In this document: in pieces, positions 1 to 64,000 of the stretch
Numbering within the stretch: position 1 is the first letter of the stretch
Layout of the letters: every line of letters starts with the position of its first letter
Assembly: GCF_963921235.1 (NCBI RefSeq)
Contig: NC_086107.1
Coordinates: forward strand, 97,776,001-97,840,000
Reading direction: 5' to 3'
Source: Mobula hypostoma
Lineage: Eukaryota
Length of the DNA stretch: 64,000 bases
Notes under the pieces: generated by a model
The model's input: the letters and a program-made list of their open reading frames with translations, nothing else
Told to the model about the DNA's origin: nothing
The model's database searches: none
Translations under genes and position numbers: made by a program

Positions 1-1009
1 ACTGGCGACAGTGTGAGACTGTAGGGGTGTGTGGCCGCACTGAGTTACACTGGCGACAGTGTGAGACTGTAGGGGTGTGTGACCGCACTGAGTTACACTG
101 GCGACAGTGTGAGACTGTAGGGGTGTGTGGCCGCACTGAGTTACACTGGCGACAGTGTGAGACTGTAGGGGTGTGTGGCCGCACTGAGTTACACTGGCGA
201 CAGTGTGAGACTGTAGGGGTGTGTGGCCGCACTGAGTTACACTGGCGACAGTGTGAGACTGTAGGGGTGTGTGGCCGCACTGAGTTACACTGGCGACAGT
301 GTGAGACTGTAGGGGTGTGTGGCCGCACTGAGTTACACTGGCGACAGTGTGAGGCTGTAGGGGTGTGTGGCCGCACTGAGTTACACTGGCGACAGTGTGA
401 GACTGTAGGGGTGTGTGGCCGCACTGAGTTACACTGGCGACAGTGTGAGACTGTAGGGGTGTGTGGCCGCACTGAGTTACACTGGCGACAGTGTGAGGCT
501 GTAGGGGTGTGTGGCCGCACTGAGTTACACTGGCGACAGTGTGAGACTGTAGGGGTGTGTGGCCGCACTGAGTTACACTGGCGACAGTGTGAGACTGTAG
601 GGGTGTGTGGCCGCACTGAGTTACACTGGCGACAGTGTGAGACTGTCGGGGTGTGTGGCCGCACTGAGTTACACTGGCGACAGTGTGAGACTGTAGGGGT
701 GTGTGGCCGCACTGAGTTACACTGGCGACAGTGTGAGACTGTAGGGGTGTGTGGCCGCACTGAGTTACACTGGCGACAGTGTGAGACTGTAGGGGTGTGT
801 GGCCGCACTGAGTTACACTGGCGACAGTGTGAGACTGTAGGGGCGTGTGACCCCACTGAGTTACACTGGCGACAGTGTGAGACTGTAGGGGCGTGTGGCC
901 GCACTGAGTTGCACTGGCGACAGTGTGAGGCTGTAGGGGCGTGTGGCCGCACTGAGTTGCACTGGCGACAGTGTGAGACTGTAGGGGCGTGTGACCACAC
1001 TGAGTTACA
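1..1009. repeat. 48-bp tandem satellite/minisatellite, about 21 units visible, truncated by the window start
   Basis: Unit actggcgacagtgtgagactgtaggggtgtgtggccgcactgagttac repeats head-to-tail almost perfectly; variants accumulate in the last 4 units. Confidence 0.98.
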
Positions 1010-1353
1010 GTAGTGTGTAGAAGTCTTAGGCATTTATACATAGCTAGAGATTTGCACAGTACTGTAGTAATTTTATGTATTGCACTGTACTGCTGCCACG
1101 AAACAAAAATAAATTTCATGACACAAGTGAGTGCTGATAAACCTGATTCTGTTATGGGTCTCTATTGTGGACTGAGAGGGGAATCATGGTTGGGAAAAGG
1201 GGAAGGGAGAGGGGAGGGAATGGGGAACACCAGAGAGATATTCTGTAATGATCAATAAACCAAGTGTTTGGAATCAAATGACCTTGCCTGGTGTCTCAGG
1301 GCTGGGTGTGTCTGCACCCGCACCACCCCCTGTTCCTGGCACTCCTCTGCCAC
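1006..1353 (+). mobile_element. Left half of a composite non-autonomous element (Tc1/mariner-type hairpin MITE + LINE-tail segment + unique segment), interrupted by the ERV
   Basis: Joined to 13682-13852 it matches the reverse complement of the uninterrupted copy at 39680-40216. Confidence 0.85.
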
Positions 1354-1795
1354 TGTCCTGGTTTTATAAATGACAAGGAAGAGCAGAAGATTCTCCAAGA
1401 AATTTTAAACTTTAATTTGCAAAGTAAAGCTGAGACAGACAAAGAACTAGGCTCTGTAAGTCTGCCACTGAATGCCCGATGTTTTCACACAGCATTCTTT
1501 ATAGCACCCCTTCTGGGTTAACAGCATTAACATATCTCTGTAAATTTCAATCTAGCTAATAAATCAATTACTCTTATCTCTCTTACCTGGCTACATTCAT
1601 TTTTCTCGAGGGTTTAAAAGTACACAGGTTTCATTCAATGGTTACATCCCAAATACCATAGTAATCGCACGCACTCAGTAACAGACACTTAATGCATAGT
1701 AAAGGCATGGTCAACATCTGAATAAACACTTGATGTGCAATAAAACCACACTTAAAATAAACACTTAGAAAACAGAGTTAAAATGTTTTCCAATA
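1354..1795 (-). repeat. ERV 3' LTR (about 442 bp)
   Basis: On the minus strand it starts TATTGG just after the PPT and ends ...CCAGGACA at the TSD; TATAAA at 1498-1503 and ATTAAA at 1411-1416 are in the expected U3/R order. Confidence 0.85.
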
Positions 1796-1797
1796 TA

Positions 1798-1809
1798 ATC
1801 CCTCCTTTG
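1798..1809 (-). promoter_or_regulatory. ERV polypurine tract
   Basis: Minus strand CAAAGGAGGGAT lies directly before the LTR; a hairpin tgagactt..aagtctca (about 1808-1826) adjoins it. Confidence 0.85.
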
Positions 1810-1950
1810 AGACTTCCAAAGTCTCACATAGAGAGAGGAAACTACAAGTCCACATACAAAAGCTCAAATAAACTCCAGAGTTTACTCCTAAATCTGGGTC
1901 AAACTATAATTTCTTGTGCTTAGAACTCGAAGTGTTCGTTCTCTACCTTC

Positions 1951-3670
1951 CTAGGCCACTGAGCCAAAAACCTGTCCCTTCATGTCTGAGACAGGAAAAA
2001 AGACCCAGGAGCCTTTACAGTCTACTGCCACATTATCATTTCCATCCCGTACATCTTGCATGTCGTGTAAGCTGTAACAATACATCATCGGTGTTTCTCT
2101 TTCCACTGGGCTTGATTCAGCAATTTCCAGGAGCATCGGAAAGCATTTTGTTGCGGCCCGCACTATAAGAGACTTGAGACACGGAAGAAAACAGCACAAA
2201 ACAATCGCACAGCTTACCAACACAATACCTACAGTTATCGCTATCTTGGTTAGCCATGCTCCCCATCCCCCTAGTTTACTATCTAACCAGTCAAATAACT
2301 GACGTCCAAACCCTGCATTCTGTCTAACTTCTCTTCTTAGACTTTTCAATTTGTTCATTGCTCTGGTAAATGATCCCTCTGGACTAGTGTTATTTGGTAT
2401 AAAAGTACAGCACTGTTCTCCAAACATTACACAAACTCCTCCTTTTTCTGCTAACAGCCAGTCTAACACCTGTCTATTCTGCCACACCACTCTACTAGTT
2501 GCATCCAGCTGTTGTCCTAGTGCCTCCAGCGCAACATCGGTGTAGTTAACGAATCTCTGTTGATTATAATATATATAATTTATCCACTCAACGTTTTTGC
2601 TAACCCCTACTATAGGTATAATCGCTTCCCAGCCAGCAGCAATCTCATTTATTGCCAAACTCGTTAGGTATACCTCTCGGCTGTCCTATACTATCGATTC
2701 GGATCGTTGGGTCAGGTTCATATTTTCCCCTCTTCCGCCACAGTGTCTGCTGCTTCGGAGCATCAAATTGTACTTCAGGGGATAGTACAACTTCTTGAAT
2801 CAGCATAACCCGTGTACATGTACCTGCCCAACTAAGGGGAAGTGTGGATCTCAGGCCTCCCTCCATTCCGCACAACCACCAAGTGTCCGCTAATGGAATG
2901 TTCTGGACATCCAACGCACCTTCGGGTGGAGGGGTACCTACTATGTATCTTCGGCCTGGGGTTACATCCCAAGTCTGCATGCAGTTACCCCTAAAATGGC
3001 CAACCACAAAAGCACCTGTCCGTGTAAAGCATTCATTATTCAAATGATCCTGCATTATCAATTTTCGCACTACGGGGGTCTGACTTCTTTCACTAATGGC
3101 CCAAGGTCTGCTATAATTATATTTATGGGCGAGCACATTTCGATCGAATTGCAAGGAGGCTTGGGATAGCATACACCAATAAGGGCAATATGGGGTGTTA
3201 TCAATACATTTCTGATAACAAGGATCTGCCCTGCTACAAATTCCCATGCTGCAAGTCTTGACTACACTTGGACACTGCCGCACACACTGCCCCCTCCGCT
3301 CCTTTCACCATTGCGTGCAGGTGGAGGGGTTATAAGGCATGGGGGCTACGTGTTGCACAGGCTTCGCCCTGGAGCACAGATAACAATTCTGTCTCCCCAT
3401 CATTCCTGCTGTGTATTGTGCCCATTGGTACCACTGGCTAGTACGTGTCTGTTGTCACTGCAAAGAGGTAACTGTTGCGCTCCGCTTACTCCTTTCTTTT
3501 AAGGTTTGCGGAGTCCGAACATTCCTATGCCATATCGGCCAAATTAATGGTTTCCAAGTCCATACTGGGGTTTGTGGGTGTATCATCCCAAGGGGCAAAA
3601 CTGGTCGCTCCCAAGTCATCCACACTGTCTGAAGGAATACTACTATCCACAACCCCATCCTTAGGGTCAT
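1951..3670 (-). pseudogene. env: ERV env (gamma-type SU/TM), disrupted by stops and a frameshift
   Basis: Signal-like MGLWIVVFLQTVW, basic RSKR, CYLC (CxxC), basic RKR, IDSIGQPRGIPNEF, KNVEWINYIYYNQQRF, ISD WQNRQVLDWLLAEKGGVC, CX6CC (CVMFGEQCC) and a TM helix. Stop near 3455, frameshift near 2650. Confidence 0.93.
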
Positions 3671-4812
3671 CTGACCTGTTCTCAAAACCAAAAACTTCCC
3701 TTATCATCTGATCACACTCCTGTGGTGTAGTGACAACTTCTTGTTCTTCTTGTCTATCCCCTGCTATCCGTTCCTCTTCACCACTTACCTCGGGCTCCAC
3801 ACCTGGCTGTACCTGTGAGACTGCTCTGGTGCAGTGATTGAGATGGTACCAGGTGGAGCGTCCCTCTACCTGAACTGCAGTGGGTGACGCCTTGGTTACC
3901 GTAAAAGGTCCTTCCCTTCTTGGTTCGTTCCACTTTCTTCGAAAAGCTGGCACATAGACCTGATCTCCTGGATTGATTGGTCCTTCCCTTTGCACGATCT
4001 CCGGCTCTTTCTGTTTTTCCTGTGCATAGATAGACTAATGTATCATGGTTAGTTACTGCACGTATTGTTTTAGTTCTACTTCCAATTGATCCAAGCTAGG
4101 CCCTTTGTATGGTCCTCTCCACTGGGGCACTGGCATGGGCCTTCCGGTTAGCATTTCATGCGGTGTTAGACACGTCACTTGATTAGTTTGCATGCGGTAA
4201 CTCATTAACGCTAATGGCAGCGCGTTGATCCAGTTGAGTTTAGTACCCGCACAAATTTTATTCAGTTTGGTTTTTAGAGTCCCGTTAATTCTTTCTACCA
4301 TGCCCTGCAAATGAGGGTGATACACACATCCAAACCTCTGATTTATTCTTAGTGCTTGCAATACTAATTTGACCACCTTTTGGATAAATGCTGAACCGTT
4401 GTCTGAGCTGACTTCTTTAGGTATTCTGAATCTTGGGATCACCTCATTTGTCAGGAATTTTACCACTGTTCCTGCCCCTTGATCTTTCGAGGGTACCACT
4501 TCTACCCATCTACTGAATCTGTCAATTACTACTAACATGTATCTTTTCCCTCTTGTTGTCCTTATCATATCTACGTAGTCAATCACTAAATGTTTAAATG
4601 GCCCTTCGGGCACAGGTTCATGGCCTATTGGGGTTGTAATTCCTTTCCGAACATTATTCTGTACACATACCTCGCACTGCAACAGCACATGGTCTACTGA
4701 AGCCTGTAAATAAGGCGACCAAAAACCGTCCTCTTCTATTTTCCTTATCACTTCCCCCCTTGCACAATGATCCATCCCATGCACTTATGCTGAATCAGTA
4801 TAAATGTCTACT
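3525..4812 (-). pseudogene. ERV integrase copy A plus C-terminal domain (GPY/F-like), preceded by an RNase H stub
   Basis: HGMDH..CEVC zinc finger, IDYVD / SDNG / GMVER catalytic motifs, PRREGPF; in-frame stop at about 4053. Confidence 0.93.
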
Positions 4813-6713
4813 GTAACATGTAACCCGCGGCCCGACAGTGGAGTCAGGCATTGTTCAGCCGGCTCTACGAGGATTCATGGACGACATCGCTGTAACAACT
4901 GTGTCACATGCCCAAGCAAGATGGGTATTGGAAACCCTGGGTAATGTGGCCACTTGGGCGAGGATGTCCTTCAAGGCTAAGAAGTCCAGGTGCATGGTGA
5001 TCAGAAAGGGCAAAGTTACTAGCAAGTTTAGCCTCCAAGTTCAGGGTGAGGTCATCCCTTCCATCGAAGATAACCTGATAAAATGCTTGGGGAAGTGGTT
5101 TAATGTGTCACTGACAGATGGGGCCAATGTCACCAATGCTGTGAAGCAGACAGAGGAATGGCTGAAGAAGATCGACAAATCCGGACTTCCAGGTAAATTC
5201 AAGACCTGGCTGTACCAATACGGCATTCTGCCCAGGCTTCTCTGGCTCTTCACACTTTATGAGTTCCCCATGACTGCCGTAGAGGGCATCGAGAGGAAAA
5301 CCAACAAGCACCTGTGGAGATGGTTTGGAGTTCCCCCAAGCTTCTCTTCAGTGGGCCTCTACTTTCGTTCTGGGCAACTGCAGCTTCCCCTGTCATCTAT
5401 TGCGGAGGAATTCAAGGTGGCAAAATACAGAGTTTTATTAAGCTTGAGAGATTCTAATGACATCTTGGTAAAGCAAGCAGGCGTTACAACCAGATCTGGG
5501 CGCAAGTGGGCAGCCAACGCAGCTGTGGAGGAGGCAGTGTGTTCTCTGAAGCTGCGAGATATTATCGGCAACCCCTGCGTCGGGCGGCAAGGCCTCGGCT
5601 CAGTTCACTTCCAGAAGTGGGGAAACGCAAGCATAAGGAGCAGGTGAGACATGGTACAGGCAGAAGTACGGATCCGTGAGGAAGAGAAGCGGATGTCAAA
5701 GGCAGTGGAACAGGGGTCCCAGGGTGCCTGGACAAAATGGGATCTGCCTAAGCGCAAGATCGCATGGGCAGAGTTATAGAGACTGGAGCCCTTCCGTATT
5801 TCCTTCCTCTTGCGATCTGTGTATGACACCCTTCCTTCACCATTACATCTGTACACATGGGAGATGAGAGAGGACCCGAACTGTAAGCTCTGTGGTCAAA
5901 AGGGGACACTGGCTCATATACTGTCTGGGTGTATAACAGCTCTAACTCAAGGACAGTATAGGTGGCGCCATGATAAGGTGCTTCTGGCTCTTGCTGACAC
6001 ACTAGAGCGTGAGAGATACAAGAAGAGGACGGCTGGCACAGATTTGAGGAAGGCCACCATCTTCATCAAAGAGGGAGCTAGGCCTTTCGTAACCAAACAA
6101 CCAAAGCTCAATCTGCTGCTAACGGCCAGGTCCTGGGAGATGAGGGTCGATGTGGGAAGGAGGTTGCAGTTCCCGGATGTGGTGCACACAACCCTACGCC
6201 CGGAAATTGTACTGTGGTCAACAGAAGACAAGAAAATAATTCTGGTTGAATTGACTGTGCCATGGAAGGAGGGATGGGAAGAGGCCCATGAGAGAAAAGC
6301 CTTGAAGTACCAGCCCTTACTGCAGGACTGTCAAGACAAGGGATGGCAGGCATGGTTGTTCCCTGTGGAGATCGGCTGCAGAGGTTTCCCAGCCAAATCA
6401 GCATGGCGGTTGTTGTCAGATCTGGACCTAGATGAAAGAAGCAAAAAACAAGCAGCTCGTAGGATGGTGGAAGAGGCAGAACAAGCCTCTTGTTGGATTT
6501 GGAGTAGGCGAGAGGAGGGGAGCTGGAAGCCAGGAGCAGATGGGCAGTGATTTGGCCACCACTGCCGGCCCACCAACTGGAGAGTGTCGTGGTTAAGGGT
6601 CGAAACACTCAGTGAAGGTTGGGAACCACCTGATGACATCTGCTCCTGGCTGAAGGCTGCGGTTACCTTATAAGGTAACTGGAGGATGGACCCTAACTGG
6701 TGTATGTAACAAG
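4813..6713 (+). mobile_element. Hero-clade (RLE-type) non-LTR retrotransposon, 5'-truncated within RT, with intact 3' end (copy A)
   Basis: GFMDD, CLGKWF, LPGKFK, LPRLLW, RSVYDTLPSP, CKLCG..AHILSGC zinc knuckle, WRHDKVL, RPEIVLW..VELTVPW..ERKALKY..PVEIGCRGF endonuclease. CGA>TGA stop at 5645-5647 (CGA in copies B and C); ORF ends at 6550; about 160-nt 3' UTR. Confidence 0.9.
6582..6694 (+). ncRNA. Non-circularly permuted hammerhead-ribozyme-like RNA in the Hero 3' UTR
   Basis: Stem III GAGUGU(6582-87)/ACACUC(6605-10); GUC cleavage triplet (C6588); stem I GUGGUU(6589-94)/AACCAC(6624-29); CUGAUGA (6630-36); stem II AGGGUC(6596-6601)/GACCCU(6689-94); GAAA (6602-05). Confidence 0.75.
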
Positions 6714-7490
6714 TAATGTATCATGGTTAGTTGCTGAATGTATTGTTTTAGTTCTACTTCCAATTGTTCCAAGCTAGGTCCTTTGTATGGTCCTCTCCAC
6801 TTGGGCACTGGCATGGGCCTTCTGGTTAGCATTTCATGCGGTGTTAGACACGTCACTCGATTAGTTTGCATGCAGTAACTCATTAAAGCTAACGGCAGCA
6901 CGTCAATCCAGTTGAGTTCAGTACCCGCACAAATTTTATTCAGTTTGGTTTTTAGAGTCCCGTTAATTCTTTCTACTATGCCCTGCGAATGAGGGTGATA
7001 CACACATCCAAACCTCTGCTTTATTCTTAGTGCTTGCAATACTAATTTGACCACCTTTTGGATAAATGCTGAACCGTTGTCTGAGCTGACTTCTTTAGGT
7101 ATTCTGAATCTTGGAATCACCTCATTTGTCAGGAATTTTACCACTGTTCCTGCCCCTTGATCTTTCGAGGGTACCACTTCTACCCATCTACTGAATCTAT
7201 CAATTACTACTAACCTGTATCTTTTCCCTCTTACTGTCCTTATCATATCTACGTAGTCAATCACTAAATGTTTAAATGGCCCTTCGGGCATGGATATATA
7301 GCCTATTGGGGTTGTATTTCCTTTCCGAACATTATTCTGTGCACATCCCTCGCACTGCAACAGCACATGGTCTACTGCAGCCTGTAAATAAAGCAACCAA
7401 AGACAGTCCTCTTTTATTTTCCTTATCACTTCCCCCCTTGCACAATGATCCATCCCATGCACTTATGCCGAATCAGTATAAATGTCTACT
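6714..7490 (-). pseudogene. ERV integrase copy B (777-bp duplicate of 4036-4812)
   Basis: Colinear with 4036-4812 with scattered substitutions and the same RNaseH/IN fusion junction. Confidence 0.93.
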
Positions 7491-8491
7491 GTAACATGTA
7501 ACCCGCGGCCCGACACTGGAGTCAGGCATTGTTCAGCCGGCTCTACGAGGATTCATGGACGACATCGCTGTAACAACTGTGTCACATGCCCAAGCAAAAT
7601 GGGTATTGGAAACCCTGGGTAATGTGGCCACTTGGGCAAGGATGTCCTTCAAGGCTAAGAAGTCCAGGTGCATGGTGATCAGAAAGGGCAAAGTTACTAG
7701 CAATTTTAGCCTCCAAATTCAGGGTGAGGTCATCCCTTCCATCGAAGATAACCTGATAAAATGCTTGGGGAAGTGGTTTAATATGTCACTGACAGATGGG
7801 GCCAATGTCACCAATGCTGTGAAGCAGACAGAGGAATGGCTGAAGAAGATCGACAAATCCGGACTTCCAGGTAAATTCAAGACCTGGCTGTACCAATACG
7901 GCATTCTGCCCAGGCTTCTCTGGCTCTTCACACTTTATGAGTTCCCCATGACTGCCGTAGAGGGCATCGAGAGGAAAACCAACAAGCACCTGTGGAGATG
8001 GTTGGGAGTTCCCCCAAGCTTCTCTTCAGTGGGCCTCTACATTCGTTCTGGGCAACTGCAGCTTCCCCTGTCATCCATTGTAGAGGAATTCAAGGTGGCA
8101 AAATACAGAGCTTTATTAAGCTTGAAAGATTCTAATGACATCTTGGTAAAGCAAGCTGGCGTTACAACCAGATCTGGGCGCAAGTGGGCAGCCAACGCAG
8201 CTGTGGAGGAGGCAGTGTGTTGTCTGAAGCTGCGAGATATCATCAGCAACCCCTGCGTCGGGCGGCAAGGCCTCGGCTCAGTTCACTTCCAGAAGTGGGG
8301 AAACGCAAGCATAAGGAACAGGCGAGACATGATACAGGCAGAAGTACGGAACTGTGAGGAAGAGAAGCGGATGTCAAAGGCAGTGGTACAAGGGTCTCAG
8401 GGTGCCTGTCCAAAATGGGATCTGCCTAAGCGCAAGATCGCATGGGCAGAGTTATGGAGACTGGAGCCCTTCCGTATTTCCTTACTCTTGC
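7491..8491 (+). mobile_element. Hero fragment copy B (same 5' junction as A, 3'-deleted)
   Basis: Same start gtaacatgtaacccgcgg; breaks at ...ctcttgc|tgagggtga into integrase. Confidence 0.92.
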
Positions 8492-8993
8492 TGAGGGTGA
8501 TACACGCATCCCAAACCTCTGCTTTATTCTTAGTGCTTGCAATACTAATTTGACCATTTTTTGGATAAACGCTGAACTGTTGTCTGAGCTGACTTCTTTA
8601 GGTATTCCGAATCTTGGGATCACCTCATTTGTCAGGAATTTTACCACTGTTCCTGCCCCTTGATCTTTCGAGGGTACCACTTCTACCCATCTACTGAATC
8701 TGTCAATTACTACTAACATGTATCTTTTCCCTCTTATTGTCCTTATAATATCTACGTAGTCAATCACTAAATATTTAAATGGCCCTTCGGGCACAGGTAT
8801 ATAGCCTATTGGGGTTGTATTTCCTTTCCGAACATTATTTTGTGCACATCCCCCGCACTGCAACAGCACATGGTCTACTGAAGCCTGTAAATAAGGCGAC
8901 CAAAGACAGTCCTCTTTTATTTTCCTTATCACTTCCCCCCTTGCACAATGATGCATCCCATGCACTTATGCCGAATCAGTATAAATGTCTACT
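8492..8993 (-). pseudogene. ERV integrase partial copy C
   Basis: HHCC and first catalytic motifs present; same junctions as the next unit. Confidence 0.9.
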
Positions 8994-9994
8994 GTAACAT
9001 GTAACCCGCGGCCTGACACTGGAGTCAGGCATTGTTCAGCCGGCTCTACGAGGATTCATGGACGACATCACTATAACAACTGTGTCACATGCCCAAGCAA
9101 GATGGGTATTGGAAACCCTGGGTAATGTGGCCACTTGGGCGAGGATGTCCTTCAAGGCTAAGAAGTCCAGGTGCATGGTGATCAGAAAGGGCAAAGTTAC
9201 TAGCAAGTTTAGCCTCCAAGTTCAGGGTGAGGTCATCCCTTCCATCGAAGATAACCTGATAAAATGCTTGGGGAAGTGGTTTAATGTGTCACTGACAGAT
9301 GGGGCCAATGTCACCAATGCTGTGAAGCAGACAGACGAATGGCTGAAGAAGATCGACAAATCCGGACTTCCAGGTAAATTCAAGACCTGGCTGTACCAAT
9401 ACGGCATTCTTCCCAGGCTTCTCTGGCTGTTCACACTTTATGAGTTCCCCATGACTGCCGTAGAGGGCATCGAGAGGAAAACCAACAAGCACCTGTGGAG
9501 ATGGTTGGGAGTTCCCCCAAGCTTCTCTTCAGTGGGCCTCTACATTCGTTCTGGGCAACTGCAGCTTCCCCTGTCATCTATTGCAGAGGAATTCAAGGTG
9601 GCAAAATACAGAGTTTTATTAAGCTTGAGAGATTCTAATGACATCTTGGTAAAGCAAGCAGGCGTTACAACCAGATCTGGGCGCAAGTGGGCAGCCAACG
9701 CAGCTGTGGAGGAGGCAGTGTGTTCTCTGAAGCTGCGAGATATCATCAGCAACCCCTGCGTCGGGCGGCAAGACCTCGGCTCAGTTCACTTCCAGAAGTG
9801 GGGAAACGCAAGCATAAGGAACAGGCGAGACATGGTACAGGCAGAAGTACGGATCCGTGAGGAAGAGAAGCGGATGTCAAAGGCAGTGGAACAAGGGTCC
9901 CAGGGTGCCTAGACAAAATGGGATCTGCCTAAGCGCAAGATCGCACGGGCAGAGTTATGGAGACTGGAGCCCTTCCGTATTTCCTTACTCTTGC
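8994..9994 (+). mobile_element. Hero fragment copy C (1503-bp period with copy B)
   Basis: Same two junctions as copy B; private TAG stop at 9910-9912. Confidence 0.92.
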
Positions 9995-11238
9995 TGAGGG
10001 TGATACACGCATCCAAACCTCTGCTTTATTCTTAGTGCTTGCAATACTAATTTGACCATCTTTTGGATAAACGCTGAACCGTTGTCTGAGCTGACTTCTT
10101 TAGGTATTCTGAATCTTGGGATCACCTCGTTTGTCAGGAATTTTACCACTGTTCCTGCCCCTTGATCTTTCGAGGGTACCACTTCTACCCATCTACTGAA
10201 TCTATCAATTACTACTAACATGTATCTTTTCCCTCTTATTGTCCTTAACATATCTACATAGTCAAAATTAAATGTTTAAATGGCCCTTCGGGCACGGGTA
10301 TATGGCCTATTGGGGTTGTAATTCCTTTCCGAACATTATTTTGTGCACATCCCTCGCACTGCAACAGCACATGGTCTACTGAGGCCTGTAAATAAGGCGA
10401 CCAAAAACGTCCTTTTTTATTTTCCTTATCACTTCCTCCCTTACACAATGATCCATCCCATGCACTTATGCCGAATCAGAATAAATGTCTACTTTCTCAC
10501 CTTCCATCATTTCGCATGCTGCTGTCAGGGCTTTGATTTCCACTAACTGGGCGGAACACGGTTGGGGAAAAGCTTCCATTCTAATGGTCTTAAAGCTTGT
10601 CTGATCCTGCTGCACTACTGAGAGACCTGCATGGTTTCCATCATAATCCCGATAACAGGAGCCATCTACAAACAAAACCTTTTTACCTTCCTCTTCTAGT
10701 GGTTCGGATCGTAAATCTGCTCTTAATTTGGCAAATGCCATTGTTTCCCTTACACAGTCACGGGGTTCTCCTTCATGACCCAAGGGGACATAATCAGCTA
10801 TGTTATGGTAGTACATCTCTGTATAGTTATATCTGGAAATGTCAATAACATCTGATATACTGTTATTCTGGCTGGTGTCAACACGAATTTATCTCTTTCC
10901 AGTAATCCTGTTACCTTGTGGTGTGTGTACAGGATCACAGGGTAGCCCATGGTCACGGATGATGCCTTTTCATAGGCATAGTACAATGCTACTAGTCCCT
11001 GATAACAGGGTGGGTACCCCTGAGCCACTTCATCCAATTTCGCACTATAGTTTGCTATAGGTTGTTTTGCTTTTCCTGTGCCTGTCTCTTGTGTTAAAAC
11101 TGCTGCAACATAGCCTTCCTGCCAGTTAGATACATACAAATGAAAGTCCTTTTCATAGTCAGGCAAAGCTAACGCTGGAGCTGACTGCAATTCCTGTTTA
11201 GTAGTATTAATCGCTATTTCCACCTCCCTTATTATCAC
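9995..11238 (-). pseudogene. ERV pol remnant: RT connection/tether + truncated RNase H + partial integrase copy D
   Basis: KQELQSAPALALPDY, VLTQ..PIANYS, LFVDGS, SAQLVEIKAL, VDIYSDSA* fused directly to VHGMDHC; no protease or YxDD seen. Confidence 0.9.
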
Positions 11239-11239
11239 T

Positions 11240-12968
11240 GGGTAACGTCCCTTCCCACCTGGGTTCTCTGGGCACCCCTAGCATCTAGTTCACGGGTCCG
11301 CCTGAGCCTGTGGGGGCTGATCCTCGGCTAACCTGCGGTTCCCTTCTCATCGGTCCCTGCTGGTACGTGACGGGCCATGACCTGAGTGAACAGTCCCTTC
11401 TCATGTGTCCTGACTGTTTACACCCCCAGCACAGTCTCTCTATCTCTCTCTCTCCCCTTGTCTCCTCACTGGCCCTCTTTGTCCATAACCTCTCTGTCCC
11501 CCTCCTTGGGATTTCCAGTCCTGTCTGGGCTGCTGTTTAAATTTACTCTGTTTCTGATAGGGCATTCGTAGGAATGCTCCTCCAAAGACGTTTATTACTG
11601 GCATGGGGTTTTCTGGCCCCTGTCTGACAGCGCGACCGGTTCCTCCATACAGTGGTGTTTCATTCATTTCAACGGTTGGACTCAAATCAGGTGCTACTGG
11701 CAGCATCTTTTTTCCCTTCTCTTTTTCCTTCTTTTTGAGTTCTTCAAGCTGCATTTGCATGAGCTTTCTTTACACCTCTTCCTGCTGCTCAATCAGCTTC
11801 CGTTTGTCCTTTCGATATTTCTCAACCGCATGGACTACGTGGTCTCTAAATTCTTGTGAGTACATTGACATCAGTCCCACCACTTCCTCCAGTTTAGATT
11901 TAACTTGCGGAGGCATTGCATCCAAAACGGTGGTTCGGGACAGTATGGTCATAAGCGAGTTGCCTTCCACTTCTTGCTCAGTCTCCAGTCTCCACCTTTT
12001 CAACTGATTTTCTACATAGGCTGCTGGATTCTCAGTGTCCCCCAGCGGATCCCCTTTCAAAGCTTTGGGGTCCACTTTAGGTGGGTAAAACTTCCTGACG
12101 GCCTGCCATACCCTCTGCCTCACTTGGTCAAAGCTGGTCCCGTCAGTCATTGGGCTGAACGCATTTAGTAGTCCGGCCGTTTCCATCAGCTCTTTTAATT
12201 TGGAGGTTCCCATCAACCCTATCAGCAGTGCCTTCAATTCTCCCATAGCCAACAACCATCCCGTAGTTTCTTCTTCAAAGGCTCTAATCCACTTCCCTGC
12301 TCCTTCATGTAAACTAGGCAGGGTGTTTTTCAGCCCTTCCAGGTCCTGGCAGCCCCAGGGAACATACTGTACTTGTCCCGACCCTTTTACAAACAACGGC
12401 ATCACGTTTTCCTTCTCTCCCCATATTCTGATCTTCCTCCTCACCCGACTCCTCATATTTTCTTCTTTCCTCCTCGGTATCCCAGACTTTAAACTTTCCC
12501 CCCAGTTCTAGTTCTCCTGATAATACAGGACTCTATTTAAGAGTTTCCTTCTCGCAATAAGGTGGAGGTGTTTCTACATTTCTCAGGTCTGGGTATAGAG
12601 TCGGCTCCTTGTTGTTTCTCCTGTGGTTTGCCAGACTGCTTTTCTTGTTTCTCAGTGTCTTCTTTACATGCTTCTGATATTCTTCCTTTCCTTCTCAATC
12701 TTTCTCCCTCCAGCCTAAACAGTTTTAACACTTCTATCTCCTATTTTCTTTTTTTCTCTCTTTTCTTGGATTTATCTCTTGGTTTGTGATTTTTAATCAG
12801 CGCCTCCATTTCCTCACATAAACTTACATCAAATGTTCCCTCTTTCAGCCACTTCGTGACCAGATTTTTTGGTTCTTTTTTTCCCATTTTTCTGAAATTT
12901 CCGCAATCTTACCTTGACACACCGGGAACATTTTACTCTATTTTTACTGCTGTTCCTTTCCCTGTCAT
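11240..12968 (-). pseudogene. gag: ERV gag, fragmented
   Basis: ATG at about 12968 (MTGKGTAVKIE), capsid-like QYVPWGCQDLEGLKNTLPSLHEGAGKWI, zinc knuckle CWGCKQSGHMRRDC at about 11385-11426; several stops and frameshifts. Confidence 0.88.
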
Positions 12969-13659
12969 ATTGTTCTTCCCCTTTTTAAGGCATTCTTAAC
13001 GTCTCACACCTCGGTAATACTACTTTCTGTAACCTATTTCTCTATCTAACCTTATGGTTTCTTTTCAGCCGAGTCTAAATTATCTGCTTAAGCTATCCTT
13101 ATCTTCTATTCTGTTCTGCCCGTGCAGACCCCTTTCTCAGGCGGTATCCGCAGAACCTTCTTTTTGCACCTCGCCTTACTTTTCTTAAAGCGGTATTCAC
13201 GAGGATTTTCTCTTTGGCACCTCGCCTATGCAGACCCTTACACCTCTTAAGGCGGTGTTCACGAGGATTTTCTCTTTTTTCCTTTCTTTCCCTGCCCATC
13301 CAGACCTTCGTCTCGAACGAAGCGGTATCCACAGGGACTTACCAACACCACGTGGAATTTTTCTTACTTAACTTCTTATTACTTTATTCATACTCACCCC
13401 CTCACTACAGTGTTCCTGATTAATCCTCCGAGCCTCCTTTTAACCCTCAATTCTGCCAGATTCTTTGAATCGGAGAGACCCTTTGGCAGTTGTTTCACAC
13501 TTCTGAGTCCCCAAGATCTCCCCCAAAACTAACAGAATTCTTAGTCCAAATTGTCGCTAAAAAGCGCTTACCTTTGTTTGGGTGCACCCTGAACTCTGTT
13601 AGCTGGACCGGGAAGCGCCCTCAACCTGCTGTTTCCCTTCTTCCACGGGTCTCTTCCCG

Positions 13660-13678
13660 ATCCTGCCCGACTACGCCA
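13660..13678 (-). promoter_or_regulatory. Primer-binding site, tRNA-Ser
   Basis: Minus strand TGGCGTAGTCGGGCAGGAT is complementary to the vertebrate tRNA-Ser 3' end (...ATCCTGCCGACTACGCCA) with one extra G. Confidence 0.9.
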
Positions 13679-13681
13679 ATA

Positions 13682-13852
13682 CCACCTGTCTCACACCCCT
13701 GCCTCAGCACCTCACCCTCACCATCCCCAGCACCCTTTGCTGCCACCGGATTTACAACTCACTCTCCACTTCATGATGATAAGCACAGTAATGTGTAAAA
13801 GTCTTAGGCGCCCTAGCTAAATACGAGCCAAAGACTTTTGCACCGAATTGCA
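13682..13852 (+). mobile_element. Right half of the composite MITE split by the ERV
   Basis: Continues ...ctctgccac|ctgtctcacacccct and ends in the cagta.tgtg.aaaagtcttagg hairpin. Confidence 0.85.
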
Positions 13853-13882
13853 TAATATATGTTATTATATATTCTGTGTGGT

Positions 13883-14318
13883 TATGAATCTTTTGGAGGG
13901 TAGGCCTCAAAATCCCCGGCCTCGCTGCTTTTGGCGACCAAGAAGGAGGTCGAATTGTTTGGACAGAGATGGCGCTCAGTACTCGGTGTCGGAGAGCTGA
14001 TCGGAGGCTCAAAGTTTTCGGATGACTCAGAGTCGGATTGTGGTCGGCATGGCAGGGAGAGTTTTTCTTCCTTCTCCCGCCTGCGTGAGATGTGGGACAT
14101 TGGAGAAACTTTGAACTTTACTGTGCTCATGGACTTCTTCATCAAGTTATGGTATTGTTACACTGTTTGCAACTATATGTTATAATTATGTGGTTTTGTC
14201 AGTTTTTCAGTCTTGGTCTGTCCTGTGTTTTATGATATCACACCGGTGGAAATAATGTATCATTTCTTAATGCATGCATTACTAAATGACAATAAAAGAG
14301 GACTACGTGTCTTCATAA
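13883..14318 (+). mobile_element. Unclassified interspersed non-coding repeat (SINE-like), 5'-truncated relative to the copy at about 22158-22730
   Basis: Closely matches the reverse complement of about 22158-22595; the 3' ends coincide (gactrcgtgtcttcataat). Confidence 0.8.
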
Positions 14319-14700
14319 TTATATATATTCTATAGTTTTTATGTATTGCTGCAAAACAACAAATTTTTACAAAATGTGCCAGTGATATTAAACCTGATTC
14401 TGACCCTCTTGGGCTGTCTTCTCACCACCCCCTCAGTGAAGAAATTCCTCCTGGTCTCTGTCCTGAAGAACTCAACCCCTTAATAGTAGACCTGCTACTG
14501 CAGTTTTAGAGGTTCAGTCAGGTGGAACCCAAACATTGCACCTTGCCCTGTCAAAGCACGTAAGAATTTTCTATGTTCCAACGAGATCGCCTGTGCTCTG
14601 GAGGATACAGGCCCTTTCTACTTCATCTCTGTTCACAGGACAAATCCTGGAATCCACCTATTCAATTAGCTGGGTCCCTGTTGTACAGATATATCCTTCC

Positions 14701-17540
14701 TTTGAATTAGTTTAATGTTTTAAAGTTACAAAGCATAACATCGGTGATGAGGTGTTTTTAAAATGAAGCGCAGCAAGACGTTCAAGCTAACAAAAAAAAC
14801 GCAGTGAGGAGCAGCGATTTTTAAAAAAATTGCAGCTCAGCAGGTGCAGAGCCGCCTGAGTTTTTCTTTTTAAAAAGCAGCGCAGCACCTGTCCTTTGGA
14901 AGGGAAGACACAATCGAGGTTTTAAAAAGAAGAATTCACGGGTTCATTTATAGGCATCCGTTAGTCTGGTGAGACCATGGATTTGCACCTTGGAAGGTTT
15001 CCAGGGCGCAGGCCTGGGCAAGGTTGTATGGAAGACCAGCAGTTGCCCATGCTGCAAGTCTCCCCTCTCCGCGCCACCGACGTTGTCCAAGGGAAGGGCA
15101 CTAGGGACGATACAGCTTGGCACCGGTGTCGTCGCAGAGCAATGTGTGGTTAAGTGCCTTGCTCAAGGACACAACACGCTGCCTCAGCTGAGGCTCGAAC
15201 TAGTGACCTTCAGATCACTAGATGAACGCCTTAACCACTTGGCCATGCGACAACACGGCTTCATAAAGAGCAAGTACCAGGTGATCATACTTATAAAAAT
15301 AAAAACAGAAATGCCTGGCTGCTTTGGAAAGATTGGCATGTTTGATTCCACAAGAGATAACTAGCTCAAGTATCCTGAGCAGACTGAACAGTAGTTTGAA
15401 GCAAATGCTAATGAGAAATGAGTACCAAGTTTGCTGAGTGCTTTGGGTTTAAAGGCATACAATTTACTTTGATATTTTATTGCTCCAACCAAATCACCAG
15501 AAAGGAACTTTGCTGCTATTGTGAAAGTGACGCAGGCACATTTAGGACAATTGTTTATTGCTGAACATTTTAGGATTCATAAGTGGAATTAAAAAAAAAG
15601 GCAGATATCCACTAAGAACTTATACTGGAGAAATTAAGAGAAAGCATACGCAGCTGAACTGAAGAGATTGTCTGAGTAATGTCAGTTCGGTAATGATGTA
15701 CTGAGAGATCACTTAGTTTGTGGAATCTTACAAGAAAGCATTCACGAACAGCTCCTAACTGAAGTACAACTTGCCTTTAAAAGAGCAGTTGAAATCACTG
15801 TTTCAATAGAAATCGCAGACAGAGATGCAATTGAGTTGCAGTCAGGAATGAGAGTAAGCATAAACAAAATTGCAACATCTAAATAGACACTGGCCTAGTT
15901 GAACAAATCATGTTACCATTGTGGGAGGGGCTCATATACACCAGACCAATGCAGAAGTAAAGGCGACACTTGCAGAAAATGCAAATAAGTAGGGCAGGTT
16001 GAACTGATGAAAATAAATGAACTGCACAGAGAAGAGAAAACGCTAGTAAGTCAAGTTGCACCTTCAAAAAGAGCACTAATCTGCATGCTGTTGATGAGAG
16101 TGTCACAGGACTGGCTACCCATGAAATTTACAATGTGAGAACTAGCAGTAGACAAGCAATATGGTTTACGCCAGAAGTGAATGGCAAATTAATTAAAATG
16201 GAACTGGACACTGGATCAAGCTGTTTCAGCCATTCCACAAAATGAGAGAAATGGCATTTCAGATGCTAAACTGAAGCCTGCAGATATCCACTAAGACCCT
16301 GTACTGGAGAAAAGATAACTCCTGTGGCAATGACTTTCAACATGTGAAATACAACAACCAACAAGCCAAATTGAGATTGTATGAGGTAAAAACAGGAGGA
16401 CCAGTACTGTGGGACGTGATTGGCTGAGACAGCTACAACTTGATTGGAGATCCATACAACATTTGCATGCCACATCCCCTGCAACAAAGTCAAATGAAAG
16501 TGACTTAAGAAAGGTACTGGATGATGCCACAACCATCGCCATGCTATACTCCATGAATTGTTCCCCAACTGAGGACAAACAGGTGTTGGTGCCAACCTCT
16601 GAGCCACTGGTTGGGAAGCATATTGGACCAAGGAAGGACCATGCTGCTCAGAGGAATCGTGAAAGTGACAAAAGCCCAATGGTCCAACTACAACAGTTTT
16701 TATAGGCAATATTTCTAAGAAAGTTAATCAGGCAGTTACTTGCAAAATACAGCTTGGTTTTAAGCTGGAAGGGAGTTCAATGAGCTTCAGGAAAGTTGCA
16801 AGCATTCAGCTTTTGTGAGAATAAAGAACCAGAATCTACTCTGTGTGCATCAAGGTTATTGCATGAGCTTCAAGTGGGAAAAAAAACCTTGTAAAAGTGA
16901 ATGCAAAGACCAAAGCCCAGCTGGATGAATGGATGGCCAAAAAGAAAGGAGTTAATGGAGATAGGAAAACAGAGGATTTGTCAGATGATGTTGGAGGTCA
17001 GGAAACCAAGAGGAGAGATCGCATTGTAAAGGGCGCAATAGAAGCATTAGTAAGAGAATACTTCAATGAACTAAATACGCCTTCCTAAGGTCAAGGCGCA
17101 CAAACTAGAAGAAGAAGAAAGGTGACTACCACTGTCAGAACCACTTCCTGCAGTCTCAGAGTCAACTCCTACAACTAACATGGAGGAGGCCCCAGAACCT
17201 GAGACTGTTTTCATAGCCACGAGCTTCACCTAGCAAACAGCGATTCCTCTTGTCAGGAAAGACGTTATCCCACAAGAGTAAGAAATCCCCCACCAAGATT
17301 AAATCTATAGGCCTGAATGGGACAATTAAAAAATTTACTATGCTGCGGATGTCTATATAATGGTTGTATTACCTACTGTACTGTGTACATAGTTGAGATG
17401 CATTCTATCGAGTTGGAATTTACAGCTGAGCAGGGGGAGTATTGTGTATTTAATATCTCAGTAATCTTGTATATATAGGTTTTAATTAAGCAATTTTCTT
17501 CATTTAAATAATTCATGATGGGTTATTTATATAAATATAT
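14701..17540 (+). mobile_element. Decayed Gypsy/Ty3 LTR retrotransposon with the RT/RH/IN region deleted
   Basis: Gag-like GKIGMFD and LRDHLVCG, zinc knuckles near 15910-15990, protease MELDTGS at about 16198, LWGRDWL, terminal RRYPTRVRNPPPRLNL*, PPT agcagggggag at about 17429, then an LTR start. Confidence 0.8.
14945..15250 (-). mobile_element. tRNA-derived SINE with RTE-like tail, inserted in the Gypsy leader
   Basis: Minus strand A-box TGGCCAAGTGG, B-box AGTTCGAGCC and core GTGTCCTTGAGCAAGGCACTTAAC; the tail shares sequence with 56083-56180. Confidence 0.8.
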
Positions 17541-17799
17541 GAGACACCTGCCACTCATTTCTAACTCATGACCTGCAGCCTATTTAAACCCAACTGTCAT
17601 CCACAGTCCCTGTTCACTCAGTGAACTACTCAATCTCAACCAATTGCTCCTACCCTTCAGTTACCTTGTTGTCTAAGATCTGTTCTCTCTTATTTTGTGG
17701 CCCCTTGTTATTTTGTAGTTTATTAGTAAAACATTGTTTAATGCTAAATCGTCTCCACTGCTCTGCTGTTGGGTCAAGCCTCCTCTACATTTCCTGACA
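17540..17799 (+). repeat. LTR fragment of a second LTR family
   Basis: tatttaaa, agtaaa and ctgctgttgggtc, ending ...cctgaca. Confidence 0.5.
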
Positions 17800-17814
17800 G
17801 ACTCTTTGGAAAGG

Positions 17815-18190
17815 GTTCGGAGAAGAGGTTTACCAGTATGTTGCCTGGATTAGAGGGCATGAACTAAAATGAGAAGTTGGGCAGATCCTGGACCATTGGC
17901 GGCTGAGGGGAGACCTGAGAGAAGTTATAAAATTGAGAGACACAGATTGGGAAGATAGTCGAAATCTTTTTTCTCAGAGCAGAAATGTCAAGTATTAATG
18001 GTCATGCATTCAAGGTGAGAGGGGAAAGTTTTAACGAGATGTGAGGGGCAAGTTTGTTACTCAGAGAATAGTGGGTGCCTGAACGTACTGCCACAGTTGG
18101 TGGTGGAGGCAGATAGAGTGTAGTATTTAAGAGGCTGTTAAGTAGACACATGAACATGGAGGGAAATGTACGGGCAGAAGAGTTAATTGG
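17815..18190 (+). mobile_element. CR1 LINE 3' fragment
   Basis: Degenerate RRFTSMLPG / RLRGDL / HAFKVRG / W N..P motifs. Confidence 0.75.
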
Positions 18191-18199
18191 CATCATGTT

Positions 18200-18410
18200 C
18201 AGCACACATCGTGAGAAGACAGGATTCCTTGGAGAAGACTCTCACCTTAGGTAAAACAGAAGGTAAAAGAAGGAGAGGACAACAGATATGTCGGATAGAT
18301 AATATTATTCAGACCATGCGTATGACCTTGGGCAGTTTCCAGCAAGAAGGCCAGGTGTGGGGAGTCCATGAGGTCATGAAGAGTCAGACTCGACTTAACG
18401 ACTGAACAAC
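18200..18410 (+). mobile_element. RTE LINE 3' end, BovB-like
   Basis: HIVRRQDSLEKTLTLGKTEGKRRRG followed by gtccatgaggtcatgaagagtcagactcgacttaacgactgaacaaca. Confidence 0.8.
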
Positions 18411-19029
18411 ATAAAGTGTATCTATTCATTATTTACATAATAAACAACAGTAGACTATGGTGGTTCCTCAGTGAAGCCCCCATTCATCACTCATAGGTAG
18501 AGAAATAAAGTGAACAGCAATGTTATCTCCAGAAATATGATAGACAAGAACATACCCCTTGAGAATTAATTCATTTAGCATTCTTGCATCTGGGAATAAT
18601 CCTAAGTGCTCAATGAAGGACTGGTGTACAGTATTGATCTCCCTATTTCAGAAAGGATGTCAATGTATTGGAAGCAGTTTGGAGAATATTTTTCACTCAT
18701 GGAATTGTGAGTCTTTGCAACTTTCTTCTGCAAAGGGGGAAGCAGATTCCGAACTTTATCAACTCAGATAAAGGGAAAGTATTTTTGCAGTCAAGGGGAT
18801 TGTGAGGTTGAGGTTACTGCTGGATCTTATGGAATAGCAGAGAAGGTTCAAGGGTGGTTCCACAGGCAGAGTGAACCTGAGAGTGGTAGGAAGGGAAGGA
18901 AAGGACGCCAGGCTTCAGCTTGGCCAACACAGTGGGGGAGAGAAGAGAGAGACCGAGAAAAAGGGAGAAAAGGAGAGAGGCTGACAGACACATGATATCT
19001 TTTATTATTATTATTTACACAGCTCGAAT

Positions 19030-19570
19030 GCCATCTAGAGGTTTGCTGATGACACAACCATTGTTGGCTGAATTTCAGATGGTGACAAGAGGGCGTACCG
19101 GAATGAAATACATCAACTAGTTGAGTGGTGTCGCAGCTATAACCTTCAACATCAATAAAATCAAAGAACTGATTGTGGGCTTCTCTAAAGGGCAAGCCAG
19201 GGAAACACACACCAATCCTCATAGAGGGATCAGAAGTGGAGAGAGTGAGCAGCTTCAAGTTCCTGGGTGTCAATATCTCTGAGGATCTATCCTGGGCCCA
19301 ACATATTGATGCAGCTACCAAGAAGGTGCAGCACTGGCTATATTTCATAAGGAGTTTGAGGAGATTTGGTATGTCACCAAAGACACTCGTAAATTTCTAC
19401 AGATGTACTGCGGAAAGCATTCCAACTGGCCGCATCACCATCTGGTATGGGGGGTGGGGGTGCTACTGCACAGGGTTGGAAAAAGCTGCAGGGAGTTGTA
19501 AACTTAGTCAGCTCTATCATGGCCATAGTATCCAGGACATCTTCAAGAATCGATGCCTCAAAAAGGCACA
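19030..19570 (+). mobile_element. Rex1/Babar-like LINE RT fragment
   Basis: FADDTT, VERVSSFKFLGVNISEDLSW, LYFIRSLRRF, NFYRCTAES. Related fragments at about 21000-22940 (-), 25545-26100 (+), 32600-33060 (-), 48720-49270 (+) and 51550-52270 (-). Confidence 0.85.
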
Positions 19571-19714
19571 TCCATCATTAATTCCCTTTTTACTGGGAAT
19601 GCAGCTTGTTAGCTCCTTGCTAACAGCCACTGGCAAGGAAGCCACCTTTCTCAGGCTCTGTATGACTAGGGTGTATACGTGAGGTTGGGATGTCTCACCC
19701 ACCCAGACCCTGGT

Positions 19715-20319
19715 TTGTACGAATACTGTGTGATTTACTGCCCTCCACCCCACAATTGCCATCGGCAAGAAATAACAGATCATACACTGCATACAGTTAT
19801 ACAGAGAGTATATTTATAAACATTAACTTAGCCAAAGCGTTATTAAAGGAAAAAAAAACAATAAGTGCCCTTTATAGTTAAACAGTCAAGTGTGCACATA
19901 AGTTGGAGCTCATCTTGAAGTTGTCTGTAACTCACGTGCTGCACCCTCAGTCTACGTGAAAGCACACACCGCCTTCCGAATGTCGCTCGAAATCCACTTC
20001 AAACAAACGGGGTCTCCCACAGGAGTATTGGTTCTTCCACCTTGAAGCCATTCATCTGCACAAAGCACCTTGTGCAATGGGGACGGTATCCTCAGCCATC
20101 TTCCCCAATGTCTTCTCCCACCTCCCGCCCAGCGTTCTCTACAACCTTCTCCCAGTTCCACCATCCTGGTTGGCTGACACCACATTCCTAAGTTGAACAA
20201 CAAAGCCCCTTATCTCTGCTGAAACCCAGACAAGCTGAAAGCAGAACAGACTGCTCTGACAGAACTGCTAAAATGAAATACCCACAGCATAGCAGTAAAA
20301 CTCTTAACCACGGCATTAC
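19715..20319 (-). repeat. LTR-like repeat
   Basis: Block bounded by tgtac...attaca (TG...CA) interrupting a LINE fragment; no coding motif seen. Confidence 0.35.
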
Positions 20320-20502
20320 ATAAAGACAGCAAATTTCACGACATATGCCGGGGATATTAAACCTGAATCTAATTCTGATACTGATTTATTATTGCCACAT
20401 GACCAAGATACAGTGAGAAGGTTATCTTGTCTACTGTTTACACAGATCAGATCATTACACAGTGCGTTGAGGTAAAACAATAACAATACAGAATAAAGTA
20501 TT

Positions 20503-20830
20503 CAGAGGCTTTTTCCTGGGCTGAAATGGCTAACACAAGGGGGGCATAGTTTTAAAGTGCTTGGAAGTAGGTACAGAAGGGATGTCAGGGTTAAGTCTTT
20601 CACACAGAGCGTGGTGGGTGCGTGGAATGTACTGCCAGCAACGGTGTTAGAGGCGGACACAATAGGGTCTTTTAAGAGACTCTTAGATAGGTACATGGAG
20701 CTTAGAAAAATAGAGGGCTATGTAGTACAGAAATTCTAGGGAGTTTCTAGAGTTGGTTACATGGTCGGCACAACACTGTGGGCCACGGGGCCAATAATGT
20801 GCTGTAGGTTTCTATGTTCGATGATCTATG
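20503..20830 (+). mobile_element. CR1 LINE 3' end
   Basis: FTQSVVGAWNVLP..VLEADTIGSFKRLLDRYM plus a ttctatgttc tail. Confidence 0.85.
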
Positions 20831-22157
20831 TTCTAAAGTGTAACCGCTACAGAGAAAATGCAGTGCAGGTAAATGATAAAGTTCAAGGTCTTCAAAGTAA
20901 GTTTATTATCAAAGTACATATATGCCACCACATACAACCCTGAGGCTCATTTTCTTGCGGGCATTCTCAATAAATCATTAATAGAATAATAACCATAATA
21001 GAATCAATGAAAGATGGCACCAACTTGGGCGTTCAACCACAGTGCAAAAGACAGCAAATGGAGCAAATACAAAAATAAGGAAATAATAATAATAAATACA
21101 TAAGCAATAAATATCAAGAACATGAGATGAAGAGTCCTTGAAAGTGAGGCCATGGGCCAAGTGAAGTTATCGCCATTAATTCAAGAGCCTGATGGTTGAG
21201 GGGTAGTAACTGATTCTGAACCTGGTGGTGCGAGTCCTGAGGCTCTTGTGCCTTCTTCCTGATGGCAGCAGCGAGAAGAGGGCATGACCTGGGTGGTAGA
21301 GATGGGGGTGGGGAGTGTCCCTGATGATAGTTGCTGCTTTCCTGTAACTGCACTTTGTGCTGATGTGCTCAGTGGTGGTCATAATGAGATAGATTGTGTG
21401 GTCATATCGTCCAAGAGGTCCATTCCAGAATTGGATAACAGTGGGATTGAAGCTGGTGGTACATGCTTTCAGGCTCATCAGGAAGAGGGGCAAAGAGAGA
21501 ATGTCTGGGGTGGACAGGGCCTTTGATTGTTCTGACTGCTTTACTGAGGCTGTGAGAAGCTTAGAAAAAGTCCACAGGGGGGCGGGGGGGGGGAAGTTAG
21601 AGCCTGTGACGTGCTGAGCTATGTCCACAACTCTCTGCAGTTTCTTGCAGTCACGTGCACAGCAATGTTATGCATCCAGACAAAATGTTTTCTATGGTGC
21701 TTCAGTAACAAATTTTGCATGCTGAATCTCTTCATCCTTCTAGGGAAGTAGAAGCATTGGTGAGCTTTCCTGGCCGTGACGTCAATGAGGTTGAGCCAGG
21801 ACAGGTTGTTGTCAATGTTCACTCCAGGGATCTTGACGATCTCAACCCTCTCAATCTCAACATCATTGATGTAGACAGGAGCACGTGCACTGCCCCCCCT
21901 CCTTTATGAAGTCAATGACCAACTCTTTTGTTGCCATTGGGGCATGTCACTAGGCTCTCCATCTCCATCCAGCACTCCAACTCATCCTAACTGGGGATGC
22001 CGCCCACTACTGTGGTATCACCTGCAAACCTGTAAGGGGAGTTAGAGCAGAATCTGACCCCACAGTCATGAGTGTACAGTGAGTACAGAAGGGGGCTGGG
22101 GACACAACCCTGTGGAGCACCAGTGTTTAGAGGTCTTGCTCCCTATCCTTACATTTT

Positions 22158-22730
22158 TAGATTATGAAGACACGCAGTCCTCTTTTATTGTCATTCAGTA
22201 ATGCACGCATTAAGAAATGATACAATATTCCTCCGGTGTGATATCACAAAACACAGGACAGACCAAGACTGAAAAAACTAACAAAAACCACATAATTATA
22301 ACATATAGTTACAACAGTGCAACAATACCATAACTTGATGAAGAAATCCATGAGCACAGTAAAAAGTTCAAAGTCTCTCAAATGTCCCACATCTCACGCA
22401 GACGGGAGAAGGAAGAAAAACTCTCCCTGCCATGCCGACCACAGTCCGACTCTGAGTCATCCGGAAATTTCGAACCTCCGATCAGCTCTCCGACACCGAG
22501 TACTGAGCGCCATCTCCGTCCGAACGATTCGACCTCAATCTCGGTTGCCAACAGCAGGCAAAGCCAGGGATTTTGAGGCCTTCCCTCCGGAAGATTCCCG
22601 ACCGCACAGTAACAACAGCAGCGAACTGACGTTTCAGAAATTTCTCCAGATGTTCCTCTGTGCTTTCACGTCCGTCTCCATCAAATCTGAATTGTCCACG
22701 GCCCCTATTTAACGGATACGATATCACTGA
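22158..22730 (-). mobile_element. Longer copy of the unclassified repeat seen at 13883-14318, nested in a Rex1-like fragment
   Basis: Reverse-complement match; the flanking LINE sequence continues on both sides. Confidence 0.8.
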
Positions 22731-23351
22731 CGGTGGCTTATTGATCAGGAAGTCACGGATCAGTTGCAGAGGGAGGCACTGGCTCCCAGCGTCGAGTTTA
22801 GTGTTGAATTTGCTTGGAATAACAACATTGAAGGCAGATCTGTAGTCAGTAAGCAATAGTTTGATATGGGTGTCTTTACCGTCCTGATGCTCCAGTGATG
22901 GGTGTAGGGCCTGAAAGAAGGTGACCGCTGTATATCTGATCAATGGTTCAATACCAGAGAATGGATACAGTGTACAACCTGAAATTCTTACTCTTCACAG
23001 AATCCACAAAGACAGAAGGGAACCCCAAACAATGAATGACAGTAAAATGTTAGGACCCCAAAGACCCCTCTCCCCCTCCCACACATAAGCAGCAGAAAAG
23101 CATCAATCCCCCCATGCACAAACAGTAGCAGAGCATCAACCCTCTCCTCTCCCCCTCCCTCACTGATTGCTGCAGGAAGCATCAGCACCCCCCCCCAACC
23201 CACCAAGCAAGCAATAGCAAAACCACGCTCTGCAGTTCAATAAAAACTAATTGATCTCCCGACAATTCGATGCACCACAGCCTCTCTCTTTCCCCAATAA
23301 AGAGACAGAGAGGTGTCACCTCTCTTCATCTCATGTTCTCTATATTTATTG

Positions 23352-23387
<36 letters not shown>

Positions 23388-24067
23388 TTTCTTTTGTATT
23401 TGCACAGTTTGATGTCTTGTGCACACTGGTTAAATGCCCAAGTTGGTCTGGTCTTTCAAAGATTCTGTTATGGTTATTATTCTATAGATTTATTAAGTAT
23501 GCCCACAAGAAAATAATAAATTCACTTTGAACTTTGAACAGATGATGTCAGAATTGAACTCTGAACTCCGACACATTCAGCTGTAGAGGCGTTGCGTCAA
23601 TCGCCACGCTACCATGGTGCCCCGATCTCACAGATGCTGCTCGACCCACTGAGTTTCTCCAGCAGATGGTGTCTTGCTCCAGATTCCAGCACCTGAGGTG
23701 TTGCCTGGATTGTAGCATTGCAGATGCCAGGAGATGCTGGTTAAGCTAGTTTATTTTCCCTGGGGCAAAGGAGTCTGAGGGGTGTACTGATTGAGGTGTG
23801 CAAAATTATGAGATGCACCAACAGGGAAGATAGTAAAAAAAATTTTTCCCATGCTGGGGATGTCTAAGATAAGACGGCATTGGTTAAGGTGAGGTGTGGG
23901 ATGTTTCGAGAGAATCTGAGGGGAAGTCTTAACCTTAAGACAAGGGTGGAATTTGTAACACACTGCCCAAGGAGGTGATGCTGGCAGATAATCACACAAC
24001 ATCCAAGAAGCAGATCGATGAGAACATGAATCAACAAGGTTTAGAAAAGCTGCAGACCAAATGTAGG

Positions 24068-24495
24068 GGACCGCTTCGGTGAGCGCCTCTGCTCAATTCG
24101 TCAAAAGTGGATATTCCCAGTAGCCAAACATCTTAATTCCCATTCTCGTTCCAACATGTCGGTCCATGGCCTCCTCTTGTGCCAAGATGAGGCCACACCC
24201 AGGGTGGAGGAACAACACTTTATATTCTGTCTGGGTAGCTTCCAACCTGATGACATGAATATCGATTTCACTTTCCAGTAAAAAATATTCCCTCCCTCTC
24301 CCCTCTTTTATTCCCCACTCTGGCCTCTTCTCACCTCCCCCTGGGTCCCCTCCTCCTCCTCTTTCTCCTGTGGGCCACTCGCCTCTCCGATTAGATTCCT
24401 TCATCTCCAACCCTTTGCCTTTTCCACCCACCTGGCTTCACCAATCAACTATTAGCTATCCTCTTCCCCTCCCGCCCCCTCCCACCTTTTTATTG
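24068..24495 (+). mobile_element. Penelope-like element 3' fragment (GIY-YIG C-terminus + CT-rich UTR)
   Basis: Homologous to 57910-58380 (EEQHFIFCLGSFQPDDMNIDF). Confidence 0.8.
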
Positions 24496-25544
24496 GGGAA
24501 GGAGACAGGGGAGGGAGAGGGACAGGGAAGAGGGGGAAGGGAGAGGGGGAGAGGGGAGAAACCATAAGTAGAAGAGGTGATGCCTGTGTGTAAGGTGAAG
24601 AATTCAATCCTGGCCCAGCCCTCACAGTGCACCCAGTCTCTCGCTCCCTGCCTGGCCACTCTCCCCATCTCCGCCACTCTGCCCCTTGCTCCTTTTGTTG
24701 TAACACCACTCAGACCCAGCGAGCTACAAAGCTGCGTGGGTCTCATGAGCCACATATTCACCCCCATTGTTTCTGCTCCAGTCCCCATTGTTCCAGAGTG
24801 ACGCCTCCGACATCTGTTCAGAGACGTGGAGGAAAGAAACATCCTCGTAAGGCCGGACCCAGCTTCATTGAGCTGAGGCAGAACAAGAGCAGGCTGGTAA
24901 CTGCACAGCAGCCAATCGACTCACCCACCCCCCTGTACTGCCTTCAGCCCCACACTCCCCCCTTCCTACCCCTGCACCCCTAAAGACAGCACAAGCCTCC
25001 CCATCTGCATTACCCCGCCACTCATGTACAGCTGCCAAAACGATCCAGCAGTGATAGATGCTTGTCAGTCAGCAGATACAGAATGGGCTGAAGGGTCTGC
25101 TTCTTTGATGGATGTCTCTGTGAATTCAAAAGTCACTGAAAATTATTTAAAAACTTTGAAAAACTACCCACAGGATAAAAATATATTTAGAAATCCAAGA
25201 TGAGAAAAATTAAAACAGTTGAAGCACTCAAAATACTTGGCAGGTTTGGAAGATACTCAAAAAAATTAAAAATAACTGAATTGATGCCAAACAGTTAACC
25301 AGCTGCCTCGCTGGGGCGGATACAGATTTCCGGTAGATCTGCTGACTCTGCCTCAGCACTATAATGGAGTGAGCCTCTCAGGAAGACCATGCTCTCAGGA
25401 GAGGTCCGGACTGTTCGGTCTGGTCCTGCCCACAACAGACAGGGGATCACTGCACGGTACCAACACTGACCTCCCTCGTTCACAGCAAGGTACTCGTCAA
25501 TGGTTGGTATCGGATCTATCTCAACCAGGGAACCATCCGCACAA

Positions 25545-26100
25545 TGAGAGCATCCTGGCACATTGCCTCTCCATCTGGTATGGGAGCAGCCGAGCATCAG
25601 ACCAGAAGTCCCCACAAAGGACTGTGAGAACGGCTGAGAGGATCATAGGGGTCTCCCTACCATCCATCTGGGACACCTATCAGGAACGCTGCGTACGTAG
25701 GACCCTTAGTGTTGTCAAGGATCCTACCCATCCATCCAGCGTCGTCTTTGACTTTCTACCATCAGGCAGGAGACTCCGATGCATAAAAACGAGAACGGTC
25801 AGGATGAGAAACAGTTTCTTCCCTCAGGCCATTAGGCTTCTGAACTCCCTGCCGCATCGTATTTTAAGTGTCACCTGTTCCGTACCTTACAATATTTAAT
25901 ATTAATGCACTTTAGTTTGTTATTTATGTGTGAGTCATGTGTAGATTTTATCCTTACTTTCATAGGTTATTGTGTGTGTTATGAGTACTACAGTGCTTTA
26001 GACATCGGTTTGGAGAAATATTGTCTCATTTCTAAATATGATATTACATGTTATATACATGTATATAGTCAAACAACAATAAACTTGACTTGACTTGAGT
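25545..26100 (+). mobile_element. Rex1/Babar-like LINE 3' end with (cttga)n tail
   Basis: ESILAHCLSIWYG..RTAERIIG..DPTHP..LPSGRRLR..NSFFPQAIRLLN; aataaacttgacttgacttga. Confidence 0.85.
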
Positions 26101-29029
26101 CAATTTTATTCTCAATGCCTCTCTAACTTTCAGACAGCTTCCAATCTATTGACTAAAATCTTCCAGGCCACTCCACTTTAGGAGGAAAGAATGGTATCTC
26201 TCAGTTCTCCAAAGAGCGATTTGTACCCTGGTGTGCTTCTCAAACCTCACTCCCCTGCAAACTGATTGATTTAACTCAGCACTTGGTAGGTATAGTACTG
26301 TACAAAAGTCTTGGGCACACATATATATAGTTGAGACTATTGCACAGTACTGTATTCGTCAATGTGAAGCAGACAGCAAGTTGTAGATCTGGCGGCAGCA
26401 AAGGATGTTGAGAATGGCGAAGACGGAGCACTGCAGAGGAATGTGGGACAGGCGGCAGTAAAGGAGTACCAGGGGTGGCGCAGGTGCAAACTTCATAGAG
26501 TTGTGGACACAGCTTAAAACATCATAGATATCAGCCTCCCCTCCATGGACTCTGTCTACATCTTGTGTTGCTTCAGTAAAACAGCTGAAGATCCCACCCT
26601 CCCGAACATTCTCTCTTCTCCCCTTTTCCATTGGGCCAAAGACACAAATGCCCAAAAGCACATACCACAGGGCTCAAAGACAGCTTCTATCCTGCTGCTG
26701 TAAATGTACTGAACTAACCTCTTCCACGATAAGATGGGCTCTTGAGCTCACAGTCTACTGGTTATGTCCTTGCACCTCACTGTCTGCCTTCACTGCACGT
26801 TCTCTGTGATGGTAACACCTTATTCTGCATTCTGTCATTGATTTTCCCTTGTTCTACCTCAATGCACCGATGTGATGAAATGGTCTGTATGGATAGCTTG
26901 CAAACCAAAGTTTTTCACTGTATCTTGATACACAGGATAATAATAAATCAGGTTACCAATTGATAACTTAGAGAAGCGGGCAGCAAGTTGATTTTCTCCC
27001 AGTTCCCAAATAATAAATCTGTCCCCAGATAAGACCCACCCAGCCAATGTTCTTCATTCTATTCATTTTCTCCATCACATCATGGTTATTTTCACTCTTG
27101 CATGTTCTTTCTCTCTCTCTCTCTCTGTATATATTTTTTCTCTTCACCCACCATTTCCTCAACCATCCCTTCTTACTATTTCTCCCTCCCACCATCCTAT
27201 AATTCTTCTCTGAAACTCCCCTCCGCGGATGTTCCACTGAACATTATGAGGTTCTGGTCCTTACCATTCCTTCCCCTCCTCATCCCTCCCTCTGGCGTGA
27301 CATCATTGTCATCTTAAGTGAAACCAGGGGTATAGACTGAATGCAAGAAGGTACTGTGAAGTTAGGTCAGATATCAAGGCGACACAGACACAAGAAGTTG
27401 AATAGACACTCCTGTTGCTACTTTGTACAATCTTCTCTCCCCTTACACGTTGAGAACACTCCCTCTCTTCCCATTCCTTTCCTTTTCCTCATCCGTCACA
27501 TCCTTTCTCAGCATTCGTTTTTCCTATACCTCATTCTCCCTTGTGTCTTGCCCTTTCTCCTCACCCTCTCCTGTTGCCCTCATACCTCTACCTCTTTTTC
27601 CAACCTCTGCTGATTGTTTTACCCTTCTCTCTGCACCATCTCATTGTCCCTCCTATCCCACACCTACCCTGAACCCCTCTCTTATAAACACTACCTCACA
27701 TTTCTTCCACCCATTCTTCCAACTCCCTTTCCTTCAATCTCCTTCTCCTTGTTTTTCACACTCTTACTCCTCCTTTCCATCACATGTTCAATCCCTCGGC
27801 CTCCTTTTTCCTCATGCTACCCTCTTCTCTCTTCTTCATCTCCTTTTCTCTCTCTTCCTCTTGCACCCCATCTTCTCTCTTCGTTTTCATCACCCTTCTC
27901 AATTCTTTATTCTGCCTCCCTCTGTATGCCTTTCTTGCTCTGTCTCTCTCTCCCCCCCCCCAGTCTCTCACCCCACCCTCTCACTCCCCTCCCCTCTTCC
28001 TGCCATTGTTCCCTGGACTATTGTCACTGTTCTTTGGTCAATAATCCATGGCCACATTCAATTCCTCACCGAACTGGCACATACTGAATGTGGCACGGTG
28101 AGCCAGAGCACCAGCTGATTGGTTGCATCCAAGCAGAACCATCCAATGAGGAAGCACTTTGAAAGAGGAAGCCTCACTTGGCCAGTCACAGTCATTGGTG
28201 GAACACTGGGGAACAGAAGTAGATGCGCAACTGACATCCCATAATTTAGCAAGCCTTCTAATCACAGAACCTCTCCAATGACTTCCAAAGGACAACATTT
28301 CTATCCTGAATGGTTGAGAGTATTTGATTGTTCCAAGGCTTTTAAATGATTCATTGGACTCTGGAGATCTGGCAAAATGCAGAAGCTACAGCTCATGGTG
28401 AAACAACACAAAGAGAGGGGAAGGGCAGAAGGAGCCACCTACTCAACAGCTGGGAGAAGTAAGAAGCACCAGACCTCTATACCCTCTGGAGCCAAACAGG
28501 TAAGACAGACAGACAAGGGTGTCTAGTACAGGAAGTGAATGGGGGAAGAAAGTGATGGGAAAGGAAGGTGAGGAAATGGAGGGGGAAGGAAACAAAAGAC
28601 AGGGAGAAAGAGGACTAGAGAGGGAAGAGAGGGATGACGGGACAGCAAGAAAACAGGGGAGAGGTTGGGGTGAGAGGGGAAGGACAGAGAGTAGTGGAAA
28701 GCAAGACGAGAAGAGGTCAGGGAAAGAAGAGGGATTTATATTATGGGGTCAATGAGGATAAGCAGATGGAGTGCAGGTGTTGGGAGGTAAAGGGGGTAGA
28801 GAATGTGGGCAGGGGTTGGGAAGGGGAAGAGGTGGAAGGGGTAGGGTTGTAGGAATGGAGACGAGGTGAGAAGAGATAGAGTGGATTGCCAGAAGAAGTG
28901 GGGAGAGAGTGAGAAGGGAAAGGAGGAAGAGAGGCTATGAAGAAAGGATGAAAGAGGGGTAAAGAGAAAGATGGGGAAGTGGAGAGAGAGGAAAGTGAGT
29001 GAATTTTCTGCACCTTTATCAAAACTCCT

Positions 29030-30245
29030 CTCAAGTCTTTTATATTCCAGGGAATAAAGTCACAACCTGTTCAACTTTTCCCTATAACTCAGGTCCTCAA
29101 GTCCTGGCAACATCCTTGTAAATTTTCTCTGTACTCTTTCAATTTTATTTACATCTTTCTTGTAGGTAGGTAACCAAAACTGCACACAGTACTCCAAATC
29201 AGGCCTCACCAACATCTTAACAATTCTCATAACATCCCAACTCCTGTACTCAGTACATTGATTTAGGAAGACCAATGTGACAAAATCCTATATATCTGTG
29301 ATACTACTTTCAAGGAATTGTTGATATGTATTTCCAGATCCTTCTGTTCTACCGCACTCCTCAGTGCCCTACAACTCACCATGTAAGCCCTACCCTGGTT
29401 GGTCCTCCCAAAGTGCAACACCTCACATTTGTCTGCATTTAATTCCATTTGCCATTTCCCAGCCCATTTTTCCAGCTGGTCCAGATCCTACTGCAAGCTT
29501 AGATAGTCTTCCTCGCTGACCACTGCACCCCCAATCTTGATGTCATCTGCAAATTTGCTGACCCAGTTTACCACGTTATCATCCAGATCATTGATATAGA
29601 TGACACGCAACAACAGACCCAACACTGATCCCTGTGGCACTTCACTAGTCACAGGCCTCCACTCAGAGAGGCAACCATCGACTACCATGCTCTGGCTTCT
29701 CCTGTGAAGCCAGTGTCCAATCCAATTTACTACCTCATCCTGAATGCCAAACAACTGAACCTTCTTGATCAACCTCTCATGCAGAACCTTGTCAAAGGCC
29801 TTCCTAGAGTCCATGTAGACAACATCCACTGCTCTGTCTTCGTCAACTTTCCTGCTAACTTCCTTGAAAAACTCAGTAAGATTGGTTAGACTCGACCTAC
29901 TATGCACAAATTGATTACTCTAATCAGTCACTGTCTAGCCAAATACTTATATATCCAGTCCCTTAAAATAAATTCAAGTTACTTACCCACCACTGACATC
30001 AGGCTCACCAACCTATAATTTCCCAGCTTATTCTTAGAACCTTTCTTAAATAACAGAACATTATCTATTCTCCAATTCTCCAGCACCTCTCCCGTAGCTA
30101 AGGATGTTTTAAATATCTCTGCTAGGGCCCCTGCAATTCCCACACTAGCCTCCCTGACTAGGGTCCAAGGGAATTCTTTGCCAGGCCCTGGGGATTTATC
30201 CATCCAGATTTCCCTCAAAACAGCAAACTCTTCCTCTTCTGTAAT
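29030..30245 (-). mobile_element. CR1 LINE ORF2 RT fragment
   Basis: KSPGP, NYRLVSL, KAFDKV, VPQGSVLG, SKFADD, NADKCEVLHFG, RPDLEYCVQFW. Confidence 0.92.
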
Positions 30246-30269
30246 TAGTACACGTTCCATGCCTTCATG

Positions 30270-30270
30270 T

Positions 30271-30303
<33 letters not shown>

Positions 30304-30379
30304 TGTGTATATCGGTGTGTGTCTGTGTGAATGTGCGTCTGTATGCATGTCCACGTCTGCATGCATGTGCCTGTGTGTG

Positions 30380-30420
<41 letters not shown>

Positions 30421-30630
30421 GTGTCTGTGTATGCGTGTGAGTGTGTGTTCTGTGTTTGTGAGTCTGTGTGAGTGTGTGTATGTGCATGCGTGTATGTATG
30501 AATGTGTGTGTGAGTGCTTGTCTCTGTGAGTGTGAGTCCATGTGTGAGTGTGTGTATGTGTGTGTCTGTGAGTATAAGCGAGTGTGTGTGTGTGTGTGTG
30601 CGTGTGTACCAGTGAGTGTATGTGTGGCCA
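30270..30630. repeat. Degenerate (TG)n microsatellite
   Basis: Long TG runs with interspersed variants. Confidence 0.95.
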
Positions 30631-30880
30631 TACATAGGGGTGAGGTTGTGCGGATTTCTCTCTCCCTTGCATTCATTTATCTCCTAAGCTGCTGTTGTGT
30701 TTCCCATTCCTTTGCAAAGTCGGGAACACCTGGGTGAGCCAGGAGGGGCGGAAGGGCCGAAGGGGCAGCGGTGGGGATGGAGGGAAGCTGGAGACAACTG
30801 GTGCTGTAACATACCCATTGCGCCCTCCCTTGGCATTAGCTCCTTCCCACGTGGCCCTAGCGGACAGAAAGGTCGCAACC

Positions 30881-31666
30881 ATGTGGGGTGCCCTCTCGGT
30901 GCAGAGCCCTCCTGAACTCTGCACCCAGCTGCTGCTGGTGCTGAGGGTCCTGGCCAGTGCCAGTGGGCAGATCCCACGCCTCTGTGCTGGCAGCAAGCAT
31001 CTGGCGAGCCGCCAGCACTGCCCGGTGTTGTGGAGAGACGGTTCTCCCTGCAGCAGTGCCTCGGGCTGATGGTGGTTCCGGGCCAACTCTGGTGGGACTT
31101 CCGGCTGGGCTGGCCCAGACATTTCTTCGATGAGCTGCGTGCGTGCGAGCCCCACTACTCGGGAAGCAACTGTGGGGAGTGCGCCGACGGCTGGCCAGGC
31201 TCCCGGTGCCAGCTCCGGTGCCTGGTGGAGCAGCAGGACCTGTGGAAGATGGGCGCGCCGGAGCAGGAACTGTTCCTAGACTGCCTCCTGCTGGCCAAGC
31301 GCACTGTCAGCCCACAGTACCTCCTCTACAGCAGCCCCAGCGCCATGCTGAACCTGCCCTTCCGCTTGCGCGATGCCAGCCTGTACAACATCTTCAGCTG
31401 GGTGCACTACCTCTACTCCAAGGACCGAGGGGACGACAACCCAAGCTCCTTCGCCCACAAGGGCCCTGGCTTCCCCTCCTGGCCCCACGCCTTCCTGCTG
31501 GCTTTCGAGCCAGAGATGTGCAACCTGACAGGAGACCAGGACTTCTACGTGCCGTACTTGAAGCTGGGCCGGACAACAAGGCTGTGACGTCTGCATCGAC
31601 AAGATCTCTGGCGCCAACGACGGCCAGGGCTTCCTGCAGCGGGCCTCGAGGTTCCGCAAGTGGTGG
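30881..31666 (+). pseudogene. Tyrosinase-family (TYR/TYRP1/DCT-like) pseudogene, first exon
   Basis: Signal peptide, QIPRLC, GSPC..SG*, WPRHFF, YSGSNCGEC..GW.G..C, SLYNIFSWVHY, FAHKGPGFPSW, FYVPY, CDVCID..GAN, then SRFRKWW|gtgaga donor at the position of the TYR exon-1 boundary. TGA at 31067-31069 and frameshifts near 31070-31095 and 31560. Confidence 0.9.
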
Positions 31667-31906
31667 GTGAGAACAACAAACTTCTCCATTGCCTCTACTC
31701 CCACAGTGCCCACTTCTTACCCACGCCCCTCTCCACATCCTGCCCCTTCCACCCCATGACAACTTCCTGCTGGTGATATTAGTTTCAGATCCCTACGAAT
31801 CAGAATCAGGTTTATTATCACCGGCATGTGTCGTGAAATTTGTTAACTTAGCAACAGCAGTTCAATGCAATACATAATATAGAAGAAAAATAAATAAATC
31901 ACAGTA

Positions 31907-32594
31907 CAGTCGGCCCTCCGTATCCACCGGTTCCGCATCCGCGGATTCAACCAACCGCGGATCGGGATCGAAAAAAAACCTGGAAGTTCTCTCTCCAGCA
32001 CTCGTTATTTGAGCACAGATCCTGGCATTAACATTATTGAGCCTCCTCCAAAGTGTCCTTATTCCCTAAACAATACAGTGTAACAACTATTTACACAGCA
32101 TTTCCATTGTATTAGGAATTATAAGTACTGCAATCTAGAGATGATTAAAAGTATTACTCGTTGTTTGAACATTGTTCGCCTCGTGTCTCGTTCGCTCGCT
32201 ACTTGTGTTGTGAGCAAGAAGAAGGAGTTTAAGGCTGGTGAGGGATGTCTGGCTGTGTAAAGCGCTACAGCCTCAAGAACTTAAAGATCACGGGAGAATT
32301 GGCATCGGCTGATGCCAAGGCAGCATCAGCGTTCCCAGAAGAGCTACGATAGCTGCGTACTGAACATGTACAGACTTCTTTTTTTTGTCATTATTCCCTA
32401 ATACAGTATAACAACTATTTACATTGTATTAGGTATTATAAGTAATCTAGAGATGATTTAAGGTATACGGGAGGTTGTGCGTAGGTTATATGCAAATACT
32501 ATGCCATTTTATATACGGGACTTGGGCATCCGCGGAATTCGGTATCCGCAGGGGGTCCCGGAACCAATCCCCCATGGATATGGAGGGCTGACTG
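31907..32594. mobile_element. pogo/Tigger-derived non-autonomous DNA transposon
   Basis: TIRs cagtcggccctccgtatcc / ggatatggagggctgactg with TA on both sides; internal KNLKITGELASAD remnant. Confidence 0.88.
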
Positions 32595-33536
32595 TATATG
32601 TATATCAAATAGGTTAAAAAATCATGCAAAAGCAGAAATAATATATACTTAAGAAGTGAGGTAGTGTTCAAGGGTTCAATGTCCATTTAGGAATGGGATG
32701 GCAGAGGGGAAGAAGCTGTTCCTGAATCGCTGAGTGTGTGCCTTCAGGCTTCTGTATCTCCTACCTGATGGTAACAATGAAAAAAGAGCTTTTCCTGTTT
32801 GCTGGGGGTCTTTAATAATGGACGCTGCCTTTCTGAGACACCGCTTCTTGAAGATGTCCTGGGTACTTAGTAGGCTAGTACCCAAGATGGAGCTGACTAA
32901 ATTTACGAACCCCTGCAGCTTCTTTCGGTCCTGTCAGTAGCACCCCCCCCCCCCCCGATTCAGAGAGTGATGCAGCCTGTCACAATGCTCTCCACAGTAT
33001 ATCTATAGAGGTTTTTGAGTGTTTTTGTTGACATACCAAATCTCTTCAAACTCCTGATCAAGTACAGTCATTAATGAAGAACACCCATTGATGGTCAATG
33101 CTCTCTCTCCTCCATCTCCCACTTCTTTCTTGTGCCTGCTTTTCCCCACTCTGTCTCCACGCTTGTTGTCTTCCTGCTCTCTCACCATAGACCCCACTTT
33201 TCTTTCATTAATATTCCGACGTAACTCCGAGTTACACTCACGCTGCAGGGAAATGGGTCATTCTGACTCCACAAGCCACACCAGCCAATGGGCACCCATC
33301 CATATTAATCCCAACTTCCTGCCCTTGGCCCATAGCCCAATGCTTGGACTATTCAGATGTCCATCTACATCACTCCTCTGCTGTCAGTGTCTCTGCTTCC
33401 ACCACTTCCTCAGGCAGTGTGTTCCGGGTACTCTCTGCTCTCTGGGTGAAAACAGAACCCTCAGATCCCCTCTAAATCTCTTAAATTCTACTCCAAATCT
33501 ACATCCTCTTGTCTTTTCTACTGCGTTGATGATACA

Positions 33537-33626
33537 ATGCCACCCTTCATCCCAGTGGTGTATAACCGAGACTTCATGAAGAGCTCACTGGAATTTGGCT
33601 ATACCTGCTCAGAAATGACCATCTGA
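33537..33626 (+). pseudogene. Tyrosinase-family last-exon remnant
   Basis: MPPFIPVVYNRDFMKSSLEFGYTCSEMTI* resembles TYR [26 protein letters not shown]; it directly abuts a reversed CR1 fragment and no acceptor is visible. Confidence 0.8.
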
Positions 33627-35321
33627 ACTGACCCCTAGACCCTGCTACCTCAGTTTACCATTGGCCTGCCCTTTCATTTGTATTTCACCCACAACGGGCA
33701 CAGGAACGTGGTGAGGGTGAGTGGGTAAGGTTTCAAAGTGAGACCAAGTTGCCCCATTTGGAAATATGTTTACCACTAATTCAACATCATGGTCTCAAAG
33801 TACTGCAGTGTTCTGTCCCTACCAGTGCCGTGTGAATACCTGGATCCAATTCAAGAGGATAACATGCCGGCCCTTCCAAAGAATAGGAAACTATGAGGCA
33901 AGCATGATCCGAGTAGAATTTTCAATACAACAGAGATGGCTGAGGAGATTCAATTCTAGCACACTTCAATTACCATGCAATTTTCTCAGAAGCTTCACAA
34001 TCCTTTGAGTGTGACCAATCCAAAGGACTTTGGGTCTGGAACTGTTCACAATCACCAAAATGGGGCTGAAATAAGATTCCATACGTCTCCTATTCACACA
34101 TTGTTATTTATTTCATTGTGTACATATTTTAAAGATCATTTAAGAAGTGATTCTACTGGTAAAATAGGAAGCTTTGCATTTATATAGAACTGTTACCAAT
34201 CTCAGAACACTTAAGTGAAAAACAGCTGTAAGGTTGGATCACTTCTTGGACAGTATCAAATAAGCACAAACCAAAAATTATTCATACAAGAGGTCAAAAT
34301 TGTAAGTGCAGAATTTCCATACACATTTCTTTCCTCATATCCGCTTTATTCCTAACAATTAATAAGTGTAACTGGGGACGTCTTTCTCTACATTCATTGT
34401 ACCATCGATTCTCAAGAAAGCAGGTTCAGCTGCAGCGGCCATTGCCTGAGAGGATTTGGGGCTGCACTGAACCTTCGGGTCAGAGTGAAGCAGCAGGGCC
34501 CAGGTTCGAGTGTGGATAATGAACTGATGTTCGCCAGACTGTCCCACGCACCTAATAGTCTGCATAATAATAAAACAAATGCCTCTAACATCTCCTTTAA
34601 ATATCTCTCCCCCCCCACCTTAAACGCATGTTGTTTAGAATTAGCAATTTCTGCCCGAGGGAAAAGATTCAGTCTCCTTTATCTATGGCTCTCATAGTTT
34701 TATAAACTTCCACCAGGTTTCCCTTCGGCATCCAGTGGGTTGCTGGGCGGTGCGGCTGATTGGGCTGCAAAGGCCTGTTCTGCACCGTATCGCTAAATAA
34801 ATAATAAATACATCTAAGAAAGGAGTAGGGGAAACCATGTCTTCACCCTGGAGAGCAGCTGAAATCAAATCAGCCAATATATTCAAAGGGTCAGTTAAAA
34901 TACTGAGAACCAGGAGCAAGACATCTTTTGAGTTAGTGGTGGAGAGGAGGTCACTGAACAAGCTGTTATCCATTATGGACAATCAGGCACATCCTCTCCG
35001 TGAGCTACTGAATAAGTAGCGGAGCACCCTTTCGAACAGACTCATTCAGTTCGGCTGTCACAAGGATCATTACAGAAAATCTTTCCTACCAAATGCAATA
35101 AGCATATACAACAATTCGACAGGAGAATGCACATCATAGTACAATCGTCTGTTTTATTATTACATACATTATTGCACATTGATAAATTATTATTGTGCAT
35201 ATTACTATTCTGTACATCATTAGTTAATATTATTATATTTATTATTATTGCTAAGTGTATTTTTAAATGTTGCTGCTCTAACGAAATAATTTCCTACTCA
35301 GGATCAATAAAGTACTTATTA

Positions 35322-35828
35322 CGAGGGGTGATTGATAAGTTTGTGGCCTAAGGTGGGAGGAGTCAATTTTAGAAAACCTAGCACATTTATTTTTCCTACA
35401 TTTACACACTTAGTCCAGCGGTCGTGGAGCATACGGATCCCCTCTTTGTAGAAGTCGGTGTCTTGGACCTCCAGAAAGTGGTCCACAGCAGGGGTGATTG
35501 ATAAGTTCGTGGCCTGAGGTGGAAGGAGATGAGTTACTAATTTCAAACTTTCTGCATAATCACTGAGTTGAACTGCATGTGTATGTAACGAGAGCTGTGT
35601 AACTCATCTCCTTCTACCTTAGGTCACGAACTTATCAATCACCCCTGTTGTGGACCACTTTCTGGAGGTCCAAGACACCGAGTTCTACAAAGAAGGGATC
35701 CGTATGCTCCACGACCACTGGACTTAGTGTGTAAATGTAGGAGGGGACTATGTTGAAAAATAAATATGCTAGGTTTTCTAAAATTGACTCTTTCTACCCT
35801 AGGCCACGAACTTATCAACCACCCCTCG
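35322..35828. mobile_element. mariner-derived palindromic MITE
   Basis: TIR cgaggggtgattgataagtt.gtggcct, TA flanks, transposase C-terminus FYKEGIRMLHD.W..CVNVGGDYVEK* on both arms. Confidence 0.92.
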
Positions 35829-36739
35829 TATTATTATATGCTGATTAAGAAAACAGGGTATTGAATTTGGAAAATCAGCCATGGCACAATTAATGATGAA
35901 GAATAACCCATTTCTGCCGAGATTTTCTATGTTCTATTCCTATATGAAAGTGAGTGGAGAACACGAACACCAGACAGCATCTGATCCCAGCGTGACAGAT
36001 GGGAGCAGTCCCAAAACCAGACCTTCAGTGTCAGTGGGCTCTCCTCAAGCAGCACCAATCTCATTTCAGAGGGTCTGGCCAACCGTCTACATTCGTCTCC
36101 ATAGATGCTGCCTGACCCGCTGAGTTCATCCAGCATCTTGTGTGCGTTGCTCTGGATTTCCAGCACCTGCAGGATCTCATTTCAGACCATGACGTGGTGG
36201 ACTCCCTGCCCCATTGTGCCGAGGGAGGATGTGAAGGGCTTTCAAGGGGATCCAGTCAAGCAGAGCAGAGTGTGAGAACACAGCCAACAGAATACAATGT
36301 GGACAAATTAGAGGTACAAGATCAGCAGAGTATATGTTGACAGTATATTGATGCGCCAAAGCACGTCATTTAAAGCTAAAACCCAGGTGTAGGAAGGCTC
36401 GATTACGAGAGGGTCTGCGTACAGGAATACAGACGTTTTGCAGTATTTATATAGCTCCTTGGTGAGCCCACGGGTGCAGCATTGTGTACAATTTCAGTCT
36501 CCTTACCTGACAAGGATTTACTCGCTACAGACTTGCCAGGCTGGCTCCAGGACTGGCAGGTTTGCAATAGGATGAGAGGTTGAGCAGACTGGGAACTGCG
36601 TTCGCTTGAGTTAAGCAATGGCTTTCAAAGCGGCGGGGGGAGGGAATGATCTTGGCGTGGGATGCGGGATTTTAAAAACTCGGTTCGCTGTCTTTGCTTT
36701 TAAGTAAACACTGGTCCCTCAGAGTGGGGAATGTATTAT

Positions 36740-36991
36740 TGGGTCAGCCGGTGTGGGGGACGGGGAGAAGAGTTGAGGGGCGGGAGCAGAAGCCGGCACT
36801 GAGGTTAGGGGGCACCTGATCCCTCCGACACCGACCCCGACCCCCGAGTGAGGGCCACATACCGGACCCGGGGGTGGGGAGACCTGGCCCCGGCGCCTCC
36901 ACCTTAACCCGGACTTCCGGCTCGGACCCGACGTGGCGTAAGTGCTTCCGGGTGAAACAGTGACGTGTCAGCTGGAGCAAAGCGGCGACAG
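36740..36991 (+). promoter_or_regulatory. SGSM3: CpG-island promoter and probable non-coding exon 1 of SGSM3
   Basis: CpG-dense; GC box ggggcggg, two ETS/GABP cores (cttccgg at about 36915 and 36945), CRE half-site tgacgt at 36961, donor ACAG|gtaggt at 36991/36992. It is the nearest island upstream of the SGSM3 coding exons. Confidence 0.7.
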
Positions 36992-37069
36992 GTAGGTGTC
37001 GTGGCCCCTCGGCCCGTCTAGCCCGGCTCTCCCACAAAGGGGGAGATGTGACACCTCAGACAACATATT

Positions 37070-39250
37070 GATCCTCCACCGGTCCGGTCATTCTGACCAT
37101 CTTGCCCCTGGTCCAGGCTCCCTGCCCACCTCCCGACCGGTCTCTCTGACCCACGCAACAGCCCTGCCCCTCTCACCTCCCCCGGTCCGGTCACTGACCC
37201 AATCGGTCCGGGCTTCCCGCCCCTCTCCCCTGTCCCGGTCCGGTCACTCTGACCCACTAACCCTCCATCCACCTTTCACCCGGTCCGAACTCCCTGCTCA
37301 CCACACCATCCTGTCCCGGTCCGGTCACTCCGGCCCAATCGGTCCGGGCTTCCCGCCCCTCTTCCCTGTCCCGGTCCGGTCACTCTGACCCAATAACCCT
37401 CCATCCCCCTTTCACCCGGTCCGAACTCCCTGCTCACCACACCATCCTCTGCCGGTCCGGTCACTCCGGCCCAATCGGTCCGGGCTTCCCGCCCCTCTTC
37501 CCTGTCCCGGTCCGGTCACTCTGACCCACTAACCCTCCATCCACCTTTCACCCGGTCCGAACTCCCTGCTCACCACACCATCCTCTCCCGGTCCGGGCTT
37601 CCTGCCCCTCTCCCCTCCACCCATCCCCCTTCCACCCCATCCGTATTCCCCGCTACCTGCTCACCACACCATCCTCCCCCAGTCCGGTCACTCCGACCCA
37701 ATCGGTCTGGGCTTCCTGCCACTCTCCCCTCTCCCGGTACGGGCTTCCTGCCCATCTCCACTTCCCCGGTCCGGTCACTGATCCAATCGGTCTGGGCTTC
37801 CTGCCACTCTCCCCTCTCCCGGTACGGGCTTCCTGCCCATCTCCACTCTCCCGGTCCGGTCACTGACCCAATCGGTCCGAGCTTCCCGCCCCTCTCCTTT
37901 CCCCCGATCCGGTCACTCTGACCCACTAGCCCTCCATCCCCCTTTCACCCGGTCCGAACTCCCTGCTCACCACACCATCCTCTCCCGGTCCGGGCTTCCT
38001 GCCCCTCTCCCCTTCACCCATCCCACTTCCACCCCATCCGTACTCCCTGCTACCTGCTCACCACACCATCCTCTCCCGGTCCGGTCACTCCGACCCAATC
38101 GGTCTGGGCTTCCTGCCACTCTCCCCTCTCCCGGTCCGGGCTTCCCGCCCCTTTCCCCTCCCCGAACGGTCTCTCTGACCCACGCAATCGCGGTCCGGGC
38201 TTCCTGCCCCTCTCCCCTCCCCTGGTCCGGTCACTCCGACCCAATCGGTCTGGGCTTCCTGCCCCTCTCCCCCCTCCCGGTCCGGGTTTTCTGTCTATCT
38301 CCCCTCCCCCGGTCCGGTCACTCCGACCCACTAACCCCCTTCCCCTTCCCCTTCCCCCTCCCCTTCCCCTTCCCCCTCCCCTTCCCCTTCCCCCTCCCCT
38401 TCCCCTTCCCCTTCCCCTACCCCCCTCCCCCTTCCCCTTCCCCTACCCCCCTCCCCCTTCCCCTTCCCCTACCCCCCTCCCCCTTCCCCTTCCCCTCCCC
38501 CTACCCCCTTCCCCTTCCCCCTTCCCCTTCCCCTTCCCCCTACCCCCTCCCCCTTCCCCTTCCCCCTCCCCCTTCCCCTTCCCCTTCCCCTTCCCCCCTC
38601 CCCCTTCCCCCTCCCCCTTCCCCCTCCCCCTTCCCCTTCCCCCCTCCCCGGTTTGGGCTTCCAGCCCCCCTCTCCTCCATCCGACCCGGACTCCCTGCTC
38701 CCTACCACCACACCGTCCTTCCCTGATCCGGTCACTCTGACCCACTGCCTCTCTCCCTTCCACCCGATATGGACTCCCTGTACCCTGTTCAACCGCACCA
38801 TCCTCTCCCGGTCCAGGCTTCCTGTCCCTCTCCCCTCTACACGACCCGGATTCCCTGCTCACCACAATCCTTTTCCCGATTTGGCCTCCCTGCACACCCC
38901 TCCCCCTCCCGGTCCGAGCCCCCTTCGCCCCCCCCCGTCCGACGGTCCGAGCCCCCTTCCCCCCCCGAGCCTCCTTCTCCCCCCGTCCGAGCCTCCTCCT
39001 CCCCCCCGCGAGTCCGAGCTCCCTTCCCCCCGTCCGACCTCCCTTCCCCCCTCCGTCCGACCTCCCTTCTCCCCCCCTCCGTCCGACCTCCCTTCTCCCC
39101 CCCTCCGTCCGACCTCTCTTCCCCCACCTCCGTCCGACCTCCCTTCCCCCACCTCCGTCCAAGCCCCCTGTACACACCCCCCCCCCCGTCCGAGCTCCTG
39201 CACCCCCCCTCCAGCTTCCTGCACACACCTCCCACCGGTTCGGGCTCACT
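37070..39250. repeat. C-rich mosaic minisatellite (ccggtccggtcact modules), (CCCCTT/CCCCT)n tract and ccgtccgacct repeats
   Basis: Directly visible; near-exact repeats of about 117 bp at 37200-37580 and a near-pure pyrimidine tract at about 38335-38650. Confidence 0.95.
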
Positions 39251-39679
39251 CCCCCAGTTCCACAGAGACTGAGTCTGCGACCTTTGATGTTTATTACTTA
39301 ATGACTGTATCTACTACACTCATGTTCAAATCAGTCATTAAGTTTGTAGGTGACAGAGAAATCTGTGCTGGTGTTAGTTTGGAGAACAGTTTTGTGTTGC
39401 AGAATGACGGTAATCGGCTGGTAAATGGGACTTGAGGATAAACCTGATTCTGATATGGGTCTCCATTGTGGACTGAGAGTGGGAAGGGGAATCATGTTTG
39501 GGAAAAAGGGAGGGGAGCGGGAAGGATGGATTAAGCCCAATAAGCATAAAGTGATGCATATTCTGAGGTCCAATAAGTGTCGGACTCACACCGTGAACCT
39601 GGAGGAACAAACTGGAAAGTTGGTTTATTATTGGCACTTGCACTGACAGTCTTGTCCTGCCAGATCAGAGTACTGAGGT

Positions 39680-40216
39680 GCAGTACTGTGCAGGAGCCTC
39701 AGGCTAATATATAGATTAGATAGCTAGGGTGCCCAAGACTTTTGCACAGTACTGTCTTTGTTAAAGTGGAGCGGAGAGCGAGTTTGTAAATCTGGCAGGC
39801 CAAAGTATTTTGGGAATGCCGAGGGTGGAGTGCCGCGGGGGGGGGAGCGTGAGTGGGGCAGGTGACAAGTGTGCCAATGGCAGGAGGTGTGCCACAGCCG
39901 GCCCTGAGACACCAGCTACCGTCTTTTGATCCCAAACAAATGGTTTATTGATCGTTACAGAATGTCTCTCTGGTGCTTCCCGTTCCCTTCCCCTTTTCCC
40001 AACCATGATTCCCCTCTCCCTGCCCCCTTCCCACTCTCAGTTAACAATAGAGACCCATATCAGAATCAGGTTTATCATCACTCTCATAGGTCGTGAAATT
40101 TACGTTCCTTTTGCGGCAGCAGTACAGTGCAATACATAGAATTACTACAGTACCATGCAAAAGACTTCAGCACCCTGGCTATATGGATGTGCCTAAGACT
40201 TTTGCACAGTGCTGTA
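39680..40216 (-). mobile_element. Uninterrupted composite MITE (hairpin - unique - LINE tail - hairpin)
   Basis: Hairpins cagtactgtgca...tgcacagtactg at both ends; interior matches 1066-1353 + 13682-13785. Confidence 0.82.
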
Positions 40217-40377
40217 GAACAAGGTAAACCAATAACAGAATGCAGAATAAAGCGTTACAGCTACAGAGAAAGTGCAGTGCAGGCAGGCAATGAAGTGCTA
40301 GGCCCCGAAGATGTCGATTGTGAAGCTAAGAGCTTATCTTTTTATACAAAAGGCCTATTTAGTTGTCTTATAAGAGC

Positions 40378-40660
40378 AGGACCTCCAAGAGAACCACGGT
40401 CTTGTAGGGTTTGGAGACTTGCATGCCTCAATGACCTGGAGAGCTATGTTGGCTAGAGCCAGGGCCCTGTGCTTTGGCTCTTGCCAAACAGGTCAAAGGA
40501 TAGAAACCAGACTAAGAGTGGTCCACCAGTCCTCCAGGTTTGGGGGTCGAGCTCAGGGCCAACAACCCGGACAAAAATTGATGGAAACAGCACGGACAGA
40601 CAGAGATGGAGGACCTTCATTGCTACCCTAAACGCCAGTGGCGTAACGGGCAGTAAGTAG
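40378..40660 (+). mobile_element. Non-autonomous RTE-derived retroposon; second copy on the minus strand at about 46935-47330
   Basis: Shared cctccaagag..ccac..cttgt.gtagggtttggag start and gatggaggaccttca.tgct..cctaaa.gccagtgg.gtaac.ggca end. Confidence 0.65.
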
Positions 40661-40924
40661 GTACGTTCAGGGTAGAAGCTGTCCTGGAGCCTCATGGGTC
40701 GTGCTTTCAGGCTTTTGTATCTTCTGCCTGGTGGAGGTTGTCTGGGGCAGGTGGGTTCCGATTATATCGGCAGCAGGAAGTGTAGACAGAGTCCACGGAG
40801 GGGAGGCTAGTGTAAGTGAGCAGTACAGGTAGATAGCTGGTGCAGAAGGAACATGGGATACTGGTCTTCACTAGCTGGACCATAGGATAAAGCACATTGA
40901 TGTCATAGTATGGCTTTATAACAT

Positions 40925-41104
40925 GCAACACACATAAAAGTTGCTGGTGAACGCAGCGGGCCAGACAGCATCTCTAGGAAGAGGTGCAGTCGACGTTTCA
41001 GGACGAGTCCTGACGAAGGGTCTCGGCCTGAAATGTTGACTGCACCTCTTCCTAGAGATGCTGTCTGGCCCGCTGCGTTCACCAGCAACTTTTATGTGTG
41101 TTGC
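40925..41104. mobile_element. Penelope-derived inverted-repeat element with a degenerate minimal hammerhead
   Basis: Near-perfect inverted arms of about 75 bp; centre gtcctgacgaagggtctcggcctgaaatgttgac. Confidence 0.85.
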
Positions 41105-42169
41105 TTGAATTTCCAGCATCTGCCGAATTCCTGTTGTTTGCGGCTTTATAACATGTTGTCCAGGCCACAGCTGAACAACTGTATGCACATCAACATACTG
41201 GAGAGGAAGCAGAGGGGATTCACCGAGGTGTTGCCTGGGGTGGGATATTTCAGTTACAAAGAGAAACGGATGGATTGGGTTGGTTTTCCATTGCATGGAG
41301 GAGGCTGAGAAGGGACCTCTTCAGAATTAAGAAGGGTATAGATAGGGTGGATGGCAAGACACATTTTCCTTTAGTGGGGATGCCTGAAACCAGAGGGTGT
41401 AGATTCAAGGTGAGGAGTCAGTGAGTCAGAGGGATATGAGGAAACATATCCGTTTCACTCGACTTATGAGGAAATATTTTTCACCCGGAGAGTATTTGCA
41501 AGCTGGAATGCACTGCCTGAGGGAGTGATGAATTGGAAAGTAGGTCAGGTGCCATCTTTGGGGAAGAGAACAACAAACTAATGACACACAGTGGTGGCTT
41601 TCCTCAGAACTGGAAAGGTGAGAACACAAGCCACGAAGGAGAGGAGTGGGGAGAACAAAAGGAGTGTCAGGGTGGAGACTGAGGTTGTCCGTGTGACGCA
41701 GTGCTTTTATGCAGTCAATTGCAGGATGATTGAGTGCAGTTAAAGAGATGGAAAAACAAAATCTGTCTGGGAGGCGGCACATAGTGTTTGCTGGAAACCA
41801 GAAATAAAAGAGACTCAGGCAGCACTTGTAAGCTAAATATCAGATTAGGAACAGCCAATTATCTGAAATTGGTGAATTCAGTATTGAGTGCAGTCGGCTG
41901 CAGTGTGTCTGATTGGAGGACGTGGTCCTCTTCCTCAGGCTTACCTTGGGGGTTTGTTGTGCACAGATAGGGTGGTTAGAGTGGGATGGAGAGAACTGAC
42001 AGGTGACTGGAGGCTCAAGGTCATTGTTTTGGATTGAACTGCAAAACTATCGTGTACTCTGATGTGCTTTGTGAGCCATTTCTTCTGAAAGCACTGCTCC
42101 GGGGCGGCAGGAAGGGAAGTGGTGAAAGGGCAGGTGTTGCTTCTCTGTTTCAGGGAGACGTGCCACAAC

Positions 42170-42945
42170 AGGAAAATGGTTGGAGGAATTGGAGGAGGAG
42201 ATGAGTCATTCACTAAGGGGTCAGTCCCTTTGAAAAGCTGAAAGGAGAATAGCTGGTGGAGGAATTTGCTGGGGATGGTTTGTTGGTGGAGATGGTGAAT
42301 GGTTGTTGGACCAGAGGAGTTTGATTTAGATGGTGGAGAATAATTGCTGTAGATGGTTCGTTGGTGGAGATGATGGAGAATGGTTGTGGAGATGGAAGAG
42401 TTTAGTGGAGATGGTTGGTTGATGGTGATGGTGGTGAATGATTGTTGGAGATGGAGGAGTTTGGTGGAGTTAGTGGAGAATGATTGTCAGTGATGGGGGA
42501 GGGGATGAGTCATTCACAAAAGGGCCAGTCCCTTTGAAAAGCTGAAAGGAGAATAGTTGGTGGAGGAATTTGCTGGAGATGGTTAGTTGGTGGAGATGGT
42601 GGAGAATGATTGGTGTAGATGGTTGGTTGGTGGAGATGGTGAATGGCTGTTGGAGATGGAGGAGTTTGGTGGAGAATGGTTGGTGGAGATGGTGAATGGT
42701 TGTTGGAGATGGAAGAGTTTGGAGATAGTACAGAATGGTTGGTTAGTGGAGGGTGGAGAATGGTTGGTGTAGATAGTTGGTGGAGATGCTGGAGAATGGT
42801 TGGTGGAGATGGTTGGTGGTGATTTTGGTGAATGGTTGTTGGAGATGGAGGAGTTTGGTGGAGTTAGTGGAGAATGATTGTTAGTGATGGAGGAAGGGAT
42901 GAGTCATTCACAAAAGGGCCAATCCCTTTGAAAAGCTGAAAGGGA
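42170..42945. repeat. Degenerate (tggtggaga)n array with a thrice-repeated 45-50-bp Penelope-derived anchor
   Basis: gatgagtcattcac.aa.ggg.ca.tccctttgaaaagctgaaagg at about 42200, 42504 and 42898. Confidence 0.85.
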
Positions 42946-45900
42946 GGAAACGATGCATCTGGTAAAACAATCTGTTTGAGGGAAATAAATTCTAGAGGAG
43001 GGAATTGGGAACAGTGTAGAAATGCAGATGTTTGTATTTTGATACACCTCCTCACAAAATAGAAGGAAGTGATTTGGCCATCAAATCTTTGCTTGTCCCA
43101 TTAGTCCCATTCTATCAGATTGTATCCATTCATCTTCTCCTGCCACCCATATGTGCTAAAGATAAATTGGTTTATTATTCTCACATGTACAGAAGTACAG
43201 CGAGAGACCTGTTTTGCATGCTGTCCACGCAGATCCTTTTATTAGAAACACAAAGATCAATGGTAACACACACAAAATGTGGGAGGAACTCAGCAGGTCA
43301 GGCAATATCTATGGAGAGGGATAAACAGTCAACTTTTTGGTTCGAGACCCTTCACCAGGACACTATTATCTCAATACAATGCTAATTTCATTAGATCAAT
43401 GTATTGAGGTAGTACAAAGGGAAAATCAATAATGGGGCAAAACAAGGTGTTATCGTTATAGTGAAGGTGCAGTGCAGGTGGACAATAAGGTGCAGGATCC
43501 TAATGAGGTTGTTTATGAGTTTGAAAGACCATCTAATTTACAGAATTTACAGAAACTTAATTTATAGAAACTTATGGGGTAATCACCATCATTATGTGCT
43601 GTGTCATTAAATGTGGGTGATCACGGTCTTCCATCTGTCTTTAATCTGACTACCAAGTGAGGGATCATTGACTGTGGGGCAGACCCTCTTCCTGCTGTTG
43701 CTCTTTCCACAACCATGATTGTTCTCAGCAAATCTTTCCACTGAAGTGCTTGGCCATTGCCTTCTTCTGGGCAGTTACAAAACCAGCCAGTAACAATACT
43801 CTTCTGAGATTGTCTGTCTGGCGTCAGTGGTTGCATAACCAGGACTTGTGATATGCAACACGTGACCCTGATCGGGGCAGCTGGACAGGTACATCTTGCC
43901 CCAGGGTGACCTGCAGGGTAGTGGAGGGAAGGACCACCTTACACCTCCTTTGGTAGAGGCAAATCTCCCCTCTCCCCCCCCCCCCCGCCACCCGAGGTAA
44001 TACAAAAGCTAATTAACCACATAGTTACTGAACGAACATGCAAACTTTGTATAAATAGCACTCAAGGTCAGAACTGAACCCTGTCCTTAGAGGTGAGATA
44101 GAAGATTACCACTTGTATTGATGAAAGGTAGAGCAAGAGTAAAAGACCTACCTTTTATGGTCATTCTTATTTCTCCCTTACCCAAAAGTTGTAGCTAGAA
44201 CTGTCCCTTTGCCCTGATGTTGCAACTTTGAACCCTCCCATAATCTAGACACTCCTGCCCCTGTTCAAATCCTACACTCCTTCCTTCCCCTTGACAAGAC
44301 ACCTCTCCCTCACGTGTCCTCACCGGACATGTACACTAAAGTGAACATCAAACTATTGAAGTTACTGCAAGCCTGAAGTGAAAACAAGTTACTGAAAACT
44401 GGTTCGGCAGTGTGCAAGTCGATAATTTGCTTCCACAACCACATCTCTTTCCACAGCAAATGTCTCTGACGCCAGGTCATCAAAATGGATTCCAAATGAA
44501 GTTCCGCTCTTGGTAATTCGGATCCAGCCAGGATCAGAGGTATGTTCGAGCAATCCACTGTTTCTCCTGGCAGTGCTCTCCTCATACTCGCAGATTCACG
44601 CATAATGCCATGCCTTTGGTTTCTCTGTGCAAGAGCACCAACACCTGATCTAAAAATGACCTTATTCTGCAGCTCCGGTCTGTGCTTCCAGCATTTGTTT
44701 CTATAACAAAAGTCACATTCCTTCCGTTCATATATCAAAGTTTGCAAACTTCAACTGTTCACTAATTCCAAACTCATCTGGAGTTTTCTTCCCCTTCACT
44801 TTGCTCCATCATCACCTGTCACCCCTGGGATGAAGCCCTCCCCTCGTTATCTGGACACTATTTTCCATCCCCTCCTCTGGCTTGGCCTCTACAGAATCAT
44901 AGAGAAAAGAATCAGGCCCTTCAACCCACAGTAGCTGTGCCAATCATCAAGTGCCCATCCGAATTACAGCAATTGGTCTGTAGCCTTGCATGAGCTCATT
45001 GCTGAGGCTTCGGTCAGACCGCATCTGGAGTATTATGAGAAGTTTTGGGCCCCATATCTAAGAAATTATGTGCTGACAGTGAAGAGGGTCCAGAGGAGAC
45101 TCACGAGAATTATCCCAGGAATGGGAGGGTTTATGTATGATGGGTGTTTAGATGGCTCTGGGCCTGTACTCGCATTTAAAAGAATGAGGGTGGATCTCAT
45201 TGAAACCTGCTAAATAATGGAAGGCCTAGATAGAGTGGACGTGCAGAGGATGAATCGGTGGAATTCATTGCCACGGATGGCTACGGAAGCTAAATCATTA
45301 ATTATATTTAAAGCGGAGGATGATAGGTTCTTGATTAGTAAGGGTGTCATAGGTTACAGAGAGAAGGCAAGAGAATGAGGCTGAGAGGGAAAATAAATCA
45401 GCCATGATCGAATTAGCATATTTGATGGGCTGAATGGCCTTATTCTGGACCTATGTCTTATGATCTCATCCTGATACTTTTTAAATGTGAGATTCCCTGC
45501 CTCTGCAGCTTCTCTGTTAGCACGTTCCCAATTCCCACCATCCTAAGTGAAATGGTTTCTCCTCAGATCTTCTCTAACCCCCTTTCTCATTTCCTTAAAT
45601 CTATGCCTTCTGTCTCATTATGGGGAAATCTTTCTCACTATCCACTATATCTATGCCCTTAACAATTTTTGTACACCTCTATCAGGTCCCCTCAGCCTCC
45701 CCTGCTCCAAGGAATAGAACCCAGCCTATTTACTTCCTCCTCACAACATCCCGGTGAATCCCCCCTGCATTCATGACCTTACAGTGGGGCGACCAGGAAC
45801 TGCACTCAGTACTCCAGCTGTGGCCTAACAAAAGTCTAATAAAGTTGTATAATAACCTCCCTACTCCCACCTTCCATGCAGTCGGCCACTCAGCCCCCAA

Positions 45901-47961
45901 GCCTACTGCCAAATCCAATATGATCACGGCTGATCTACCCGGGTTTCCATAGAGACACAAGACTGCAGATGCTGGAATCTGGAGCCACACAGAGAGCGAT
46001 GGAACAGCTTAAGAGTCCAGATGAAGGATCTCAACCTGAAGTTTCAACTATCCATTCCCTTCGTAGCTGCTGCCTGTCCCAGAGATCCTCTAGCGCAGGG
46101 GTTCCCAACCTGAGGCCCTCGGACTCCTTGCTTAATGGTATTGGTCCACGACATTAGAAAGGTTGGGAACCCCTGCTCTAGCACTTTGTGTGTCACCCAA
46201 TTTACAAATGGCTTATCAGAAGAGCAGAGGCCATTCATTATTTTGTTCCAAATGGTTACTTGCCAAAGCATTGTGATCTCCAAGCGAGTATTCCTCGACA
46301 TTTTTATTTCCAAACCTTTCGTGTTATAAAGGCCAATTCACTAATTGCCTTGCATGTTAATTTTATGTGTTTCTGTTAGCGCCTCTGGATTCAACATAGC
46401 AGCATTCTCGAGTCTCACGGCATGTAAATAAGTGGGTAAACTCACATTCTTGTGCAAATTTACTTTCCCATCTCCTTGCCCACGCACTTAACCTCCCCGT
46501 GTCACTGAAGACTTGTCTTTGTCCTTCTTGCAACTACCTTCATACTGTCAGTCAACTGGCTTTAGTTCCCATGTCCCGTCCCCCCGCCCCACCAGATTTC
46601 TTGGCTTGTGTCTGCTGTGAAACTTTTTTTAGAAGCTGGGGGATTTTGACAGACTGAGGCAGTTCAGCTTCCACCTACTTTAGCAGGCAGTTAGTTTCCT
46701 TAGTGTTTGTCTTTAGTAACAATTATTTCATGTTGCTTCCTCCCTTTTCAGTATTCTACATTTTTGTATGTTTTTGTGTCTTCCACTATGAAAAGCTACT
46801 AAGTGCTTGTTAAACATCACTCCGTTTGTTTATTAACCGTGTTTCACATGTCTCAACTTTCAGGAGATCAATTTTTTTTGTCCTCTTCCTTTAAGCAGGT
46901 AGAACTAATTCACATCTGTATTCTTTTCCGTTTTTGACATGCCTGTTACTCCACTGGCATTTAGGACAGCAGTGAAGGTCCTCCATCTCTGTGTATCCTT
47001 AGCCATCAAAACCAGTCTTGGTCTTCCTTCATCGTGTCAGTAGCTTCCTCTTGGTTTTCACTGTTGTCGGTCATGCAAGTCCCAGTTGGAGACTCAGGAA
47101 TACCACCGCACTTTGATGTAGAAGGATTCTTCATTGCTGGCTCCATAACAATTTTGTTTTACCAGTCGCGCTGAACCCCCAAACCAGGAGGACCACTCTA
47201 CCCTTTGACCCATTTGGCAGGGTGACCTTACCAAAAGCTGTAGCACAAGGCCCTAACTCCTGTCAACATAACTCATTGAGGCACGCCAGCCTCCAAACCC
47301 TACGACAAGGTTGTGGTCCTCTTGGAGGAACCTGAGTTCATGGTCCCTGTTATTTCACTGTTGTATTCTATGTGCTGCTCCTTTATGTGTTTTTCAGCTG
47401 ACTTTGAAAATCCTTGCAGATTTCAATCCATCTCCATTATTTGCAACAATGTCAGCATTTTGTTCTGATTCTCAATATCTTCTTTGACGATTATGAAATA
47501 TTCAGACATCTGCCACCACTAATGTAGAATTGTATCACTCAATCTAACCTCTCAGCCCACTTCAGCCATTTTTTCCCTCATGCCTACATGATTGTTTGTA
47601 TTTAATTCAAGACTCCAGTTGTGTGATGGTGATCTGCAGGAGTAATCCTTGTAACAGCTCATGGTCTGCCAACTGTTCTTTCAGGTATGGTGAACTCTGA
47701 TACCTCATTTTCTGATACACCGGTGGCTTGCATTTATGTGTTGATTAATATGTTGTTTATTATGGCGAGGAGTTTATTCACAGTGAACTGAAAGTGGTTG
47801 TTTTCCAAATCGGCTTTATTATTGATTTATTATTTGTGATTTCGTCTTCATATTCCGCAAGGTACCAATCATATTTTCTTGCTCCATAGCGCGGTGAACA
47901 ATTGAGGCAAGGGAAACACAGCAGAGACTTGTAACCTGGAAGCTGTCCTGCTTGTGGCAAA

Positions 47962-47971
47962 ATGACTTCAG
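47962..47971 (+). CDS. SGSM3: SGSM3 first coding exon (ATG ACT TCA G; exon probably 47890-47971)
   Basis: ttttcttgctccatag| acceptor and G|gtatgg donor; phase 1 joins the next exon to give MTSGSSAPPGSGPF. Confidence 0.75.
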
Positions 47972-50900
47972 GTATGGAATAAAAGATTGCGTCTAAGGGA
48001 GGGAAGGGAATTTAGAAACAGTACGTCACTGAGGAATATCATGTATTACAGATTGACAAGCATGGATCGGTTTACATCACCCATACACCCAGCCCTGATG
48101 ATAAAATATTATCTTCACACAAATAACTGTAAATTTTGCCTTTATTTCTAACAGCTTAGTAACTCACGTTGTCAGTATTATTTACTTTTCTAAAAATTAT
48201 TTATACAATTTGTCTTCCTTTCCACATCGGTTGATTGTCAGTCTTTGATTATGTATAGCTTTCCAAAAAATCTATTGTATTTTATTTTCCTGTAATGCCT
48301 GCAAGAAAATGAATCTCAGGGAGTATACGGTGACGTATACATATTTAGAAAATACATTTGCTTTGAACTTTATTCCTCAACAGTCACAGTTTCATGACTT
48401 AAAATTTGTGACCTTAACATTCAGCTAGCCGTTTACAAGTTGGTAATTGTGTTCTTTTCTCTTGTATTTTGGTTCAACAACATGATTCACAGCTATAGTT
48501 ACTTACATCCGCAAACTGGTTGTGAGGGAGGAGTTATGCTGCATAACTGTGAGGCTAAATCTCAGCACTGACTGGAGATGTGAGCACGAAGGCACAGAGG
48601 GATGTGTGTCACTGGTGGGTGTCCTGTATGGTGAAGGGGGCATTGAAAGAGGTTTGGGGTAATAGGCATAGCAGCTTCCTGAGGAGATTGAGACAAGCGA
48701 GACCTTCCCCACCCGCCAACTGAATTTTACAGGAGCACCATTGAGATCATCCTGACAAGCTGCATCTCCATCTGGTATGAAATTAGCCGAGCATCGGACC
48801 GGAAATCTCTATAAAGGACCGTGAGAATGGCAGAGAGGATCAGAGGGGTCTCCCTATCATTCACAGGGGACATTTATCAGGAGCACTGCGTGCAGAGGGC
48901 CCTTAGTATTATCGAGGATCCCACCCATCCATCCAACATCCTCATTGACTATCTACTATCCGGCAGGAGACTACAATGCATAAAAACAAAAACGGTCAAG
49001 GATGGCAAACAGCTTCTCCCCTCAGGCCATTAGGCTTCTGAGCTCCCTCCCTGCCACATCGCATTTAAAGTGTCACCGGATCATTTGTATCACACCCGAC
49101 TATATTTAATTTATGCACTTTACTTTGTTTATCTATGCATAATTAATCTGTAGATTTAGTTCTTACTTTCCTAAGTTATTGTGTGTTATGTGTACTACTG
49201 TGCTTTACACCCTGGTCTGGAGCAACATTGTCTCATTTGACAGTATGTTGTTAAATGACAATAGACATAACTTGTGGGTGAACGTGCTGCACTGCTCGGT
49301 TGAGATAATTGAATTTGTGTTTGAATCCAGGAACAAACACCACTGTGATACTGATTCTATAGCCAGAGGCAGCCGGAGGTATTTAATGCTAACAATGAGC
49401 ACATACCACTTACCTGTCTAATTTCTTCACCCCACAACATCTCATCCGCCAAGATATCAGTGCACCTGTTCATTTTTGTCTCTGCACCGTAGATACTTCC
49501 ATAGTCAGACAACACACAAACAGCCCCCTCAGTCCAGCACATTGATGATGACCATTTCTACAATAATCTATTTACTATTACTTAGTCCTACCATGCCTTT
49601 GTGATTCATATGCATGTCTTGATATTATTTACATCAAGGCATGCATATGAAGATTCTGGCTGCCTCTGTCACCTTCTCAGCCAGTGCCTTCCAGATTCCT
49701 AGCCACCCACTGGGTGCAATAAAAGCCCTCACTTCTCTAAAATCTTTCCTCTAAAGCACTCTTACTTCTCACATTAAACCTATGAAGGGTCCTGGCCCGA
49801 AACATCAACTGTTTATTCATCTCCATAGATGCTAACTGACCTGAGTTCTTCCAACACTTTGTATGTGTTAAACCTATGCCCTTTGCTTTTAGACATCTCC
49901 ATTATGGGGAAAATTTCTCACTATCCACTCTGTCTATGTTCCTCAGAATTTTACAGTGCAGTATGTCTTTAGATACAAGTAACAAAACTGATGTATGCGT
50001 GTCTCTACCTTTCCCTGTCGCTTTCAAAACTACTACGCAAATGTACAGTCTGCCAAAGTAACACTCTTTAGGCTGCTCTACCCTCACCTCAGGAAGTTAA
50101 AATCCTCAGTAGTACCAAAGACCATCCATTTCAATTGAAATTTACTTCACCTACAGAAAATGCAGGAAATAATCAGTAGGTCAGGCAGCAGCTATGAAAG
50201 GAGAAACAGCAAATATTTCAGACCTCTAAAGTCTGCAATTTTTGATTTTTATTTGTTTCAACAACAGTGCATTGCATTTCTAAGGTGCTTTTAATGTCAA
50301 CTAATATCCCAAAGCATTTCATAGAACTGATAGTTAAAAGATAATACAGAATCACAATACAAGAAATGAAAATGGTCAGGAGAGGCTTCATAAAAGATGT
50401 AAACGCAAAAGGAAAGTCAGAAGAGGTTAGGTCAAATATTCCAGAATTGAAGGCCCACGCAATTAACATTACAAGTATCAATGAGGTAATCTGGATACCA
50501 AGTACAAATGATCTCAGAATATTATAGAACTGGAGATTGTGTATGGGAGGTAACGGAGAGATTTCAACATGAAAGGGGGAATTGTTCAATCCTGGCGAGT
50601 TGCCAGGGAAGCATTGGGTGCCAGTGAATTATGGAGTAAATGAAGATTCTGGCTGCAGAGTTTTGGATGTGAGGAGTCAATGTGATGTCCTGCCCAGGAG
50701 AACATTAACCCCCAGTTGATTCTCGGGCCTGGGTGATAACGATGCGAACTGTATTTGTGACTGAGTCTGTGCGTGTTCCTGTTTTTTTTCTGACTTTCTA
50801 TGGATGGATTTTGGGCTTGTTGTCCTTGTCCGTTCCTGAGTTGAATGAGTTGAGGGTCATTGCCTTGATGGTACATGGGTCCATTCTTCCCTTCCTTTCT

Positions 50901-52734
50901 TTCAATTTTCCTTCCTCCTCCTCTCCCTCCATTCCAATGACACTATGGATGGTTGGGTTCTTTCTAGACCACCTCGGGTGTCATAGAATCATACAGCATG
51001 GAAACAGCATATTTGACCCCCTCCCACCATGCTCATAATGATCATAAGGTGATATCCCATTTATCAACACTTGGTCCATAGGCTTTCCTGCCCGTTTAAA
51101 TACTTATTAAGTGTTTTAATGGTACCTGCCTCAACCACCCATTCAGGCTTCAGATTCTACTGACCCCCTGGATAAAAACCGATCTCACATAAATTCCCTC
51201 TAAACCTTCTACCTTTTAAACTAAACCAATCTCTTCACGTTTTAGTTACCTTGGGTGTCGGGAAATATTTTTCACTGTCTACCTTATTTGTGCTCTTGCT
51301 ATGTACACCAGCTTATCCAGTCTGTCTCGTAACTGAAATGCTCCATCCCAGGAAAATCCTGGGAAATCTCCTCTGCACCATCTGAAGACCAGAACTGCAG
51401 ACAGTACTCCAATGTAGCCAAACTTTTATAAAGTTGTACATAGCCACCCTGCTCTTAAATCCTGTGCACTGGCTAATGAAGGCAAATATTCGGTATGCCT
51501 TCTTCACCATCTTGTGCATCTGTTCTGTCAAGTTTAGGAATCTCGATACTTCAAAGTTCAAAGTAAAATTTATTATCAGAGTAGGTACACGCCACCACAT
51601 ACAACCTGACATTCCTTTTTCCTGTGGGCATACTCAGCAAATCTATAAAACAGTAACTGTAAACAGGATCAATGGAAGAGCAAGATCACAGAAGACAACA
51701 AACTGTGCAAATGCAAATACAAATATTTAGCAATAAATCAGATTATGGAATAACACAATAAAGAGTCTTTAAAGTGAGATCACTGGTTGTGGAAACATCT
51801 CAATAGATGAGTGTAGTTAACCTCTTTTGTTCAAGAGCCTGATAATTGAGGAGTAGTAACTGTTCTTGAACCTGGTGGTGTGAGCCCTGAGGCTCTTGTA
51901 CCTCCTACCTAATGGCAACAGCGAGAAAAGAGCATGGCCTGGGTGGTGAGGATCTCTGATGATGGATGTTGCTTTTCTACTTAAATGTTTCACATAGATG
52001 TGCTCAATGGTTGGGAAGGGCTTTACTCGTGATGTAGCGGGCCAAATCCACTAACCTTTTGTAGGATTTTCTGCTCAAAGGCATTGGCGTTCCCATATCA
52101 GGGCGTAATGCAACCAGTCAGTACACTTTGCGAATAGGTGTTTGACAAGGTTTTTGGTAACATGCCAAATCTCCGCAGACTGCTAAGGAAGTAGAGGCAA
52201 TTGTCGTGCTTTCTTTGCAATTACATTTATATGATGGGTCCAGGGCAGGTCCTCTGAGATAGGAACACTGAGGTCCACTGTTCCTCAATAACCTCTAGGG
52301 GTTTTCCATTCATTGTGTAGGTCTTAATCTTACTAATAAAGATTTTATCGTCATTCAGTTCCATCTGCCTCTGCTGTGACCATTTTTACAATTGATCAAT
52401 TATAATCCTGCAGCCCAAGCCTCCACTCCTCACAATCATCAAAACTGCCAATTCTGTTATTCTGCAAACTGATTAATCCTCAACAATCATATCCAAGTTA
52501 TTAGCATAGAAAGTAAATATTAAGGGTTCCCGTGCTGATCCATCACTGGCCTCGGACTCCCAGTCACTAAAACAACACTGCTCCATCACCGCCTGCCTCA
52601 TTATTGCCAAATCAATTTTGGGACTTGCTGTGAATCCCATGGCGGAATGGGTGGATAAAAAGGTGAAGGAGGCACTTGGGATATTGGTCTTCATTAGCTA
52701 GTGCACAGAATTAAGGAGCAGTGAGGTTGTGGGA

Positions 52735-52935
52735 TAACACGGTAGCACAGCCCTTTACAGTACAGGAGACCCGGGTTCAAATCCTGTCATTGCCTGTAAG
52801 GAGTTTGTACTTCTCCCTGTGACTGTGTGGGTTTCCTCTGGGTTCATTGTCCCATGATTAGGCTAGGATTAAATGGGGGGGTGGGGGGGAGTTGCTGGGT
52901 GGCATGGAATGGCCTGTTCCACAATGTACTCAATA
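52735..52935 (+). mobile_element. tRNA-derived V-SINE-like element; other copies at about 56490-56770 (-), 56780-57110, 57128-57360 and 63380-63560 (-)
   Basis: B-box gggttcaaatcc followed by tgtaaggagtttgtac..tgggtttcctc core. Confidence 0.75.
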
Positions 52936-52966
52936 AAAACTTTATAAAACATTTGTTATAATCCTT

Positions 52967-53185
52967 TCCAATGGATTAGGAAGGAGGAGTTAGAATGCAC
53001 AGTAATTATGGGAAAGATTAAAGGGAAGAAAGCAAGAGGAAGGCAAAGACAAATGATGATGGAGACAGCAGCCAGAGAACTGGAAATGAATACCAATGAA
53101 TTGATCCACTTGACCCAAAACAGGAGTGTGTGAACCATGGCAGTCAAAGCTCAAACAGGGCATGGCACCTGATAATAATGATGAT
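52967..53185 (+). mobile_element. RTE LINE 3' end with (gat)n tail
   Basis: RKEELECTVIMGKIKGKKARGRQR...GHGT* followed by taataatgatgat. Confidence 0.8.
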
Positions 53186-53889
53186 CTTGTCATATCGTGT
53201 AACATCAACTTTAATTCCCTCATCAATAAACTTTACTACCACTTTAGAAAAATTCAGTCAAATTGTTCAGGAAAGGTGTCTCCCTATCAAAGCCATGCTG
53301 ACAATGGTTGCCCTAGAGAACAATTAGAAATGAACAAAAATTAATGGCCTTGTCAATACCACCACAGCCTTCCTTTTCTTCCCAAATGTAGATTAATCCT
53401 GTCTAGTGTGAATACAGTACTCTTGTCCTCACAAACAGAATCAAGTTTAATATCACCAGCAGATGTCACAAAATTTGTTACCTTTGCGGCAGCAGTAAAA
53501 TACAATACGCAATAAATATAGTGAAGTAAATAAATCACTTACAGTAAATATATCTACTTATATCAAACAATTAGGTTAAAAATAGTGCAACAGAAGTGAG
53601 GTAGTGTCCATTGAGAAATCGGATGGCAGAGGGGATGCAGGATGAATGTGACAACATGGGATGCTGTCGAGATCTATGGGGATGATGCAGGTTTGGAGAC
53701 TATCTTGACAGTGGTTTTTGTTTGGAACAAAGCAGAGGGCGCACTGATACCAGTGCTGTTTATTGAACTAAGAAAAGTCTGCACAAAGTGAATAGGAGGG
53801 GCCCTTTCCCTTTAAAGCTGGGGTTCCAACCTTTTTTATGCCATGGACCAATATCAGTAATGAAGGGGTCAGTGGACCCCAGGTTGGGA

Positions 53890-54272
53890 ACATAGAAACA
53901 TAGAAAATAGGTGCAGGAGTAGGCCATTCGGCCCTTCGAGCCTGCACCGCCATTCAGTACGATCATGGCTGATCATCCAACTCAGAAACCTTTACCTGCC
54001 TTCTCTCCATACCCCCTGATCCCTTTAGCCACATGGGCCATATCTAACTCCCTCTTAAATATAGCCAGTGAACTGGCCTCAACTGTTTCCTGTGGCAGAG
54101 AATTCCACAGATTCACCACTCTCTGTGTGAAGAAGTTTTTCCTCGTCTCGGTCCTAAAAGGCTTCCCCTTTATCCTTAAACTGTGACCCCTCGTTCCGGA
54201 CTTCTTCAACATCAGGAACAATCTTCCTGCATCTAGCCTGTCCAATTTCTTTAGAATTTTATACGTTTCAAT
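53890..54272 (-). mobile_element. Comparatively well-preserved CR1 3' end
   Basis: TRGHSLRIKG..NFFTQRVVNLWNSLP..FKRELD plus (ttctatgt) tail. Confidence 0.9.
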
Positions 54273-54593
54273 CAGAACGTCTGCTTTAAGGGATGATCAG
54301 TAATTCGGGGCATGGATTGGCGGAAGAACTAAGATGAAAGGTGAGAAAAAGTTGTTGGTGAAAATCTGAAGGTAACAGCATGAGCCCCGACATCATTTAA
54401 ACAGAATGAGTTTTAATGATAACTTGTAGGGCTGTGGACAAGAACTGGGATGTGAGATTAACTTGAAATCCAGTTTGACCGGCATGGTTACAATGGGCAG
54501 ACGGATATGAGTCCAAGTTTGTACACGACTGATATTCTGAACGTGCTTGTCCTTCCCTTCCCACTAACATGGATGTCTGATCTTCCTTAACAG

Positions 54594-54679
54594 GCAGCAG
54601 TGCTCCTCCTGGTAGCGGCCCCTTTACAGCACTGACTCCAAGCATGTGGCCACAGGATTTAATGACCAAGATCTCCCAG
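54594..54679 (+). CDS. SGSM3: SGSM3 (small G protein signaling modulator 3) coding exon 2
   Basis: Branch point ctaac, ttccttaacag| and |gtaaga; encodes GSSAPPGSGPFTALTPSMWPQDLMTKISQ, matching the recalled human N-terminus GPFSALTPSIWPQEILAKYTQ. Confidence 0.93.
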
Positions 54680-54864
54680 GTAAGAGAGAGCCCTTCTCTA
54701 AACAAAAGGCTCTGTCCGAATGATGGGTAGCTTGCAGTTTTTCCTCTTGGATGGAATTAACATCTCAGCACTGTGTGAATGAACTTCATTTGTCCGCCTT
54801 GGTTTAATAATCGCATGGCAGAGCAATTATAGGAGTTGGAAATAACTGGGAAGATGCGTAGCTG

Positions 54865-55192
54865 GGGTGGTTGAGTTGTTCTCTGATCTTGGCAATTTAC
54901 TCTGCAAATGTAAGGAGACATCGTCAATGCGCTGTTGATTGTGGTGTGTCCTCAGAATGCTTGGCCTTTATATACCTTTCAATCAGCTGATTGGTCGAGA
55001 TTCTGCCCCCCAGCCCCGCATATGACAATTGAGTTTCCGAAATGACGGCCAATCAGCTGAGTGAAAAGTATATAAAGGCCAAACGCCCGGAGGACTCACC
55101 ACAGTCAACAGTGCACTGACGATGTCTCCCTGCATGGTGACGAAACATTTGCAAGTAAATTGCCAAGGTCAGACAACAACTCAGCCCAACCA
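54865..55192. mobile_element. Inverted pair of Penelope pLTR-like repeats with CCAAT, TATA and a hammerhead core
   Basis: The arms are reverse complements; right arm has ccaatcagctga (55049), tatataaa (55069) and tgca-CTGACGA-t-gtctcc..ggtgac-GAAAC-att-tgca (55112-55153). Confidence 0.75.
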
Positions 55193-57521
55193 GTTATGTT
55201 AGTAACCTAACAAAATCAGATACCAGAGTACAAGTGGTCACTGTGGAATTTAGATTCATTTAATAAACAATTTTTTGAAAGGAAAATTGCCATTGGTAAT
55301 GATGAGCACAGAATGAATGGATTGTCATTTTACTAATGTTCTCCAGAGAGGGAACCTTCCTGGGGAGCCAATGTGGGACTCTAGACTCCTACTCCTCAGT
55401 TATCTCTGAAACAGCTCAACAAACAGTAGGGTTGGCAGTTAGGGAAGCCCAGATGCTGAAAGATGAATTGAAGCGAATTAATTATTTAGAGACTGTGGAT
55501 GGTACTGACGAAGCAATCGTTTTTCTTTTATTTCTAATTGTCTTCTAGATCGGCCTCTTAAATTATTGTATTTCCTTTGCTTCTGGAACTCATAGACTCA
55601 TATAGTGGTGAAACAGGCCCTTTGGCCAAACTGGTCCATGCCAACTGTGGTGCCTTGTGTGCCCTCATAGTGCAGTTGAGCATCTAGGCCCAGCTATGGT
55701 GAAGGGGGGTTCCTAAGGTTGTCATAGCTGGAGGTGGTAATGGGGATAAGCTCCCACTATGTGTAAGGTGCTCCAAATAGCATGCATCTCTAACAGCCTC
55801 TGACAATCAAGTCCAAATCTTGGCCTTCACGTGTGGCTTAGCCCGGTGGAACTGTTTCCACTGATAGGAGAAGGTGCAAAGACAGACCACTGGTGCCTCA
55901 AAGCCCGTTGCTTCGGGCTGGTGGGGCTCGGCAGCCCACCTAGAAGAAGGAAAACTCTGATTTTAAACCTCTGCTGCCTTGTGGCCATGGGAAAGGCTTC
56001 GGACTAAACACCGAGGAAGATATCCGGAGCCGGGGTCGCTAAGGCAGTTTGATGTTTACAACTTTACTCTGGCAACCTCTGCAACGACACTGGTGCCAAG
56101 CTGTATCGGCACTTGCCCTTCCCTTGGACTACATCAGTGACGTGGAGAGGGGGAGCCCACTGCATGGACAACAGCCAGTTCTTCAAATCTTCCTGCCCAG
56201 GCTTGAACCCTGGAGAGGACACAGTCCATCAAAGGCGCAAACCCACAATCCCCTGGGATCGACGGCTGCCTTCTACTATGGTGAAGGGATGGTTAATATA
56301 TACCGAGTGGGAATGTGGAACGACTTGGGGACCACGATGACAGAGGCTGTAGGAACGTGACCATTCTGTGAATGGTACATCTACTACGTCAGTAGTGAAG
56401 GGAATGAAAGCTTCAGGTGGCAAATAGCATGCTAACTCAGTGTTTGCTTTGTATTATGTTATGGTGCAGACTTTCTTCGATGTTCATTTTCGTTTAGCGA
56501 TACAGCATACGGTAGGCCTTTCCGGCTCTTTAAACCACGCCACCCAGCAACCTCCGAATTAACCCTAACCTAATCATGGAATAATTTTCAATGACCAATT
56601 ACCCTACTAACCGGTACATCTTTGGATGGCGGGAGGAAACCGGAGCACCTGGAGAAAACCCATGCATTCCACAGGGTGGACGTACAGACTCCTTACAGAG
56701 GACGCTGGCATTGGACTCTGAACTCCAATGCACCGAGCTGTTACGGTGTCGCGCGAGCCACTACAGTACTGTTTTATTAGGTGGCACAGTGGCACAGCTA
56801 GCAGAGCACATCTCCAGTGGTCCACGTTCGATCTTGACCTTGAGTAGTGTGTGTGTGTGCGTTTGCACATTCTCCACCCACCCCCCCACCCCAAAACCTT
56901 CAGCAACTCTGGTTTCCTCTTGTACCCCAAAGATGTGCAGGTTGTTGCCCACGTTAATCCTCCCAGTTTGTCAGTGAATGGTAGAATTGAGGAGAGGTTG
57001 ATGAGAGCGTGGGGAGAATTAAGAATGGGATTAGGTAGGGTTGGTGTAATGGGTGGCTGATCATCTCTGTAGACTAGGAGGGCTGAAGGACCTGTTTCTG
57101 TGTGTTGTATCCTTGATCATTACCATAGGGCGCCACGGCAGCGTAGCAGTTAGCGTGACGCTATTACGGATTGGGACGTCAGAGTTCAGAGTTCAATTCT
57201 AGCACAGTCTATAAGGAGTTTGTATATCCTCCCTGCAGATGCTCTGGTTTTCCAAATGTACCACTTAGTAGGTTAATTGGTCATTTTACATTCTCCTGTG
57301 ATAGGCTAGTGTTGAATAAGTGGGTTGCTGGGCAGTGCGGCTCGTTGATTCCGCCCTGAATCTCGAAGTAAATTACAGATGGTGCAAATGGTGTCAGGAG
57401 TTGAATGGTCCACTCAGGATACCCAGCCTTGTAGACATGGCATTTATGTGACTGGTCCAGTTGAATTTCTGGTTATTTGAGATCCCAGGATCAGGGCTTT
57501 GGCGATAGGAATTGGTATATT

Positions 57522-58496
57522 CTAAACACAAAATAATCTGCAGATGCTGGGATCAAAGCAACACTCACAACACACTGGAGGAACTCAGCAGGTCGGGCAG
57601 CATCCGTGGAACAGGACCCCACCACTAAGCACATCTTTCCCTCTCCAACCCTCTCAGTTTTCTGCAGGGATTGGTCCCGCCGCGACTCCCTGATCCACAC
57701 GTCCCTCCCTACGGATCTCGCACCCGGCACTTATCCCTGTAAGTGTAAGTGCTACACCTGTCCCTGCACCTCCTCTCTTGCCACCATTCAGGGCCCCAAA
57801 CAGTCCTTCCAGGTGAGGCAACACTTCACTTGTGAGTCTGTTGGGGTCGTCTGTTGCATCTGGTGCTCCCGGTGTGGCCTCCTCTACATTGGTGAAACCC
57901 GACGCAGATTGGGGGACCACCTCAATGAGCACCTCCGCTCCGTCCGCCACAACAGACAGGATCTCCCGGTTGCCACCCACTTCAACTCTGCTTTCCACTC
58001 CCATTCAGATGTGTCCATACATAGCCTCCTCTACTGCCATGATGAGGCTAAGCTCAGGTTGGAGGAGCAACACCTCATATACCGTCTAGGCAGTCTCCAG
58101 CCCCTTGGTATGAACATAGAATTCTCCAACTTCCGGTAATTCCCTCCCCCTCCCTTCCCCTATCCCTATTTCACTCTGCCCCCTCCTCCATCTGCCTATC
58201 ACCTCCCTCATGGTTCCGCCTCCTTCTACTACCCATTGTGTTTTCCCCTATTCCTTCTTCACCTTTCCTGCCCATCACCTCCCTGCTTCCCCTCCCCCAC
58301 CCCTTTATCTTTCCCCTTACTGGTTTTTCACCTGGAACCTACCAGCCTTCTCCTTCCCACCCTCCCCCCACCTTCTTTATTGGGCCCCTTCCCCCTCCCT
58401 CTACAGTCCTGATGATGGGTCCTGGCCCGAAACGTTGACTGATCGTTTCCACGGATGCTGCCTGACCTGCTGAGTTCCTCCAGCGTGTTGTGAGCA
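57522..58496 (+). mobile_element. Penelope-like element 3' portion (GIY-YIG endonuclease) with inverted terminal segments and a 13-bp TSD
   Basis: VVCCIWCSRCGLLYIGETRRRLGDHLNEHLR..PVATHFNS..LGSLQPLGMNIEF; gaattggtatatt at 57509-57521 and 58497-58509. Confidence 0.92.
58404..58441 (+). ncRNA. Minimal type I hammerhead ribozyme of the Penelope pLTR
   Basis: CAGUC-CUGAUGA-U-GGGUCCUGGCCC-GAAAC-GUU-GACUG: intact core with a palindromic ACGU mini stem III. Confidence 0.8.
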
Positions 58497-59369
58497 GAAT
58501 TGGTATATTGTTTTGCGATAGCAGAGGAGACCAGACATTGAAAATGCCTTCATGTTGCCCATGGTTAAACCCATCATCTTCCTTGAAGATCTAAGTCTGG
58601 GTCCCTTGGACAAAGAAGCAGAAGTGTCTTGATAGGTGCACAGACATTCAAGGCTAATGGTAGAAGGGTGGTTACAAATGAATGGAGAGCTGAGTGAACA
58701 GGTGACCAGAGCAGACTTTATCTGGCATGGTCAACAGGTGGTGAATATAGCTAAGCAAATGGTTAGCAATTATTGCCCATTCCATACTGTCTTCACAAAG
58801 GTGGCAATGAGTTGTCACTTTGAATTTCTGCAGTCCGTGTGATAAAGGCACACCCACTGTTGGGCAATTCCAATTTTTCCTGCCCTCTTCTGCTTATCCT
58901 TGATTTCCTTTGATTAAAAATTAATCCGTTGAACTAAATGGACAGTGTTTATTATAATTATAATACTAACTTAATCTTTTGAGCACTTTTCATGCAGATG
59001 ATTCAGTTCAAAGTGATTTACGATGGGAAATGAGTTGTCACTTAGTGGTCTGGTCTTAAGTTGCAACTGTTTTACGCAAGTGCATGTGGGGAAATGGTCA
59101 CAGGCTTGTGCACCGAGTGACAAACAGTTGCAGCTTTTATACAGAAAATACAGTTGCAGACAACTGGCCTCTGGTACATTTCTCACTGGGTTAGTCACTC
59201 TTACTGCTGCATACAAGGGTGTGTACTCAGCTGTGTTTCCTGGTATTTTGTTTTGCTGACACTGAGGGAAAGATTTCTGTCTTGACTCCATGCCACTAGT
59301 CTCTCTGTTTTCTTCCTGTACTCCCACCTTGTCATTGTTTGAGATCCGGCCCACTTTGGTGCTGTTAAA

Positions 59370-60730
59370 TGCAACTTTATAAAACTCCGGTTAGGCCACA
59401 CCTGGAGTATTGTGTACAGTTCTGGTCACCCCACTATAGGAAGGATGTCGAGGCTTTGGAGTGGGGGCAGAAGAGGTTTACCAGGATACTGTCTGGCTTT
59501 TAGGGCATGTGCTATCACGAGAGGCTGGATAAACTTGAGTTGTTTGCTCAGGAGCACCGGAGGCTGAGGGGAGAGGTTTACAAGGTTATGAGAGGCATGG
59601 ATCAAGTAGAGAGTGAGTATTTTTACCCTGGGTGGAAATCTCTAATACCAGAGGGCATGCATTGAAGTGAGAGGGAGTAGGTTCAAAGGGGACAAGAGGG
59701 GTAAGTCTTTTACTCAGAGTAGTGGATGCTTGGAATGCAACGCCTGGTATGTCAGTAGAAACAAATACATTAGAGGCTTTTATGAAAGGTTTAGATAGGC
59801 ACATGAATATGAGAAGATAGAAGGTTATGGACATTGTGCAGGTAGGTGGGATTAGTTTTTGGGCATTTGATTTACTTTTTAGCTGGTATGGCACAACATT
59901 TTGGGCCGAAGGGCCTGTTCCTGTGCTGTACTGTTCTGTGTTCTACCTGCAAGCTTATAGACGGAGGTAAATGGCTGCACAGGACATGGAGGACAGTGTG
60001 GGCCACGTTAAAGTGCTAGAGCTTTTTGAGAATCAAGATGTGGTGATGTTGGATCTTTTGAACAATATCAAGATGGATAAGTCCCCAGGACATGATATAC
60101 TCAATCCCAGGTTATTGAAAGAGACAAGAGAAGAGATTGCTGGAGTCTTTACAAAGACCTTTGTATTTTCATGTGCCCCATTCTGGTTGCCCATTACAGT
60201 AAGGACATGGAGGCTATGAAAAGGATCTAGGGTTCTGCTTGGATTAAAGGGTGTAAGCCATAAGAAGAATTTCGACAAACTTGGGTTGTTTTCAATGGAG
60301 TGTTAGAAGCTGACAGGAGACCTGATTAAAATTTTATAAAATGATGAGCAGCACAGATAGAGTGGACTGTAAGAATCTTCTCAGGGTAGAAATGTCAAGA
60401 AATGGGGGTCATGCATTTGTGTTGTGAAGGAGAAGTTTAAAGGAGATGTACTGAGTAGGTTTTCATATACAATACTCAAGGCACTCTAGCTATATGTACA
60501 GAATGTGTCTAAGACTTTTGCACAGCACTGTTCCTCGAGTAATAGGTGCCTGGAACAGGCTGCCAGGGATAGCGATGCAAACGGATACAACGGTGGTGTT
60601 TAAGAGGCTGGTAGACAGAACGATGATTATGCAAGGAACAGTAAGTTATGGATCACGTACAAGTGGAAGGGATTTAGTTTAATTCAGCATCATGGCACAG
60701 ACATTATGGGCCGGAGGGCCTGTTCCTGTG
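59370..60730 (+). mobile_element. Two adjacent CR1 3' fragments with an inserted hairpin MITE remnant
   Basis: RPHLEYCVQFWSP, DKSPGHD and GAWNRLP motifs. Confidence 0.8.
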
Positions 60731-61004
60731 CCTGTGCTCTACTGACCTGCGTTCCATGGCAATACCTTCTATGCCTGGGCGATTCAAAGTGCTCGACTAG
60801 ACACTTTATAAGAGGTGTCAGTGACCCTGCTTTTACCTCTCTCTCAGGTAGCGCTTTCCAGGGTGAAAACGGTCTCCCTCAGATCCCTCTATACTTCTCC
60901 CTCACCCTAATTCTAGAAGAGGTCTTATCTACCTCTGACATGAGGAGAAGTTTCCTGCAGTCTGCCCTTGCCCTATCTATACCCCATAATTCTGGACCAG
61001 TACT

Positions 61005-61130
61005 GCTGGGGCCTGATCCGCCCTGGCTGGGTCACCTGGGTGATAATGTCTGAAAGACCCGAGGCACCCAACGACCCCAGGTTACATCACTGCTGATGTG
61101 TCCCAGCACATCCTATGATGTATCTCAGCA
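61005..61130 (+). mobile_element. Isolated 3'-UTR relic, probably of a second Hero-like family, with a decayed permuted hammerhead layout
   Basis: gggtg(61038-42)/caccc(61065-69), taatgt(61044-49)/acatca(61084-89), gagg in place of GAAA, ctgctga in place of CTGATGA, in the same order and similar spacing as 6582-6636. Confidence 0.55.
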
Positions 61131-62997
61131 TCATCACACCTCAGCCATGTCCCCTCTTAAACTCCTCTCCTCCAGGAAACAAATCTAGCCTCTCCCTGTT
61201 CCCTCTGACTATTTATAAAGCATGGAATCTCTGGGACTCGACAAATTGCACACGGCCAGTGTGGGATCTGAGTTTCCTTCTGTCTGGTATCACTTCATGT
61301 ATTACAGATAAGTCATGAAGGATAAATGCAGAGAGCCCATGCTCGTGAACAAATCCATAAATTACAACGTGGTGCCTTTTCTTCTTTAAGGTACCTTTAA
61401 GTTCCAAATAAAAAATGTTCTTCCCAGCACTTTTGTTCTCAGATTATAAAATGAACACTTCCAGTCCTGTAAACAAAACATAAAAGGTTAACAGCTTTAA
61501 CCTCTCAGCCTGACCTCTCATATTCACAGTTTCTTTGAGAAGTGCAACATCTTACCAAACACCATTAGCTTTTGTTCTCACACAGCAAAACTATCTCCTC
61601 CTCTCACTCTCTCCAATGTAAATTGGCCGGGCTCCCTACAATATTTTAAAATTCAGAGCACCCATACATTTTAAACGACATTGCTCGTGCCCTCTTTATC
61701 TGGGTGCCTGATGTGGCCTGGGTAGGAACCGAGTCTACTTAAAGAAGATACTCACACAACTTGTCCCTGTTCTCCCTCAGTGACCTTCACTCCTTGAATC
61801 CTGCCGACCACGCCAGACCGTCGAACTAGCTGGACAACAGCAGATAATAGTTCATAGTCGGCAGTCTGGTCTCAAGGTGTAAGTGGTTTAGTCAGGGAAT
61901 CAGGTTACCAGTTGTGACATGTTGTGGCTTTTATCCAGAAGATGCAATTGCACACCTTATAATGGGTGGACAACTGAGCTGTGTTGGATTTATCAGAATC
62001 GGAATCAGGTTTAATATCATCGGCATATGTTGTGAAATTTATGGACTTTGCGGCAGGAGTACAATGCAATACGTGATAATATAGGGGAAAAATTCACAGT
62101 AAAATTAAATAAGTAGCGCAGAAACAGAATTACAATCTGTGCCCTTATCACTAGGTCATTCACACCTGTCACCACCTGAGGGGTTAAGGGATCGTTCAGC
62201 TGGTTCATTGCCCCTCAGTGCTTTGTCCTATATCCTGTGTCCTGTATATTCTATGTGTCCTATGAACTCTGCACGTGACCTTCCCACACTCATTGGCCAT
62301 GCATTGTCTTCGTGCTATCATTCTCTTTCTCATTGAACAGATGAATTGACACAAGGCACAGAAACACCAATATCGTGCAAACCATTAAGTACAATCACTC
62401 ATCCTATTTACCAGCCTTTGGTCCACAGCCTTCTGTCGAATCAAGCGCTCATCTAGATTCTTAAAAGTTTTGAAAGTATAGGCTTTCTCATCCCCTCAGG
62501 CAGTGTGTCCCAGATTCCACCACTGATGAATGAATAAGCTTCTACTTCGAACCTCTAACTCTGTACCCTAAACAAGGCTTCTATTTTTAGATACATCTCT
62601 TCAGGAGAGAAGTTTTCTGCTTTCTCCTCTGTCTACACCCCTTATATGCCTCTGTACTTGGTCATTCCTCCGCCTGCTCCACGTGAAGGAAAACAAACCC
62701 AGCCCATCCAATCTGTCTTCATAACTGAAGTTCTTCAGGTTCCATCCCCCCCCCCCCATCATTCTTCCTCTCATTCCCCTCCGAATTTCCTTCCAAATCC
62801 CATATCCACTTCCACGCCAGTTTACCCTACTTGCTCATCCCCGGTGTTGAAGACACAGAGCTTTAAATTTGTGAGTGGCTCCCCCTTTTCAGAGATTGTC
62901 TGATTATGGGGATTTCCTGGCCAGGGAGGACTTGAAGGTGTCTAATCACTTGTCAATGCATATATGGCATGGAATTCACCCACTGCTTTTCTTCCAG

Positions 62998-63061
62998 GAG
63001 GATTCTGTAACACGCCCAGAGTTCCAGTACGATGTGTTTGGATTCCGTATAGACAAAGAAG
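62998..63061 (+). CDS. SGSM3: SGSM3 coding exon 3
   Basis: ttttcttccag| and G|gtaacc; EDSVTRPEFQYDVFGFRIDKE resembles human EESAEQPEFYYDEFGFRVYKEE; phase agrees with the previous exon. Confidence 0.93.
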
Positions 63062-64000
63062 GTAACCGTGCATTTCTGTTCCAGACTCTTTGCTTGTCCA
63101 CCACTGCCAGTGACCATCTGCAGTTACAGTCCAAATTCACTTCATAGGGGCTGTTTTCAAATAAAATTTCACACTAGATCTGCAAAGTTCAGTTGACCAA
63201 ATGTTTCGACAAAGAGGGAGGTTTTTACTGTTGCAACACCTAATGAGGACATTCAGCCCATCGGTTCCATGCTAGGTCCCAACAGAGCAATTTCTTCAGT
63301 CCCATTAAGTTCTCGGTAACCCTTTAATCTGTTCTCTCCTGCATGCCCACCAACTCCATTTGATTTAACTACACTAGAGTTAATTTGTAGAAATCAGTTG
63401 GCCTGCCAACCCAATGTTGCTTTGGGATGTTGGAGGAGGTTGCAGGACTTGGCAGGTGAAGGGAAACCCATGCGGTCACAGGAAATCTCCATAGAGGTGA
63501 CACCGAAGTCAGGGGGGAGCCCAGGTCACTTGAGACTGCAGCACTAACTGCTCTAACGAGCGACTGAAAAGAAAGGAGGAAGGTTAGGGAAAGAAATGCC
63601 CAGGGGTGGAACTTCAATTGTTGAAGATACAGTCGCCAACAGTTGGATCATTAAAATTCAAATTTGCATAAAAACAGCTTTGGAGGAGTACAGAAATCAA
63701 AGAAGTGTTGTAAGGCTGGTGAATGTTGCAGTGGGGAAGGAGAGTCTGAAAACTAGGATGAGAATTTTAGAACTGAGGAGATGGTGTTTCAGGAGTCAGC
63801 AGAGATCAGTCTATACATATGTGATGAGTGAACAGGGCTAGGTACAAGCTGGAATGTAGCCAGAGAAATTTGGATGATGTTAACTTTATAGAGATTGTGA
63901 GATGGACCACAAGTCCCCCTCAACCATCAGGCTCTTGAACCAACGAGGATAACTTCACTTGGCCCCATCATTGAGATGTTCCCACAACCTATGGACTCAC

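What the first reader, a model, noticed from the sequence alone, without database searches (positions are those of the whole stretch)
6573..6713. Non-circularly permuted (pseudoknotted) hammerhead in the 3' UTR of a Hero retrotransposon
Seen: starting 32 nt after the ORF stop, every hammerhead core element is present with three perfect 6-bp stems: GAGUGU-C-GUGGUU (III, cleavage site, I), AGGGUC-GAAA-CACUC (II, III) and AACCAC-CUGAUGA ... GACCCU (I, II). Established: types I-III are circular permutations of the order UH > CUGAUGA > GAAA. Here the order is UH > GAAA > CUGAUGA, which needs a pseudoknotted or dimeric fold. A 52-nt insert between CUGAUGA and stem II is closed by CAUCU/GGAUG and holds a palindromic hairpin (GGUUACCUU-AU-AAGGUAACU, 6661-6680). 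CCAAC/GUUGG could extend stem III. Ribozymes of non-LTR elements are mostly known from 5' ends. Cleavage after C6588 would remove the last about 125 nt, yet this integrated copy retains them. Inference: a regulated self-cleavage switch, a generator of a small 3' RNA, or a hammerhead fold reused as the RT-binding site. From memory, rearranged hammerheads have been reported in animal genomes, so novelty of this variant and its Hero context must be checked.
Basis: partly seen in the sequence, partly recalled or inferred. Interest (0 to 1): 0.88.

Follow-up and report, generated by a model that had tools for sequence, protein, structure and literature searches.

The report
Rearranged hammerhead ribozyme in Hero-like retrotransposons
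The start of this retrotransposon's 3' untranslated region folds into a hammerhead ribozyme core wired in an order not described before, and the same fold is conserved in related elements found in marine and other metagenome contigs.

Summary
Stems I and III, the cleavage site C6588 and the CCAAC/GUUGG helix are correct. Stem II is not.

In 65 of 80 related metagenome loci the same motif follows the ORF. The conserved, covarying partner of GGGUC (6597-6601) is GGCCC upstream (6567-6571), not the downstream GACCCU.

The sequence straight after CUGAUGA pairs with the last ORF codons (helix H, 6528-6542 with 6637-6651). A hairpin, P0 (6543-6566), holds the stop codon. The motif therefore spans 6528-6651.

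Six helices covary: 92% of cells paired against 32-42% in slid controls. The core follows hammerhead rules: N7 is free and N17 is G in only 1 of 59.

UH>GAAA>CUGAUGA is the published type-SGC order (Eckert et al. 2023, metatranscriptomes only). This form is a circular permutation of type SGC, opened between A9 and G10.1, inside the block that paper treated as indivisible.

I found no paper linking hammerheads to Hero elements.

Cleavage is inferred, not shown. The public runs gave contigs only, so RNA ends could not be read.

Also seen: palindromic P0 loops and frequent head-to-tail tandem copies.

The parts
4813..6713 (+). 5'-truncated, decayed copy of a Hero-like (RT + CCHC + restriction-like endonuclease) non-LTR retrotransposon. 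The protein match runs 4823-6547 with in-frame stops.
   Evidence: tblastn matches residues 581-1155 of a 1155-aa relative at 67% identity. ORF list. Relatives in teleosts, amphioxus and bivalves. Boundaries from self-BLAST and contigs of 4 runs.
6528..6542 (+). Helix H, 5' strand. It lies in the last codons of the ORF and pairs with 6637-6651 (15 bp).
   Evidence: 10 of 10 modelled pairs show compensatory changes.
6543..6566 (+). Hairpin P0: 7-bp stem 6543-49/6560-66, with no unpaired base before or after it. It holds the stop codon TGA 6548-50. Its loop carries the palindrome UGGCCA.
   Evidence: 7 of 7 pairs show compensatory changes. A palindrome of at least 6 nt is in 34 of 51 distinct P0 loops, against 15% of shuffled loops.
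6567..6571 (+). Stem II, 5' strand (G10.1 onward), GGCCC. It pairs with GGGUC 6597-6601, with one G-U pair.
   Evidence: Fixed position about 20 nt before U16.1 in the relatives. 3 of 5 pairs are compensatory and G10.1-C11.1 is conserved. Family copies carry A at 6568, which turns the G-U into A-U.
6573..6577 (+). Helix Ih strand CCAAC, pairing with GUUGG 6618-22. It corresponds to the helix that ties the outer ends of stems I and II in type-SGC hammerheads.
   Evidence: 4 of 5 pairs compensatory. Topology compared with PMC10085705.
6582..6588 (+). Stem III 5' strand GAGUG, then U16.1 (6587) and C17 (6588). Predicted cleavage is between 6588 and 6589.
   Evidence: 5 of 6 pairs compensatory and U16.1-A15.1 is UA in 41 of 42. 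N17 is C 23, U 22, A 11, G 1.
6589..6594 (+). Stem I 5' strand GUGGUU, pairing with AACCAC 6624-29 (pseudoknot).
   Evidence: 5 of 5 pairs compensatory, also on an alignment whose model did not contain this stem.
6597..6610 (+). Block G: stem II 3' strand GGGUC (6597-6601), GAAA (6602-05), stem III 3' strand CACUC (6606-10).
6618..6636 (+). Helix Ih strand GUUGG (6618-22), G6623, stem I 3' strand AACCAC (6624-29), CUGAUGA (6630-36).
   Evidence: In one search: C3 59/59, U4 57/59, G5 59/59, A6 59/59, N7 free, G8 57/59, A9 59/59.
6637..6651 (+). Helix H, 3' strand. It starts with no gap after A9.
   Evidence: Offset 0 after CUGAnGA in most of the 54 loci tabulated.
6652..6713 (+). 3' tail: hairpin 6661-6680, then a conserved UGUAU (6701-05) near the element's end.
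   Evidence: Relatives show a covarying hairpin and ..UGUAU.. before the end, by eye. Contigs of 4 runs leave at 6712-6717.
61006..61106 (+). Second, decayed copy of the same motif from another subfamily. Its core is mutated (GAG G in place of GAAA, CUGCUGA in place of CUGAUGA) and no ORF lies beside it.
   Evidence: Covariance-model hit of 19.4 bits, E 0.007. Alignment row. No tblastn hit nearby.

Best explanation
Window 6528-6651 is a hammerhead ribozyme domain with a strand order not described before. It forms the start of the 3' UTR of a Hero-like non-LTR retrotransposon.

Shown: the strand order is II(5') - Ih - [III(5')-U-C17-I(5')] - [II(3')-GAAA-III(3')] - Ih - I(3')-CUGAUGA. This is the published type-SGC hammerhead circularly permuted, so that the RNA enters and leaves between A9 and G10.1. 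At that point two helices are joined with no unpaired base. One is helix H (ORF end with the bases straight after CUGAUGA). The other is hairpin P0 (stop codon in its stem, palindrome in its loop). All six helices covary, and the core obeys hammerhead rules across relatives down to 33% protein identity.

Inferred:
- H-P0 and II-core-III form two coaxial stacks joined like a four-way junction, which keeps A9 stacked on G10.1.
- The RNA cuts itself between C6588 and G6589.
- In read-through transcripts of the frequent head-to-tail arrays, this cuts out unit RNAs. Their two ends stay paired through H, II, III and Ih (about 31 bp).
- The palindromic P0 loops let two RNAs kiss, which would favour template switching and array formation.
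- Reverse transcription still starts at the 3' tail of uncut RNA.

The confidence given is for the fold being a conserved hammerhead that self-cleaves. The fold alone I put at about 0.97, and the processing role in tandem transcripts at about 0.35-0.4.
For: - Chance excluded: 0 hits in 300 shuffles at 5/5/4 bp or stricter.
- Conservation: the covariance model, built on nested helices only, finds the motif in 65 of 80 loci at E<1e-5. The misses include 8 loci with under 20 nt after the protein match.
- Covariation on 43 distinct sequences: 92.1% of cells paired against 32-42% slid; score 0.619 against 0.07-0.12; 34 of 38 pairs changed on both sides; 0 of 500 shuffles reach the score.
- Stems I and II were not in the model, yet show 91.2% paired against 25-46% slid, and 0.614 against 0.05-0.14.
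- Swap control: the three stems total a mean 13.96 bp with a locus's own partners, against 7.68 bp with another locus's partners, over 2352 swaps.
- Core in 59 distinct hits: C3, G5, A6 and A9 59/59; U4 and G8 57/59; N7 is U37/A12/C8/G2; N17 is C23/U22/A11/G1; G10.1 57/59. 5 of the 7 G12 losses are G>A in a CpG.
- Helix H starts at offset 0 after CUGAnGA and is 10-15 bp long in most of the 54 loci tabulated.
- Type-SGC ribozymes with the same I-to-II linker and I/II-tying helix cleave in vitro (PMC10085705 sections 13-14).
- Tandem next copy in 10 of 20 loci examined.
- One junction where an upstream copy stops at C17, give or take 1 nt.
Against: - No cleavage data. All 24 runs found were held as contigs, which cannot show RNA ends.
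- No natural or engineered hammerhead that I know of, or found, has helices inserted between A9 and G10.1. The type-SGC paper states that known alignments have at most 1-2 nt there. Activity of this junction is therefore unproven.
- Integrated copies, including this 5'-truncated one, contain the whole motif and end about 125 nt past the site, so the reverse-transcribed RNA was uncut.
- For the Penelope-like element hammerhead, uncut RNA was the main substrate and no reads ended at the site (PMC11167929 passages).
- U at position 17 is common (22 of 59). My recollection is that U17 is a less favoured cleavage-site base.
- The 43 sequences of the first alignment were picked because they had GAAA and CUGAnGA. 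Invariance of those letters in alignment A2 is therefore by construction. Only the model-based set is informative, and the model itself favours the consensus.
- 14 of 59 hits have a broken core.
Confidence: 0.64

Rival explanations
1. The hammerhead-shaped fold is kept as the recognition structure for the element's reverse transcriptase or ribonucleoprotein during target-primed reverse transcription. Cleavage is absent, suppressed or incidental.
For: - It is the main conserved structure of a short 3' UTR and sits just upstream of the conserved 3' tail.
- The templates that were copied into DNA were uncut.
- In a Penelope-like element, catalytic mutants did not change insertion in vitro (PMC11167929 passages).
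Against: A protein-binding scaffold has no known need for exactly the hammerhead catalytic set. Nor would it need freedom at N7 and avoidance of G at N17 (1 of 59), which are rules of catalysis.
Confidence: 0.2
2. The active ribozyme forms only between two RNA molecules. The palindromic P0 loops hold a dimer together, and the pseudoknotted stems are exchanged between partners, as proposed for the minimal hammerheads of Penelope-like elements.
For: - P0 loops carry palindromes of at least 6 nt in 34 of 51 distinct hairpins, against 15% of shuffles, with at least 8 different palindromes.
- Penelope-like element hammerheads are thought to act as dimers (PMC4209133 abstract).
- A triple-crossing fold may be easier to reach by strand exchange.
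Against: - All strands needed are present in one 124-nt stretch closed by a 15-bp helix.
- Monomeric type-SGC ribozymes with the same crossings cleave during transcription.
- 17 of 51 P0 loops lack a palindrome of at least 6 nt; by eye several of these differ from one by a single letter.
Confidence: 0.12
3. One reading: stem II is formed with the downstream GACCCU (6689-94), across a 52-nt insert closed by CAUCU/GGAUG.
For: Perfect 6-bp complementarity in this copy.
Against: - Downstream partners occur at chance level: 16 of 44 with G-U allowed in 100 nt.
- By eye I saw no such partner in L002 or L003; the script finds a G-U-allowed one in L004 and L005.
- CAUC belongs to helix H, which covaries with the ORF end.
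- GACCCU lies in the family's 3'-terminal hairpin region.
Confidence: 0.03
4. The match is a chance assembly of short motifs with no function.
For: Short core words are common. At 4/4/4 bp with G-U allowed, shuffles give 36 hits in 300 windows.
Against: 0 of 300 shuffles at the stricter settings. The motif is present with covariation in 65 of 80 related loci.
Confidence: 0.01

Closest known systems
Type-SGC hammerhead ribozymes (HRIMA-1 motif and variants; Eckert, Friedrich, Weinberg and Weinberg, Nucleic Acids Res 2023, PMC10085705)
   Same: - Order: cleavage-site block, then GAAA block, then CUGAnGA.
- Stem I 5' strand joined to stem II 3' strand by a short linker.
- A further helix ties the far ends of stems I and II.
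- All three core stems cross each other.
- All hammerhead core letters are kept.
- The window meets the published RNAMotif descriptor in stem lengths (III 5-6, I 6, II 5), UH, a linker of 1-2 nt (allowed 0-8), CGAAA, and a 13-nt spacer before stem I 3' (allowed 0-15).
   Different: - In type SGC, stem II's 5' strand follows CUGAUGA directly or after one U. Here it lies upstream of the whole motif, and CUGAUGA runs straight into helix H, so the ends sit between A9 and G10.1.
- There are two extra helices (H and P0).
- The host is an animal retrotransposon's 3' UTR overlapping the ORF end. Type-SGC data come from metatranscriptome contigs, thought to be circular RNA replicons (Supplementary Note 1).
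Hammerheads of Penelope-like elements and retrozymes (Cervera and de la Pena 2014, PMC4209133; Frangieh et al. 2024, PMC11167929)
   Same: - A hammerhead carried by a eukaryotic retroelement that sits in head-to-tail or partial tandem arrays.
- The ribozyme overlaps an ORF boundary.
- Uncut RNA is used for insertion.
- Possible dimer action.
   Different: - Those are type I-like minimal hammerheads in the flanking repeats, next to the start codon, in elements with a GIY-YIG endonuclease.
- This one is pseudoknotted, sits at the stop codon, and is in an element with a restriction-like endonuclease.
HDV-like ribozymes at the 5' ends of R2 and other non-LTR elements (recalled; Ruminski et al. 2011 and Eickbush and Eickbush 2010 were not read here)
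   Same: A self-cleaving ribozyme built into a non-LTR element with a restriction-like endonuclease, thought to free the element RNA from a co-transcript.
   Different: A different ribozyme class, and at the 5' end. Rfam gave no hit of any ribozyme family in the window or in 12 related loci.
Discontinuous hammerhead in mammalian Clec2 3' UTRs (recalled; Martick et al. 2008, not read here)
   Same: A hammerhead in a 3' UTR, with a long stretch between its parts.
   Different: That one keeps the ordinary strand order and lies in a cellular mRNA.

Membership tests
Hammerhead ribozyme | Core letters C3 U4 G5 A6 N7 G8 A9, G12 A13 A14, the A15.1-U16.1 pair, and N17 not G | tested here: met
   The window has all of them. 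In 59 distinct model hits: 59, 57, 59, 59, free, 57, 59; 52, 58, 57; 57 and 55; N17 is G once.
Hammerhead ribozyme | Three helices I, II and III meeting at the core, supported by covariation, with a G10.1-C11.1 closing pair | tested here: met
   I has 5 of 5, II 3 of 5 and III 5 of 6 pairs with changes on both sides. G10.1-C11.1 is GC in 35 of 43. Confirmed on an alignment whose model lacked stems I and II.
Hammerhead ribozyme | CUGAnGA joined directly (0-2 nt) to the 5' strand of stem II | tested here: not met
   A9 runs into helix H, and G10.1 is reached from hairpin P0 upstream. The published statement of the rule is in PMC10085705 section 13.
Hammerhead ribozyme | Site-specific self-cleavage 3' of N17 | not testable with these tools
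   Only contigs were available for the runs found.
Hammerhead ribozyme | Match to the Rfam hammerhead models | tested here: not met
   No hit at gathering score in the window or in 12 loci, and none at E up to 10 around the site. This is expected for a strand order that those nested models cannot describe.
Type-SGC hammerhead (Eckert et al. 2023) | Order S block, G block, C block, with the published spacings | tested here: met
   Descriptor read.
Type-SGC hammerhead (Eckert et al. 2023) | An intact C block: stem I 3' strand, CUGAUGA(U)G, stem II strand, then the 3' strand of the I/II-tying helix | tested here: not met
   The stem II strand and the tying-helix strand lie upstream of the S block. 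This is a circular permutation of the type-SGC order.
Hero clade of non-LTR retrotransposons | Single ORF with RT followed by a CCHC motif and a restriction-like endonuclease | tested here: met
   RVT_1 is weak on the fragment. Full-length relatives carry PF00078 and PF13966. Invariant C35, C38, H46, C51 and conserved acidic and lysine positions in alignment A1.
Hero clade of non-LTR retrotransposons | Placement within the Hero clade in an RT phylogeny with reference elements | not tested
   No reference Hero sequences were available. The spread of hits over teleosts, amphioxus and bivalves fits what I recall of Hero. I therefore write 'Hero-like'.

The most novel reading that the evidence does not exclude
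Hero-like LINEs carry an active hammerhead of a further, seventh strand order, with the catalytic strand split between A9 and G10.1 by a four-way junction. The ribozyme, together with a kissing-loop dimerisation hairpin built into it, resolves read-through transcripts of tandem arrays into unit RNAs. The paired ends of those RNAs allow ligation to circles or template switching. That would make tandem arrays a product of the ribozyme, and would extend the circular-RNA, rolling-circle biology of retrozymes and Penelope-like elements to a true non-LTR retrotransposon clade.
Probability: 0.22. Interest if true: 0.95.

Novelty: new variant of a known kind. Interest (0 to 1): 0.86.

Why it matters
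- Hammerhead strand orders were thought complete at three, then six, on the assumption that three blocks cannot be broken. This motif breaks one block, at A9/G10.1, and replaces the join with two stacked helices. If active, it widens what counts as a hammerhead and shows that descriptor searches miss such forms.
- It would be the first non-circularly permuted hammerhead tied to a known genetic element and host lineage (animals). That gives this class a testable biological role.
- It would also be the first hammerhead reported, as far as my searches show, in a non-LTR element with a restriction-like endonuclease. It sits at the stop codon rather than at the 5' end.
- The built-in palindromic loop and the frequent tandem copies suggest a link between ribozyme, RNA dimerisation and array formation. 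That link can be tested with a 130-nt RNA.

Tried and rejected
- Own genome: none is held for this window.
- Earlier notes of this scan: nothing by sequence, place or words.
- Viral contig scan with the protein: no match.
- Rfam: no ribozyme family in the window, in 12 loci, or in one 3' UTR-to-5' UTR spacer.
- RNA ends. The one run search returned 24 runs, all held as contigs and mostly of guessed type. The four I laid (X1, X2, X5, X20) give no table of molecule starts or ends, no joints, and nothing usable about expression or cleavage.
- A stem II formed directly after CUGAnGA: checked by eye. At most 2-3 bp in a few loci, so rejected.
- Alternative pairing of helix H's 3' strand (CUCC) with a downstream GGAG as a switch: present in the window, L002 and L003 but not in L004 or L005, by eye. 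Left open as weak.
- Search for lone halves of the motif, which would mark copies that begin at G1.1 or end at C17. Two half-profiles over all loci found only L068 (ends at C17), L072 (internal deletion) and L022 (contig end). The other lone halves lay within full covariance-model hits, so I read them as sensitivity failures of the short half-profiles. The loci were chosen around ORF 3' ends, so the test has little power.
- Minimum-free-energy folding cannot draw the pseudoknots. It returns H, P0 and stem II with z = -4.55.
Full report
**1. The observation**

The ORF stop is TGA at 6548-50.

A descriptor script for the order UH > GAAA > CUGAUGA finds one hit in the window, on both strands, at 6/6/5 Watson-Crick base pairs. 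It finds none in 300 dinucleotide shuffles at 6/6/5 or 5/5/4. At 4/4/4 with G-U allowed, the shuffles give 36 hits. My extrapolation is about 1e-6 per window. That is not negligible over a scan of many windows, so conservation had to decide.

**2. Surroundings**

The element is a 5'-truncated, decayed copy, 4813-6713. It matches residues 581-1155 of 1155-aa relatives at 67% identity. Those relatives carry RVT_1 and zf-RVT and come from teleosts, amphioxus and bivalves. Alignment A1 shows an invariant CCHC and conserved endonuclease positions. I call it Hero-like, because its place in an RT tree was not tested.

It lies on the + strand between repeated pieces of a minus-strand endogenous retrovirus. 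4036-5813 matches 6714-8491, and 4312-5813 matches 8492-9994. Only one copy of the 3' end is present.

The breakpoint at 6713|6714 is the family's true 3' end. Contigs of four public runs cover the stretch up to 6712-6717 and then leave into different flanks.

**3. What is published**

The order UH > GAAA > CUGAUGA is the type-SGC hammerhead of Eckert, Friedrich, Weinberg and Weinberg (PMC10085705). I read sections 7, 13, 14, 15 and 18, and supplement parts 1 and 8.
- Five type-SGC RNAs cleave at the predicted site.
- 583 sequences are known.
- Supplementary Note 1 says that all rearranged hammerheads come from assembled metatranscriptomes.
- The authors assume three unbreakable blocks, because known alignments have at most 1-2 nt between CUGAnGA and the adjoining stems.

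The window meets their RNAMotif descriptor except for that last point. 'Type-SGC' occurs in no other paper of the library. No paper holds both 'hammerhead' and 'Hero'.

**4. Relatives**

An alignment of the C-terminal protein region (A1) retrieved 80 metagenome loci. In 54 of them, GAAA followed 21-29 nt later by CUGAnGA lies about 55-100 nt after the ORF end in most, and up to about 210 nt in a few. Reading these side by side changed the anatomy in three ways.
- **Helix H.** The bases straight after CUGAnGA pair with the last ORF codons. The helix is 10-15 bp long, starts at offset 0 and sits at a constant distance in most of the 54 loci tabulated. In the window it is 6528-6542 with 6637-6651.
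- **Hairpin P0.** Next comes a 7-bp hairpin, 6543-66, that holds the stop codon.
- **Stem II.** P0 is followed directly by the real 5' strand of stem II. In the window this is GGCCC, 6567-71, opposite GGGUC. In relatives the pair changes to GCUCC/GGAGC, GACUC/GAGUC, GGGUC/GACCC and GGGGC/GCCCC.

It lies between the stem II strand and stem III on one side, and just before stem I's 3' strand on the other. That is the position of the helix that ties stems I and II together in type SGC.

The order II(5')-Ih-S-G-Ih-I(3')-CUGAnGA is therefore the type-SGC circle cut open between A9 and G10.1.

**5. Tests of the structure**

On 43 distinct sequences (A2), counted:
- 92.1% of cells pair, against 32-42% when partners are slid.
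- The covariation score is 0.619, against 0.07-0.12.
- 34 of 38 pairs change on both sides.
- 0 of 500 shuffles reach the score.
- Pairs with changes on both sides, per helix: H 10/10, P0 7/7, II 3/5, Ih 4/5, III 5/6, I 5/5.

A covariance model holding only the nested helices finds the motif in 65 of 80 loci at E<1e-5. This includes loci that lack the exact core words.

On that alignment (A3), stems I and II were not in the model. They pair in 91.2% of cells, against 25-46% slid, with a score of 0.614 against 0.05-0.14.

A swap control gives 13.96 bp with a locus's own partners, against 7.68 bp with another locus's partners.

**6. The core**

In 59 distinct model hits:

| Position | Count |
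|---|---|
| C3 | 59 |
| U4 | 57 |
| G5 | 59 |
| A6 | 59 |
| N7 | U37 / A12 / C8 / G2 |
| G8 | 57 |
| A9 | 59 |
| G12 | 52 |
| A13 | 58 |
| A14 | 57 |
| A15.1 | 57 |
| U16.1 | 55 |
| N17 | C23 / U22 / A11 / G1 |
| G10.1 | 57 |
| C11.1 | 49 |

Five of the seven G12 losses are G>A within CGAAA, the usual decay of a methylated CpG. 45 of 59 cores are intact.

Freedom at N7 and avoidance of G at N17 are rules of hammerhead catalysis. This is why I favour an active ribozyme over a mere scaffold.

Two caveats apply. The A2 set was chosen by the core words. The model also favours the consensus.

**7. How it would fold (inference)**

H, P0 and stem II follow each other with no unpaired base. The strand H(5')-P0(5') is continuous, and so is II(3')-GAAA. 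A9 to H(3'), and P0(3') to G10.1, are the two exchanging strands.

That is the layout of a perfect four-way junction with two coaxial stacks, H on P0 and II on the G-A pairs and III. A9 could then stay stacked on G10.1. The remaining connections are those of type SGC, which is known to be active.

**8. What it would do**

- The cut would fall 38 nt past the stop codon.
- DNA copies keep the whole motif, so the reverse-transcribed RNA was uncut.
- In 10 of 20 loci examined, the next copy's ORF starts about 280-430 nt after the previous stop in nine, and about 1050 nt in L062, head to tail. L004 and L002 are different subfamilies sitting side by side.
- Cutting read-through transcripts of such arrays would give unit RNAs whose ends stay paired by about 31 bp.
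- The P0 loop carries a palindrome of at least 6 nt in 34 of 51 distinct hairpins, against 15% of shuffles. There are at least eight different palindromes: UGAUCA, UGGCCA, UGUACA, UCAUGA, GACGUC, CCUAGG, AGUACU and CAUAUG. Such a loop cannot pair within its own hairpin, so I read it as a kissing-loop contact between two RNAs. L002 and L004 share UGGCCA.
- In L068 an upstream partial copy stops at C17, give or take 1 nt, and is joined to a 5'-truncated copy. This is what a template switch onto the 3' end of a cleaved RNA would leave. It is a single case.
- The Penelope-like elements are the nearest analogy. They form tandem arrays, their hammerhead overlaps the start codon, cleavage is helped by protein, and uncut RNA is the main substrate (PMC4209133 abstract; PMC11167929 passages).

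**9. What could not be done**

No whole genome was held. All public runs that hold the stretch were kept as contigs, so RNA ends at 6588/6589 could not be looked for. Cleavage, dimer action and any role in array formation remain untested.

**10. Verdict**

The fold and its conservation are, in my judgement, established (about 0.97). I put activity as a self-cleaving ribozyme at about 0.65, and a processing role in tandem transcripts at about 0.35-0.4.

It is a new variant of a known kind: a hammerhead, but in a strand order outside the six published ones and in a new host element.

Noticed in passing
window 4036-10493: A minus-strand endogenous-retrovirus integrase fragment and the Hero-like RT fragment are repeated together. 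4036-5813 matches 6714-8491 at 96%. 4312-5813 matches 8492-9994 at 97%. 4312-4812 matches 9995-10493. This looks like one insertion with a 777-bp duplicated target piece, followed by unequal exchange and a deletion variant of 1503 nt.
   Followed up: partly
window 1951-4784 (minus strand): Retroviral integrase and envelope-like ORFs, the latter with a transmembrane-subunit CX6CC-type motif, belonging to the endogenous retrovirus into which the Hero-like copy is inserted. There are frameshifts between the pieces.
   Followed up: no
window 61006-61106: A decayed, ORF-less 3' fragment of another Hero-like subfamily (GGGUC/GACCC stem II, UGAUGU/ACAUCA stem I type). The same motif is recognisable, but the core is mutated.
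   Followed up: partly
L006, L008, L009, L011, L013, L016, L031, L054: about 40-70 nt after the motif (for example L009:1420-1470): A conserved, covarying pair of hairpins, CUGG-NNNN-CCAG UGAC (U)UCCAG-GAAAGA-CUGGA UGACAACC, lies just ahead of the next tandem copy's ORF in the loci where one follows. It is probably the structured 5' end of the element. No Rfam family matches it.
   Followed up: partly
L068:965-1250: An upstream partial copy ends at the predicted cleavage site (C17 or C1.1, ambiguous by 1 nt). It is joined directly to a 5'-truncated copy that starts near RT residue 447.
   Followed up: partly
P0 loops of the motif in the loci; window 6550-6559: The hairpin that holds the stop codon carries a 6-12-nt palindrome in its loop in two thirds of distinct sequences. 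The palindrome differs between subfamilies.
   Followed up: yes
window 1-1116: A tandem repeat with a 48-nt period, about 23 copies at 97-99% identity. It gives a spurious weak Pfam hit (KCTD H1) when translated.
   Followed up: no
L004 and L002 (one contig, ORF ends 3739 nt apart); L062 and L063 (one contig, 4365 nt apart): Full-length Hero-like copies sit head to tail. In the first pair the two copies belong to different subfamilies, so at least some arrays arise by insertion next to an existing copy rather than by copying one template twice.
   Followed up: partly
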